From assembly GCA_946222495.1 (NCBI GenBank), contig CAMICF010000001.1, positions 1-48,132 on the forward strand: DNA of 48,132 bases, written 5' to 3'. A model generated the notes under the pieces. It ran no database searches. It was not told the DNA's origin and saw only the letters and a list, made by a program, of their open reading frames with translations. The translations under genes and the position numbers were made by a program. Of this stretch, positions 1-48,132 are shown piece after piece. Positions within the stretch are counted from its first letter, which is position 1; each line of letters opens with the position of its first letter. The stretch is from an uncultured Janibacter sp. GTDB lineage: Bacteria; Actinomycetota; Actinomycetes; Actinomycetales; Dermatophilaceae.

Positions 1-1
1 G

Positions 2-880
2 GGCCACCCGCTCCGCTACGCCCTCCTCGCCCTGCTGCTCGTGCTCGGGGCCGGTGGCCTCTGGTACGTCACCGCGGGCCCCGGCGCCTCGGTCGTCGTG
101 CCCGACGTCGCCGGGGACCCGGCCCAGGAGGCCGCGTCGACCCTCGAGGAGCACGACCTCGAGGTCACCGAGCGCGAGGCCTTCGACGAGTCGGTCCCGG
201 CCGGCGACACGATCTCCTCCGACCCGGCCTCGGGTGCCGAGGCGTCCAAGGGCTCGGAGGTCACCGTCGTCGTCTCCAAGGGGCCGGAGCGTCACGAGGT
301 CCCCGCCCTCGCCGGCCAGTCCACGGCCGACGCGAAGAAGGCCCTCGAGAAGCGCAGCCTCGTCCTCGGCGACACGAGCCAGGCCTGGGACGAGTCCGTC
401 GACAAGGGCAAGGTCATCTCCTCGGACCCCACGCCGGGAACCGAGCTCAAGCGCGACACCACCGTCGACCTCGTCGTCTCCAAGGGACCGGAGCCCGTCG
501 ACGTGCCGTCCGTCACCGGCCGGAGCCTGGCCTCGGCCACCTCGTCGATCGAGGGCGCCGACCTCGAGGTCGCCCGCGCCGACGACGCCTACTCGACCTC
601 CGTCCCCAAGGGCTCGGTCATCAGCCAGTCCCCCGCCTCCGGGCAGCTCGTCCCCGGCGAGACGGTGACGCTCACCGTGTCCAAGGGACCCGAGATGGTC
701 TCCGTGCCCGACGTCGAGGGCCTGACCAAGGCGGCCGCGACGAGCAAGCTCGAGGCCGCCGGGTTCTCGGTCTCCGTCCAGACCTTCCTCGGCGGGCCGA
801 TCGACGAGGTCCGCGCCTCGCGGCCCGGTGGCGGCGCCAGCGCCCCCAAGGGCTCGACGGTGACCATCCTCGTCGTCTGA
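2..880 (+). CDS. C-terminal part (TM helix + 4 PASTA domains) of a PASTA-domain Ser/Thr protein kinase (PknL/Stk1-like); 5'-truncated by the window
   Basis: Frame is open from the window start. Hydrophobic YALLALLLVLGAGGLWYV is followed by four repeats starting VPDVAG/VPALAG/VPSVTG/VPDVEG, the first three ending VSKGP. The kinase domain is not in the window and is inferred from synteny with the DAHP synthase. Confidence 0.85.
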   Translation, partial: GHPLRYALLALLLVLGAGGLWYVTAGPGASVVVPDVAGDPAQEAASTLEEHDLEVTEREAFDESVPAGDTISSDPASGAEASKGSEVTVVVSKGPERHEVPALAGQSTADAKKALEKRSLVLGDTSQAWDESVDKGKVISSDPTPGTELKRDTTVDLVVSKGPEPVDVPSVTGRSLASATSSIEGADLEVARADDAYSTSVPKGSVISQSPASGQLVPGETVTLTVSKGPEMVSVPDVEGLTKAAATSKLEAAGFSVSVQTFLGGPIDEVRASRPGGGASAPKGSTVTILVV

Positions 881-916
881 CGCCCTCCCCTTCGCCTCTC
901 CCCGAGGCCGTCCCGC

Positions 917-956
917 GCCGGAGGCCGCACCTCCGTGCGGAGATGCGGCCTCCGGC
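917..956. terminator. GC-rich hairpin between convergent genes, probable bidirectional terminator
   Basis: gccggaggccgca-c-ctccg / cggag-a-tgcggcctccggc inverted repeat. Confidence 0.7.
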
Positions 957-969
957 GGGCGACGGGGGA

Positions 970-1878
970 TCAGTGCGCGGGCACGTAGTGCGAGGCGTCC
1001 CCGGAGATGGCGCGGCTCGTCGTCCCGTCGATGCCGAAGGGGACGTCGCCGGCGACGGTGACCCGGTGCTTGAGGCGGGGCAGCCCGTCGTAGTTGTCCG
1101 GGGCGTAGTGCTGGGTGATCTGGTTGTCGAAGATCACCAGCTGGTCCGGCTCCCAGGTGACGCGGACGACGTTTTCCGGGCGGGTGATGTAGGCCTGCAG
1201 CAGTCGCAGGATGTCGCGGCTCTCGGTCTTGGACAGCCCGACGAAGCGGGAGACGAAGCCGCCGAGGTACAGGCCGCGCTCCCCCGTCTCCGGGTGCACC
1301 CGCACGACGGGGTGCTCGGTCTCGAAGGTCTGCGCGGTGAACTGCGCGCGGCGGTCCTGGGCCCCCTCGTCGATGTCCTCCGGCGGCACGGCGTAGTCGT
1401 AGTCGTTGGTGTGCACGGCCCACAGCCCGTCGGCGAGACGACGCAGCGGCTCGGGCAGGTCGCGATAGGCGGCGGCCGTGTTCGAGATGAGGGTCTCGCC
1501 GCCGTAGGGGGCGACGACCTTGCTCGCGAGGGTGGTCGCCTTCGGCGGGGCGTGGACGAAGGTGACGTCGGTGTGCCAGTGGTTGGCGGCGGAGCCGCCG
1601 AAGGTCTGCGAGTCCACGGGGAGCACCTTGGGCGCACCGTCGACGGAGGGCACGGTCGGGTGGGCCCCGGTGAGCTCCCCGAAGGAGGCGGCGAAGCGCT
1701 CCTGGGCGGCGTCGTCGACCGGCGCGTTCTTGAAGACGAGCGCCTTGTGCTCGTGGAGCGCCCCGCGGACGAAGGCGATGGTGTCCTCGTCGAGCGGCTG
1801 GGTCACGTCGACGCCGACGACCTCGGCACCGATCCGTCCGGTGATCTTGCGGATGTCGCGAATCGTCGTGGTGCTCAT
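970..1878 (-). CDS. TauD/TfdA family alpha-ketoglutarate-dependent dioxygenase (sulfonate/sulfate-ester)
   Basis: HWHTDVTF (HxD), GGETL, HPVVRVHPETGE, FDNQITQHYA, HRVT. Start MSTTT at 1878 overlaps the upstream stop. Confidence 0.93.
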   Translation of the reverse strand: MSTTTIRDIRKITGRIGAEVVGVDVTQPLDEDTIAFVRGALHEHKALVFKNAPVDDAAQERFAASFGELTGAHPTVPSVDGAPKVLPVDSQTFGGSAANHWHTDVTFVHAPPKATTLASKVVAPYGGETLISNTAAAYRDLPEPLRRLADGLWAVHTNDYDYAVPPEDIDEGAQDRRAQFTAQTFETEHPVVRVHPETGERGLYLGGFVSRFVGLSKTESRDILRLLQAYITRPENVVRVTWEPDQLVIFDNQITQHYAPDNYDGLPRLKHRVTVAGDVPFGIDGTTSRAISGDASHYVPAH

Positions 1879-3227
1879 GCTGCGTTCTCCTTGCTCGTGG
1901 TGGACGTGGTGCTGTGGCTGATCCGGCCCTGCTCGGGCCGGGCGAGGCCGTAGTGCTCGCGGAGGGTCGACCCCTCGTACTCGGTGCGGAAGAGGCCGCG
2001 CCGCTGCAGCTCGGGGACGACGGTGTCGACGAAGACCTCGAGGCCCTGCGGGTACGTCGGCGGCATGATGTTGAAGCCGTCGGCCGCTCCCTTCGTGAAC
2101 CACAGCTCGAGGTCGTCGGCGATCTGCTCGGGCGTCCCGGCGAGGACGCGGTGCCCGCGGCCTCCCGCCAGCCGCTCGATGAGCTGGCGGACGGTGAGGT
2201 CCTCGCGGCGGGCGAGCTCGGTGACGAGGGTGAAGCGGCTCTGGTTGCCCTGGGTGATCTGCTCGATCTGCGGCAGCGGCCCGTCCAGGTCCTCCTCGGT
2301 GAGGTCGATGTCGAGCATCGCCCGCAGCTGCGCGAGCCCGTAGGCGGGCACGATGCCCGCGTTGATCTCGGCCTCGAGGCGGCGGGCCTCCTCCTCGGTG
2401 GAGCCGATGATCGGCGAGATGCCCGGCAGGACCAGCAGCTCGTCGCGGCGACGGCCGTGCTGGGCCAGGCGCCCCTTGAGGTCCTCGTAGAACTCGATCC
2501 CGCCCTCGAGGGTCTGCTGGGCGGTGAAGACCGCCTCGGCGTACCTCGCGGCATAGGCCCGGCCGGACTCCGACGACCCGGCCTGGACGAGGAGCGGGTA
2601 CCCCTGGATCGGGCGGCGGACGTTGAGCGGACCCGCCACGTCGAAGAACTCGCCGTGGTGGTCGACCCGGTGGATCCGGTCGGTGTCCGCGAAGACCCCG
2701 CTCTCCTTGTCGGCGAGGACGGCGCCGTCGCCGAAGCTGTCCCACAGCTCCGCCGCGACCTCGAGGAACTCGGTCGCCCGCTCGTAGCGGCGGGAGTGGT
2801 CCGGGCGCTCGATGCCGAAGTTGCCGGCCTCCGCCCTGGACCCGGACGTGACGATGTTCCACCCGGCCCGTCCACCGCTCAGGTGGTCGAGCGAGGCGAA
2901 GGCCCGGGCCAGCGTGTACGGGTGGTTGTACGTCGTCGACGCGGTGGCGATGAGCCCGACGTGCTCGGTGCTCGCGGCGAGCGCCGAGAGCAGGGTGAGC
3001 GGCTCGAAGGCGCTGTGCGAGTTGTGCTTGACGTTGTCGGCCTGCGCGACGGTGTCGGCGAGGAAGACCGAGTCGAGCCGGCCGCGCTCAGCGGTGCGGG
3101 CGATGTCGACGTAGTGCGCCAGGGTCAGCGCCCGGTCGGGTCGCGTGGAGTGGTGGCGCCAGGCCGCCTCGTGGTGTCCGTTGGGCATGATGAAGGCGTT
3201 GAGGTGGAGCCGTCGTTGCGTGGTCAT
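1875..3227 (-). CDS. LLM-class FMNH2-dependent monooxygenase (NtaA/SnaA/DszA family)
   Basis: LHLNAF, AERGRLDSVFLAD, FEPLTLLSALA, FASLDHLSGGRAGWNIVTS, QAGSS, VPELQRRGLFRTEYEG. Confidence 0.93.
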   Translation of the reverse strand: MTTQRRLHLNAFIMPNGHHEAAWRHHSTRPDRALTLAHYVDIARTAERGRLDSVFLADTVAQADNVKHNSHSAFEPLTLLSALAASTEHVGLIATASTTYNHPYTLARAFASLDHLSGGRAGWNIVTSGSRAEAGNFGIERPDHSRRYERATEFLEVAAELWDSFGDGAVLADKESGVFADTDRIHRVDHHGEFFDVAGPLNVRRPIQGYPLLVQAGSSESGRAYAARYAEAVFTAQQTLEGGIEFYEDLKGRLAQHGRRRDELLVLPGISPIIGSTEEEARRLEAEINAGIVPAYGLAQLRAMLDIDLTEEDLDGPLPQIEQITQGNQSRFTLVTELARREDLTVRQLIERLAGGRGHRVLAGTPEQIADDLELWFTKGAADGFNIMPPTYPQGLEVFVDTVVPELQRRGLFRTEYEGSTLREHYGLARPEQGRISHSTTSTTSKENAA

Positions 3228-3254
3228 GTGGATTCCTTTCCGGGAGAAGGGGGC

Positions 3255-4133
3255 TCAGCTGCCCTGAGGGGTGACGCGCCACCGCGAGAAGCGCTGCTCG
3301 AGACGCACCAGGCCGGTGTTGACGATGAGCCCGAAGACGGAGACCGTGATGATCCCGGCGTACATGTCGGGGATCTGGAAGCTCGACTGGGCGTTGGTGA
3401 TGAGGTAGCCCAGCCCCGCCTTCGCCCCGACCATCTCCGCGGCGATGAGGACGAGGATCGCGGAGGTGCCGGCCATCCGGACACCGGTGAAGATCGTCGG
3501 CACCGCGGACGGCAGGACGACCTTCGCGAAGAGCTGCAGGTTGGACAGCCCGAGGCTCCGGGCGGCGCGGACGAGCAGCGGGTCGACCGTCCGCACCCCG
3601 GCGACGGTGTTGAGGAGCACCGGGAAGAAGGCCGCGAAGGCGACGATCGAGAACTTGCTCAGCTCGCCGATCCCGAGGAGCAGGGTGAAGACCGGGAGCA
3701 GCGCGAGGGCCGCGGTGTTGCGGAAGAGCTCGAGCAGCGGCGTGAGGAACTCGCGCAGGCCGTCGTACCAGGCGATGGCGATGCCGATGACGACACCGCC
3801 GACCACGGCGAGGCCGAAGCCGACGACCGACCGGGTCAGGCTCGCGACGAGGTGCTGCTGCAGCTCACCGGTGGCCGCGAGGTCCCACCACGCCTGGAGC
3901 ACGACGTGCAGCGGCGGGAGGAAGACCTTGACGTCCGGCTGGAGCAGGTACTGGGTGCCGAACTCCCAGAGGAGGAGGAAGAGGACCACCGCGGCGGACC
4001 GGCGGATGCCGGTCCGGACCGCGCCGAGGGTGCGGGCCCGGACCGAGGGTGCCTCGGGCACCTGCGTCACCGGGGCCGAAGGGGGCGCCCCTTCGGTGGT
4101 CGGGGTGGACGGGGACAGGGTTGCGGTGCTCAT
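3255..4133 (-). CDS. Sulfonate/nitrate/taurine ABC transporter permease (SsuC/TauC-like)
   Basis: Multiple TM helices, an EAA-like loop (LVRAARSLG), LIAAEMVGAKAGLG. Confidence 0.9.
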   Translation of the reverse strand: MSTATLSPSTPTTEGAPPSAPVTQVPEAPSVRARTLGAVRTGIRRSAAVVLFLLLWEFGTQYLLQPDVKVFLPPLHVVLQAWWDLAATGELQQHLVASLTRSVVGFGLAVVGGVVIGIAIAWYDGLREFLTPLLELFRNTAALALLPVFTLLLGIGELSKFSIVAFAAFFPVLLNTVAGVRTVDPLLVRAARSLGLSNLQLFAKVVLPSAVPTIFTGVRMAGTSAILVLIAAEMVGAKAGLGYLITNAQSSFQIPDMYAGIITVSVFGLIVNTGLVRLEQRFSRWRVTPQGS

Positions 4134-4978
4134 CAGGCCGCCTTCTCGGTGCCGTCGGGCTGGATCTTCTGGTGGCCGGCGCTCTGGGCCCGCTCGACCT
4201 CTTCGTGCAGCAGGCTCCAGATCTGGTGCCGGTAGGCGACGAACTCGGGCTCCGACCGCAGGTCGACGGCCCCCGCACGGTCGCCGAGGTCGATGTCGAC
4301 GACCTCCTTGAGGCGTCCGGGACGGGAGGAGAGCACCGCGACGCGCTGGCCGAGGTAGACGGCCTCCTCGATGCCGTGCGTGATGAAGACGGCGGTGGTC
4401 CCGGTCGCCCGCCAGATCCGCAGCAGCTCGTCCTGCAGCTGCTCACGGGTCTGGGCGTCGAGCGCCGCGAAGGGCTCGTCCATGAGGAGGATCCCCGGCT
4501 CGTAGGCGAGGCTGCGGGCGATCGCCACCCGCTGCTTCATCCCTCCCGAGAGCTCGTGCGGCAGTCGGTCCTCGAAGCCGGAGAGCCCGACGAGGTCGAG
4601 GTACCGGCGCGCCCGCTCGGTGCGCTCCCGGCGGCTGATCGGCAGCTGCTCCAGGCCGAAGGTGACGTTCGCCAGGGCGGTGCGCCACGGAAAGAGCGCG
4701 TACTGCTGGAAGACGATGCCGCGGTCCAGGCCGGGTCCGCGGACCTCAGAGCCGTCGACGAGGACGGACCCGCTGCTCGGCCGGCTCAGCCCGCCGAGCA
4801 GGTCGAGCAGGGTGGTCTTGCCGGACCCGCTCGGGCCGACGAGGGTGAGGAACTCCCCTGCCGGCACCGTGAGGCTGATGTCCTCGAGCGCCCGGAGGAC
4901 GGTCGCTCGCGGCTGGTCCTTCGTCGGTCGGACGACGAACTCCTTGGTGACATTGCGCAGCTCGATGCTCGAGGTCAC
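4133..4978 (-). CDS. Sulfonate ABC transporter ATP-binding protein (SsuB/TauB-like)
   Basis: Walker [32 protein letters not shown] start overlaps the upstream TGA (GTGA). Confidence 0.92.
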
Positions 4979-6021
4979 GTCGACCCCTCCTTCGCCAGAT
5001 CGTTGAACTCGTTGGTGTAGTAGGACGCCGGGTCGAGCTGTCCCTTCCGGACGACGTTGCTCCGCACGAGGTAGCCCTCCCACTGGGTGAAGTCCTTGTC
5101 CGAGATCACGCCGCCGCGGGAGGGGACCCCAGAGCTCTTCCAGTGGGTCAGCGGCTCGAGCGCCTCGTTCCGGTCGCGCTGCCGGACGATCTTCGTGTAG
5201 CGGTCGATGACCTCCTGGCGGCTGTGGCTCTTCGTCCACTCGATGGCCTTGGCGACCCCCGTGGTGAAGTCCCGGGCGGCCGCCGGCTCCGCGTCGATGA
5301 AGTCGTTGCGCAGGACGTACTGCCCGCCGTTGATGTGTCCGAGGAAGCTCGTGTCCCGCACGAGCTCGCGGATGTCGTCCGCCCCGAGCGCCCGGTCCTG
5401 GAGGATGTCGCTGAGGATCCCGACGTCGACCTGACCCCGGCGCACGGCCTGCTCGGTGTCGTTCGGCGGCAGGACGACGAGCTGGACCTTCTTGATCTCC
5501 GCCGGGCCCAGCCCGGCCTCCGTGAGCCAGGTGTCGACCGAGGCCTCGGCGTGACCACCGAGGGTGTTGACCGCGATCTTCTTGCCGACGAGGTCCTTGG
5601 GCGACCTGATCGTGCTGTCCCTGCGCACGTAGAAGCCTTGATAGTTCTTGGCGTTCGACCCGTAGTAGTTGACGACCGCCGTGATCGGCGACCCCGCCTC
5701 GATGAGGTTGACGACGGCCCCGGTGAAGGCGCCCCCGACGTCCGTCTGGTTCGTCGCCACCGACTGGATGTCCTGCGGCCCGCTGATCGTCGCCCCGACC
5801 CACTTCAGCTTGACGACGTCGAAGTACCCGAGGTCCTCGGCGAGCTCGGGGCCGAGGACCTTGTTGGCCCAGCTCTGGTAGCGCAGGACGACCCGGCCGT
5901 CCTTCGTCCGCGCGGCGGCCGCGGCCTCGCTGCCCGGAAGGGCGCAGCCGGCCAGCGCCGAGCTCGTCGCCAGCCCGGCCGCACCGAGGAGGAGGGACCG
6001 GCGGGAGGTGAGCGCCGCCAT
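4975..6021 (-). CDS. ABC substrate-binding lipoprotein (SsuA-like), probable Tat export
   Basis: N-terminal SRRSLL twin-arginine motif, lipobox [19 protein letters not shown]. Confidence 0.88.
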
Positions 6022-6620
6022 CAGGCCACCGCTTCCGAGCGGAGGAAGAGCTCGCCGCGGTGCGCCTCGTCCGAGGCCGAGAGGAGCGAGCGGCCGGCGA
6101 TGGTGTCGAGGAAGACCCGGGTCACCTCGGCCAGGGGCGTGGCGGCGGACTCGGCGAGGGTGACCTCGCCCCCTTCGTGCCGGGTGACCTCCGAGGCGAG
6201 GACGAACCACCCCGGGGTGATGGCGCTCGGCGCGAGGCTGGCGAGGACCGGACGCAGGGCGTAGTCGACCGCCAGGACGTGGGCGGGGCTGCCGCCGGTG
6301 GCGATCGGCAGGGCCACCTTGTCCTGGAGCGCGGTCTGCGGCAGCAGGTCGAGGAAGGCCTTGAGGAGGCCGCTGTAGGCGGCCTTGTAGACGGGGGTGG
6401 AGACGATGACCGCGTCGGCCTGCTGCAGGGCCTCCGATGCCGCGGCGATCTCGTAGTCGTCGGCGTCGGCGCGCAGCAGGGGCCCTGCCGGGAGGTCGCG
6501 CAGGACGATCGGGCTGACGACGTGTCCGGCGCGCTGGACGCGCCGGGCGAGGTCGCCGAGGACGGCCTCGGTGCGGGAGGTGGTCGACGGGCTGCTGGAG
6601 ATGGTGGCGATGACAGCCAT
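6021..6620 (-). CDS. ssuE: NADPH-dependent FMN reductase
   Basis: SSPSTTSRT, STPVYKAAYSGLLKAFLDLLPQ, ATGGSPAHVLAVDYALRPVL. Confidence 0.9.
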   Translation of the reverse strand: MAVIATISSSPSTTSRTEAVLGDLARRVQRAGHVVSPIVLRDLPAGPLLRADADDYEIAAASEALQQADAVIVSTPVYKAAYSGLLKAFLDLLPQTALQDKVALPIATGGSPAHVLAVDYALRPVLASLAPSAITPGWFVLASEVTRHEGGEVTLAESAATPLAEVTRVFLDTIAGRSLLSASDEAHRGELFLRSEAVA

Positions 6621-6718
6621 GCGTGGGCGCCTTTCTGGGCAGGGTGGATCGACGGCGGACGACGGTGTCGTCCCCGGATGGGCGATGCGGGGGAAGGGGT
6701 CTCGGGACCCCGGCTAGA

Positions 6719-6808
6719 TCAGGCTCGACACAGTGAGCTGTTGACCCGGAGCAGGTCGACGTGCCGGCGCAGCACGCGCCGCAGCGCTGTCGTCATCAGG
6801 TGGCTCAT
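6719..6808 (-). CDS. Putative Cys-containing leader peptide, 29 aa MSHLMTTALRRVLRRHVDLLRVNSSLCRA (not in the ORF track)
   Basis: Manual translation from ATG 6808 to TGA 6719. The RRHVDLxRVxSxLC C-terminus resembles actinobacterial leader peptides found ahead of sulfur genes. Alternative in-frame ATG at 6829. Confidence 0.8.
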   Translation of the reverse strand: MSHLMTTALRRVLRRHVDLLRVNSSLCRA

Positions 6809-6842
6809 GTGGTGATCCGTCCTCGTCATGAGGAGGCCCGGA

Positions 6843-6959
6843 GGCCCCGCGCTTGCTCCCACCGGTCCGGCAGGAGCCTGGTCCTCACCCGGAGCACCCC
6901 ACCGCGAGATGGAGGGTTGCTGTCCAGCGAGCCGGGGCTTGGTGCTGGAACTCGTGACC
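6843..6959 (-). ncRNA. SAM-IV riboswitch
   Basis: Minus strand reads GGUCACGAGUUCCAGCACCAAGCCCCGGCUCGCUGGACAGCAACCCUCC...CGCGGUGGGGUGCUCCGGGUGAGGACCAGGC...GCAAGCGCGGG, matching SAM-IV conserved blocks. It lies upstream of a sulfur operon. Confidence 0.92.
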
Positions 6960-6967
6960 TGATGAAG

Positions 6968-6996
6968 AACCTACGCAGATCCATCTCCTACCGCAA
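6968..6996 (-). promoter_or_regulatory. Sigma70-type promoter for the riboswitch/sulfur operon
   Basis: TTGCGG-N17-TAGGTT ending 8 nt before the aptamer 5' end. Confidence 0.6.
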
Positions 6997-7046
6997 GACT
7001 CGGAGATGCCCTTCTTGCATCGTGGACACCACCCGTCCCCGCACAC

Positions 7047-7084
7047 GCAGACGTCCCGCACGCCGAGGCGTGCGGGACGTCTGT
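7047..7084. terminator. Hairpin downstream of the DAHP synthase gene
   Basis: gcagacgtcccgcacgcc-ga-ggcgtgcgggacgtctgt near-perfect inverted repeat. Confidence 0.75.
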
Positions 7085-7110
7085 GACCGGGGTCGGAGGT
7101 GGGGCGTGGC

Positions 7111-8460
7111 TCAGCGCGCTCCGAGCATCTCCGCGGTGAGGAAGGCGAGCTCGAGGCTCTGCTGGTGGTTCAGCCGCGGGTCGCAGACGCTCTCGTAGCG
7201 CTTGTTGAGGTCGGTGTCGAGGATCCGCTCGGCGCCACCGAGGCACTCGGTGACGTCGTTGCCGGTGAGCTCGACGTGCAGGCCACCGGGCACCGTGCCG
7301 AGCGACTGGTGCACCTCGAAGAAGCCGCGCACCTCGTCGACGACGTCCTCGAAGTCGCGCGTCTTGAACCCGGACTCCGACTCGAAGGTGTTGCCGTGCA
7401 TCGGGTCGCAGATCCACGTGACGATCGCGCCGGAGTCGCGGACCTTCTCGATGATCGGCGGCAGCGCCTCGCGGATCTTGCCGGCGCCCATGCGGGTGAT
7501 GAAGGTCAGGCGGCCGGGCGTGCGGTCCGGGTCGAGGAGGTCGATGATCCGCAGCAGCTCGTCGGGGTCGGCCTTGTCGGAGACCTTCATGCCGATGGGG
7601 TTGCTGATCCGGCTGACGAAGTCGAGGTGCGCGTGGTCGAGCTGGCGCGTGCGCTCCCCGATCCACAGGAAGTGCCCCGAGGTGTCGTAGAGGTCTCCGG
7701 TGCGCGAGTCGACACGGGTCATCGGACGCTCGTAGTCGAGGAGCAGCGCCTCGTGGGCCGACCAGAACTCGGTGATCTTCATGGCGTCGAAGTCGACGCC
7801 GCAGGCGGCCATGAACCGCATCGCCTTGTCGATGTCGTGGGCCAGACCCTCGTAGCGGCGGTTGGCGGCGTTGGAGACGAAGCCGACGTTCCAGTCGTGC
7901 ACGCGGCGCAGGTCGGCGAAGCCGCCCTGGGTGAAGGCCCGCACGAGGTTCAGCGTCGACGCGCTCGTGTGGTACCCGCGCAGCAGGCGGTTCGGGTCGG
8001 GGTTGCGCGCCTCCGGGGTGAAGGCGAAGTCGTTGACCATGTCACCGCGGTACGCGGGCAGGGTGACGCCGTCGCGGGTCTCCGTGTCCTTGCTCCGGGG
8101 CTTGGCGAACTGGCCGGCCATCCGGCCCATCTTCACCACGGGCATGCCCGCGCCGTAGGTGAGCACGGCGGCCATCTGCAGGACCGTCTTGATCCGGTCG
8201 CGGATGTTGTCGGCGGTGGCGTGGCTGAAGGTCTCGGCGCAGTCGCCGCCCTGGAGGACGAAGGCCTCGCCGATGGAGGCCGCGGCCATCCGGTCGCGCA
8301 GGTCGTCGCACTCACCCGCGAAGACGAGCGGGGGGTAGCTCCCCAGGGTCGCCACGGCCTCGTCGAGGACGTCGCGGTCGGGCCAGCTCGGCTGCTGGGC
8401 GGCCGGGAGGTCGCTGGCGATGGGGTCGGCGGACGTGGGGGTGGGCACTGCAGTGGTCAC
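7111..8460 (-). CDS. aroG: Class II 3-deoxy-7-phosphoheptulonate (DAHP) synthase
   Basis: AAQQPSWPD, QGGDCAE, GRMAGQFAKPRS, LWIGERTRQ, CDPMHGNT, CDPRLN. Confidence 0.96.
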   Translation of the reverse strand: MTTAVPTPTSADPIASDLPAAQQPSWPDRDVLDEAVATLGSYPPLVFAGECDDLRDRMAAASIGEAFVLQGGDCAETFSHATADNIRDRIKTVLQMAAVLTYGAGMPVVKMGRMAGQFAKPRSKDTETRDGVTLPAYRGDMVNDFAFTPEARNPDPNRLLRGYHTSASTLNLVRAFTQGGFADLRRVHDWNVGFVSNAANRRYEGLAHDIDKAMRFMAACGVDFDAMKITEFWSAHEALLLDYERPMTRVDSRTGDLYDTSGHFLWIGERTRQLDHAHLDFVSRISNPIGMKVSDKADPDELLRIIDLLDPDRTPGRLTFITRMGAGKIREALPPIIEKVRDSGAIVTWICDPMHGNTFESESGFKTRDFEDVVDEVRGFFEVHQSLGTVPGGLHVELTGNDVTECLGGAERILDTDLNKRYESVCDPRLNHQQSLELAFLTAEMLGAR

Positions 8461-8524
8461 CCCCACAGGATAGGGCGCCGGCGGCCAGGAGCCGCACCCG
8501 TCCCCTCCAGCGGACGAAGGGAGG

Positions 8525-9217
8525 TCACTCCGGCTGGTCGAGACCGCGGCTGATCGCGAAGCGCGTCAGCTCGACGCGGTTGTGCAGGTGCAGCTTTCCG
8601 AGGATGTTCTGCACGTGGTTCTGCACGGTGCGGTGGGAGATGACGAGGTCCGTCGCGATCTCCTTCGCCGTCATGCCCATGGCGACGTACCGGAGGATCT
8701 CCGTCTCCCGCCCGGTGAGCTCGGGGATGCCGGAGGGGTCCCCGGCGCTCTCGTCCTCCGCCGGTGCCGTGGCGTGCGCCTGGCTGCTCATCTCGCGGAA
8801 CTCGCCGAGGACCAGCCCGGCCAGGCCGGGGGTGAAGACGGCGTCGCCCGCACCGGTCGCGGAGACCGCGTCGCGGATCTCGCTCGAGGAGGCGGACTTC
8901 ACGAGGTAGCCGCTCGCCCCGGCCTTCACCGCGGCGAGCACGTCCTGCTCCTCGCCGCTCGCGGAGAGGATGAGGACCTTCGTCGGGAGGTCACCGATGG
9001 CCCGGCACACCTCGTCGCCGCGCATCTCGGGGAGGTTGAGGTCGAGCACGAGGACGTCGGGGACGGTCGCCCTCGTGCGCCGGACCGTCGCGGGCCCGTC
9101 GGCCGCGGTCCCGACGATGTCGAAGGCGTTCTGCTCGAGGTCGCGGACGAGGGCGTCCCGCCACAGCGGGTGGTCGTCGGCGACGAGGACCTTCAGGGGT
9201 CCGGAGGACTCGGTCAT
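8525..9217 (-). CDS. NarL/LuxR-family response regulator (MacR-like)
   Basis: VLVADDHPLWRD receiver domain, LTGRETEIL...SHRTVQNHVQN HTH. Confidence 0.9.
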   Translation of the reverse strand: MTESSGPLKVLVADDHPLWRDALVRDLEQNAFDIVGTAADGPATVRRTRATVPDVLVLDLNLPEMRGDEVCRAIGDLPTKVLILSASGEEQDVLAAVKAGASGYLVKSASSSEIRDAVSATGAGDAVFTPGLAGLVLGEFREMSSQAHATAPAEDESAGDPSGIPELTGRETEILRYVAMGMTAKEIATDLVISHRTVQNHVQNILGKLHLHNRVELTRFAISRGLDQPE

Positions 9218-10404
9218 GGGGCAGAGCCTGCCATGCGCGCCGTCGGGAGCGTCAGGGTGACCGTCGTTCCTCCCCCGGCCGGCGCGCGCCACTGCGCGTC
9301 GCCGCCGAGGTCGAGCATCCGACCACGGATCGAGCTGCTCGCCCCGAGGCGTCCCTGCTCGGCCGCCTCGACGAGCCGGTTGGCGGCGATGCCGGACCCG
9401 TTGTCCCGGACGACGACCTGGAGGCCGTCGGAGTCCGTGTCGAGGAGGACCCACGCCTTGGCGTCCTCGCCCGCGTGCCGCGTCACGTTGTCGAGCGCGG
9501 CGACGACCGCCGCCTCGACCTCCCGGGCGGTGGCGGTCGGCAACGGCACGGCCCCCGGGGGCAGGACGACCTCCACGGACGCGGAGCGCAGCCGGGTCAG
9601 GGCGCGGGCGAGGTCGGTGACATCCGAAGGGGGCACCGCGGAGCCCGCCGGTGGCGGCACCGGCTCCGCGCGCGAGATGAGGGTGCGCAGGGACCGCTCC
9701 TGGTCCGCCGCGAGCCGGGCGAGGTCCTCCCCTTCGCCACCCATCTCACGACCTCTGCGGTTGATCATCGCCAGCGCCTGGAGGACCCCGTCGTGGACCT
9801 GGCGTCCGATCCGCTCCCGCTCGGCGAGCCGCTCGCTCGCGGAGAGGGCCTCCTCGAGCCGCTTCTGGCTCTCGCGGGCCAGCTGGACGGCCAGCCCGAC
9901 GAGGATGCCGAGCAGGTAGAGCAGCATGACGTTGTGGTACGTCAGCTGGCTGGGCTCCTCGGCCTGGATGAGGTTGGCCACGGCGATGACGGTGGCGCCG
10001 ATGACACCGCCGCGGATGCCCGAGAGCAGGGCCGCGGCCATGACCGACGAGGCCGACCAGATGCCGGGCACCGTGGAGATGCCCCCCTCCACCTGGCTCG
10101 CGGTGTAGACCTCGCTCGTGAGGAAGATCCCCACGCAGGCGATGACGAGCTCGACGGCGATGGCCGTCCAGGTCGGGCGCGGGAGCAACGGCGCCGCCAC
10201 CGACCAGGCGAGCGCGACGATGCCGTAGACGACGATCGGCCACCAGTGGACGACGTGCTCACGGTGCACCCCGACGAGCACGGCCGCGTAGAAGATCGAG
10301 AGGAACCGGTAGAGAGCCAGCCCGCGGCCACCGGCGCTGTCGATGAGCGGTGACGGGTTGTACTGCCGAGGCATCGAGCCGACCGCGCCGGGCTCCAGGG
10401 TCAT
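9214..10404 (-). CDS. Membrane sensor histidine kinase (HisKA_3, MacS-like)
   Basis: Several TM helices, ERERIGRQVHDGVLQ H-box, NVTRHAG, VRDNGSG, GGGTTV. Confidence 0.88.
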   Translation of the reverse strand: MTLEPGAVGSMPRQYNPSPLIDSAGGRGLALYRFLSIFYAAVLVGVHREHVVHWWPIVVYGIVALAWSVAAPLLPRPTWTAIAVELVIACVGIFLTSEVYTASQVEGGISTVPGIWSASSVMAAALLSGIRGGVIGATVIAVANLIQAEEPSQLTYHNVMLLYLLGILVGLAVQLARESQKRLEEALSASERLAERERIGRQVHDGVLQALAMINRRGREMGGEGEDLARLAADQERSLRTLISRAEPVPPPAGSAVPPSDVTDLARALTRLRSASVEVVLPPGAVPLPTATAREVEAAVVAALDNVTRHAGEDAKAWVLLDTDSDGLQVVVRDNGSGIAANRLVEAAEQGRLGASSSIRGRMLDLGGDAQWRAPAGGGTTVTLTLPTARMAGSAP

Positions 10405-10407
10405 GGC

Positions 10408-11232
10408 CTAGAGCCCGTCCTTGCTCTCCTGGGACCACGGGCTGTCGGAGCGCGCACCGGTGGCGGTCTCCCCGTCGAGCGCCGCCTCCAGCTCCGGGGC
10501 GGCCCGACCGGGGCGGGCGGCGTCCTGCAGGGCACGGGCACGGCGGCGGGCGCGGGTGACGAGGCGCTCCTTCATCGACGTGGCGTACATGTCGACGTAC
10601 TCCTGCTCGGAGAGCTGCATGAGGTTGTACATGATCTCGTCGGTGATCGACCGGAGGACGAAGCGGTCGCCCTCCATCCCCTCGTAGCGGGAGAAGTCGA
10701 GCGGCTCGCCGATCTTGACGCCGATCTGGCGGATGTTCGGGATGATCTGCCCGGTCGGCTGGGCCTTGTCCGTGTCGATCATCGCGACGGGGAGGACCGG
10801 CACGCCCGCGGTCAGGGCCATGCGGGCGACACCCGTCCGGCCGCGGTAGAGCCGTGAGTCCGGCGAGCGCGTGCCCTCGGGGTAGAGCCCGAGGAGGTCG
10901 CCCGCCTCGAGGACCTTGAGCCCGGCGTTGAGCGCGGCCTCGCTCGCCTTGCCCCCGCTGCGGTCGATGGGCAGCTGGCCCACCCCGCGGAAGAAGGCCG
11001 CGGTGAGCCACCCCTTGATGCCGGGGCCGGTGAAGTAGTCCGCCTTGGCGAGGAAGGTTACCCGCCGCTCGACGACGAGGGGCAGGAAGAAGGAGTCGGA
11101 GAAGGAGAGGTGGTTGCTCGCGAGGATCGCCGCACCCTCTGCGGGAATGTGATGGAGCCCTTCGACCTTGGGTCTGAAGAGCACCATGAGGAGAGGCCCG
11201 ACGAAGACCTTCTTGAGCAACCAGTACAGCAC
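10408..11232 (-). CDS. plsC: 1-acyl-sn-glycerol-3-phosphate acyltransferase family
   Basis: ASNHLSFSD (HxxxxD), YPEGTRS. Confidence 0.9.
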   Translation of the reverse strand: MLYWLLKKVFVGPLLMVLFRPKVEGLHHIPAEGAAILASNHLSFSDSFFLPLVVERRVTFLAKADYFTGPGIKGWLTAAFFRGVGQLPIDRSGGKASEAALNAGLKVLEAGDLLGLYPEGTRSPDSRLYRGRTGVARMALTAGVPVLPVAMIDTDKAQPTGQIIPNIRQIGVKIGEPLDFSRYEGMEGDRFVLRSITDEIMYNLMQLSEQEYVDMYATSMKERLVTRARRRARALQDAARPGRAAPELEAALDGETATGARSDSPWSQESKDGL

Positions 11233-11342
11233 CGTTGTGCCCTCCTTCGATCGAACCGAACTCTACGACACGACGGATCCTCACGGCATCGTGCCAGACT
11301 GGCCGTCAGCGACACGACGTCACGGATTGGCGGAGCAGGGAC

Positions 11343-11885
11343 ATGGCGGAGCGACAGCACCCGGACGAGCGGGACGTGGACGCGATCTTCGAGTCGATCG
11401 TCGCCCGGTGGGACGACCCCCCGGCGGCCGGCCCGACCACCGACCACCCCGAGCCGGGTCCCGCGACGTCCCGGCCGCAGAGCACCGGTGACGTCCACCT
11501 CCCTTCGTCGGCCGCTGCCGAGCCGGAGGACCCCACACCGTCCGCACCGGAGCCCGAGCCCGTCCCGTGGCGCACCGACCCGACGAACTCCGTCGCCGAT
11601 GCCCTGCTCGGCAACGACGACGCCCCCGGCGAGGGCGACGAGGACGAGGGGTACAGCCCGCCGCCGCCCGCTCCCCTGCCACCGACGACCGACCGCCTCT
11701 TCTGGGGCGCGGTCCTCGGGCTGGTCCTCGGCCCGCTCGGCCTCCTGTGGATCGCGCTGGCGCGTCCCGGGGGGTTCTGGCCCAAGGCCATCGTCATCGG
11801 CCTGATCATCGGCGGCTTCGTCTGCCTCTACCTGCGCCAGCCCAACGACCGGGGGTACGACCCCGACCAGGGCGCCCGGGTCTGA
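11343..11885 (+). CDS. Conserved hypothetical membrane protein with acidic/Pro-rich N-terminus and two TM helices
   Basis: DVDAIFESIVA, YSPPPPAPLP, two hydrophobic segments, C-terminal DQGARV. GGAGCAGG upstream of the ATG. Confidence 0.75.
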   Translation: MAERQHPDERDVDAIFESIVARWDDPPAAGPTTDHPEPGPATSRPQSTGDVHLPSSAAAEPEDPTPSAPEPEPVPWRTDPTNSVADALLGNDDAPGEGDEDEGYSPPPPAPLPPTTDRLFWGAVLGLVLGPLGLLWIALARPGGFWPKAIVIGLIIGGFVCLYLRQPNDRGYDPDQGARV

Positions 11886-11898
11886 TCCCCGGCCGGTC

Positions 11899-12873
11899 TC
11901 ACACCTGCTGCTCGGCCCCCAGCGAGGCCGCACCGATGAGTCCCGCATCCGGGCCGAAGCGGGCGGCGACGATCCGCGAGGCGGGCCGGTAGCCGCGGCC
12001 GGTGAGCTGCCGGGCGAAGGTGTCCCGCGCCGGCCCGAGCAGGAGGTCGCCGGCCGCGCTCACGCCGCCACCGATGACGAAGACCTCGGGGTCGAGGGCC
12101 GCGGCGAGGTTCGCGAGACCGACGCCGAGCCAGTGCCCGATCTCGGCGAGGAGCTCGGTGGCCGTCGGGTCGCCCGCGCGGGCGACGTCGGTGAGGACGG
12201 GTCCGGTGAGCGCGTTGGCGTCGCCGTCGACGTGCGCGAGCAGGTCGGTCGCCATCGGCGAGTTGGCCATCGCCAGGCCGCGGGCCTCACGCACGAGGGC
12301 GTTGCCGGAGGAGTACTGCTCCCAGCATCCGCGGTTGCCGCACTCGCAGCGCTGCCCGCCGGGGACGACCTGCATGTGGCCGAACTCCCCCGCGATGCCG
12401 TAGCGGCCGCGCATGAGGTGCCCGCCGACGATGATCGCGCCACCGATGCCGGTGCCGAGGGTGATCATCACGGCGTGGGTGGCCCCCCGGGCGGCACCGA
12501 AGCGGTGCTCCGCCCAGAGCGCGGCGTTGGCGTCGTTGTCGATGGAGATCGGGAGGGAAACCCGGTCGCCGAGCGAGGCGCGCAGCGGCTCGTTGCGCCA
12601 GGAGAGGTGGGGGGCGAAGACGACCGTCGCCCGGTCCGCCGCGACGAAGCCGGCCGCGCCGACCCCCACGGTCGACGGGCGCTCCACGCCCGCCTCCTCC
12701 GCCTCGCGGAGCAGCTCCTCGATGACCTCGACGATGGTGTCCTCGACGACCCGGGGTGCGCTCGAGCGGTCGGGGGTGCCGCGCCGGGTGCGCACGAGGA
12801 TCCGGCCGTCCTCGTCGAGCACCCCGCCGGAGACCTTGGTCCCCCCGATGTCGATCCCGATGCTCGTGGTCAC
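11899..12873 (-). CDS. ROK-family glucokinase (copy 1)
   Basis: GIDIGGTK, NDANAA, LGTGIGG, GEFGH, CECGNRGCWE. Confidence 0.92.
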   Translation of the reverse strand: MTTSIGIDIGGTKVSGGVLDEDGRILVRTRRGTPDRSSAPRVVEDTIVEVIEELLREAEEAGVERPSTVGVGAAGFVAADRATVVFAPHLSWRNEPLRASLGDRVSLPISIDNDANAALWAEHRFGAARGATHAVMITLGTGIGGAIIVGGHLMRGRYGIAGEFGHMQVVPGGQRCECGNRGCWEQYSSGNALVREARGLAMANSPMATDLLAHVDGDANALTGPVLTDVARAGDPTATELLAEIGHWLGVGLANLAAALDPEVFVIGGGVSAAGDLLLGPARDTFARQLTGRGYRPASRIVAARFGPDAGLIGAASLGAEQQV

Positions 12874-13832
12874 GCGATGACCTCGCGGGCCAGCGTGGCG
12901 ACGCCGACGAGGCCGGCGTCGTTGCCGAGGCTGGCGGCGACGACCTCCGGCGAAGGGCGGTGCCCCCGCCCGATGAGGTGGGCCGCGAAGGCCTCGGACA
13001 CGGGGTCGAGAAGGAGCGGTCCGGCCTCCACCACGCCGCCGCCGATGACGACGAGCGCCGGGTCGAGGACCGCGCAGACCGAGGCCAGGCCCTCGCCGAG
13101 CCGCGTGCCGAGGTCGGTGAAGAGCGCGATCGCGCCCTCGTCGCCCGCCCGGGCCAGCTCGGTGACGTCCTGGCCGGTGAGCTCCTCGGGGGTGCCGCCG
13201 CAGCGGTCGCGGAGGCCGGCCCCCTTCGTCTCGTCGGAGGCGATGAGCTCACGGGCGGTGCGCTCCAGCGCCGTCCCCGAGGCGAAGACCTCGAGGCAGC
13301 CGTCGTTGCCGCAGCCGCAGCGCGGGCCGTGGGGGTCGATGGTGATGTGACCGATCTCGCCGCCGATGCCGTGCGCGCCGCGCAGGAGGCGGTCGTCGAT
13401 GATGCAGCCGCCGCCGACCCCCGTCCCGACGGTCGCCAGGAGCATGTCCCGGCAGTCCCGTCCGGAGCCGTGGCGGTACTCGCCCCAGGCGGCGGCGTTG
13501 GCGTCGTTCTCCACGAGCACGTCGCGCCCGACCCGTCGCGCCACCTCGTCGACGACGTCGAGATCGCGCCAGGGCAGGTTCGGGGCGAACCAGAGGCGTC
13601 CGTGGGCCCCGTCGACGAAGCCCGCGCAGGCCATGCCGATCCCGGCGACCTCGCCGCCGGCGGCGTCCTCGAGCGTGCTGATGAGCTCGGCGGTGGCGTC
13701 GAGGATCGCGGCGGTGTCATCCTCGGGGGTCTCGACCTGCTCGCGATGGGCGATCTCACCGTCGGCGGAGACGAGCGCTCCCGCGATCTTCGTCCCCCCG
13801 ATGTCGATGCCCACTGCCGGAATGTCGGTCAT
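12870..13832 (-). CDS. ROK-family glucokinase (copy 2)
   Basis: GIDIGGTK, ENDANAAAWGE, VGTGVGGG, GEIGH, CGCGNDGCLE. Confidence 0.92.
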   Translation of the reverse strand: MTDIPAVGIDIGGTKIAGALVSADGEIAHREQVETPEDDTAAILDATAELISTLEDAAGGEVAGIGMACAGFVDGAHGRLWFAPNLPWRDLDVVDEVARRVGRDVLVENDANAAAWGEYRHGSGRDCRDMLLATVGTGVGGGCIIDDRLLRGAHGIGGEIGHITIDPHGPRCGCGNDGCLEVFASGTALERTARELIASDETKGAGLRDRCGGTPEELTGQDVTELARAGDEGAIALFTDLGTRLGEGLASVCAVLDPALVVIGGGVVEAGPLLLDPVSEAFAAHLIGRGHRPSPEVVAASLGNDAGLVGVATLAREVIA

Positions 13833-13839
13833 CGCTGAT

Positions 13840-14151
13840 TCACGCCTCGCTCGTGGGGTCCAGGGACACGTCCGCCTCGTCGTCGTGGACGGCGATCCGC
13901 ACGCCCGAGGAACGATACGGCGCGTGGGACTCGGACTCGGTGAAGTCGACGCCGAGCGCGTCGGCGACGCCATGGCTGCCGAGCGTCGCCCGGGTCAGGG
14001 CCTCGGCGAGCATCGTCGCCCCGGCCACGGCCCGACGCGCCGTCGCGCCGTCGAGGTCGCGCAGGTCCTCGCCGATCCCGTCGAGGTCCACCTCGGACAG
14101 GACCCGCAGGAGCTGGACGATGACGTCCTGGGGATCGGTCTCCTCATCCAC
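13840..14151 (-). CDS. Hypothetical acidic protein
   Basis: GC-typical codon usage, overlaps the upstream gene stop, sits in the slot between the ArsA-like and ROK genes. Confidence 0.6.
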   Translation of the reverse strand: MDEETDPQDVIVQLLRVLSEVDLDGIGEDLRDLDGATARRAVAGATMLAEALTRATLGSHGVADALGVDFTESESHAPYRSSGVRIAVHDDEADVSLDPTSEA

Positions 14152-15055
14152 GGGGCCACACCCTCTCATCGGGCGTCATCGTCAGCGTGAGCACTCCGCC
14201 GGCGACGCCCGCGCGCTGGATGTCGCAGCGGCGCAGCACGGACGGCAGGAGGACCCGGCGGGTCCGTCCGGCGCACCCGAGGACGAGCTCGTCCTCGTGC
14301 CGGACGAGGTCGAGGTCGGTGGCCCGGACCCCCGGCACGTCGAGGTGCAGCAGCCACGTCTCGTCGCGGCGCTCGACCTGCGGCCGGGTCCGCGCCGGCG
14401 CGACCGGGAGGTGCTCGATGCCGGACCCTCCGGGCGGGTGCACCGCGGTGATGGTGCGCCCCATGAGCGCGAGCAGGACCTCCGCGTCCGCCCGGCGGGC
14501 GGCGCCGACCGGGCCGGGGGGCAGCGCGAGGTGCAGGGCGGTGGTCCCGGGGTCGGCGAGCGCGGCGTCGAGCCCCTCGAGGAGGGCCGCGCCCTCACGG
14601 AGCGCGGTGAGGACGGACGGCTTCGGGGCCGGCAGCGCGCCGACCCCCTCGGGGGCGACGAGCACCTCCCACCGGGCGATGACCGGGACGAAGGCGGCGA
14701 GGCCGCGGGCGACGCGCTGCGGCACGTCGAGGAGCCGGGCCACCTCGAGGTCGACCTCGACGACGAGCTCGTGGTCGTCCGCGGTGGCCTGCTCGATCTG
14801 GCGGGCCAGCCGGAGCAGCGTCACCAGCTCTCCCGGCAGGAGCCGACCGATGAGGTCGGCGATGACCGGCCCGGGCAGGTCGAGGGCGGCGAGCACCGTG
14901 TCCAGGTGCAGCTCGAGCGCCTCGAGGACCGGGTCCTTCGCGTCCGGGTCCGTGGTGGCCCGGACGACGGGACGCAGGGAGGTGATGCCGGCGAGCACCC
15001 GATCCGTCACGGCGGCGGCGTGCTCGCCCCCACCGGTGACGAGATGTGCGCGCAC
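14144..15055 (-). CDS. Degenerate ArsA/Get3-like protein with C-terminal HSP20/alpha-crystallin-like domain
   Basis: C-terminal LDLVRHEDELVL...RRVLLPSVLRRC...VWP is typical of actinobacterial ArsA-like proteins, and LLPG and LADP..T remnants are present. The P-loop region reads VTGGGEHAAA. Confidence 0.75.
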   Translation of the reverse strand: MRAHLVTGGGEHAAAVTDRVLAGITSLRPVVRATTDPDAKDPVLEALELHLDTVLAALDLPGPVIADLIGRLLPGELVTLLRLARQIEQATADDHELVVEVDLEVARLLDVPQRVARGLAAFVPVIARWEVLVAPEGVGALPAPKPSVLTALREGAALLEGLDAALADPGTTALHLALPPGPVGAARRADAEVLLALMGRTITAVHPPGGSGIEHLPVAPARTRPQVERRDETWLLHLDVPGVRATDLDLVRHEDELVLGCAGRTRRVLLPSVLRRCDIQRAGVAGGVLTLTMTPDERVWPRG

Positions 15056-15062
15056 GAGCGGG

Positions 15063-15509
15063 TCAGGCCTCGGCGCGCTTCTTGAGGTCCCGCAACGCCG
15101 AGTCGACGATGACCTTCTCGGCCTTGCGCTTGAGCATCCCGAGCATCGGGACCTTGACGTCGACGGTGAGCTCGTAGATGACCTCGGTGCCGCCGTCGGC
15201 GGTCGAGGTGAGGGTGTAGGAGCCGTCCATCGCCTTGAGGACGGAGGCCTCGAGGAGGACCCACGAGCCGACGCCCTGGCCGTCCTCCTCGATGTCCCAC
15301 GTGTAGTCGAGGGTGTAGGAGTCCTGAATCGGTCCCGCGTCGAGGGTGAAGGCCGCCGTGTCCGGCCAGCCGTCCCCGTCCTCGGTGAGGATCTCGACCT
15401 TGGTGAACTCCTTGATCCACTCCGGGTACGCCTCGAGGTCGGCGATGATGTCGATGACGTCACCGGCAGGGGCGTTGACGACGGTGCTGGAGCGGGTGCT
15501 GTCGGCCAT
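15063..15509 (-). CDS. SRPBCC/START (polyketide cyclase-like) protein
   Basis: IADLEAYPEW, MDGSYTL, MLGMLKRKAEKVIVDSAL. Confidence 0.88.
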   Translation of the reverse strand: MADSTRSSTVVNAPAGDVIDIIADLEAYPEWIKEFTKVEILTEDGDGWPDTAAFTLDAGPIQDSYTLDYTWDIEEDGQGVGSWVLLEASVLKAMDGSYTLTSTADGGTEVIYELTVDVKVPMLGMLKRKAEKVIVDSALRDLKKRAEA

Positions 15510-15519
15510 GGCGCGCAGA

Positions 15520-15876
15520 CTATCGCCTCCGTCCCTCGAGGCGGTCCTTGATGTCGTGCACGCCTCCCTTCCACCGTCGCCGGTGCACCGTGGACCACCG
15601 CCGCGGGCCGCAGACCCGGTCGCCGTGGACGAAGTGGTGGACGACCGTGCCGCCGGGCACCTCCTCCAGCCAGATCTCGAGACGACCGGTGACCTCTCCC
15701 CCGGTCCACCAGCGGACCCCCTTCGTCCCACGGTCCTGCGCGACCTCCCGCTCCAGACCCGGCCACAGCGCGTCGAGGACCCCCGGCTCGTTGAAGGCCG
15801 ACCGGACGACGGCGGGCTCGGCCCGGATGAAGGTCTCGTCGACGACGTCGACGAGGGAGCGGGGACGCCGGCGCAT
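15520..15876 (-). CDS. Polyketide cyclase/dehydrase-like (SRPBCC-fold) hypothetical protein
   Basis: VDVVDETFI, DRGTKGVRW, G..EIWLE, KDRLE. GGAGG RBS upstream. Confidence 0.7.
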   Translation of the reverse strand: MRRRPRSLVDVVDETFIRAEPAVVRSAFNEPGVLDALWPGLEREVAQDRGTKGVRWWTGGEVTGRLEIWLEEVPGGTVVHHFVHGDRVCGPRRWSTVHRRRWKGGVHDIKDRLEGRRR

Positions 15877-16046
15877 GGGCACAACCTCCGAGGTAGGGGT
15901 CATCGGGACGGCAAGGGAAGGGTCGGAGAACAGTATGGTCGCGGTCACGGGCAGGGGCGGTGGGAGCCCCACGGCGCGGCGGTATCCTCGTGTCCGGGCC
16001 TGCCACCCCTGGGACGGTGGCGCCGACGGCGAACGAAGGAGATCCC

Positions 16047-17837
16047 GTGAACGACAGCGCGATGCCCCGACTCATCGAGGGCGACCCGACCGACTCGCTG
16101 GCAGACCTGCCGGCCAGGAATGCGGAGAAGGATCCGCAGCGGGTGGCCTTCTCTGTGAAGGAGCAGGGCGCCTGGCGAGATGTCACCGCGGCGCAGTTCC
16201 ACCTCGAGGTGCGCGAGCTGGCCAAGGGCCTCATCGCCTCCGGGCTCGAGGCCGGCGACCGGCTGGCCATCATGGCCCGCACCCGCTACGAGTGGACCGT
16301 CCTCGACTTCGCCGCCTGGAGCGCCGGTGGCGTGCCGGTGCCGATCTACGAGACGAGCTCCCCCGAGCAGGTCGAGTGGATCGTCAAGGACTCGGGGACG
16401 AAGTTCCTCGTCGTCGAGACGAGCGCCCACGCGGCGATCGCCGAGGAGGCGCGCGCCGACATCGGCGGCCTCGACAAGGTGTGGGTCATCGACAACAGCG
16501 ACCTCGACACCATCGTCGCGGCAGGCTCGTCCGTGAGCGACGAGGACCTCGACGCCCGCATCGCCGCCCAGAACCGCGAGTCCATCGCGACGATCATCTA
16601 CACCTCGGGCACCACCGGTCGTCCCAAGGGATGCGAGCTGACCCACGACAACTTCCTCGGCCTGGCGGAGAACACCATCGCCAAGCTCGGCGACGTGCTC
16701 GACAAGGACAACGCCTCGACGTTGCTCTTCCTCCCGCTGGCGCACGTCTTCGCCCGCTTCATCGAGGTCCTCGCCGTCACCGCCGGCCGTCGCATGGGGC
16801 ACAGCGCCGACATCGCCAACATCCTCGACGACTTCCAGGCCTTCCGTCCGACCTTCATCCTCGCGGTGCCGCGGGTCTTCGAGAAGATCTACAACAAGGC
16901 CAACGAGACGGCCGTGGCCGGCGGCAAGGGCAAGATCTTCGCCAAGGCCTCCGACACGGCCATCGCCTGGTCCGAGGCCCAGGACAACGGCTCGGTCCCG
17001 CTCAAGCTCAAGGTCGCGCACGCGGTCTTCGACAAGCTCGTCTACAGCACGCTGCGCGCGAAGATGGGCAACCAGGTCGAGTACGCGGTCTCGGGCGGCG
17101 CGCCGCTCGGCACCCGGCTGGGCCACTTCTTCCGTGGCATCGGCGTGACGATCCTCGAGGGCTACGGCCTGACCGAGACGACCGCGCCCGCGACGGTCAA
17201 CATCCCGCAGAAGGTGAAGATCGGCACCGTCGGTCCCCCGCTGCCCGGCGTCTCGGTCCGGATCGCCGACGACGGCGAGGTCCTCATCCAGGGCGTGAAC
17301 ATCCTCCGCGGCTACCACGACAACGAGAAGGCTACCCTCGAGGCGCTCAAGGACGGCTGGTTCCACACCGGCGACCTCGGTGAGCTCGACGAGGACGGCT
17401 ACCTCAAGATCACCGGCCGCAAAAAGGAGATCCTCGTGACCGCGGGCGGCAAGAACGTCGCCCCGGGCGTCCTCGAGGACCGGCTCCGCGCCCACCCGAT
17501 CATCAGCCAGTGCCTCGTCGTCGGTGACGGCAAGCCCTTCATCGGCGCGCTCGTCACGCTCGACGAGGAGATGCTGCCCGGCTGGGCCTCGAACCAGGGC
17601 CTCGGCAACCTCACCATCGAGCAGGCCCGCACCAACGAGACGGTGCTCGCCGAGATCCAGGGCGCGGTCGACGAGGCCAACAAGGCCGTCTCGAAGGCCG
17701 AGTCGATCCGCAAGTTCTCCATCCTCGACGAGGACTTCACCGAGGAGAACGGCACCCTCACCCCGTCGATGAAGCTCAAGCGCAACGTCATCATGCGCGA
17801 CTTCGAGGACGAGGTCGAAGGCCTCTACGGGAGCTGA
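16047..17837 (+). CDS. fadD: Long-chain fatty-acid--CoA ligase (AMP-dependent synthetase)
   Basis: IIYTSGTTGRPKG, EGYGLTET, WFHTGDLG, TPSMKLKR. AAGGAG RBS before GTG. Confidence 0.93.
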   Translation: MNDSAMPRLIEGDPTDSLADLPARNAEKDPQRVAFSVKEQGAWRDVTAAQFHLEVRELAKGLIASGLEAGDRLAIMARTRYEWTVLDFAAWSAGGVPVPIYETSSPEQVEWIVKDSGTKFLVVETSAHAAIAEEARADIGGLDKVWVIDNSDLDTIVAAGSSVSDEDLDARIAAQNRESIATIIYTSGTTGRPKGCELTHDNFLGLAENTIAKLGDVLDKDNASTLLFLPLAHVFARFIEVLAVTAGRRMGHSADIANILDDFQAFRPTFILAVPRVFEKIYNKANETAVAGGKGKIFAKASDTAIAWSEAQDNGSVPLKLKVAHAVFDKLVYSTLRAKMGNQVEYAVSGGAPLGTRLGHFFRGIGVTILEGYGLTETTAPATVNIPQKVKIGTVGPPLPGVSVRIADDGEVLIQGVNILRGYHDNEKATLEALKDGWFHTGDLGELDEDGYLKITGRKKEILVTAGGKNVAPGVLEDRLRAHPIISQCLVVGDGKPFIGALVTLDEEMLPGWASNQGLGNLTIEQARTNETVLAEIQGAVDEANKAVSKAESIRKFSILDEDFTEENGTLTPSMKLKRNVIMRDFEDEVEGLYGS

Positions 17838-17850
17838 CCACCGGCTCGCC

Positions 17851-17880
17851 GGCCGGGTGCCCCCACGCGGTCACCCGGCC
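17851..17880. terminator. Hairpin at a convergent gene junction
   Basis: ggccgggtg...cacccggcc. Confidence 0.45.
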
Positions 17881-18146
17881 CGGTGGGCGACCTCCCCGTA
17901 CTCCGACCAGGGCTCGCGCACCGCGCGGGCCCTGGTCGCCGTCTCGGCACTCACGAGGCCGCTCGTGACGAGACGCGAGACCACCTCGCGCTCGCGCGGG
18001 TCCAGGGGCAGGTCGGACTGCCCCGTCGGGTCCTCGAGCGCGACCGGTGACCGCAGCGCGGTCACCATGCACTCGGCGCAGCCGACGTCCTGCACCGGAC
18101 ACGTGTCGCAGTCGATCGTCAGGGGCGCTCCTGCTCGACGGCTCAT
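17871..18146 (-). CDS. Small Cys4 (CxxC-x6-CxxC) putative metal-binding protein
   Basis: IDCDTCPVQDVGCAECMVTAL, strong GGAGGAGG RBS. Confidence 0.8.
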   Translation of the reverse strand: MSRRAGAPLTIDCDTCPVQDVGCAECMVTALRSPVALEDPTGQSDLPLDPREREVVSRLVTSGLVSAETATRARAVREPWSEYGEVAHRAG

Positions 18147-18191
18147 GTCCGTCACCTCCTCCAGGTCACCGGGTCCCTCCCGGCACCCATC

Positions 18192-18214
18192 ACGCTAGGA
18201 GTGGCCACCGACAA
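18192..18214 (-). promoter_or_regulatory. RecA-NDp / PafBC-type DNA-damage promoter
   Basis: TTGTCGGTG-gccactcc-TAGCGT matches TTGTCRGTG-N8-TANNNT. Confidence 0.8.
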
Positions 18215-18220
18215 CGCCCG

Positions 18221-19255
18221 TCAGCACCAGCTGAGGCGCCGTCCGTGACCGTGGGCCCAGCCGACGGCCTGCCCGTCGAGGGCGAGGCAGAAGTCGGAGC
18301 CGACCGGGGGGCACGCCGCGGTCCCGGAGAGCGTCGGCAGCACCCGCGCGCCCTCGTTGCTGATCCAGTGGGCCCGACCTCCCTCGGCCCGCACCCGCTC
18401 GACCGCGGCACCGACGACACCCGGCCACCGGTCGCGTCCGTCCTCGTCGAGGTAGGCGATGACGGCCGAGTGCATGATGACGAGCGTCGCCTCGGGGGCC
18501 GCCGCACGGGCCCGGGACACGGCCTCGTCGAGACCGGTCAGCAGGTCGCCCTCGACGAGGTCCACCGGCTCGTCAGCCACCGCGCGGCAGGCCTGCGCCA
18601 GCCGGGCACGCCGGTCCTCGTGCTCGGGCCACACGAGGGTCTCCAACCACCGCGCGGTGTCCCCCGACGACAGGTCGAGCGGGTTGAGGTCGATGCCCCC
18701 GCGGTGCACGACCTCGGGCAGGCCCGCGGGCAGCGGCACCGGCCCCCGCACCTCGCAGTCCAGGACGAGCGGGCCGGGCCCGGCTGCCGGGTCGAGGCCC
18801 GCGAGGGTGGCGCCCCCGGCATCGAGGTAGCGGTAGGACCAGCGGTCCGGGTGGAGGCAGAGCCCGGCACTGGCGCCGACCTCGACGAGCGCGAGCGGCC
18901 CCTCCAGCCGTGCGAGGACGGGCAGCAGGGTCGCGCACCGGCCCACCTCGTTGGTCTGCGTGGAGCGGGCGAGGATCGTCTCGCGCACGGCGGGCCAGTC
19001 CTCGAGGAGGACGGCGCGCAGCTCCGCGTACCCGGGATCTCCTGAGGCCACCGCCCCGTGCCACCGGGCGGCGGCGAAGACGAGGTTCGGCTGGCGCTTG
19101 GCCACCGGCAGCTCCTCGAGGAGCGCGAGGACCTGCGGGTCCGCGGCCACGCCGGCGGCCCACCGCTCGAAGGTGGCGGACTCCCCCTTCGCCTCCGCCG
19201 CGGCGAAGTGACGGTAGAAGCCGGCGACGTCCTCGAGATCATCCATGGTGCGCAT
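18221..19255 (-). CDS. DUF2332-like protein (methyltransferase-like fold, unknown function)
   Basis: RQPNLVFAA, TQTNEVGRCA, LVEVGASAGLCLHPDRW, GIDLNP, LVWPEH..RRARL, HSAVIAYL, WISNEG. Confidence 0.8.
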   Translation of the reverse strand: MRTMDDLEDVAGFYRHFAAAEAKGESATFERWAAGVAADPQVLALLEELPVAKRQPNLVFAAARWHGAVASGDPGYAELRAVLLEDWPAVRETILARSTQTNEVGRCATLLPVLARLEGPLALVEVGASAGLCLHPDRWSYRYLDAGGATLAGLDPAAGPGPLVLDCEVRGPVPLPAGLPEVVHRGGIDLNPLDLSSGDTARWLETLVWPEHEDRRARLAQACRAVADEPVDLVEGDLLTGLDEAVSRARAAAPEATLVIMHSAVIAYLDEDGRDRWPGVVGAAVERVRAEGGRAHWISNEGARVLPTLSGTAACPPVGSDFCLALDGQAVGWAHGHGRRLSWC

Positions 19256-19291
19256 GCCGGCACCCTGCCACGCCGCGGCGCCTCCCCCGGG

Positions 19292-19314
19292 TTGTCGGTG
19301 GCGGCACCTACGGT
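19292..19314 (+). promoter_or_regulatory. RecA-NDp / PafBC-type DNA-damage promoter (leaderless geometry)
   Basis: TTGTCGGTG-gcggcacc-TACGGT, 7 nt before ATG 19322. Confidence 0.85.
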
Positions 19315-19321
19315 CAGGGAC

Positions 19322-21013
19322 ATGGAGGTCGTGCAGGACAGACTCGGTGATCTCGGCACATCCTTGGCCGAGGTCACCTTCGTCGTCGTCGACCTCGAGA
19401 CGACGGGTGGCTCGCCCCGGGACTGCGGCATCACGGAGATCGGCGCGGTCAAGGTGCGCGGCGGCGAGCAGCTCGGCGAGCTGCAGACCTTCGTCAACCC
19501 CGGCGAGCCGATCCCCGCCTTCATCCAGTCCCTCACCGGGATCACCGACGCGATGGTCGCGGACGCCCCGCGCACCGCCGCGGCGGTGACGGCCTTCCTC
19601 GAGTTCGCGAAGGGGGCGGTGCTCGTCGCCCACAACGCCGGCTTCGACATCGGCTTCCTCAAGGCCGCCTGTGCCGCCCACGACCTGCGGTGGCCCTCTC
19701 CCACGGTCCTCGACACCGTGCGGCTCGCCCGCCAGGTCGTCAGCCGCGACGAGGTGCCCAACCACAAGCTCGGCACGCTGGCCCACCACTTCGGCGCCGT
19801 GACGACACCGGACCACCGGGCCCTGCACGACGCCAAGGCGACCGTCGACGTGCTCCACGGCCTCATCGGCCGCCTCGGGTCCGTCGGTGTCGACACCCTG
19901 GAGGAGCTGAGCTCCTACTCCTCCCGGGTCAGCGACGCCCAGCGACGCAAGCGGCACCTCGCGGACGGACTCCCCTCCGCCCCCGGCGTCTACGTCTTCA
20001 AGGACGAGCACGGGGAGCCCCTCTACGTCGGCACCTCCGTGGACATCCGGTCCCGGGTCCGCAGCTACTTCACCGCCTCGGAGCAGCGCCGCCGGATGGG
20101 CGAGATGGTGCGGCTGGCCACCGAGGTCACCCCGATCGTCTGCGCGACGACCCTCGAGGCGGGCGTGCGCGAGCTCCGGCTCATCGCCGAGCACAAGCCG
20201 CGGTACAACCGACGCTCCCGCCACCCGGAGCGGGTGTGGTGGCTCAAGCTCACCGACGAGGCCTTCCCCCGCCTCTCGATCGTGCGCTCCGTCGGGCGGG
20301 ACGACCTCGCCTTCGCCGGGCCCTTCGGCTCCCGCGGGAGCGCCGAGGAGGCCATGGCGGCTCTCCACGACGCCGTGCCGCTGCGGCAGTGCCTGACCCG
20401 GCTCTCCCCCCGACGGCCGACCTCGGCGTGCGTCCTCGCCGAGATGGGCCGGTGCGCCGCGCCATGCACCGGGGCCGTGACCGTCGACGAGTACGCCGAG
20501 ACCGTCGCGGAGGCGGTCGGGGTCCTCGTCGGCGACTCCCGCCCGGCGGTGGCCGCCGTCCGGGACCGGATGCGCACCCTGTCCGAGGGAGAGCGCTTCG
20601 AGGAGGCCGCCGCCGTGCGCGACCGCCTGGCCGCCCTCGTCAGGGCCGCCTCCCGCAACCAGCGCGCGGCACCGGTGCGCGAGGCCACCGAGATCGTCGC
20701 CGCGCGACGTGCCCCGCGGGGCGGCTGGGACCTCGTCTGCGTCCGCCACGGCCGGCTCGCGGGGAGCACCCACTCCCCCGCCGGGGCCGACCCGATGCCC
20801 TATGTCGCCGCGCTGCAGGCCAGCGCCGAGGTCGTCCCGCCGCCGACCGGTCCGGGCCGCAGCGCCCTGCCCGCGGAGACCGAGCTCGTCCTGCGCTGGC
20901 TCGAGGCCGAGGGCACCCGGCTCGTCGACATCGACGGCGAGTGGACCTGCCCCGTGGGCGGTGCCGCCGCCGCCCACGACGAGCTGGCGCCTGCTCTAGG
21001 CTGGGCCTCGTGA
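19322..21013 (+). CDS. DEDDh exonuclease + GIY-YIG (UvrC-like) nuclease, Rv2191-like
   Basis: VVVDLETTG, AHNAGFD, HRALHDA; PGVYVF..LYVGTS..RVRSYF, PRYN, UVR-like ERFEEAAAVRD. Confidence 0.92.
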   Translation: MEVVQDRLGDLGTSLAEVTFVVVDLETTGGSPRDCGITEIGAVKVRGGEQLGELQTFVNPGEPIPAFIQSLTGITDAMVADAPRTAAAVTAFLEFAKGAVLVAHNAGFDIGFLKAACAAHDLRWPSPTVLDTVRLARQVVSRDEVPNHKLGTLAHHFGAVTTPDHRALHDAKATVDVLHGLIGRLGSVGVDTLEELSSYSSRVSDAQRRKRHLADGLPSAPGVYVFKDEHGEPLYVGTSVDIRSRVRSYFTASEQRRRMGEMVRLATEVTPIVCATTLEAGVRELRLIAEHKPRYNRRSRHPERVWWLKLTDEAFPRLSIVRSVGRDDLAFAGPFGSRGSAEEAMAALHDAVPLRQCLTRLSPRRPTSACVLAEMGRCAAPCTGAVTVDEYAETVAEAVGVLVGDSRPAVAAVRDRMRTLSEGERFEEAAAVRDRLAALVRAASRNQRAAPVREATEIVAARRAPRGGWDLVCVRHGRLAGSTHSPAGADPMPYVAALQASAEVVPPPTGPGRSALPAETELVLRWLEAEGTRLVDIDGEWTCPVGGAAAAHDELAPALGWAS

Positions 21014-21288
21014 TCACCGCCATCGTCCTCATCCACGCAGAGACGGCCCGCATCCCCGAGGTCGCCGAGTCCGTCGCCGACCTCGACGGGGTGAGCGAGG
21101 TCTACTCGGTCGCCGGTGACGCCGACCTCATCGCGATGGTGCGCGTGCAGCGGCACGAGGACCTCGACGAGGTCATCGCCGGCCGGCTGAACAAGGTCGA
21201 GGGCATCGTCGACACCTCGACGCACATCGCCTTCCGGGCCTACAGCCACCACGACCTCGACGCGGCCTTCAGCATCGGTCTGGAGTGA
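21010..21288 (+). CDS. Stand-alone Lrp/AsnC ligand-binding (RAM) domain protein
   Basis: ITAIVLI, GVSEVYSVAGDADLIAMVRV, THIAFRAYS. GTGA overlap with the nuclease gene. Confidence 0.88.
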   Translation: MITAIVLIHAETARIPEVAESVADLDGVSEVYSVAGDADLIAMVRVQRHEDLDEVIAGRLNKVEGIVDTSTHIAFRAYSHHDLDAAFSIGLE

Positions 21289-21427
21289 TCCGATCGGCCC
21301 GCAGTGGCCTGATCAGTCCTGAGTGACCGGGCGGGCCGGCACGGGGTGACGACCGGGCACCAGCCCTGCCGGGTACCGGACCGGGTGGCCCCGGTCGACG
21401 GTCTGCTACCCCGCGGCGACGGTTCAG

Positions 21428-22489
21428 TTACTCAGCGTCGACGCGGCGGGTGGCCCGGACCCAGCGCTCGAGCCGCTCCGCGACCCGCCCCGAGTCGATG
21501 GCCTCCTCGACCGTGTCCATCCCCGAGCGGATCGCCGCGACCGGATCGGCCGGGATCCCCGGGCCGGCCCCGGCCAGCGCCACGGCGGCACCGGCGTTGA
21601 GCACGACCGCGTCCCGGACGGGCCCCCGGTCACCGGCGAGGAGGCGACGGGCCACCTCGGCGTTGAACTCGGCGTCCCCTCCCCGCAGGGCGTCGAGCGG
21701 GCTGCGCGCCAGCCCGACCTCCTCCGGGGTGAGGTGCAGCTCGGCGATCTCGCCACCGGCCACCCAGCGCACGTGCGAGCCGTCGGCGACCGTGAGCTCG
21801 TCGAGCCCGTCGTCACCACGGAAGACGAGGGCGTCCGTCCCCCGCCGCGCGAAGACACCGGCCATGAGCGGGGCGATCCGCTCGTCCGCAACACCGACGA
21901 CGGAGTAGGTGGGACGCGAGGGGTTCGTCATCGGGCCCAGCACGTTGAGCGCGGTCCCGATCCCGAGATCGCGACGCGGCGCGGCGGTGTGCCGGAAGGA
22001 GGGGTGGAAGGTCTGGGCGAAGCAGAAGGTGATCCCCGCCTCGTCCGCCACCTCGGCCACGGCCTCGGCCGGGAGCGAGAGGGTGACGCCGAGGGCCTCG
22101 AGGACGTCGGCGGACCCCGACTTCGAGGACGCCGCGCGGTTGCCGTGCTTGACCACCCGCACGTCGGTCGCGGCGATGCAGATCGAGGACATCGTCGAGA
22201 TGTTCACGGTGCCGGCCATGTCGCCGCCCGTGCCGACGATGTCCAGGGTCGGCCCCTGGACATCGATCGGGAGCGCGTGCTCGAGCATGACGTCGGCCAG
22301 CGCGCCGAGCTCGGTGACGGTCTCCCCCTTCGCCCGCAGCGCGACGAGGAAGCCGGCGATCTGCGCCGGGGCGGCATCGCCCGACATCATCTCGCGCATC
22401 GCCCACGACGTCTGGTCGGAGCTGAGGTCCGTCCCCGAGAGGAGGGTGGTGAGGACGCTGGGCCAGGTGTGCGTGCCCGCGTCGCTCAT
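21428..22489 (-). CDS. trpD: Anthranilate phosphoribosyltransferase
   Basis: DIVGTGGD, NISTMS, KHGNRAASSKSGSADVLEALG, GLDEL. Confidence 0.96.
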   Translation of the reverse strand: MSDAGTHTWPSVLTTLLSGTDLSSDQTSWAMREMMSGDAAPAQIAGFLVALRAKGETVTELGALADVMLEHALPIDVQGPTLDIVGTGGDMAGTVNISTMSSICIAATDVRVVKHGNRAASSKSGSADVLEALGVTLSLPAEAVAEVADEAGITFCFAQTFHPSFRHTAAPRRDLGIGTALNVLGPMTNPSRPTYSVVGVADERIAPLMAGVFARRGTDALVFRGDDGLDELTVADGSHVRWVAGGEIAELHLTPEEVGLARSPLDALRGGDAEFNAEVARRLLAGDRGPVRDAVVLNAGAAVALAGAGPGIPADPVAAIRSGMDTVEEAIDSGRVAERLERWVRATRRVDAE

Positions 22490-22953
22490 CGGTCGGCCAC
22501 GCCCCGGGCCAGGTCGGCCACCGCGTCGGCCACGGCGATCGGGTCGAGCGGGTGCGAGACGGACCCATCCGCCATCGACCACGTCGCGAGCCAGCCGTCC
22601 TGCGGGCGCCCGGTGAGCACGAGGACCGGCGGGCAGTCGTGGATCTCGACCTTGAGCTGGCGGCACAGGCCGAGGCCGCCCACCTTGGCCGCCTCGCCGT
22701 CGAGGATGACGAGATCGATGTCGCCGCCCTCGACCGCCTCGACGACCGCGGCCGACGTCGCGCACTCCCGCCAGGAGGCGACCTCGACGTCACGCGCGGG
22801 CCGACGGCCGACGGCAGCTCGCACCGCATCACGGGTGGTGATGTTGTCGCTGTGGAGGAGGAGCCGGACGGAGGTCGGCACAGCGCCTGCCTCGGCCGTG
22901 GAGCTCGTGCCCACGGCGGGCCGGGAAGAGGTCGGCTGCGAGGTACCGGTCAT
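22486..22953 (-). CDS. Single-domain response-regulator-like protein (Rv3143-like)
   Basis: LLHSDN, ILDGEA..GGLGLCRQLK.EI, LTGRPQDGWLATWS. Confidence 0.85.
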   Translation of the reverse strand: MTGTSQPTSSRPAVGTSSTAEAGAVPTSVRLLLHSDNITTRDAVRAAVGRRPARDVEVASWRECATSAAVVEAVEGGDIDLVILDGEAAKVGGLGLCRQLKVEIHDCPPVLVLTGRPQDGWLATWSMADGSVSHPLDPIAVADAVADLARGVADR

Positions 22954-23039
22954 GGCCAGATCCTAGCGCTGCCGGGCCTTCCGACACTCGAGGAGGGGGG
23001 TGGCACACACGTAGAACCCGATGACGTCATAATAGGCGC

Positions 23040-23702
23040 GTGGCCTCTGCAACCTCTCTGCCCTCAACCGTGTCCGGGCACCCCAAGGCGGACCCCGCCA
23101 TGGGCCCCGTCAGCCGCCCCAACATGGTGTCGGTCGGCACCATCGTCTGGCTCTCCAGCGAGCTGATGTTCTTTGCCGGACTGTTCGCGATCTTCTTCAC
23201 GGTCCGGTCGATGCGACCCGACCTGTGGGAGCACCACGCTGAGCACCTCAACGTGCCCTTCGCGGCTGCGAACACCGTGATCCTCGTCGTCTCCTCGGTG
23301 TGGTGCCAGCTCGGCGTCATCCGTGCGGAGCACGGGCAGAAGCGCCGCACCGGCTCCCTGCTCAACGTCGGCGGCTGGGGCATGCGCGAGTGGTACGTCC
23401 TCACGTACATCTTCGGCGCCATCTTCGTCTCCGGCCAGATCCTCGAGTACGCCACCCTCGTGACGGAGGGCGTCACCCTCGGGGCCGACCCCTGGGCCTC
23501 GATCTTCTACCTCACCACCGGCCTCCACGGCATCCACGTCACCGGTGGGCTCATCACCTTCCTGCTGATCATCGGCCGGACGTACACGACGAGCACCTAC
23601 AGCCACGCGCAGCAGACGGGCGCCGTCGTGACCTCGTACTACTGGCACTTCGTCGACGTGGTGTGGATCGCGCTCTTCGCCGCCATCTACTTCCTCGGAT
23701 GA
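23040..23702 (+). CDS. ctaE: Cytochrome c oxidase subunit III
   Basis: [36 protein letters not shown]. Confidence 0.95.
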
Positions 23703-23758
23703 CCGCGATGCGCCGCCCCTCGCCCCGCACCCGCCGCCCTCGGACGACAGGACTCTCC

Positions 23759-24541
23759 ATGCCCACGCTTTCTCGCCGGAGCCCGGCCGCCATCGCCCTG
23801 CTGCTGATGCTGGCGCTCTTCGTCACCGGCACCGCCTACGCGGCCATGGCCCCGAAGGACGCCAAGGCCGGCGTCGAGCAGGCCGACAGCGTGGACAACG
23901 GCAAGAAGCTCTTCACGGCCAACTGCGCCAACTGCCACGGGGCCAACGGCCTCGGCGTCAAGGACAGCGGCCCCAGCCTGGCCGGCGTCGGAGCCGCCTC
24001 CGTCGACTTCCAGATGGGCACCGGTCGCATGCCGATGGCCGCTCCCGGTGTCCAGGCCCCCGGCAACATCCGGACGAAGTTCTCCGACAAGGAGATCGCC
24101 GACGTCGGCGCCTACGTCGCCACCCTCGGCGCGGGCCCCTCCGTCCCGTCGAAGGAGTACACGGACGGCTCCAAGGGCGACGCCGGCAAGGGCGGCCAGA
24201 TCTTCCGCGTCAACTGCGCCATGTGCCACTCCAGCGCCGGCGCGGGCGGTGCCCTGACCCGCGGCAAGGACGCCCCGCCGGTGGCGGGCGTCGAGGGCAA
24301 GCACATCTACGAGGCGATGGAGACCGGGCCGCAGAGCATGCCCGTCTTCAACGACACCAACCTCAGCCCTGAGGACAAGCGCGATGTCATCGCCTACATC
24401 GAGGGCATGCACGACTCGGGCAACCCCGGCGGCAACCCGCTCGGCGGGTACGGTCCGGTGCCCGAGGGCCTCTTCGTCTGGACGATCGGCCTGGGCCTCC
24501 TCGTAGGCATCGCCGTCTGGCTCGGCCAGAAGTCCGCCTGA
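23759..24541 (+). CDS. qcrC: Cytochrome bc1 diheme cytochrome c subunit
   Basis: Two heme motifs, CANCH and CAMCH; FQMGTGRMP. Confidence 0.95.
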   Translation: MPTLSRRSPAAIALLLMLALFVTGTAYAAMAPKDAKAGVEQADSVDNGKKLFTANCANCHGANGLGVKDSGPSLAGVGAASVDFQMGTGRMPMAAPGVQAPGNIRTKFSDKEIADVGAYVATLGAGPSVPSKEYTDGSKGDAGKGGQIFRVNCAMCHSSAGAGGALTRGKDAPPVAGVEGKHIYEAMETGPQSMPVFNDTNLSPEDKRDVIAYIEGMHDSGNPGGNPLGGYGPVPEGLFVWTIGLGLLVGIAVWLGQKSA

Positions 24542-24581
24542 CCACCCCGACCACTCGCCACACAGACAGGACCGACGACAG

Positions 24582-25694
24582 ATGAGTGAGCACACCCCGA
24601 CAGGGGCAGAACCGGACGGGCCCACGGGCACCGAGCCGGCGCGCCTCGACCAGGGCCACGTGCAGGGCACCGGTGGTGTCCCGGAGCAGTTCGCCAACCC
24701 CGGCCTTCCTCCCCACGTGCTGCGCAACGCCGACCGTGACGAGAAGGCGGCCAAGCGTGCCGAGCGTCAGGTGGCCCTGCTTTTCCTCGTGTCCATCCTC
24801 GGCACGGTCCTCTTCCTCGTGGCCTACTTCATGGTCGACACGGAGTCGATGGTCTACGTGCCGATCACCGGCGAGATGAGCCGGTCGAACCTGCTGCTGG
24901 GTCTCGGGCTGGCCTTCAGCCTGCTCGGCATCGGCCTCGGCGCCGTCCACTGGGCCAAGACCCTCATGCCCGACGCGGAGACCGTCGAGATGCGTCACCC
25001 GATGCGCTCCTCCGACGACGACCGCCAGGGCTTCGTCACGACGATGCTCGAGGGCGGCGAGTCCTCGCAGATCACCCGTCGACCGCTGATCAAGATGACC
25101 TTCGGTGCCGCGATGGGCCTCTTCGCCCTGCCGCTGCTGGTCCAGATCGGTGGCTCGCTCGGCCCGCTCCCCCGCAACGACCTCGCGGTCACCTTCTGGG
25201 ACGAGAGCGAGAACGAGAAGTCGAACCGGCTGCGTCTCCACCGCGACCCGGAGGACACCCCGGTCCGTCCCGGCGACGTGACCATCGGCTCCGTCTTCCA
25301 CATCCAGCCCGAGGGTCTCCTCGGCCTCCACGACGACAAGCTCAGCGAGATGAGCAAGTCCTCCGTGCTCCTCATGCGCCTGGACCCGAAGGACTTCCAG
25401 GACACCGAGAGCGGCCGCAAGGCCCGCGACTGGGGCTACCAGGGCATCGTGGCCTACTCCAAGGTCTGCACGCACGTCGGCTGCCCCGTCGGCCTGTACG
25501 AGCAGACGACCCACCACCTGCTCTGCCCCTGCCACCAGTCCACCTTCGACGTGACCAACGACTGCGAGGTCATCTTCGGCCCCGCGGGGCGGCCGCTGCC
25601 GCAGCTGAAGATCACCGTCGATGACGAGGGCTACCTCATCGCTGACCAGCCCTTCCAGGAACCGGTCGGCCCGAGCTACTGGGAGCGTGGTTGA
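24582..25694 (+). CDS. qcrA: Cytochrome bc1 Rieske Fe-S subunit
   Basis: CTHVGCP, CPCHQSTF, internal twin-arginine TRRPLI after TM helices. Confidence 0.95.
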   Translation: MSEHTPTGAEPDGPTGTEPARLDQGHVQGTGGVPEQFANPGLPPHVLRNADRDEKAAKRAERQVALLFLVSILGTVLFLVAYFMVDTESMVYVPITGEMSRSNLLLGLGLAFSLLGIGLGAVHWAKTLMPDAETVEMRHPMRSSDDDRQGFVTTMLEGGESSQITRRPLIKMTFGAAMGLFALPLLVQIGGSLGPLPRNDLAVTFWDESENEKSNRLRLHRDPEDTPVRPGDVTIGSVFHIQPEGLLGLHDDKLSEMSKSSVLLMRLDPKDFQDTESGRKARDWGYQGIVAYSKVCTHVGCPVGLYEQTTHHLLCPCHQSTFDVTNDCEVIFGPAGRPLPQLKITVDDEGYLIADQPFQEPVGPSYWERG

Positions 25695-25696
25695 TC

Positions 25697-27415
25697 ATGA
25701 CCAGCACTGCTCGTCCCGCCGACAACCTGCGCGCCAACGACGCGCCGGCCACGGCACCCACGTCCGCCCGGATGAAGAAGGTCGGCGGGGTCGCCGGCTG
25801 GATCGACGACCGGACCGGCGCCGCGAAGGGCGTCGGCTACCTCATGCGCAAGGTCTTCCCGGACCACTGGTCGTTCATGCTCGGTGAGATCGCCATGTAC
25901 TCGATGATCGTGTGCATGCTCACCGGGGTCTTCCTCACCTTCTGGTTCGACCCGTCGATGGCCCACACGACCTACGAGGGCAGCTACGCGCCGCTCCAGG
26001 GCGTCGAGATGTCCCGCGCCTACGCCTCCTCGCTCGACATCTCCTTCGACGTCAAGGGCGGGCTGCTCATCCGGCAGATCCACCACTGGTCGGCGCTGAT
26101 GTTCATCGTCGCGCTCTCCGTGCACATGCTCCGCGTGTTCTTCACCGGCGCCTTCCGCAAGCCGCGCGAGATCAACTGGGTCATCGGCTGCGTCCTGTCC
26201 CTCCTCGCGCTCGTCGAGGGCTTCGCCGGCTACTCGCTCCCGGACGACCTGCTCTCCGGCACGGGTCTGCGCGCCGCACAGGGCTTCATCGTCGCCGCGC
26301 CGATCATCGGCAGCTACCTCAGCTACGGCCTCTTCGGCGGCACCTTCCCCGGCGAGGACATCATCCCGAGGCTGTACTCGGTCCACATCCTGCTGCTGCC
26401 CGCGCTGCTCATCGCGCTCTTCACGGTGCACATCGTCCTCGTGGCGCTGCAGAAGCACACCCAGTACCCCGGCCCGGGCAAGACCGAGGACAACGTCGTC
26501 GGCTTCCCCGTCATGCCGGTGTACGCAGCGAAGGCCGGTGGCTTCTTCTTCATCGTCTTCGGTGGGCTGGCCCTGATCTCCTCGCTCGTCCAGATCAACG
26601 CCATCTGGGTCCACGGCCCGTACGAGCCGAATGCGACCACGGCCGGCGCCCAGCCGGACTGGTACATGGGCTTCCCCGACGGCGCCCTGCGTCTGCTGCC
26701 GGGTGTCATGGAGTTCGAGACCTTCGGGTTCACCTGGGCCTGGCCGGTCATCGTCGGTGCCCTCATGGTCATCCCCGCCTTCTACGGCGCCATGATCGCC
26801 TACCCCTTCATCGAGGCGTGGGTCACCGGGGACAAGCGTGAGCACCACCTGCTCGACCGCCCGCGCAATGCCCCGACCCGCACCGCCATCGGCATGGCCG
26901 GTCTGACCCTCTACGGCGTGTTCATGTTCGCCGCGAGCAACGACATCATGGCGATCAAGTTCGGGGCCTCGATCAACGACATCACGTTGACCCTCCGCGT
27001 CCTGACCTTCGTCGCGCCCGTCGTCGCCTTCTGGGCCACCCGTCGGATCTGCCTCAGCCTGCAGCGGCACGACCGTGACCTCGTCCTCCACGGGCGGGAG
27101 ACCGGTCGCATCCACCGCGGCGCCGAGGGCAGCTTCGAGGAGATCCACGAGCCGCTCGACCCCTACACCCGGTGGACCCTCGTCCAGCACGAGCCGACCC
27201 CCCGGCTGGAGCTGCCGTCGACGACCGACAAGAACGGCGTCGAGAACAAGAAGGCCGCCCGCAAGAACAAGCTGCGCGCCAAGCTGCACTCGTTCTTCTT
27301 CGCGGGGGCCGTCGAGCCGGTCACCCCGGCCGAGCTCGAGGCAGCGCACCACGACCACGGTCACGACGCCGTGGAGTCGGGGCACGAGGACCGGGACAGC
27401 ATCTCGAGCCACTGA
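25697..27415 (+). CDS. qcrB: Cytochrome bc1 cytochrome b subunit
   Basis: FPDHWSFMLGE, RQIHHW, GYSLPDDLLSG, QPDWY. Confidence 0.96.
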   Translation: MTSTARPADNLRANDAPATAPTSARMKKVGGVAGWIDDRTGAAKGVGYLMRKVFPDHWSFMLGEIAMYSMIVCMLTGVFLTFWFDPSMAHTTYEGSYAPLQGVEMSRAYASSLDISFDVKGGLLIRQIHHWSALMFIVALSVHMLRVFFTGAFRKPREINWVIGCVLSLLALVEGFAGYSLPDDLLSGTGLRAAQGFIVAAPIIGSYLSYGLFGGTFPGEDIIPRLYSVHILLLPALLIALFTVHIVLVALQKHTQYPGPGKTEDNVVGFPVMPVYAAKAGGFFFIVFGGLALISSLVQINAIWVHGPYEPNATTAGAQPDWYMGFPDGALRLLPGVMEFETFGFTWAWPVIVGALMVIPAFYGAMIAYPFIEAWVTGDKREHHLLDRPRNAPTRTAIGMAGLTLYGVFMFAASNDIMAIKFGASINDITLTLRVLTFVAPVVAFWATRRICLSLQRHDRDLVLHGRETGRIHRGAEGSFEEIHEPLDPYTRWTLVQHEPTPRLELPSTTDKNGVENKKAARKNKLRAKLHSFFFAGAVEPVTPAELEAAHHDHGHDAVESGHEDRDSISSH

Positions 27416-27431
27416 CCTCGGTCCACACGAT

Positions 27432-27465
27432 CGCAGGCCCCGGAGGATGCCCTCCGGGGCCTGCG
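27432..27465 (+). terminator. Terminator hairpin after qcrB
   Basis: cgcaggccccggagg-atgc-cctccggggcctgcg followed by tcgttctct. Confidence 0.8.
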
Positions 27466-27509
27466 TCGTTCTCTCCCCCGCCCACCCCCATGACCACGGA
27501 GGTCACCTG

Positions 27510-27893
27510 ATGATCCAGATGAGTGAGGAGGACTTCGAATCGGCCGTGCGCGAGGCCCTCGACGAGGTCCCGCAGGAGCTGCTCGAGATGCTCGACAACG
27601 TCGCCTTCTTCGTCGAGGACGAGCCGACGGAGGAGCACGCCGATCCCGGCCTGGCGCCGGAGGAGAACGCCGAGCTGCTCGGGATCTACCTGGGGACGCC
27701 GCTCACCGAGCGGGACGGGGGCTGGGCCGCGGGCGCGCTCCCCGACCGCATCGTGCTCTTCCGCGGACCGCTGACCCGCATGTGCTCGGACGTGGAGGAG
27801 CTGCGGGAGGAGATCGCCGTCACGATCGTCCACGAGGCCGGGCACCACGTGGGGATCGACGAGGACCGCCTCCACGAGCTCGGCTGGGGCTGA
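27510..27893 (+). CDS. Zincin-like metallopeptidase family protein
   Basis: LLGIYLGTPLTER, LPDRIVLFRGP, HEAGHH (HExxH), LHELGW. Confidence 0.85.
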   Translation: MIQMSEEDFESAVREALDEVPQELLEMLDNVAFFVEDEPTEEHADPGLAPEENAELLGIYLGTPLTERDGGWAAGALPDRIVLFRGPLTRMCSDVEELREEIAVTIVHEAGHHVGIDEDRLHELGWG

Positions 27894-27900
27894 CCCCTGA

Positions 27901-28021
27901 GGCGCACGACCTTAAGGAGATTCGACCCCCGGGGCGCACGACCTTAAGCAGATTCGACCCCCGGGGCGCACGACCTTAAGGAGATACGCCCCATGAGGGC
28001 GCACGACCTTAAGGTCGTGCG
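27901..28021. repeat. Tandem ~32-bp repeat (3 units plus a partial one) ending in a perfect 22-bp palindrome
   Basis: GGCGCACGACCTTAAG core at 27901, 27933, 27965 and 27998; CGCACGACCTTAAGGTCGTGCG at 28000-28021. Confidence 0.9.
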
Positions 28022-28029
28022 GTGGTGGG

Positions 28030-29223
28030 TCAGGACAGCGCGCTCTGCTGCTGCCACTCCGCGTAGGAGTACTGCCAGACGCCGATGCCCTCCTCGGGCT
28101 TGAACTCGCGGTCGGAGCCCGTGAAGTCCACCGGGTCACCCGGCAGGGAGTGGTCGTAGAACCACTGCGCATTGTCCGGGGCCATGTTGACGCATCCGTG
28201 CGAGACGTTGCTGCTCCCCTGGGCGCCGACGGACCACGGCGCCGAGTGGACGAACTCCCCGGTCCAGGTGACCCGGACGTTGTAGTCCGTCTCGACCTTG
28301 TAGTAGCCGGGCTCGCCCTTCTTGACGCCGATCGTCTCGGAGTCCATCGTCATCTCGCGTTCCTTGTTGATGACGACCTTCATCCCGGAGCGGGTCTCCG
28401 TGTCCTTGCCGGGCTTTCCGCTGCTCACGGCGTAGGTCTTGACCTTCTTGCCGCCACGCTCCACGGTCATCTCGTGGTCCGCGATGTCGACCGTCGACAC
28501 CTGCTCCCGGCCGATGGTCATCGAGCCGCTCGCGTCGTCCGCGATCCACTTGTCCTTGCCCGTCTGGAAGCCGCTGAGCGGCGCGTCGACCTCGACCTTC
28601 GTCCCGGGCTCCCAGAACCCCTTGGGACGCCACATGAGCTGTCGGTTGTCGAGCCAGCCCCAGGAGCCCTCCACCTTGGGGGTCGTCTTGACGGAGACGG
28701 CCTGCTCGATGGCCTTGCGGTACTTCTCGTCCGTGACCGGCGTGTCGAACTGGATGCTCACGGGCATCCCGACGCCGACCTTCTGGCCGTCGTAGACGAC
28801 GCCGTACGTGGCCTTCACCTCGGGATCGTGCGTCCTGAAGGTGCTCTTCTGGGTCGTGGTCCCACCCTCGGGTCCCTTGGCGGTCACCGCGACCGTGTAC
28901 GAGGCATCCGGCTTCATCCGGTCGGTGGAGTGCCAGCTCTGGCCGCTGGCCTTGCCGTCGAGCTCGTCCCCGTCCGGTCCGGTGACCGTGACGCCGGAGA
29001 GGTCACCTCGCATCACCTGGACGGTGACGCGATCGTCCGGCATGACATCCGCATTGCCCTGCGCCGGCGTCACCGTGACCTCCGCCTTCGGCTTGTCCTC
29101 GGTCGTCGAGGACGCGCCGGCACCGGAGTCCTCGTCCGAGGAGCCTCCGACACAGCCGGTCATGGCAACAGCGGTGACGACGGCCACGGCAACGGCCCGA
29201 CCACGGGCACTGACGATCTTCAC
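28030..29223 (-). CDS. L,D-transpeptidase lipoprotein (LdtMt2-like, Ig domains + YkuD)
   Basis: Lipobox MTGC, VGVGMPVSI, GEFVHSAPWS...SHGCVN. Confidence 0.93.
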   Translation of the reverse strand: MKIVSARGRAVAVAVVTAVAMTGCVGGSSDEDSGAGASSTTEDKPKAEVTVTPAQGNADVMPDDRVTVQVMRGDLSGVTVTGPDGDELDGKASGQSWHSTDRMKPDASYTVAVTAKGPEGGTTTQKSTFRTHDPEVKATYGVVYDGQKVGVGMPVSIQFDTPVTDEKYRKAIEQAVSVKTTPKVEGSWGWLDNRQLMWRPKGFWEPGTKVEVDAPLSGFQTGKDKWIADDASGSMTIGREQVSTVDIADHEMTVERGGKKVKTYAVSSGKPGKDTETRSGMKVVINKEREMTMDSETIGVKKGEPGYYKVETDYNVRVTWTGEFVHSAPWSVGAQGSSNVSHGCVNMAPDNAQWFYDHSLPGDPVDFTGSDREFKPEEGIGVWQYSYAEWQQQSALS

Positions 29224-29295
29224 GAGATGAACCCCCCACGGGAACGTATGGGATGCGCCGTGCCCTCTGTGGGCGCCGGCGCATCTGCTCCATCC

Positions 29296-29340
29296 AAAAA
29301 AGCCTGAGGGGCCAGGCGGTCACGCCGTGGCCCCTCAGGT
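29296..29340 (-). terminator. Intrinsic terminator of ctaCDF
   Basis: acctgaggggcca...tggcccctcaggc followed by TTTTTT on the minus strand. Confidence 0.85.
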
Positions 29341-29355
29341 GGAGTGTACGCCCGC

Positions 29356-29766
29356 TCAGTGAGCGTTCTCTCCGGTGTAATACTCAAAGACCCAGCCGCA
29401 CACGGCCCAGACACCCATGATCAGACCGAAGACCGCGACCCAGAGTCCGACGGCCGTCCCGAGGAAGATGATCGCCCCGGAGAGCGCCAGCCACAGGGGC
29501 CACCAGGAGTAGGGCGAGAAGGTCCCGTACGGGCCCTCCTGCTGGAAGATCTCGCCGTCCTCGTCGTCCTCGGGACGGGCGGGCAGCTTGCGGGCGACCG
29601 TCCAGAGGAAGAAGGAGATCATGAAGCCCAGGCCGGCGCTGAGGAGCAGCGCGACCCAGCCAACGGGCTCCTCCCATCCCGTGACGAGGCCGTAGGCGAT
29701 CCCGACGACGGCGAAGAAGATCCCGATGCCGGTGAAGAAGATGGTCTCGACCTTCAGCGTCTTCAT
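29356..29766 (-). CDS. ctaF: Cytochrome c oxidase subunit 4
   Basis: [25 protein letters not shown]. Confidence 0.9.
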
Positions 29767-31499
29767 CGAGTGACCTCGTCCTTGGTCGTCGTGGTGGACT
29801 TCTGCTGGAACCTCGAGCGGATCGCGGCCGGCGCGTACTCGGGGTGGTTCATGTCGAACACCGGGCGCTCGGAGCGGATCGGCGGGATCGACGTGAAGTT
29901 GTGCCGCGGCGGCGGGCAGGACGTGCCCCACTCGAGGCTGCCGCCGTACCCCCACGGGTCGTCGACGGTGACCTTCGGCGCGCTCACCTGCGTCTTCCAC
30001 ACGTTGTAGAAGAAGGGCAGGAAGCTCACCGCCAGGATGAGCGAACCCACGGTCGAGATCTGGTTCGCCAACTGGAAGTTGTCCTCGGGCATGTAGTCCG
30101 CGTAGCGGCGCGGCATGCCCTCGACGCCCAGCCAGTGCTGGATGAGGAAGGTCATGTGGAAGCCGACGAAGAGCAGCCAGAAGTGGAGCTTGCCGAGGCC
30201 TTCGTTGAGCATCTTGCCCGTGAACTTGGGCCACCAGAAGTACATCCCCGCGAAGAACGAGAAGACGATGGTGCCGAAGAGCACGTAGTGGAAGTGGGCG
30301 ACGATGAAGTAGGTGTCGGTGATGTGGAAGTCCATCGCCGGGCTGGCCATGATCACGCCGGTGAGACCACCGAAGAGGAAGGTCACGAGGAAGCCGAGGC
30401 CCCAGACCAGCGGCGTGCTGAAGACGAGCTTGCCGCCCCACAGGGTGCCGATCCAGTTGAAGAACTTCACACCCGTCGGCACCGAGATCGCCATCGTCAT
30501 GATCGCGAAGAAGGGCAGGAAGACCTGTCCGGTGCCGTACATGTGGTGGGCCCAGACCGAGACGGACAGGGCCGCGATGGCGATCGTCGCGAAGACGAGG
30601 GTCTTGTAGCCGAAGATCGGCTTCCGCGAGAAGACCGGGAGGATCTCGGAGATCACGCCGAAGAAGGGCAGCGCCAGGATGTAGACCTCCGGGTGCCCGA
30701 AGAACCAGAAGAGGTGCTGCCACAGCAGCGCTCCCCCACTCTCCGGGTCGAAGATCTGCCCGCCGAAGCGTCGGTCCACACCGAGGCCGATGAGGGCGGC
30801 CGCGAGGACCGGGAAGGCCATGAGGATGAGGACCGAGGTGATGAGCACGGTCCAGGTGAAGACCGGCATCCGGAACATCGTCATGCCGGGCGCGCGCATG
30901 CAGATGATCGTCGTGATGAAGTTGACCGCACCGAGGATCGTTCCGAAACCGGAGAGTGCGAGACCCCAGACCCACAGGTCGCCGCCGACGCCGGGGCTGT
31001 ACGTCGCGTCGGAGAGCGGGGTGTAGGCGGTCCAGCCGAAGGCGGCCGCGCCACCGGGGGTGAGCAGGCCCGCGGCGGCGATGAGGGCGCCGAGGAAGTA
31101 GAGCCAGTAGGCGAACATGTTCAGCCGCGGGAAGGCGACGTCAGGCGCCCCGATCTGCAGGGGCATGAGGGCGTTGGCGAATCCCGCGAAGGATGGCGTC
31201 GCGAAGAGCAGCAGCATGATCGTGCCGTGCATGGTGAACATCTCGTTGAACTGCTCGGGGTTGTCCACCACCTGCAGCCCGGGAGCCCACAGCTCGAGAC
31301 GGATCACGAGGGCCATGAGCCCACCGATGAGGAACCACGCGAAGCTCGTCGCGAGGTAGAGGTTGCCGATGACCTTGTGGTCGGTCGTCGTGATGTAGCG
31401 GAAGAACTGCGAGCCCGCCTTCTCCCGTCGCGCGATGGTGCGCTCGGAAGGCTGACGCTCGGAGGTGTTCCGGGACAGTGCACCGGAGATGGTGGACAT
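29763..31499 (-). CDS. ctaD: Cytochrome c oxidase subunit I
   Basis: [36 protein letters not shown]. Confidence 0.97.
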
Positions 31500-32407
31500 C
31501 AGTTCTCCTCGTCCTGGGCTGCCCCGTCGCTGACGAGGTCCTTTTCGCCTTCGTTGATCTTCTCGCGGTTGAGGTCGTTCTCGAGGAGGCCCTTCTGGCC
31601 CTTCTTCTCGAGCTCGGCCATGTGCGCGTCGAACTCCTCGCGCTCCACGATCTTGACGTTGAAGAGCATCTGGCCGTGGTAGGCGCCGCAGAGCTCGGCG
31701 CACTTGCCCTGGAAGGTGCCGGTCTCGGTCGGCGTCACGTGGAAGGTGTTGACGATGCCGGGGTTGACGTCCATCTTCTCGAGGAAGGCCGGGACCCAGA
31801 AGGAGTGGATGACGTCACGCGAGGTCAGCTGGAACTCGACCCGCTCGTTGACCGGGAGGTACAGCGTGGGGAGGTTCTTCTCGTGGCCCTCCTTGCCGTC
31901 GAGGGGGGCCATCTGGCCGGCCTCGTGGACGTTCTCGTCGACGTAGTTGAAGTCCCAGCTCCACTGCTTGCCGACGACGTTGACCGTCGTGTCGGGCTTC
32001 GTCGAGGTGTCCTGCAGCTCGTGCTGCGCTTGCTGGTTGTAGTAGAAGAGCGCGCCGACCATGAGCATCGGGACGACCGTGTAGAGGATCTCCAGCGGCA
32101 CGTTGTACTGCAGCTGGACCGGCAGCGAACCGTCGTCGTCCTTGCGGCGGCGGTAGGCGACGATGCACCACAGGGTCAGGCCCCAGACGAGGATGCCGAC
32201 GGCGAGAGCGGCCACCCAGGACCAGATCCACAGGTCCTCGACGTAGCCGGACTGCTCGGTGACCCCCTCGGGCAGGTACCCGTTCTTGGGATCGGTGTTG
32301 ACACCGACCGCGCTGCAGGCCGAGACGGCCGAGATCGCGACGATGAGTCCGATGGCACCGATTCCCCGACGCGTACGTCGGGAGGTCGTGCTCGAAGACA
32401 CAGGCAA
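31499..32407 (-). CDS. ctaC: Cytochrome c oxidase subunit II
   Basis: [27 protein letters not shown] (CuA); start codon uncertain. Confidence 0.95.
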
Positions 32408-32503
32408 GGGGCACCTACTACTGGTCCGAAGTGTTCAGAAGACACCGCCACATTACCGCAGGGGCAGAGGCGATTCCGCGAAGGGTGGCACTAGCCTGCA
32501 CGC

Positions 32504-33697
32504 GTGGCGCCGCAGACAGATTCGACGACCGACCACCCCGCCGGAGACCCCCTTCCCGAGGGGCTCTCGGGGCTGCTCGACGCCACCCCGGGACCACCCC
32601 TCCCGGCGGCCCTGGCGACGTGGCGGGCGGCCCTGGCGATGGCCTGGTCGGACCCCACCGCGCGACACTCCGCGGGGCGCCGGAGCCGGGCCCTGCTGGA
32701 CCGCGCCCGGGCGGCCGTCGCCGAGGGCTTGGGAGTCCTCCCCGCAGAGGTGACCTTCCACGCCAGCGGCGACCAGGCCGCCCGGTCGGCGCTCGCCGGC
32801 CTGGCCCGTGGCCGTCGTCGCCGCACCGGCCCGCCGGTGACGAGTGCCGTGGAGCACTCCAGCCTCCTGCGGTGGCTGCGTGCGGGCGAGGCCTCCCCCA
32901 CCGAGGTCGCGGTGACCGCGACGGGCGCCGTGGACCTCGCCGCCTGGCGCGGGGCGATCACCGGGGAGACCCCCTTCGCCGTCCTGCAGTCCGCCAACCA
33001 GGAGGTCGGGACGCGCCAGCCGCTCGCCGCAGCGCGGGCCGTGGCAGCGGAGCACGGCGTCCCGCTGCTCGTCGACGCCCGCGCCGGGCTGGGCCGGGAC
33101 GACGTGCCGGCCGATGCCGACGTGCTCGTCGGCGAGGCGGCCCTGTGGGGCGGCCCACGCCTGGGGGTGCTCGTCGTCCGGACCGGTACGCGCCTCTCCC
33201 CGCACCACCCGCCGAGCCCACACGAAGGGGGCCTGGCCCTCGATCCCGTCGACGTCCCGACCGCCCTGGCCGCCGCCGAGGCCTGGCAGCAGGTCGAGGC
33301 CGTCCGGGCGGACGAGTCGCGCCGCGCCCACGCGCTCGTGGACCGGGTCCGGGCCGCGGCCCGCAGCATCGAGGACGTCGACGTCGTCGGCGACCCGGAC
33401 GACCGCGTGCCGCACATCTGCACCTTTTCGGTGCTCTACGTCGACGGGGAGACGATCGTCGACGAGCTGGCCCGGCGTGGTCTCGCCGTCGCCTCGGGCT
33501 CCGCCTGCACCGCGGACACCCTCGAGCCGAGCCACGTGCTCGCGGCCATGGGGGCGCTGACCCAGGGCAACGTCCGCCTGACCCTCCCCCTCGAGGCGGT
33601 CGCCCCGGACCGTGCCGCGGACGTCGAGCGCCTGTGCGCCGAGCTGCCCGAGGTCGTGGCGGCCTGCCGGAGCCGTCTCGGGGTGACGGGCCTGTGA
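32504..33697 (+). CDS. IscS/NifS-like class V aminotransferase-fold protein lacking the PLP lysine
   Basis: SAVEHSS, ANQEVGTRQP, VPLLVDA, ASGSAC...PSHVLAAMG. The SxHK motif reads EAAL(WGGP). Confidence 0.85.
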   Translation: MAPQTDSTTDHPAGDPLPEGLSGLLDATPGPPLPAALATWRAALAMAWSDPTARHSAGRRSRALLDRARAAVAEGLGVLPAEVTFHASGDQAARSALAGLARGRRRRTGPPVTSAVEHSSLLRWLRAGEASPTEVAVTATGAVDLAAWRGAITGETPFAVLQSANQEVGTRQPLAAARAVAAEHGVPLLVDARAGLGRDDVPADADVLVGEAALWGGPRLGVLVVRTGTRLSPHHPPSPHEGGLALDPVDVPTALAAAEAWQQVEAVRADESRRAHALVDRVRAAARSIEDVDVVGDPDDRVPHICTFSVLYVDGETIVDELARRGLAVASGSACTADTLEPSHVLAAMGALTQGNVRLTLPLEAVAPDRAADVERLCAELPEVVAACRSRLGVTGL

Positions 33698-33954
33698 CCG
33701 GCACGCACCCGGCCGACGTGGACTCGCGCGGGACGCTCTGCCCGCAGCCGATCATCGACATCGCCCGGACGGCCCGCGTCGCGCCCGACGGGACGAGGGT
33801 GCGCCTGCTCGCCGACGACCCGGGCGCCGACGCGGACGTGCCGGCATGGTGCCGGATGCGGGGGCACCACCTCGTCTCCCGGACCGAGCTGCCCGAGGGC
33901 GAAGGGGGCGGTGTCGCCTACGTGGTCGAGCTGAGGTCGAGCGCCGGCGCCTGA
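33694..33954 (+). CDS. tusA: TusA/SirA-family sulfurtransferase
   Basis: VDSRGTLCPQPII (CPxP), LADDPGADADVPAWCRMRGH. GTGA overlap with the iscS-like gene. Confidence 0.88.
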   Translation: MTGTHPADVDSRGTLCPQPIIDIARTARVAPDGTRVRLLADDPGADADVPAWCRMRGHHLVSRTELPEGEGGGVAYVVELRSSAGA

Positions 33955-34640
33955 AGCGCGGCGGGGAGCCGGGCGAGGTACTCGTGGCGGTGGATCTCCT
34001 CGATCCCGAGGGATCCCAGGTGCGGGGTGCACCACTGGACGTCGATGATCCGGCGCGGGTCGCCGTCCGCGCTCACGAGACGGTCGAGGTGCACGAGCGC
34101 GGCCTTGGAGGCATCGGTCGCGTGGTGGAACATCGACTCCCCCGCGAAGAGCCCACCGATCGCGACGCCGTAGAGGCCGCCGACGAGGTCGCCCGCCTCG
34201 TCGCGGACCTCGATGCTGTGGGCCCACCCGAGGGCGTGCAGCTCCGTGTACGCCGTGGCGATGTCATCAGTGATCCAGTGGCCCTCGCGGTCCGGGTCGC
34301 CGCACGCGGCGACCACCTCGGGGAAGGCCTCGTCGACGGTCACGGTGAAACGGCGCATCGACCGGCGGAGGGACCGCGAGACGTGCACCCGACCGGGGAC
34401 GAGGACCCCGCGCCACGTGGGGCACCACCACCCCATGGGGGCACTGCCCCCTTCGCCCAGGCCCATGGGAAAGACCCCGAGCCGGTAGGCGGTGAGCAGC
34501 GAGGCCGGGTCGAGCGACCCACCGATCCCGACGACCTCGCCGTCGTGACCGGACCCGACCGACTCGAGCCCGGCACGGAGGTAGCCCGCCCACAGGGCGG
34601 AGCCTCCGGCGGGCTCGATCGGCGGGAAGGGAGCGTTCAT
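33918..34640 (-). CDS. aat: Leucyl/phenylalanyl-tRNA--protein transferase
   Basis: LLTAYRLGVFPM, WWCP, GWAHSIEV, GGLYGV, FAGESMF, DASKAAL, DVQW.TPHL.SLG. Confidence 0.93.
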   Translation of the reverse strand: MNAPFPPIEPAGGSALWAGYLRAGLESVGSGHDGEVVGIGGSLDPASLLTAYRLGVFPMGLGEGGSAPMGWWCPTWRGVLVPGRVHVSRSLRRSMRRFTVTVDEAFPEVVAACGDPDREGHWITDDIATAYTELHALGWAHSIEVRDEAGDLVGGLYGVAIGGLFAGESMFHHATDASKAALVHLDRLVSADGDPRRIIDVQWCTPHLGSLGIEEIHRHEYLARLPAALQAPALDLSSTT

Positions 34641-34662
34641 CCCCGGCGGCAGCGTGTCCCGC

Positions 34663-35652
34663 TCAGGCGCGCGGGCAGCGGATGTGGTCGGCGATGAGGT
34701 CCGCGCTCTCCTGGCCGTAGGCCTCGGCGAGGCGCTCGAGGAAACGCGCCGTGCCCAGCTCGTACTCCTGCGTGCCGACGGTCTCGATGACATAGGTCGC
34801 GAGCATCGACCCGAGCTCCGCGGACTCGCGGAGGGGCAGGCCCTCGGAGACCCCGGTGAGGAAGCCGGCACGGAAGGCGTCGCCGACGCCCGTCGGGTCG
34901 GCCTTGGAGACCTCACGGGCCGCGCCCACGTGGATCGGCTCGTCGATGCCCTCGCCGGTGATCCGCACACCGTCCTTGCCGAGGGTCGTCACGCGGTACC
35001 TCACGCGGGAGTTGATCTCGTCCTGGGTCCAGCCGGTCTTCTGCGCGGTGAGGTGGGACTCGTAGTCGTTGGTGATGAGGTACTCCGCGCCGTCGATGAG
35101 GTCACGGATGAGCTCGCCGTCGCCGAAGGCGAGCTGCTGGCTCGGGTCGGCGACGAAGGGGATGCCCCGGGTGCGGCACTCGTGGGTGTGGCGGCGCATG
35201 GCCTCGGGGTCGTCGGGACCGACGAGGACGAGGTCGAGCGTGCCGACGCGGGCGGCGATGGGCTGCAGCTCGATCTCCCGGGCCTCGGTCATCGCCCCGG
35301 CGTAGAAGGTCGCGATCTGAGCCATGTCGTCGTCGGTCGTGCAGACGAAGCGGGCCGTGTGCTGGGTGTCCGACACCTTGACCGAGTCGCAGTCGACGCC
35401 GTGGCGCTCGAGCCAGCTGCGGTAGTCGTGGAAGTCCTCACCGACGGCACCGACGAGGACCGGCTTCTGCCCGAGGTTGGCCATCCCGAAGGAGATGTTC
35501 GCCGCGACTCCCCCGCGGCGGATCTCGAGCTTGTGGGCCAAGAAGCTCACGGAGATCTTGTCCAGCTGGTCGACGACGAGCGAGTCGGCGAAGCGGCCCG
35601 AGAAGGTCATCAGGTGGTCGGTGGCGATGGATCCGGCGATGGCGATAGGCAC
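34663..35652 (-). CDS. adoK: PfkB-family carbohydrate kinase (adenosine kinase-like)
   Basis: GSIATDHLM, RRGGVAANI, DPSQQL, DPTGVGDAFRAGF. Confidence 0.88.
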   Translation of the reverse strand: MPIAIAGSIATDHLMTFSGRFADSLVVDQLDKISVSFLAHKLEIRRGGVAANISFGMANLGQKPVLVGAVGEDFHDYRSWLERHGVDCDSVKVSDTQHTARFVCTTDDDMAQIATFYAGAMTEAREIELQPIAARVGTLDLVLVGPDDPEAMRRHTHECRTRGIPFVADPSQQLAFGDGELIRDLIDGAEYLITNDYESHLTAQKTGWTQDEINSRVRYRVTTLGKDGVRITGEGIDEPIHVGAAREVSKADPTGVGDAFRAGFLTGVSEGLPLRESAELGSMLATYVIETVGTQEYELGTARFLERLAEAYGQESADLIADHIRCPRA

Positions 35653-35718
35653 CGCTTCACCCTACAGACGCGCCCCGCTCGCAGCGGGCGACGGGCCGAC
35701 CGTGCCCGCCGGCCACGA

Positions 35719-35757
35719 CGAAGGGCCCTCTCACCGTGGTGGTGAGAGGGCCCTTCG
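35719..35757 (-). terminator. Hairpin downstream of erpA
   Basis: cgaagggccctctcacc-gtggt-ggtgagagggcccttcg. Confidence 0.8.
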
Positions 35758-35771
35758 GCTGCCGGGTCGGA

Positions 35772-36158
35772 TCAGCTGAAGCTGTCGCCGCAGGCGCAGG
35801 AGCTGCCGGCGTTGGGGTTGTCGATGGTGAAGCCCTGCTTCTCGATGGTGTCGGCGAAGTCGATCGTCGCGCCGGAGAGGTAGGGGGCGCTCATCCGGTC
35901 GACGACGACCTTGACGCCGTCGAAGTCGCGGACGAGGTCACCGTCGAGCGAACGCTCGTCGAAGTAGAGCTGGTAGATCAGGCCGGAGCAGCCGCCCGGC
36001 TGGACGCCGATGCGCAGACGAAGGTCGTCGCGACCCTCCTGCTCGAGGAGCGACTTGACCTTGCCGGCGGCAACGCCGGTGAGGACGACGCCGTGGCTGT
36101 CGGTCGCCGCCTCGGTGGCAGCGTCGGGGGTGGTGGCCTGGGTGTCCTGGACGCTCAT
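35772..36158 (-). CDS. erpA: A-type Fe-S carrier (HesB/IscA/ErpA)
   Basis: QPGGCSG, NPNAGSSCACGDSF. Confidence 0.92.
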   Translation of the reverse strand: MSVQDTQATTPDAATEAATDSHGVVLTGVAAGKVKSLLEQEGRDDLRLRIGVQPGGCSGLIYQLYFDERSLDGDLVRDFDGVKVVVDRMSAPYLSGATIDFADTIEKQGFTIDNPNAGSSCACGDSFS

Positions 36159-36273
36159 GCGATGTCCTCACGAGTCGGGTGCGTAGGTGGGTGACGGAGT
36201 CCGCCACATCCGGGTCAACACGACCGCTCCGCCGGTTGTTCCCGTGCACTCACCATACGCCTCCGCCCCGGGA

Positions 36274-37440
36274 TCACCGACGGGGAGACCAGGTCACGGC
36301 GACCCGCGCCGCCCGGTCGGCGAGCGTGCCGACGGGGTCCGCCATGGCCCGCTCGGCGCTCTCGTGCTTCTCGACGACGGCATAGGTGCCGCTCAGGCCG
36401 AGGGCCATCGCCTCACGACGACCGATGAGAACCTGCCCGGCGAGCGCCACGGCGGGGGTCGCGTGGGCGGCGGCGAGCTCGGCGATGCCGGCGACGACCT
36501 TGCCCTGCAGGCTCTGCCAGTCGAGGCGCCCCTCCCCCGTGATGACGACGTCCGCGGCGGCGACGAGCGTGTCGAGCCCGACCGCGTCGAGGACGGTCTC
36601 GACCCCGCTCGTCCGGCGGGCACCGAGGAGCAGGAGCCCGTAACCGACTCCCCCGGCCGCCCCGGCGCCGGGCTCCCGGTCCAGGCGGCGCTCACGGCCG
36701 GTGAGCAGGTCGCTCCCGGGCGGCAGGACGCGCCGAACCTGCTCGGCGAAGTGCCCCAGCGCCCCCTCGAGGAGCTGGGACTGCTCGGGGGTCGCCCCCT
36801 TCTGCTCGGAGAAGACGGCGCTCGCACCCTGCAGCCCGAGGAGCGGCGAGCCGACGTCCGTGGCGGCGACGAGCTCGACGCCCGCGAGGCGCTCACGGGT
36901 GGCGGCGAGCCCGGCCAGGTCACCCTCGCGGGTGGCGATGAGGCCGGCACCCCCGCCCCCGAGGACCTCGCGCGGCCCCGCACCGAGGGCGGCGAGCATG
37001 CCGGCGCCCCCGTCGTTGGTGCCGGACCCGCCGAGACCGACGACGATCCTCTGGACGTCCTGCTCCAGGGCCGCCGCGAGCAGCTGACCGAGCCCCCACG
37101 TGGTCGTCGTCCCGGGGTCGCGCTCGTTCGCGTCGAGGAGGTGCAGGCCGATCGCTTGGGCCGACTCCACCCAGGCGGTGCGCCGGCCCCCTTCGTCCGT
37201 GGTGATGTGCAGGGCCGCGGGCACGTCCCGACCGTGCGGCCCGGAGACGGTGACGATCGAGGACTCGCCGGGAAGGGAGGTGGTGAGCACGTCGATGAAC
37301 CCGGGCCCCCCGTCGCTGAGCGGGACGAGCGTGAGGAGGTCGTCGGGGGCCTTGCGGCGCCACCCGTCCGCGATCGCCTCTGCCGCCTGGGTCGCGGTGA
37401 GGGTGCCGGTGAAGCAGTCCGGGGCGATGAGCACGTGCAC
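36274..37440 (-). CDS. Glycerate kinase
   Basis: IAPDCFTGTL, PLSDGGPG, GLGGSGTNDGGAG, GAGAAGG, ITGEGRLDWQSLQGK. Confidence 0.92.
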   Translation of the reverse strand: MHVLIAPDCFTGTLTATQAAEAIADGWRRKAPDDLLTLVPLSDGGPGFIDVLTTSLPGESSIVTVSGPHGRDVPAALHITTDEGGRRTAWVESAQAIGLHLLDANERDPGTTTTWGLGQLLAAALEQDVQRIVVGLGGSGTNDGGAGMLAALGAGPREVLGGGGAGLIATREGDLAGLAATRERLAGVELVAATDVGSPLLGLQGASAVFSEQKGATPEQSQLLEGALGHFAEQVRRVLPPGSDLLTGRERRLDREPGAGAAGGVGYGLLLLGARRTSGVETVLDAVGLDTLVAAADVVITGEGRLDWQSLQGKVVAGIAELAAAHATPAVALAGQVLIGRREAMALGLSGTYAVVEKHESAERAMADPVGTLADRAARVAVTWSPRR

Positions 37441-37489
37441 GGACGGACTCTACCGAGCAACGCGGCGATGCTGTGGGAACATGCCTCAC

Positions 37490-38692
37490 GTGAGCGCACC
37501 TACGCAGTCCTCGCCGGCCCCCCTGTCGCTGCTCGTCCTCGGGCAGGGCACCGACCCGCACTCGGAGCGGGGTGTGGAGTGCCCGGGCGACCTGCCCGCC
37601 CCCTCCGACCCCGACCTCGTGGCCCGGGCCCGGGCCGCCAAGGAGGCGCTCGGCGACCGGGTCTTCGTGCTCGGTCACCACTACCAGCGCGACGAGGTCA
37701 TCGAGTTCGCGGACACGACCGGCGACTCCTTCAAGCTCGCCAAGGAGGCCGCGGCCCGACCCGACGCGCCGTACATCGTCTTCTGCGGCGTGCACTTCAT
37801 GGCCGAGTCCGCGGACATCCTCACCAGCGACGACCAGACCGTCGTCCTCCCCGACCTGGCCGCCGGCTGCTCCATGGCCGACATGGCCGCGCTGCACCAG
37901 GTCGAGGACTGCTGGGACGACCTCGTCGAGGCCGGCGTCGCCGAGTCCACGATCCCCGTGACGTACATGAACTCCTCCGCCGCGATCAAGGCCTTCACCG
38001 GCCGCCACGGCGGGACGATCTGCACCTCGTCCAATGCCAGGACGGCGCTGACGTGGGCCTTCGACGAGGTCGGTGGCGTCGAGGGCGAGGGCAAGGTCCT
38101 CTTCCTCCCCGACCAGCATCTCGGGCGCAACACGTGGGCGCGGGACCTCGGCCGTGACCTCGAGGACTGCGTCGTGTGGGACCCCCACAAGCCCATGGGC
38201 GGGCTCACCGTCGAGGAGATCCGCGACGCGCGGATGATCCTCTGGCGCGGGCACTGCTCGGTGCACGGCCGGTTCACGGTCGACGCGGTGGAGACGGCAC
38301 GAAGGGAGATCCCCGACGTCCGGGTCATCGTCCACCCGGAGTGCCGCCACGAGGTCGTCGAGATCGCCGACGAGGTGGGCTCGACGGAAAAGATCATCAA
38401 GGCCGTCGCCGCCGCTCCCCCCGGCACGAAGTGGGTCGTCGGCACCGAGCTCAACCTCGTGCAGCGGCTGGCGCAGCAGTTCCCCGAGCAGGAGATCAGC
38501 TTCCTCGAGAAGAACGTCTGCTACTGCTCCACGATGAACCGGATCGACCTGCCGCACCTCGTCTGGGCGCTCGAGTCGCTCGTCGACGGGCGCGTCGTCA
38601 ACCCGATCGTCGTCGACGAGACGGTCGCCGAGCAGGCGCGCACGGCCCTCGACCGGATGCTCGCCCTGCCGGGCGAGACCTCGAAGGACTGA
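37490..38692 (+). CDS. nadA: Quinolinate synthase
   Basis: LGHHYQ, FCGVHFMAE, AGCSMAD, YMNSSA, CSVH, HPEC, GSTE, CSTMNRI. Confidence 0.95.
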   Translation: MSAPTQSSPAPLSLLVLGQGTDPHSERGVECPGDLPAPSDPDLVARARAAKEALGDRVFVLGHHYQRDEVIEFADTTGDSFKLAKEAAARPDAPYIVFCGVHFMAESADILTSDDQTVVLPDLAAGCSMADMAALHQVEDCWDDLVEAGVAESTIPVTYMNSSAAIKAFTGRHGGTICTSSNARTALTWAFDEVGGVEGEGKVLFLPDQHLGRNTWARDLGRDLEDCVVWDPHKPMGGLTVEEIRDARMILWRGHCSVHGRFTVDAVETARREIPDVRVIVHPECRHEVVEIADEVGSTEKIIKAVAAAPPGTKWVVGTELNLVQRLAQQFPEQEISFLEKNVCYCSTMNRIDLPHLVWALESLVDGRVVNPIVVDETVAEQARTALDRMLALPGETSKD

Positions 38693-38744
38693 GGCAGGCG
38701 GCGGCTCGCCGAGAGGACGGGCGTGGGCTGGCAGGCTGAGGCCC

Positions 38745-39386
38745 GTGGACGATACCCAGCTCATCGCCCGGACTGCCGCCAACCGGCGGCTCTTCGCCGA
38801 TGTGCTCGACGCGCTCGGCGAGGCGCACGCGCGGGACGCGACGCTCTGCGAGGCCTGGGACGTGCGGACCCTCGCCGGTCACCAGCTGCAGCCGATCCGG
38901 GTGCCGTCGTGGCGATTCCTCCTCACCGCCGCGCGGGTGCGCTCGATGGCCGGGGCCTGCGACGTGCACGCCGCCCGGCTGGGTGACCGACCGCTCGCCG
39001 AGACCGCCGCCGAGCTGCGGCGGGAGGCAGCGGCCGGGTCGAAGCCCTGGTACATCGGGCGCGCCGGCCCCTTCACGGACTCGTGCATCCACCTGCGCGA
39101 CCTCGCCGAGCCGCAGGGGCTGGACGTCACCGTCCCCCTCGAGGACTGGCGCGCGGCCCTGGACATCATCGTCACGCCCCGGGGCAGGGAGTCCTTCGTC
39201 CCGGTGAAGGGGCTGCTCAAGGACCTCCACCTGCAGGCCAGCGACACCGGGTGGAGCCACGGTGAGGGGCCGACCGTCACCGGCACCGCCGAGGCGCTGG
39301 CGATGGTCGTCTCCGGGCGTCCGGCGTACCTCGACCGGATCTCGGGTGCGGGTGCCGCCGTGGTGCGGGAGCGGCTCGGCGCCTGA
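38745..39386 (+). CDS. Maleylpyruvate isomerase family mycothiol-dependent (DinB-superfamily) enzyme
   Basis: TLCEAWDVRTLAGH, D..IHLRDL, V.GTAEALAMVVSGR. Confidence 0.85.
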   Translation: MDDTQLIARTAANRRLFADVLDALGEAHARDATLCEAWDVRTLAGHQLQPIRVPSWRFLLTAARVRSMAGACDVHAARLGDRPLAETAAELRREAAAGSKPWYIGRAGPFTDSCIHLRDLAEPQGLDVTVPLEDWRAALDIIVTPRGRESFVPVKGLLKDLHLQASDTGWSHGEGPTVTGTAEALAMVVSGRPAYLDRISGAGAAVVRERLGA

Positions 39387-39411
39387 GGTCCGTCTCGCGG
39401 CAGGCGGACGT

Positions 39412-40248
39412 TCACTCCTCGGCGAGGAACTCCTGCAGCCCGTCGAGGTCGTCGGTGTTGATGTGGTCGACCCCCGCGTCCCGCAGCTCGCGCCAGAGGT
39501 TCTCCCGCGCCTGGCCGGGGATGTCGTTGGTCGCCCAGAAGCGGACCCGCTGGCCGTCGGCGTGCGCCTGCTCGACGTAGGCGTACAGGCGCTCGCGCTC
39601 GCCCTCGGGCATCGGCCCGACGCCTTGCCAGGTGAAGCGCGACATCCAGTTCTCGCTGACCAGGGGCATGAGCTCGGGCTCGAGACCGGAGCCGAGGTCG
39701 TCGGAGCGGCCGTCGTAGAAGGAGTACCGCGTGGTGGCGGCCTCCATGTCCTCACGGGGGCGGTTGCCGCTGATGACGGCCTGGACGGCACGGTCCTGCA
39801 CCCTGCCCCTGTGCACGCGCGTGAAGATGCGCCGGTGGTCCTCGAGCTCGTCCTCGATGGCCCGCCACGTCTCCGGGCCGTCACTCTTGATGTCGATGAG
39901 CAGCTGGAGCTCGCCGGCGTGGCCCGGGTAGATCTGACGACCGCCGCGGGTCGCGACCTCGGACAGCGGGTCGAGGTAGGCCTCCTCGAGGGTGGGCGCG
40001 TCGGCCAGGTCCCACGAGTCGTGCGCGACGCGGAGCTCGCCGTCGACGAGCCACACGTCGGCCTCGACGGACGTGAAGCCGTGCTCGAGCGCATCCAGCA
40101 GCGGACGCTCGTGCTCGTAGTCGTTGTGCGCGTGGGCCTGGGCCAGCGGCTCGCCCAGCTCGGTGGGCGCGGCGACCGCGCCGCCGGAGGGCAGGACGAG
40201 GACGAGGGCCGCGGCGGTGACGGACAGGGCGCGGAGGGCAGTGCTCAC
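39412..40248 (-). CDS. Secreted PI-PLC/glycerophosphodiester phosphodiesterase family protein
   Basis: Signal peptide, AHAHNDYEH, SVEADVW, VAHD, LLIDIK, VRFWAT, INTDDL. Confidence 0.88.
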   Translation of the reverse strand: MSTALRALSVTAAALVLVLPSGGAVAAPTELGEPLAQAHAHNDYEHERPLLDALEHGFTSVEADVWLVDGELRVAHDSWDLADAPTLEEAYLDPLSEVATRGGRQIYPGHAGELQLLIDIKSDGPETWRAIEDELEDHRRIFTRVHRGRVQDRAVQAVISGNRPREDMEAATTRYSFYDGRSDDLGSGLEPELMPLVSENWMSRFTWQGVGPMPEGERERLYAYVEQAHADGQRVRFWATNDIPGQARENLWRELRDAGVDHINTDDLDGLQEFLAEE

Positions 40249-40353
40249 GAGAGGGATCTCCTAGGTCGGGTGCCGCTACCGTGCCACGCCCAGGTGTCCT
40301 GGCCTGCCCTCAGCGATGAATGAGCTCCCAACAGCCGCGGAGGGGTCGGCCGC

Positions 40354-41394
40354 TCAGGCCGGGCGAACCATCCCGGTCTCGTCGAGCAGGGGGTTGTGAG
40401 CGACGGGGACGCGCTCCCCTTCGCTCGGGGCTCCGGGAGCCGTACCGGCGCCGAAGGGGGATCCGCCGAGGGCCTCGCGGCCGTGCGGCTCGAGCCAGTT
40501 CGAGGGGTCCGGTCCGGCGGGGACGATGCCCGTCGGGTTCACGTCGCGGTGGACCTCGTAGTAGTGGCTCTTGATGTGCGTGAAGTCGATCGTGTCACCG
40601 AAGCCGGGGGTGGTGAAGAGGTCGCGGGCGTAGGCCCAGAGGACGGGCATCTCGCTCAGCTTGGACCGGTTGCACTTGAAGTGCCCGTGGTAGACGGCGT
40701 CGAAGCGGGCCAGCGTCGTGAAGAGGCGCACGTCGGACTCGGTGATGTGGTCGCCCACGAGGTAGCGCCGCGTGGAGAGCCGCTCCTCGAGCCAGTCGAG
40801 CGCGGTGAAGAGCCGGTCGTACGCGGCCTCGTAGGCGGCCTGGTCGCCGGAGAACCCGCAGCGGTAGACCCCGTTGTTGACCTCGGTGTAGACGCGCTTG
40901 TTCACGACGGCCATCTCCTCGCGGAGGTGCTCCGGCCAGAGGTCGGGGGCACCCTCGCGGTGGTGCTCGCGCCACTGCGTCGAGAGGTCCTCGGTGATCT
41001 GCGGGAAGTCGTTGGTCACGACTTCGCCGGAGGGCACGTCGACGACGGCGGGGACGGTGATCCCCTTCGGGTAGCCCGGGAAGCGCTTGAGGTAGGCGTC
41101 CTTGATCCGCGGGATCTGCAGCACCGGGTCGAGGTGCCCCGGGTCGAGGTCGAAGGTCCACGAGTCGGCGTCGTGGGTGGGCCCGGCGACGCCCATGGAG
41201 AGGACGTCCTCCAGACCGAGCAGGCGCCGGACGATGATCGCGCGGTTGGCCCAGGGGCAGGCGCGCGAGACGACGAGGCGATAACGGTTCGGCTCGACGG
41301 GCCAGGCACCGGTGCCGTCGGAGGTGATCCGATCGTCGATGTAGGCGGTGTCGCGGGTGTATTCCTTCTCGACGTAGCTGGCCTCGGTCGTCAT
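40354..41394 (-). CDS. Glutathionyl-hydroquinone reductase / Xi-class GST (YqjG-like)
   Basis: ACPWANR, ITVP, VNNGVYRCGF, RFDAVYHGHFKCN, IKSHYY. Confidence 0.9.
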   Translation of the reverse strand: MTTEASYVEKEYTRDTAYIDDRITSDGTGAWPVEPNRYRLVVSRACPWANRAIIVRRLLGLEDVLSMGVAGPTHDADSWTFDLDPGHLDPVLQIPRIKDAYLKRFPGYPKGITVPAVVDVPSGEVVTNDFPQITEDLSTQWREHHREGAPDLWPEHLREEMAVVNKRVYTEVNNGVYRCGFSGDQAAYEAAYDRLFTALDWLEERLSTRRYLVGDHITESDVRLFTTLARFDAVYHGHFKCNRSKLSEMPVLWAYARDLFTTPGFGDTIDFTHIKSHYYEVHRDVNPTGIVPAGPDPSNWLEPHGREALGGSPFGAGTAPGAPSEGERVPVAHNPLLDETGMVRPA

Positions 41395-41444
41395 GACCTC
41401 AACTTTAGTTGAATCTGGTCATATCTGCCACCGGCCCCGCGAGG

Positions 41445-41942
41445 TCACGTCAGGCGCGCGTCGATCTGCGCAAAGGTGGCCTCGTCGAAGGCCACGATGC
41501 GCACGTCCTCGACCCCGGTCTCCGCCGCGCGGATCGTCTCGACGGCCGCGTCGATGGCGTCCTCCTTGGGCCAGCCGTAGATGCCGGCGCTGATGAGCGG
41601 GAAGGCGACGCTGCTCGCACCCAGCTCGTCGGCGACCTCCAGCGAGCGCCGGTAGCAGGAGGTGAGAAGGGAGCGATCCCGCTCTCCCCCAGCGAAGTTC
41701 GGCCCGACCGTGTGGATGACCCACCGCGCGGGCAGGTCTCCTGCCACGGTCCAGCCGGCCTCGCCGGTGGGCAGGCCGTCGGGGAAGCGCGCGATGCAGT
41801 CCTCGAGCACCGCGGGCCCTCCGGCTCGGTGGATGGCGCCGTCCACGCCTCCGCCCCCGCGCATCGCGGAGCTCGCGGCGTTGACGATCGCGTCGAACTC
41901 CTGGGTCGTGATGTCTCCCTGGACGGCGGTGAGCGTCGGCAT
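41445..41942 (-). CDS. Macrodomain O-acetyl-ADP-ribose deacetylase (YmdB-like)
   Basis: GDIT, IVNAASSAMRGGGGVDGAIHRAGG, VIHTVGP, FPLISAGIYGWP. Confidence 0.92.
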   Translation of the reverse strand: MPTLTAVQGDITTQEFDAIVNAASSAMRGGGGVDGAIHRAGGPAVLEDCIARFPDGLPTGEAGWTVAGDLPARWVIHTVGPNFAGGERDRSLLTSCYRRSLEVADELGASSVAFPLISAGIYGWPKEDAIDAAVETIRAAETGVEDVRIVAFDEATFAQIDARLT

Positions 41943-42003
41943 GGGCCCAGTCTTCTCCCCGCACCCGCACGAGGTCCACGTGAGGCGTGCCGAGGAAGCG
42001 CCC

Positions 42004-43371
42004 TCAGCCCCGGGGCATCGCTCCGAGACGGGCGAGGAGAAGCGCCTCGGCGGTGCAGACCTTCTCGAACTCCACCAGGTGCAGGGACTCGTTCGCCCCG
42101 TGCGCCCGGGTGTCCGGGTCCTCGACACCGGTGACGAGGATTGCGGCGTCGGGGAACTTCTCCGCGAAGGCCTGGACGAAGGGGATGGACCCGCCGATGC
42201 CGACGTCGACCGGGTCGGTGCCCCACGCGTCGGCGAAGGCCGCGCGCGCCTGGTCGTAGACCGGGCCCTGCGCGTCGGCGGCGAAGCCCCACCCCTGCTC
42301 GTCGAGCTCGACCTCCACGGTCGCGCCCCACGGCGCGTGCTCGGAGAGGTGCTTCTGCAGCGCGGTCCATGCCTCCTGCGGGTCCTGCGTCGGGTTGAGG
42401 CGCAGGTTGATCTTGGCGCTCGCGGTGGCGTTGAGGACGTTGCCGGCCTCGCCGACGCTCGGGGCGTCGATGCCGATGACGACGGCGGCCGGCTTGGTCC
42501 ACAGCCGCGACGGGATCGAGCCGGTGCCGATGAGCTCGGTGCCCTCGAGCAGGCCGGACTCCTCGCGCAGGCGCGCCTCGTCGTAGTCGATCTCGGGCGC
42601 GTCGGTGGCGTGCAGCCCCTCGATCGCCACGTCCCCCTGGTCGTCGTGGAGCGTGGCGAGCAGCCGGCACAGCGTCGTGATCGCGTCGGGGCAGGCGCCA
42701 CCGAACATGCCGGAGTGCACCCCGTGGTCGAGCGTGCGCACCGTGACCACCGCGCGAAGGGAGCCCCGCAGCGTCGTCGTCAGCGCGGGCGTGCCGATGG
42801 CCCAGTTGAGCGAGTCGGCGAGGACGATCGCGTCCGAGGTGAGCTTGTCGCCGTGCCGCTCGAGGATCCGCGGGAGCGACTCGCTCGCGATCTCCTCCTC
42901 GCCCTCGACGAAGACGGTGACGCCGACGGGCAGGGCACCGGAGTGGGCGCGCAGCGCCGCGACGTGCGCCATGACGCCGGCCTTGTCGTCGGCCGCGCCG
43001 CGGCCGTAGAGCCGGCCGCCGATCTCCGTCGGCTCGAAGGGATCGGTGTCCCAGTCCTCCCGGTCACCGGGGGGCTGCACGTCGTGGTGGGCGTAGAGGA
43101 GTACGGTCGGCGCGCCCTCCGGTCCGGCGAGGTGACCGATGACGGCGGGGCGACCCCCTTCCTCCACGATCTCCACCTCGAGGCCCTCCGCCCGGAGCAG
43201 CTCGGCGGTGCGCTCGGCGGAGGCCTGCACGTGGGCCTGGTCGAAGGAGTCGAGGCTGACGCTCGGGATCCGGGTGAGGTCCTCGAGGTCGGCACGCACC
43301 TGCGGCATGAGGTCGCGGACGCGGCCGCGCAGGGTCTCGATCTGGTCTGCGGTGAGGGTGGTGTCGGTCAC
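42004..43371 (-). CDS. M20 family dipeptidase
   Basis: LYAHHDVQP, YGRGAADDKAG, EGEEE, HSGMFGG, AHGANES. Confidence 0.92.
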   Translation of the reverse strand: MTDTTLTADQIETLRGRVRDLMPQVRADLEDLTRIPSVSLDSFDQAHVQASAERTAELLRAEGLEVEIVEEGGRPAVIGHLAGPEGAPTVLLYAHHDVQPPGDREDWDTDPFEPTEIGGRLYGRGAADDKAGVMAHVAALRAHSGALPVGVTVFVEGEEEIASESLPRILERHGDKLTSDAIVLADSLNWAIGTPALTTTLRGSLRAVVTVRTLDHGVHSGMFGGACPDAITTLCRLLATLHDDQGDVAIEGLHATDAPEIDYDEARLREESGLLEGTELIGTGSIPSRLWTKPAAVVIGIDAPSVGEAGNVLNATASAKINLRLNPTQDPQEAWTALQKHLSEHAPWGATVEVELDEQGWGFAADAQGPVYDQARAAFADAWGTDPVDVGIGGSIPFVQAFAEKFPDAAILVTGVEDPDTRAHGANESLHLVEFEKVCTAEALLLARLGAMPRG

Positions 43372-43426
43372 GCCGCTGACGGTACCGCCTCCGAGCCGCC
43401 CACCTGCTGCGCCTAGAGTTCCTCTC

Positions 43427-44002
43427 GTGTTCGGACGCAAGAAGGATGACGAGAAGCCCGCCGCGGCGGTTGACGAGCGACCCCAGCGAGAGGGTGCCAA
43501 GAACCGGCCCACCCCCAAGCGACGGGACCAGGAGGCTGCCCGCAAGCAGCCGCTCGTCCAGACCGACCGCAAGGCCGCGAAGAACGCCGACCGTGAGGCC
43601 CGCCGGGAGAACTCCCGCAAGATGCGCGAGGCCATGGTCACCGGCGACGAGAAGCACCTGCCGCCCCGGGACAAGGGGCCGGTGCGGCGCTTCGTCCGCG
43701 ACAGCGTCGACGTCCGGTACAACCTCGGCGAGCTGCTGCTGCCGCTCATGCTCGCGGTGCTCGTCCTCAGCCTCTTCGCGGGGACCTGGGCGACCTACGT
43801 CTTCCTCGGCGTCTACGTCCTCATCCTCATCGCCGTCCTCGACGCCTTCCTCCTGTGGCGCCGGACCAAGCCGAAGATCCTCGCCCGCTTCGGCGAGGAC
43901 ACCAACCTGCGCGGCCTGGGGATGTACCAGGCGATGCGCGGCTTCCAGATGCGCCGCACGCGGATGCCCAAGCCGCAGGTCAAGCGCGGCGCGAAGCTCT
44001 GA
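43427..44002 (+). CDS. DUF3043-like membrane protein
   Basis: KNRPTPKRR, GDEKHLPPRDKGPVRRFVRDSVD, two TM helices, RRTRMPKPQVKRG. Confidence 0.85.
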   Translation: MFGRKKDDEKPAAAVDERPQREGAKNRPTPKRRDQEAARKQPLVQTDRKAAKNADREARRENSRKMREAMVTGDEKHLPPRDKGPVRRFVRDSVDVRYNLGELLLPLMLAVLVLSLFAGTWATYVFLGVYVLILIAVLDAFLLWRRTKPKILARFGEDTNLRGLGMYQAMRGFQMRRTRMPKPQVKRGAKL

Positions 44003-44010
44003 GGCCACTC

Positions 44011-44033
44011 CCCCCTTCCACATGCGAAGGGGG
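44011..44033 (+). terminator. Short hairpin after the DUF3043-like gene
   Basis: cccccttc...gaaggggg. Confidence 0.45.
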
Positions 44034-44103
44034 CCGGTCTGGCCTACGGTGCACCCGGACCTGACCGCCAGACGAGCCCGTCCGGGCTCACAGGAGTGAC
44101 CGC

Positions 44104-45081
44104 GTGCTGACCCTCATCCGTACCGCGTCCATCGGCACCGCGGTGGCCGCCGCGGCGCTCGGCGCCACCGCACCCGCCGGCGCCTCGACCACTGCGTCGA
44201 CCACGACGTCGAGCACCGCCTCGTCGTCCTCCTCCGCCCGTGCCACGGGCGGCTCGGCGGTCTGCCGGGCCGTCGCCGAGGGGCGCGTCGACGGGCTGGA
44301 GCGCCCGCACCGGGCCACGGTCGTCCTGGCCTCCGACTACGGCACCTCCCACGCCACCCTCACCGAGTGCGTCCGCTCCGGCGACGGGTACACCGTCGAC
44401 TACTCGGTGGATGCCCGCATCGGCCGGGAGGGCTTCGCCCGCCCCGGGGCGAAGCGCGAGGGTGACGGCCGCTCCCCCTCGGGGGTCTACTCCTTCGGCC
44501 ACGGCTTCGGCGGCGGCGACCCCGGCTCGACCACCGGGTACCGCGAGATCACCCAGCGCTCCTGCTGGGTCGACGAGCCGGGCAGCACGTACAACACCTG
44601 GCAGGAGACCGACGACTGCCGCGGCGAGCAGTTGGCCGACTACGTCTCGCAGCAGTACGCGCAGGGCATCGTCATCAGCTACAACACCGACGAGCCCGTC
44701 GCCGGCAAGGGCTCGGCGATCTTCCTCCACGCCTCGGGCGACGGCGCGACCGCCGGGTGCGTCTCGGTGGCCGAGGAGACCGTCACCCGCAAGATGCGCC
44801 ACACCAGCTCCGGCGACCGGATCGTCATGGGCGTCGCCGACGACGTCATCGACGAGCAGTCGGACGCGGGGTCGGGACCGGCCCCCGTCACGCAGACGCT
44901 GCGGCCGGGAAGCGCGGACAGCTCCGAGGTCAGGACCCTGCAGCGGGAGCTCGGCGTGGACGCGGACGGGGTCTACGGACCGAGGACGACGGCCGCCGTC
45001 GAGGACGTGCAGCGCGAGGAAGGCCTCACCGTCGACGGCATCGCCGGCCCGGACACCCTCGGGGCGCTCGGGCTGCGGTGA
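44104..45081 (+). CDS. Secreted YkuD-like L,D-transpeptidase/peptidase with C-terminal peptidoglycan-binding domain
   Basis: Signal peptide, KREGDGRSPSG, IFLH...TAGCVSV, DGVYGPRT...LTVDGIAGPDT. CAGGAG RBS. Confidence 0.85.
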   Translation: MLTLIRTASIGTAVAAAALGATAPAGASTTASTTTSSTASSSSSARATGGSAVCRAVAEGRVDGLERPHRATVVLASDYGTSHATLTECVRSGDGYTVDYSVDARIGREGFARPGAKREGDGRSPSGVYSFGHGFGGGDPGSTTGYREITQRSCWVDEPGSTYNTWQETDDCRGEQLADYVSQQYAQGIVISYNTDEPVAGKGSAIFLHASGDGATAGCVSVAEETVTRKMRHTSSGDRIVMGVADDVIDEQSDAGSGPAPVTQTLRPGSADSSEVRTLQRELGVDADGVYGPRTTAAVEDVQREEGLTVDGIAGPDTLGALGLR

Positions 45082-45121
45082 CCGCAGCGGGGGTCGGGCG
45101 ACCCGACGAGACGCCCGGCGC

Positions 45122-45334
45122 TCAGCCGGCGGACAGCGACATCGGGCCGTAGACGACCTCCGACTCGCAGAGCAGGCTCACCTGGGCGACGCCGGCATTG
45201 GCCAGGTCCTCCCAGGACTCGGCGAACCACGCCTCGGCGTCGGCCTGCGTCGGGAAGGGCACGGAGTGCTCGGGCCCCTCGGCCAGCGGCTGGCCGATGC
45301 TGTCCTCGAGTCGCCAGCGGTAGGTCTCGCTCAT
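45122..45334 (-). CDS. Small conserved hypothetical protein
   Basis: FPTQADAEAWFAESWEDL...VYGPMSL. ATGA overlap with gcvT. Confidence 0.75.
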   Translation of the reverse strand: MSETYRWRLEDSIGQPLAEGPEHSVPFPTQADAEAWFAESWEDLANAGVAQVSLLCESEVVYGPMSLSAG

Positions 45335-46443
45335 GCCCGCCTCACCTGCACCTCTACGAAGGGGGGCTTGACGACGGTCGCCGCCACGTCACGACCGCGG
45401 ACGTCGATGACGACCTCGTCGTCGATCCCGACGGAACGCTCGAGGAGCGCCAGCGCGATGCCCTGCTTGAGGATCGGGCTGAAGGTGCCGGAGGTGACGG
45501 TGCCGACCTCGGTGCCCTCGCCGTCCCGCACCGCGCACCCGGTGCGCGGGATGCCCCGCCCGGTGACCCTCAGGCCGCGGAGGAGCGGCGCGGACTTCGC
45601 GATGCGCTGGGCGACGAGCGCGTCCTTGCCCCAGAAGGTCTCCTTGTCCCAGCCGACGGCCCACGCGGAGCGGCCCATGACCGGGGTGATCTCCGGGGAG
45701 AGGTCCTTGCCGTGCAGCGGGTACCCCATCTCCGTGCGCAGGGTGTCGCGGGCACCGAGGCCGCAGGGCAGCCCGTCGAAGGGAGCCATCGCCTCGACGA
45801 TCGCGTCCCAGAGCTCGAGGCCCGCGTCGGCGGGGGCCACGACCTCGTACCCCCGCTCCCCCGTGTACCCGGTGCGGCACACGGTCAGCTCGTGGCCACG
45901 CCACTGGGCGGTGTCGTAGGACATGTAGTCGTGGTCGACCGGCAGGTCGAGGGCGGTGAGCACCTCGTCGCTCCGGGGACCCTGGACCGCGAGGACGACG
46001 AAGTCCTCGTGCTGGTTGACGACCTCGACACCCTCCGGGGCGGCATCGGCGAGCATCTGCACGACGGCGCCCGTGTTGGCGGCGTTGGGCATGAGGAAGA
46101 TGTCCTGCTCGTCGCGGAGGTAGACGATGAGGTCATCCACCACCCCACCGGACTCGTTGCAGCACAACGTGTACTGCGCCTTGCCGGGACTGATCCTGCT
46201 GAGGTCGTTGGTCAACGTCGAGTTGATGAGCTCGGCCGCGCCGGCTCCCGTGACGCGCGCCTTGCCGAGGTGGCTCACGTCGAAGAGGCCGACCCGCTCC
46301 CGCACCGCGGTGTGCTCGGCGACGACTCCGCCGCCGGGGTACTCGATGGGCATCTCCCAGCCACCGAAGTCGGCCATCTTGGCCTTGAGCGCCACGTGCC
46401 GCTCGTGGATCGGGGACGTGCGCAGGACATCACTGTCGGTCAT
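45331..46443 (-). CDS. gcvT: Glycine cleavage system aminomethyltransferase T
   Basis: FGGWEMP, FDVSHLG, RTGYTGERGYE, GLGARDTLRTEMG. Confidence 0.95.
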   Translation of the reverse strand: MTDSDVLRTSPIHERHVALKAKMADFGGWEMPIEYPGGGVVAEHTAVRERVGLFDVSHLGKARVTGAGAAELINSTLTNDLSRISPGKAQYTLCCNESGGVVDDLIVYLRDEQDIFLMPNAANTGAVVQMLADAAPEGVEVVNQHEDFVVLAVQGPRSDEVLTALDLPVDHDYMSYDTAQWRGHELTVCRTGYTGERGYEVVAPADAGLELWDAIVEAMAPFDGLPCGLGARDTLRTEMGYPLHGKDLSPEITPVMGRSAWAVGWDKETFWGKDALVAQRIAKSAPLLRGLRVTGRGIPRTGCAVRDGEGTEVGTVTSGTFSPILKQGIALALLERSVGIDDEVVIDVRGRDVAATVVKPPFVEVQVRRA

Positions 46444-46525
46444 GCGCCAGACGCTACCGGTTCCCCGATGGGGATAGCCTCCGTGGTGGCACACCCACCA
46501 CACCCGACCGAAAGGTGCCCCTCCA

Positions 46526-48019
46526 GTGGCCTCGTTGATCCTCGGCTCCCGCTCCTCCTCCGCCTGGTCCGGACGGACTCTCGTCATCGGGGTGGTGGGC
46601 TCCGGTGACACGGCGAGCGCGCAGGCCTCCGCCTCCCTTCCGAAGGCCGCCGCCAAGCACCTCGACACGGTCCTCCCCGCCCTCGACGTCAGCACCACGG
46701 TCGGCTCCACGACGACCGTCCCGGCCGTCCCTGGGCTCAAGGCCGACAAGGTCGTGCTCGTCGGGCTCGGTGACGCCGACGAGTCGGGGACCGACGCCCT
46801 TCGTCGTGCCGCGGGTGCCGCCGTCCGCGCCGCCGGCAAGGGCTCCGTCGCCCTCGACCTCCCGCACGCCGACGAGGTCCGGCTCGCCGCGATCGCCGAG
46901 GGCGCCGTCTCCGGCGACTACGCCTTCACCGCGCACAAGTCCTCCGCCGAGGAGACCGGCGACCGCGAGATCACCGTCTTCTCCGCCCTCGGCCGCAAGG
47001 CCGCCCCCGAGGACGTCCTCGAGCGCGCCGCGACCGTGAGCCGCAACGTCGCCTGGGCCCGCAACCTCGTCAACACCGCGCCCAACCTGCTCTACCCGCA
47101 GTCCTTCACCGAGCAGGTCCAGGAGGTCGCGAAGGCCTCCACCGGCAAGCTCACGGTCAAGGTCCTCGACGAGAAGGCCCTCGCCGAGGGCGGCTTCGGC
47201 GGGATCGTCGGCGTCGGCCAGGGCAGCACCCGCCCGCCGCGGATCGTCACCCTCTCCTACACACCCCGATCCAAGAAGGTCCCCCACGTCGCACTCGTCG
47301 GCAAGGGCATCACCTTCGACACCGGCGGTGTCTGCATCAAGCCCGCCAGCGGCATGCTGACGATGAAGTCGGACATGGCCGGTGCCGCCGCCGTCGCCGC
47401 GACCGTCGTCGCGGCCGCCGAGCTCGGCCTCCCCGTCGCCGTCACCGGCTACCTCTGCCTCGCGGAGAACATGCCGGGCGGCAACGCCCAGCGTCCCGGC
47501 GACGTCGTCACCATGCGCAACGGCACCACCGTGGAGATCATCGACACCGACGCCGAGGGCCGCATGGTCCTCGCGGACGGCATGGCGCTCGCCGCCGAGT
47601 CCGGCCCCGACGAGATCCTCGACGTCGCCACCCTCACCGGCGCCTGCGTCGTCGCTCTCGGCCCGAAGATCTTCGGCGTCATGGGCAACGACGAGGACCT
47701 GCGCACGGCGATCACCTCCGCGTCCGAGCGGGCGGACGAGCCGAGCTGGCCGCTGCCGCTCCCCGTGGACCTGCGGGCCTCCCTCGACTCCTCCGTCGCG
47801 GACCTCGCGCACAAGGGCGACCGCTGGGGCGGCGCGCTCACCGCCGGCCTCTTCCTCCAGGAGTTCGCCAAGGACGCGAAGGGCGAGAACATCCCCTGGG
47901 CGCACCTCGACATCGCCGGCCCGTCCTTCAACGAGGGCAGCCCGTGGGGTCACATGCCGAAGGGCGGCACCGGCGTCGCCGTCGCCACCCTCCTCGAGCA
48001 CATCGCCTCGCTGGGCTGA
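46526..48019 (+). CDS. pepA: Leucyl aminopeptidase (M17)
   Basis: VGKGITFDTGG, MKSDMAGAA, DTDAEGR, ATLTGA, WAHLDIAG. Confidence 0.95.
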   Translation: MASLILGSRSSSAWSGRTLVIGVVGSGDTASAQASASLPKAAAKHLDTVLPALDVSTTVGSTTTVPAVPGLKADKVVLVGLGDADESGTDALRRAAGAAVRAAGKGSVALDLPHADEVRLAAIAEGAVSGDYAFTAHKSSAEETGDREITVFSALGRKAAPEDVLERAATVSRNVAWARNLVNTAPNLLYPQSFTEQVQEVAKASTGKLTVKVLDEKALAEGGFGGIVGVGQGSTRPPRIVTLSYTPRSKKVPHVALVGKGITFDTGGVCIKPASGMLTMKSDMAGAAAVAATVVAAAELGLPVAVTGYLCLAENMPGGNAQRPGDVVTMRNGTTVEIIDTDAEGRMVLADGMALAAESGPDEILDVATLTGACVVALGPKIFGVMGNDEDLRTAITSASERADEPSWPLPLPVDLRASLDSSVADLAHKGDRWGGALTAGLFLQEFAKDAKGENIPWAHLDIAGPSFNEGSPWGHMPKGGTGVAVATLLEHIASLG

Positions 48020-48025
48020 GTCCAT

Positions 48026-48092
48026 TGGGTGCGCTCCCGCAGGGTGGGGGTGGCCCTTGCTTGGTGCGCTCCCGCTGGGTTGGGGCGGCCCT
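48026..48092. repeat. Two imperfect 32-bp direct repeats (35-bp period)
   Basis: tgggtgcgctcccgcagggtgggggtggccct (48026-48057) vs ttggtgcgctcccgctgggttggggcggccct (48061-48092), 28/32 identical. Confidence 0.75.
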
Positions 48093-48132
48093 AAGGAAAA
48101 GTCCGGATCACTCTCCCCAGACCTCACCGGGG

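Follow-up and report, generated by a model that had tools for sequence, protein, structure and literature searches.

Leaders that resemble the locus described here in one respect or another are known from several bacteria. In mycobacteria, leaderless polycysteine sORFs have been established experimentally as cysteine-responsive attenuators; the criterion of that study was two or more consecutive Cys codons (Canestrari et al., 10.1101/834739). In Mycobacterium tuberculosis, the Mbox-rv1805A leader of pe20 is proposed to run from a riboswitch through a conserved uORF to Rho (PMC12810186), and B12 switches of the same organism are likewise described with riboswitch-controlled uORFs (PMC11260477). 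The peptides of tnaC, speFL and cruR are described as stalling at the stop codon once they sense a free ligand within the exit tunnel (PMC12360218). The same source presents the Salmonella mgtA leader, which combines a Mg2+-responsive RNA with the proline-codon uORF mgtL and with Rho (PMC12360218).

We analyzed a stretch of 48,132 nt from an uncultured Janibacter sp. (GCA_946222495.1, contig CAMICF010000001.1, positions 1 to 48,132; "the window") and studied the leader region at 6621..6996. All coordinates of the leader and its operon refer to the minus strand. The initial annotation had placed a SAM-IV aptamer at 6959-6843 and proposed an Infernal search with the Rfam model. This search gave a clear match at 6844..6959: the covariance model RF00634 scores 107.3 bits (gathering score 38; E 6.3e-19) and is aligned completely (model positions 1-116 of 116). 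The aptamer is one of four SAM-IV copies in the host genome and lies in the 5' leader of the ssuE operon, with an SD and a start codon close downstream. By covariance score and placement it is a genuine SAM-IV riboswitch, for which SAM binding and repression are predicted.

A promoter, TTGCGG-N17-TAGGTT, had also been read upstream of the aptamer. Its sequence is present, with the candidate -35 element TTGCGG at 6996-6991 and the candidate -10 element TAGGTT (TANNNT) at 6973-6968, 8 nt upstream of the aptamer, but a sigma-70 consensus scan called no promoter site, this candidate included. We therefore speak of a candidate promoter, judged from conservation among the loci at which aptamer and leader peptide are stacked (see below) and not from the consensus scan. 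At 14 of 16 stacked loci a TANNNT box lies 13-15 nt ahead of the GGUC of the aptamer, the remaining two being mis-anchored by the regular expression. As judged by eye, a TTGC -35 element with similar spacing is likewise seen repeatedly among the stacked loci, and by the same means a comparable -10 box was seen at the other three SAM-IV loci of the host genome.

Behind the aptamer lies a uORF of 29 codons plus TGA (6719..6808), which extends from ATG 6808 to TGA 6721-6719 and encodes the product MSHLMTTALRRVLRRHVDLLRVNSSLCRA (29 aa). As first annotated, it contains a single Cys near its end; this is residue 27, encoded by TGT at 6730-6728, two codons ahead of the stop. The same frame holds a further ATG at 6829, located without an SD in the loop of a hairpin described below, and a GTG at 6862; we assign the start to ATG 6808, which aligns with the orthologous leaders. 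The C-terminus reads RRHVDLLRVNSSLC-RA-stop and fits the family motif RRH[VI]DLxR[VI]xSxxC, a wording derived from an alignment of the present analysis (A1), in which the conserved C-terminal motif RRHVDLLRVNSSLCRA (6722..6769) has ten invariant columns. NCBIfam NF042934 (cis_reg_atten) matches the peptide with 26.3 bits (E 3.9e-6), 0.7 bit short of its cut-off of 27 and with the core motif complete, while NF042936 (leader_Ms4527A) yields 20 bits (E 3.8e-4), below its cut-off of 45. A Pfam match to HCV_env (E 0.18) was rejected as spurious. The string RRHVDL is also found in one HCV paper. Judged by its motif and profile match, the uORF is a member of an actinobacterial RRH[VI]DLxRVxSxxC leader-peptide family and not a chance ORF. 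The motif may already stand in the mycobacterial sORF tables of Canestrari et al. (Tables S2, S3).

When 151 genomes from the family Dermatophilaceae were searched with the profile, 29 contained the peptide, at 41 places in all. One match, L055, was judged false and dropped, and two loci, L051 and L072, carry the peptide on contigs that end before the downstream ORF; spacer and codon counts therefore refer to 38 loci. The peptide was absent from the other species of the window's genus that were searched (0/2). Phylum-wide, a motif search returned at least 120 loci, and in 114 of 120 matches the stop follows within six codons of the Cys. Pairwise codon differences within the peptide family are synonymous in 2957 and nonsynonymous in 1467 cases, and the invariant Ser is encoded by both AGY and TCN codons. 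By these codon patterns the leader peptide is under selection at the level of its amino acids. For Cys, 36 of the 38 family loci and 111 of 114 phylum-wide loci use TGT, the search pattern allowing TGY. As a background, TGT accounts for 310 of 4878 Cys codons (6.4%) in the host genome, and the genes downstream of the family loci contain TGT 3 times and TGC 43 times. The strict conservation of the peptide and the near-exclusive use of a rare codon thus make it a clean, testable candidate for an arrest peptide or a codon sensor.

The genes behind the peptide encode sulfite reductase, PAPS reductase, cysteine dioxygenase (CDO), TauE or TauD, or belong to ssu-type operons, and all 21 downstream proteins that were scanned fall into sulfur-related or transport families; the other downstream loci were grouped by eye from protein N-termini. 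These genes were picked by a GC3-based choice, since a longest-ORF rule had taken spurious GC-rich ORFs. At 25 of the 41 places the peptide occurs without a riboswitch, heading sulfite reductase, PAPS reductase, CDO, TauE and TauD genes. This argues that the peptide is a regulator in its own right that is tied to cysteine metabolism. Mycobacterial relatives have the same motif and a poly-Cys tail. Judged by eye, L013, L019 and L030, three relatives outside the stack, seem to be leaderless.

How often the peptide follows a SAM-IV aptamer, a count suggested in the initial annotation, can now be stated: within the family (151 genomes), the aptamer directly precedes the peptide at 16 of the 41 places, whereas in the rest of the phylum it does so at 3 of 114 loci. 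Rfam confirmed SAM-IV at eight stacked loci, with L007 as one further variant. The stack is present in at least seven genera of the family, and in the loci examined it precedes operons for organosulfur scavenging and sulfur transport, plus one cysteine dioxygenase gene. Searching with the leader DNA produced many weak chance matches (E near 0.001-0.01), which were used only if co-located with the peptide or ssuE. At the three ordinary SAM-IV loci of the host genome, the gene starts 14, 14 and 39 nt past the aptamer; at the 16 stacked loci the uORF starts 16-38 nt past it, and in the ssuE leader the ATG follows after 36 nt. Since this spacing matches that of the direct SAM-IV loci, the uORF occupies the place of the regulated gene.

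The putative expression platform (6820..6847) is made up of a direct repeat, GGGCCUCC in two copies (6847-6832), as anti-SD, and the hairpin UCCUC-AUGAC-GAGGA (6834-6820), which has the coordinates first given for it and is present in the MFE and centroid folds of the leader; it includes the SD of the uORF, GAGGA (6824-6820), 20-24 nt after the aptamer. The leader fold alone is uninformative, because it is no better than that of shuffled sequences (z -0.67 and -0.22). The layout of three elements, the aptamer tail, a middle element and an SD-proximal copy, is shared with orthologous leaders. Folding the platform with the tail blocked or free, as a model of the holo and apo states, showed lowered SD accessibility in just 10 of the 16 stacked loci, and the mean accessibility over the 16 loci was equal (0.45 and 0.45). 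RNAalifold, applied to two platform groups of 9 and 5 sequences, chose the helix between the tail and the middle anti-SD element and not the SD-masking hairpin; this helix has 0 and 1 compensatory pairs in the respective groups, and with so few sequences that differ so little, neither of the competing helices can be proved. From the position of the SD, we infer that the SAM-bound aptamer may mask it, a point on which the folding models are inconsistent.

Between the uORF and ssuE lies a spacer of 98 nt (6621..6718) that is rich in C (0.47) and poor in G (0.26) and contains a predicted hairpin (6711-6696) and the ssuE SD, AGAAAGG (6636-6630). No terminator-like site was found by an intrinsic-terminator scan of 6400-7200, and the spacer thus agrees with the terminator-free, C-rich stretch of about 100 nt that had been described. 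C exceeds G in the spacers of all 38 family loci (mean C 0.47, G 0.27). The skew of the spacer in the window (0.288) places it in the top 3.9% of 489 upstream regions in the host genome, and the downstream coding regions show a weaker C>G bias too (0.41 against 0.31). A C-rich composition is not by itself sufficient for a rut site, and we treat the spacer as a candidate Rho loading region on which Rho may act. The first gene of the operon had been named correctly: ssuE (6021..6620), which starts 223 nt past the aptamer, encodes an NADPH-dependent FMN reductase (Pfam FMN_red) and matches the SsuE equivalog TIGR03567 with 190.5 bits (cut-off 164). The rest of the operon (1875..6020) encodes, by Pfam and NCBIfam, an SsuA-family binding protein, a Tau/Ssu-type ABC ATPase, a permease and a monooxygenase, the starts of the middle genes being approximate. 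The latter belongs to the NtaA/DmoA family of FMN-dependent monooxygenases (3227-1875; TIGR03860, 570.5 bits).

The explanation that we favor combines these elements into one leader with two sulfur sensors in series, the SAM-IV riboswitch and the Cys peptide, and with Rho as the output; taken as a whole, we hold it somewhat likelier to be right than wrong. Transcription would begin just upstream of the SAM-IV aptamer, whose translational platform would govern the initiation site of the uORF instead of that of ssuE, so that bound SAM would leave the uORF untranslated. The leader peptide would sense the cysteine supply through its single, wobble-decoded UGU codon two codons ahead of the stop, and the conserved nascent chain probably sensitizes the pause at this codon. 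A ribosome paused at UGU would sit over the stop codon and the first part of the spacer and thereby keep Rho off. At high SAM, with the uORF untranslated, or with ample Cys-tRNA and hence prompt termination of translation, the spacer would be bare and transcription would end before ssuE. The operon for sulfonate scavenging would then be on only when SAM and cysteine are both low. The initial annotation had already suggested two sensors acting in series. A real aptamer, a conserved leader of the Cys type, the position of the SD, a stack that recurs and a C-rich spacer all speak for this proposal, but the modelled masking of the SD, seen in 10 of 16 loci, does not. Also counting against the model are the single Cys codon, the absence of the peptide from the other searched species of the genus (0/2), and the one relative that has been characterized, Ms5788A, for which transcription termination was excluded (10.1101/834739). 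The strict AND logic, the pausing at UGU, the SD masking by SAM and the role of Rho are the parts of the model that we infer.

A more far-reaching version can be put forward tentatively. RRHVDLxRVxSxxC would be a true arrest peptide across the Actinomycetota, whose conserved nascent chain would either render the ribosome hypersensitive at the single UGU or respond to a sulfur metabolite inside the exit tunnel. The ribosome stalled in this way would protect a rut site that extends from the stop codon; placed behind SAM-IV, the peptide, so understood, would form a two-input AND gate for low SAM and low cysteine. About 15 residues are conserved at the amino-acid level, with constant spacing to the Cys and the stop, which is compatible with such nascent-chain stalling. 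We regard this version as possible, though clearly less probable than the two-sensor explanation.

The same two sensors could also have a purely translational output, in which a duplex hides the ssuE RBS, the ribosome on the uORF opens it and Rho is not primary. A precedent comes from the homologous sORF Ms5788A, which uses RBS masking with transcription termination excluded (10.1101/834739). In the window, the MFE fold pairs uORF codons about 6-15 with the SD and start region of ssuE, and 62% of the pairing probability of the ssuE SD falls on the 5' part of the uORF; yet with a ribosome modelled on the Cys codon, SD accessibility changes from 0.40 to 0.37. In the short-spacer loci L035, L047, L056, L063 and L064, the SD is predicted to be paired with the conserved motif: such a ribosome raises SD accessibility in L035 (0.16 to 0.38), L063 (0.40 to 0.60) and L064 (0.28 to 0.61), but not in L047 (0.48 to 0.44) or L056 (0.67 to 0.66). 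Over 38 loci, the mean stays at 0.47 (0.47 to 0.47; Wilcoxon p 0.23). Footprint folding thus provides no consistent unmasking of the SD, and a general duplex of the Ms5788A type is therefore unsupported for the long-spacer loci. Moreover, the spacers of the stacked loci measure 96-410 nt, which leaves a long distance between the pause site and the RBS, and a translational output offers no reason why the spacers are consistently skewed to C>G. Overall, we consider it rather unlikely.

Still less probable, in our view, is that the uORF serves as a mere translated "handle" of the riboswitch, which shields the leader from Rho at low SAM, in line with the proposal for Mbox-rv1805A of M. tuberculosis; the Cys codon would then contribute no further input, and the peptide might function in trans as a small protein. 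The peptide has one Cys codon only and is conserved beyond the needs of a codon sensor, and for M. tuberculosis the combination of a riboswitch-controlled uORF and Rho termination has been described (PMC12810186). But the same peptide heads cysteine and sulfur genes at the 25 places that lack a riboswitch, the TGT bias points to the Cys codon itself, and the poly-Cys relatives respond to cysteine (10.1101/834739). Finally, a chance frame in GC-rich DNA, with the leader being merely a long SAM-IV 5' UTR, might be suspected from the 63 ORFs of at least 25 aa in 7 kb and from the 0.7 bit by which the uORF misses the NCBIfam cut-off, but we count it as refuted by the recurrence of the motif within the family and throughout the phylum, the stop that mostly follows soon after the Cys, the mainly synonymous variation and the consistent association with sulfur genes.

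If the two-sensor model is true, the stack illustrates how a cell can integrate two sulfur end-products, SAM and cysteine, without a protein regulator, and its target genes fit expression only when the pools of both are low. The analysis also brings out a phylum-wide leader peptide with a single Cys, which the databases list just as "putative leader peptide". If the Rho step is true, the theme leading from a riboswitch via a uORF to Rho is extended beyond M. tuberculosis. The initial annotation knew of no mechanistic description of such a leader. This stands for the combination, as our literature search found no paper on SAM-IV together with the RRHVDLxRVxSxxC peptide, but not for its parts, since both riboswitch-uORF-Rho leaders (PMC12810186, PMC11260477) and Cys-sensing leader sORFs (10.1101/834739) have been published. 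Both parts are of known kinds.

Compared to direct SAM-IV regulation (RF00634), the leader has the same full-length aptamer, which heads a transcript of sulfur genes, with SD and start 16-38 nt behind it, but the start codon that the aptamer faces is that of a 29-codon leader peptide, and the first enzyme gene follows only 223 nt past the aptamer. With the polycysteine sORF attenuators it shares a short leader ORF before cysteine and sulfur genes and a Cys near the C-terminus, and like them it would be a ribosome-mediated Cys sensor (10.1101/834739); with the mycobacterial loci L087, L136 and L147 it also shares the core RRH[VI]DLxR[VI]xS..C. In contrast to these attenuators, there is one Cys codon instead of a tract. 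Furthermore, the uORF is not leaderless but SD-led, about 150 nt into the transcript and behind an aptamer, and it is followed by a long C-rich spacer for which folding does not consistently predict an RBS-masking duplex.

The M. tuberculosis Mbox (PMC12810186) and B12 (PMC11260477) leaders resemble ours in a translational platform aimed at a conserved small uORF, in the proposed Rho polarity and in having few intrinsic terminators. Here the aptamer is of another class, SAM-IV. Unlike in those leaders, the uORF itself belongs to an amino-acid-sensing leader family, so that the leader would integrate two metabolites. As in tnaC, speFL and cruR, the critical residues of a conserved leader peptide keep a constant distance to the ORF end, and a long spacer with a rut-like region from the stop codon onwards would be shielded by a stalled ribosome (PMC12360218). 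In contrast to the free-ligand sensing of these peptides, the simpler assumption here is that the pause depends on tRNA and occurs at a rare Cys codon. The mgtA leader likewise unites an RNA sensor and an amino-acid-codon uORF in one leader that feeds Rho-dependent termination (PMC12360218). Its RNA, peptide and phylum are unrelated to those of the ssuE leader. Park et al. 2010 reportedly gave a two-signal reading of the mgtA leader. Whereas mgtL lies inside the alternative structures of the sensing RNA, the uORF of the ssuE leader is placed behind a self-contained aptamer.

The ssuE leader opens with a SAM-IV aptamer (6959-6844; all features in the window are on the minus strand), as proposed by the initial annotation, and the Rfam model RF00634 matched it over its whole length with 107.3 bits (gathering score 38). 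Behind the aptamer lie two copies of the repeat GGGCCUCC (6847-6832) and the hairpin UCCUC-AUGAC-GAGGA (6834-6820). The sole good Shine-Dalgarno (SD) sequence is formed by the hairpin's 3' arm. Then follows the 29-codon uORF MSHLMTTALRRVLRRHVDLLRVNSSLCRA, from the ATG at 6808 to the TGA at 6721-6719, with a single Cys codon, TGT (6730-6728). Both hairpin and uORF were found as previously described. Two other in-frame starts (ATG at 6829, GTG at 6862) lack an SD and are not conserved, while orthologous leaders align at the ATG at 6808. The C-rich spacer claimed before ssuE was likewise recovered: it measures 98 nt (6718-6621; C 0.47, G 0.26), a terminator scan found no intrinsic terminator in it, and the first gene past it encodes an SsuE equivalog (TIGR03567, 190.5 bits vs 164). 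Genes for an SsuA-family binding protein, a Tau/Ssu-type ABC ATPase and permease, and an NtaA/DmoA-family monooxygenase come next. A consensus scan did not call the promoter initially assigned to this leader, but of 16 related loci, 14 have a TANNNT box 13-15 nt upstream of the aptamer (the other two were mis-anchored by the regular expression). The genes upstream of the leader (8525-10404 and 7111-8466), for a class-II DAHP synthase and a DUF5931 histidine kinase with a LuxR-type response regulator, are unrelated.

The window's genome contains four SAM-IV aptamers. Each of the other three precedes a long open frame, with its SD and ATG at distances of 14, 14, and 39 nt from the aptamer. The ssuE start in the window is 223 nt downstream of the aptamer. 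Because the uORF starts 16-38 nt past the aptamer in the 16 stacked loci (aptamer directly upstream of the peptide), much like the gene starts at these other SAM-IV loci, the riboswitch appears to face the uORF and not ssuE. The orthologous ssuE leaders have three elements in common, namely GAGGC at the aptamer tail, GCCUC in the middle, and an SD-proximal GAGGA or GAGA; the corresponding elements of the permease and binding-protein leaders are GGACYC, CGGGUCC, and GGACCCGAGGAG. The middle element has two possible partners, the tail or the SD-proximal copy. The tail falls within the Rfam model, and we take it to form a pseudoknot in the bound state. Such a three-element arrangement would suit a translational OFF switch, with the hairpin at 6834-6820 as the predicted OFF helix. 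RNAalifold, however, chose the tail:middle helix in both groups of leaders (0 and 1 compensatory pairs). Blocking the tail in the model decreased SD accessibility in only 10 of the 16 loci and left the mean unchanged; the value for the window went from 0.49 to 0.34.

The uORF just missed the cut-off of NCBIfam NF042934 ('putative leader peptide', cis_reg_atten; E 3.9e-6, 26.3 bits, cut-off 27) and gave a weaker match to NF042936 (Ms4527A family Cys-rich leader peptide; 20 bits vs 45); its sequence thus places it within, or very near, a known leader-peptide family. A DNA search within the Dermatophilaceae revealed that its second half is kept across genera, with the C-terminal consensus RRHVDLLRVSSALCR-x-stop and ten invariant columns in 12 loci. 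The profile derived from these 12 loci identified 41 places in 29 of the 151 family genomes; one of the 41, locus L055, is a false match. Within the window's own genus, two other species were searched, and both lack the peptide. Within the core of 11 codons, pairwise comparison of 38 loci gave 2957 synonymous vs 1467 nonsynonymous differences, four codons are used for Arg, and the invariant Ser is encoded by AGC, AGT, TCG, or TCC. This pattern shows selection at the peptide level. Thr and Arg abound in the variable N-terminal halves of stacked uORFs (MTARTTT, MARTTT, MSTDTTRT, MTHTTDRRTR), which may be due to composition or be another codon signal. By eye, three loci without riboswitch (L013, L019, L030) look leaderless, with a TANNNT-like box ~6-7 nt before ATG or GTG, unlike the stacked copies, which have an SD.

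A pattern scan of species-representative genomes across the phylum, with the Cys wobble unconstrained, gave at least 120 matches. Those listed originate from Streptomyces, Kitasatospora, Pseudonocardia, Frankia, Amycolatopsis, Nonomuraea, Gordonia, Rhodococcoides, Mycolicibacterium, Mycobacteroides, and others, and in 114 of the 120 listed the stop lies at most six codons after the Cys. Mycobacterial versions, RRH[VI]DLKR[IV]CS(C)CC, combine the common core with a poly-Cys tail.

According to an nhmmer SAM-IV profile, 16 of the 41 places (11 genomes, 7 genera) have the aptamer immediately upstream, with 89-136 nt between aptamer end and uORF stop; Rfam confirmed SAM-IV at 8 of 11 earlier non-self peptide loci. 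Sixteen is a lower bound, because one more stacked ssuE leader (L007, variant RRHVQLRRVASALCRS) was overlooked by the peptide profile. Stacked copies are a small share of all SAM-IV copies, which amount to 428 matches in 137 of the 151 genomes. Five genomes (G034, G097, G102, G118, G146) have two stacked leaders apiece, which precede different sulfur operons and suggest a small regulon. Outside the family, the stack occurs at 3 of 114 loci among the matches listed (L109 from a Kineosporiaceae MAG, L131, and L171), all confirmed by Rfam, and no riboswitch adjoined the peptide at 15 other loci sampled there. L131, from an uncultured Actinomycetota MAG, has two SAM-IV aptamers facing apart (5459-5571, minus strand; 5711-5823, plus strand) with ~140 nt between them, one of which heads the leader peptide. 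A Nonomuraea locus (L119:1584-1662, minus strand) gave a ZMP/ZTP riboswitch match (44.3 bits, gathering score 39) not adjoining the leader peptide.

Downstream genes were picked by GC3; 20 representative proteins were scanned against Pfam, and the remaining loci were grouped by eye on N-terminus likeness. At loci without riboswitch, the peptide precedes genes for cysteine dioxygenase (7), sulfite reductase (6), TauE (3), OsmC-like proteins (2), ABC components (2), TauD (1), and PAPS reductase (1). With SAM-IV, these are SsuE (5, window included), ABC permease (5), SBP_bac_3 binding protein (3), luciferase-like monooxygenase (2), and cysteine dioxygenase (1); at L051 and L072 the contig ends before the downstream gene. 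The leader-peptide family is thus tied to sulfur metabolism. Cysteine dioxygenase-like genes follow the peptide at L035, L030, L046, L047, L056, L063, and L064 (no riboswitch) and at L061 (SAM-IV). Induction of cysteine dioxygenase is expected from excess cysteine, not from shortage, so either these are cupins with another role or the leader logic differs there.

TGT encodes the motif Cys at 36 of the 38 loci of the family and, phylum-wide, at 111 of the 114 loci among the matches listed, whereas all other core codons predominantly end in C or G. The genes that follow these leaders use TGT 3 times vs 43 for TGC, and in ~1865 GC3-called ORFs of the window's genome TGT accounts for 310 of 4878 Cys codons (6.4%). 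Although these sequences are related and not independent, a Cys wobble that stays T while neighbouring wobbles drift shows selection on the codon itself. A slowly read codon would fit a sensor of charged tRNA; the leu leader is a precedent for slow-codon sensing. Extra Cys codons in the phylum-wide peptides listed (23 TGT vs 33 TGC) are also enriched in TGT, relative to the 6.4% of a single genome, that of the window.

Because the Cys codon is so near the stop, a ribosome paused there would sit over the stop and the beginning of the spacer, an arrangement reminiscent of tnaC and speFL (reviewed in PMC12360218). The spacers contain more C than G in all 38 loci (mean C 0.47, G 0.27), compared to 0.35 and 0.33 in 489 upstream regions of the window's genome, only 3.9% of which match or exceed the skew of the window. 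The alternative to Rho-dependent termination in the spacer would be a duplex masking the downstream RBS, which is proven for one relative, the mycobacterial Cys-responsive leader Ms5788A, where termination was ruled out. The SD is predicted to pair with the motif in five short-spacer loci (L035, L047, L056, L063, L064), and a modelled ribosome at the Cys codon raises SD accessibility in three of them (L035, L063, L064). Over all 38 loci, however, the modelled ribosome has no opening effect on the SD (accessibility 0.47 vs 0.47, p 0.23). For the long-spacer stacked leaders we consider Rho about twice as likely as the duplex, because of the C-over-G skew, the lack of a terminator, the closeness of Cys and stop, and the SD that stays unopened in this model.

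The initial annotation knew of no mechanistic description of such an architecture, which holds for one part only. The SAM-IV-plus-peptide combination was not found in full-text searches with subscription journals outside their coverage, and the RRHVDL motif matched an unrelated HCV paper alone. But a conserved uORF under a riboswitch, with translational platform and Rho, is described for the M. tuberculosis pe20 Mbox (PMC12810186), and the B12 switches of this organism follow the same scheme (PMC11260477), as far as the accessible parts of both papers go. Cys-sensing leader sORFs are likewise published for mycobacteria: polycysteine leaderless sORFs, of the same type as the poly-Cys mycobacterial versions above, were experimentally found to de-repress operons under cysteine scarcity, and the accessible part of that preprint makes no mention of riboswitches or of TGT vs TGC codon choice (bioRxiv 10.1101/834739). 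The composite leader is real and conserved; relative to these systems, its novelty would lie in the joining of two known kinds of sensor, for which we propose the combined logic and the Rho step.
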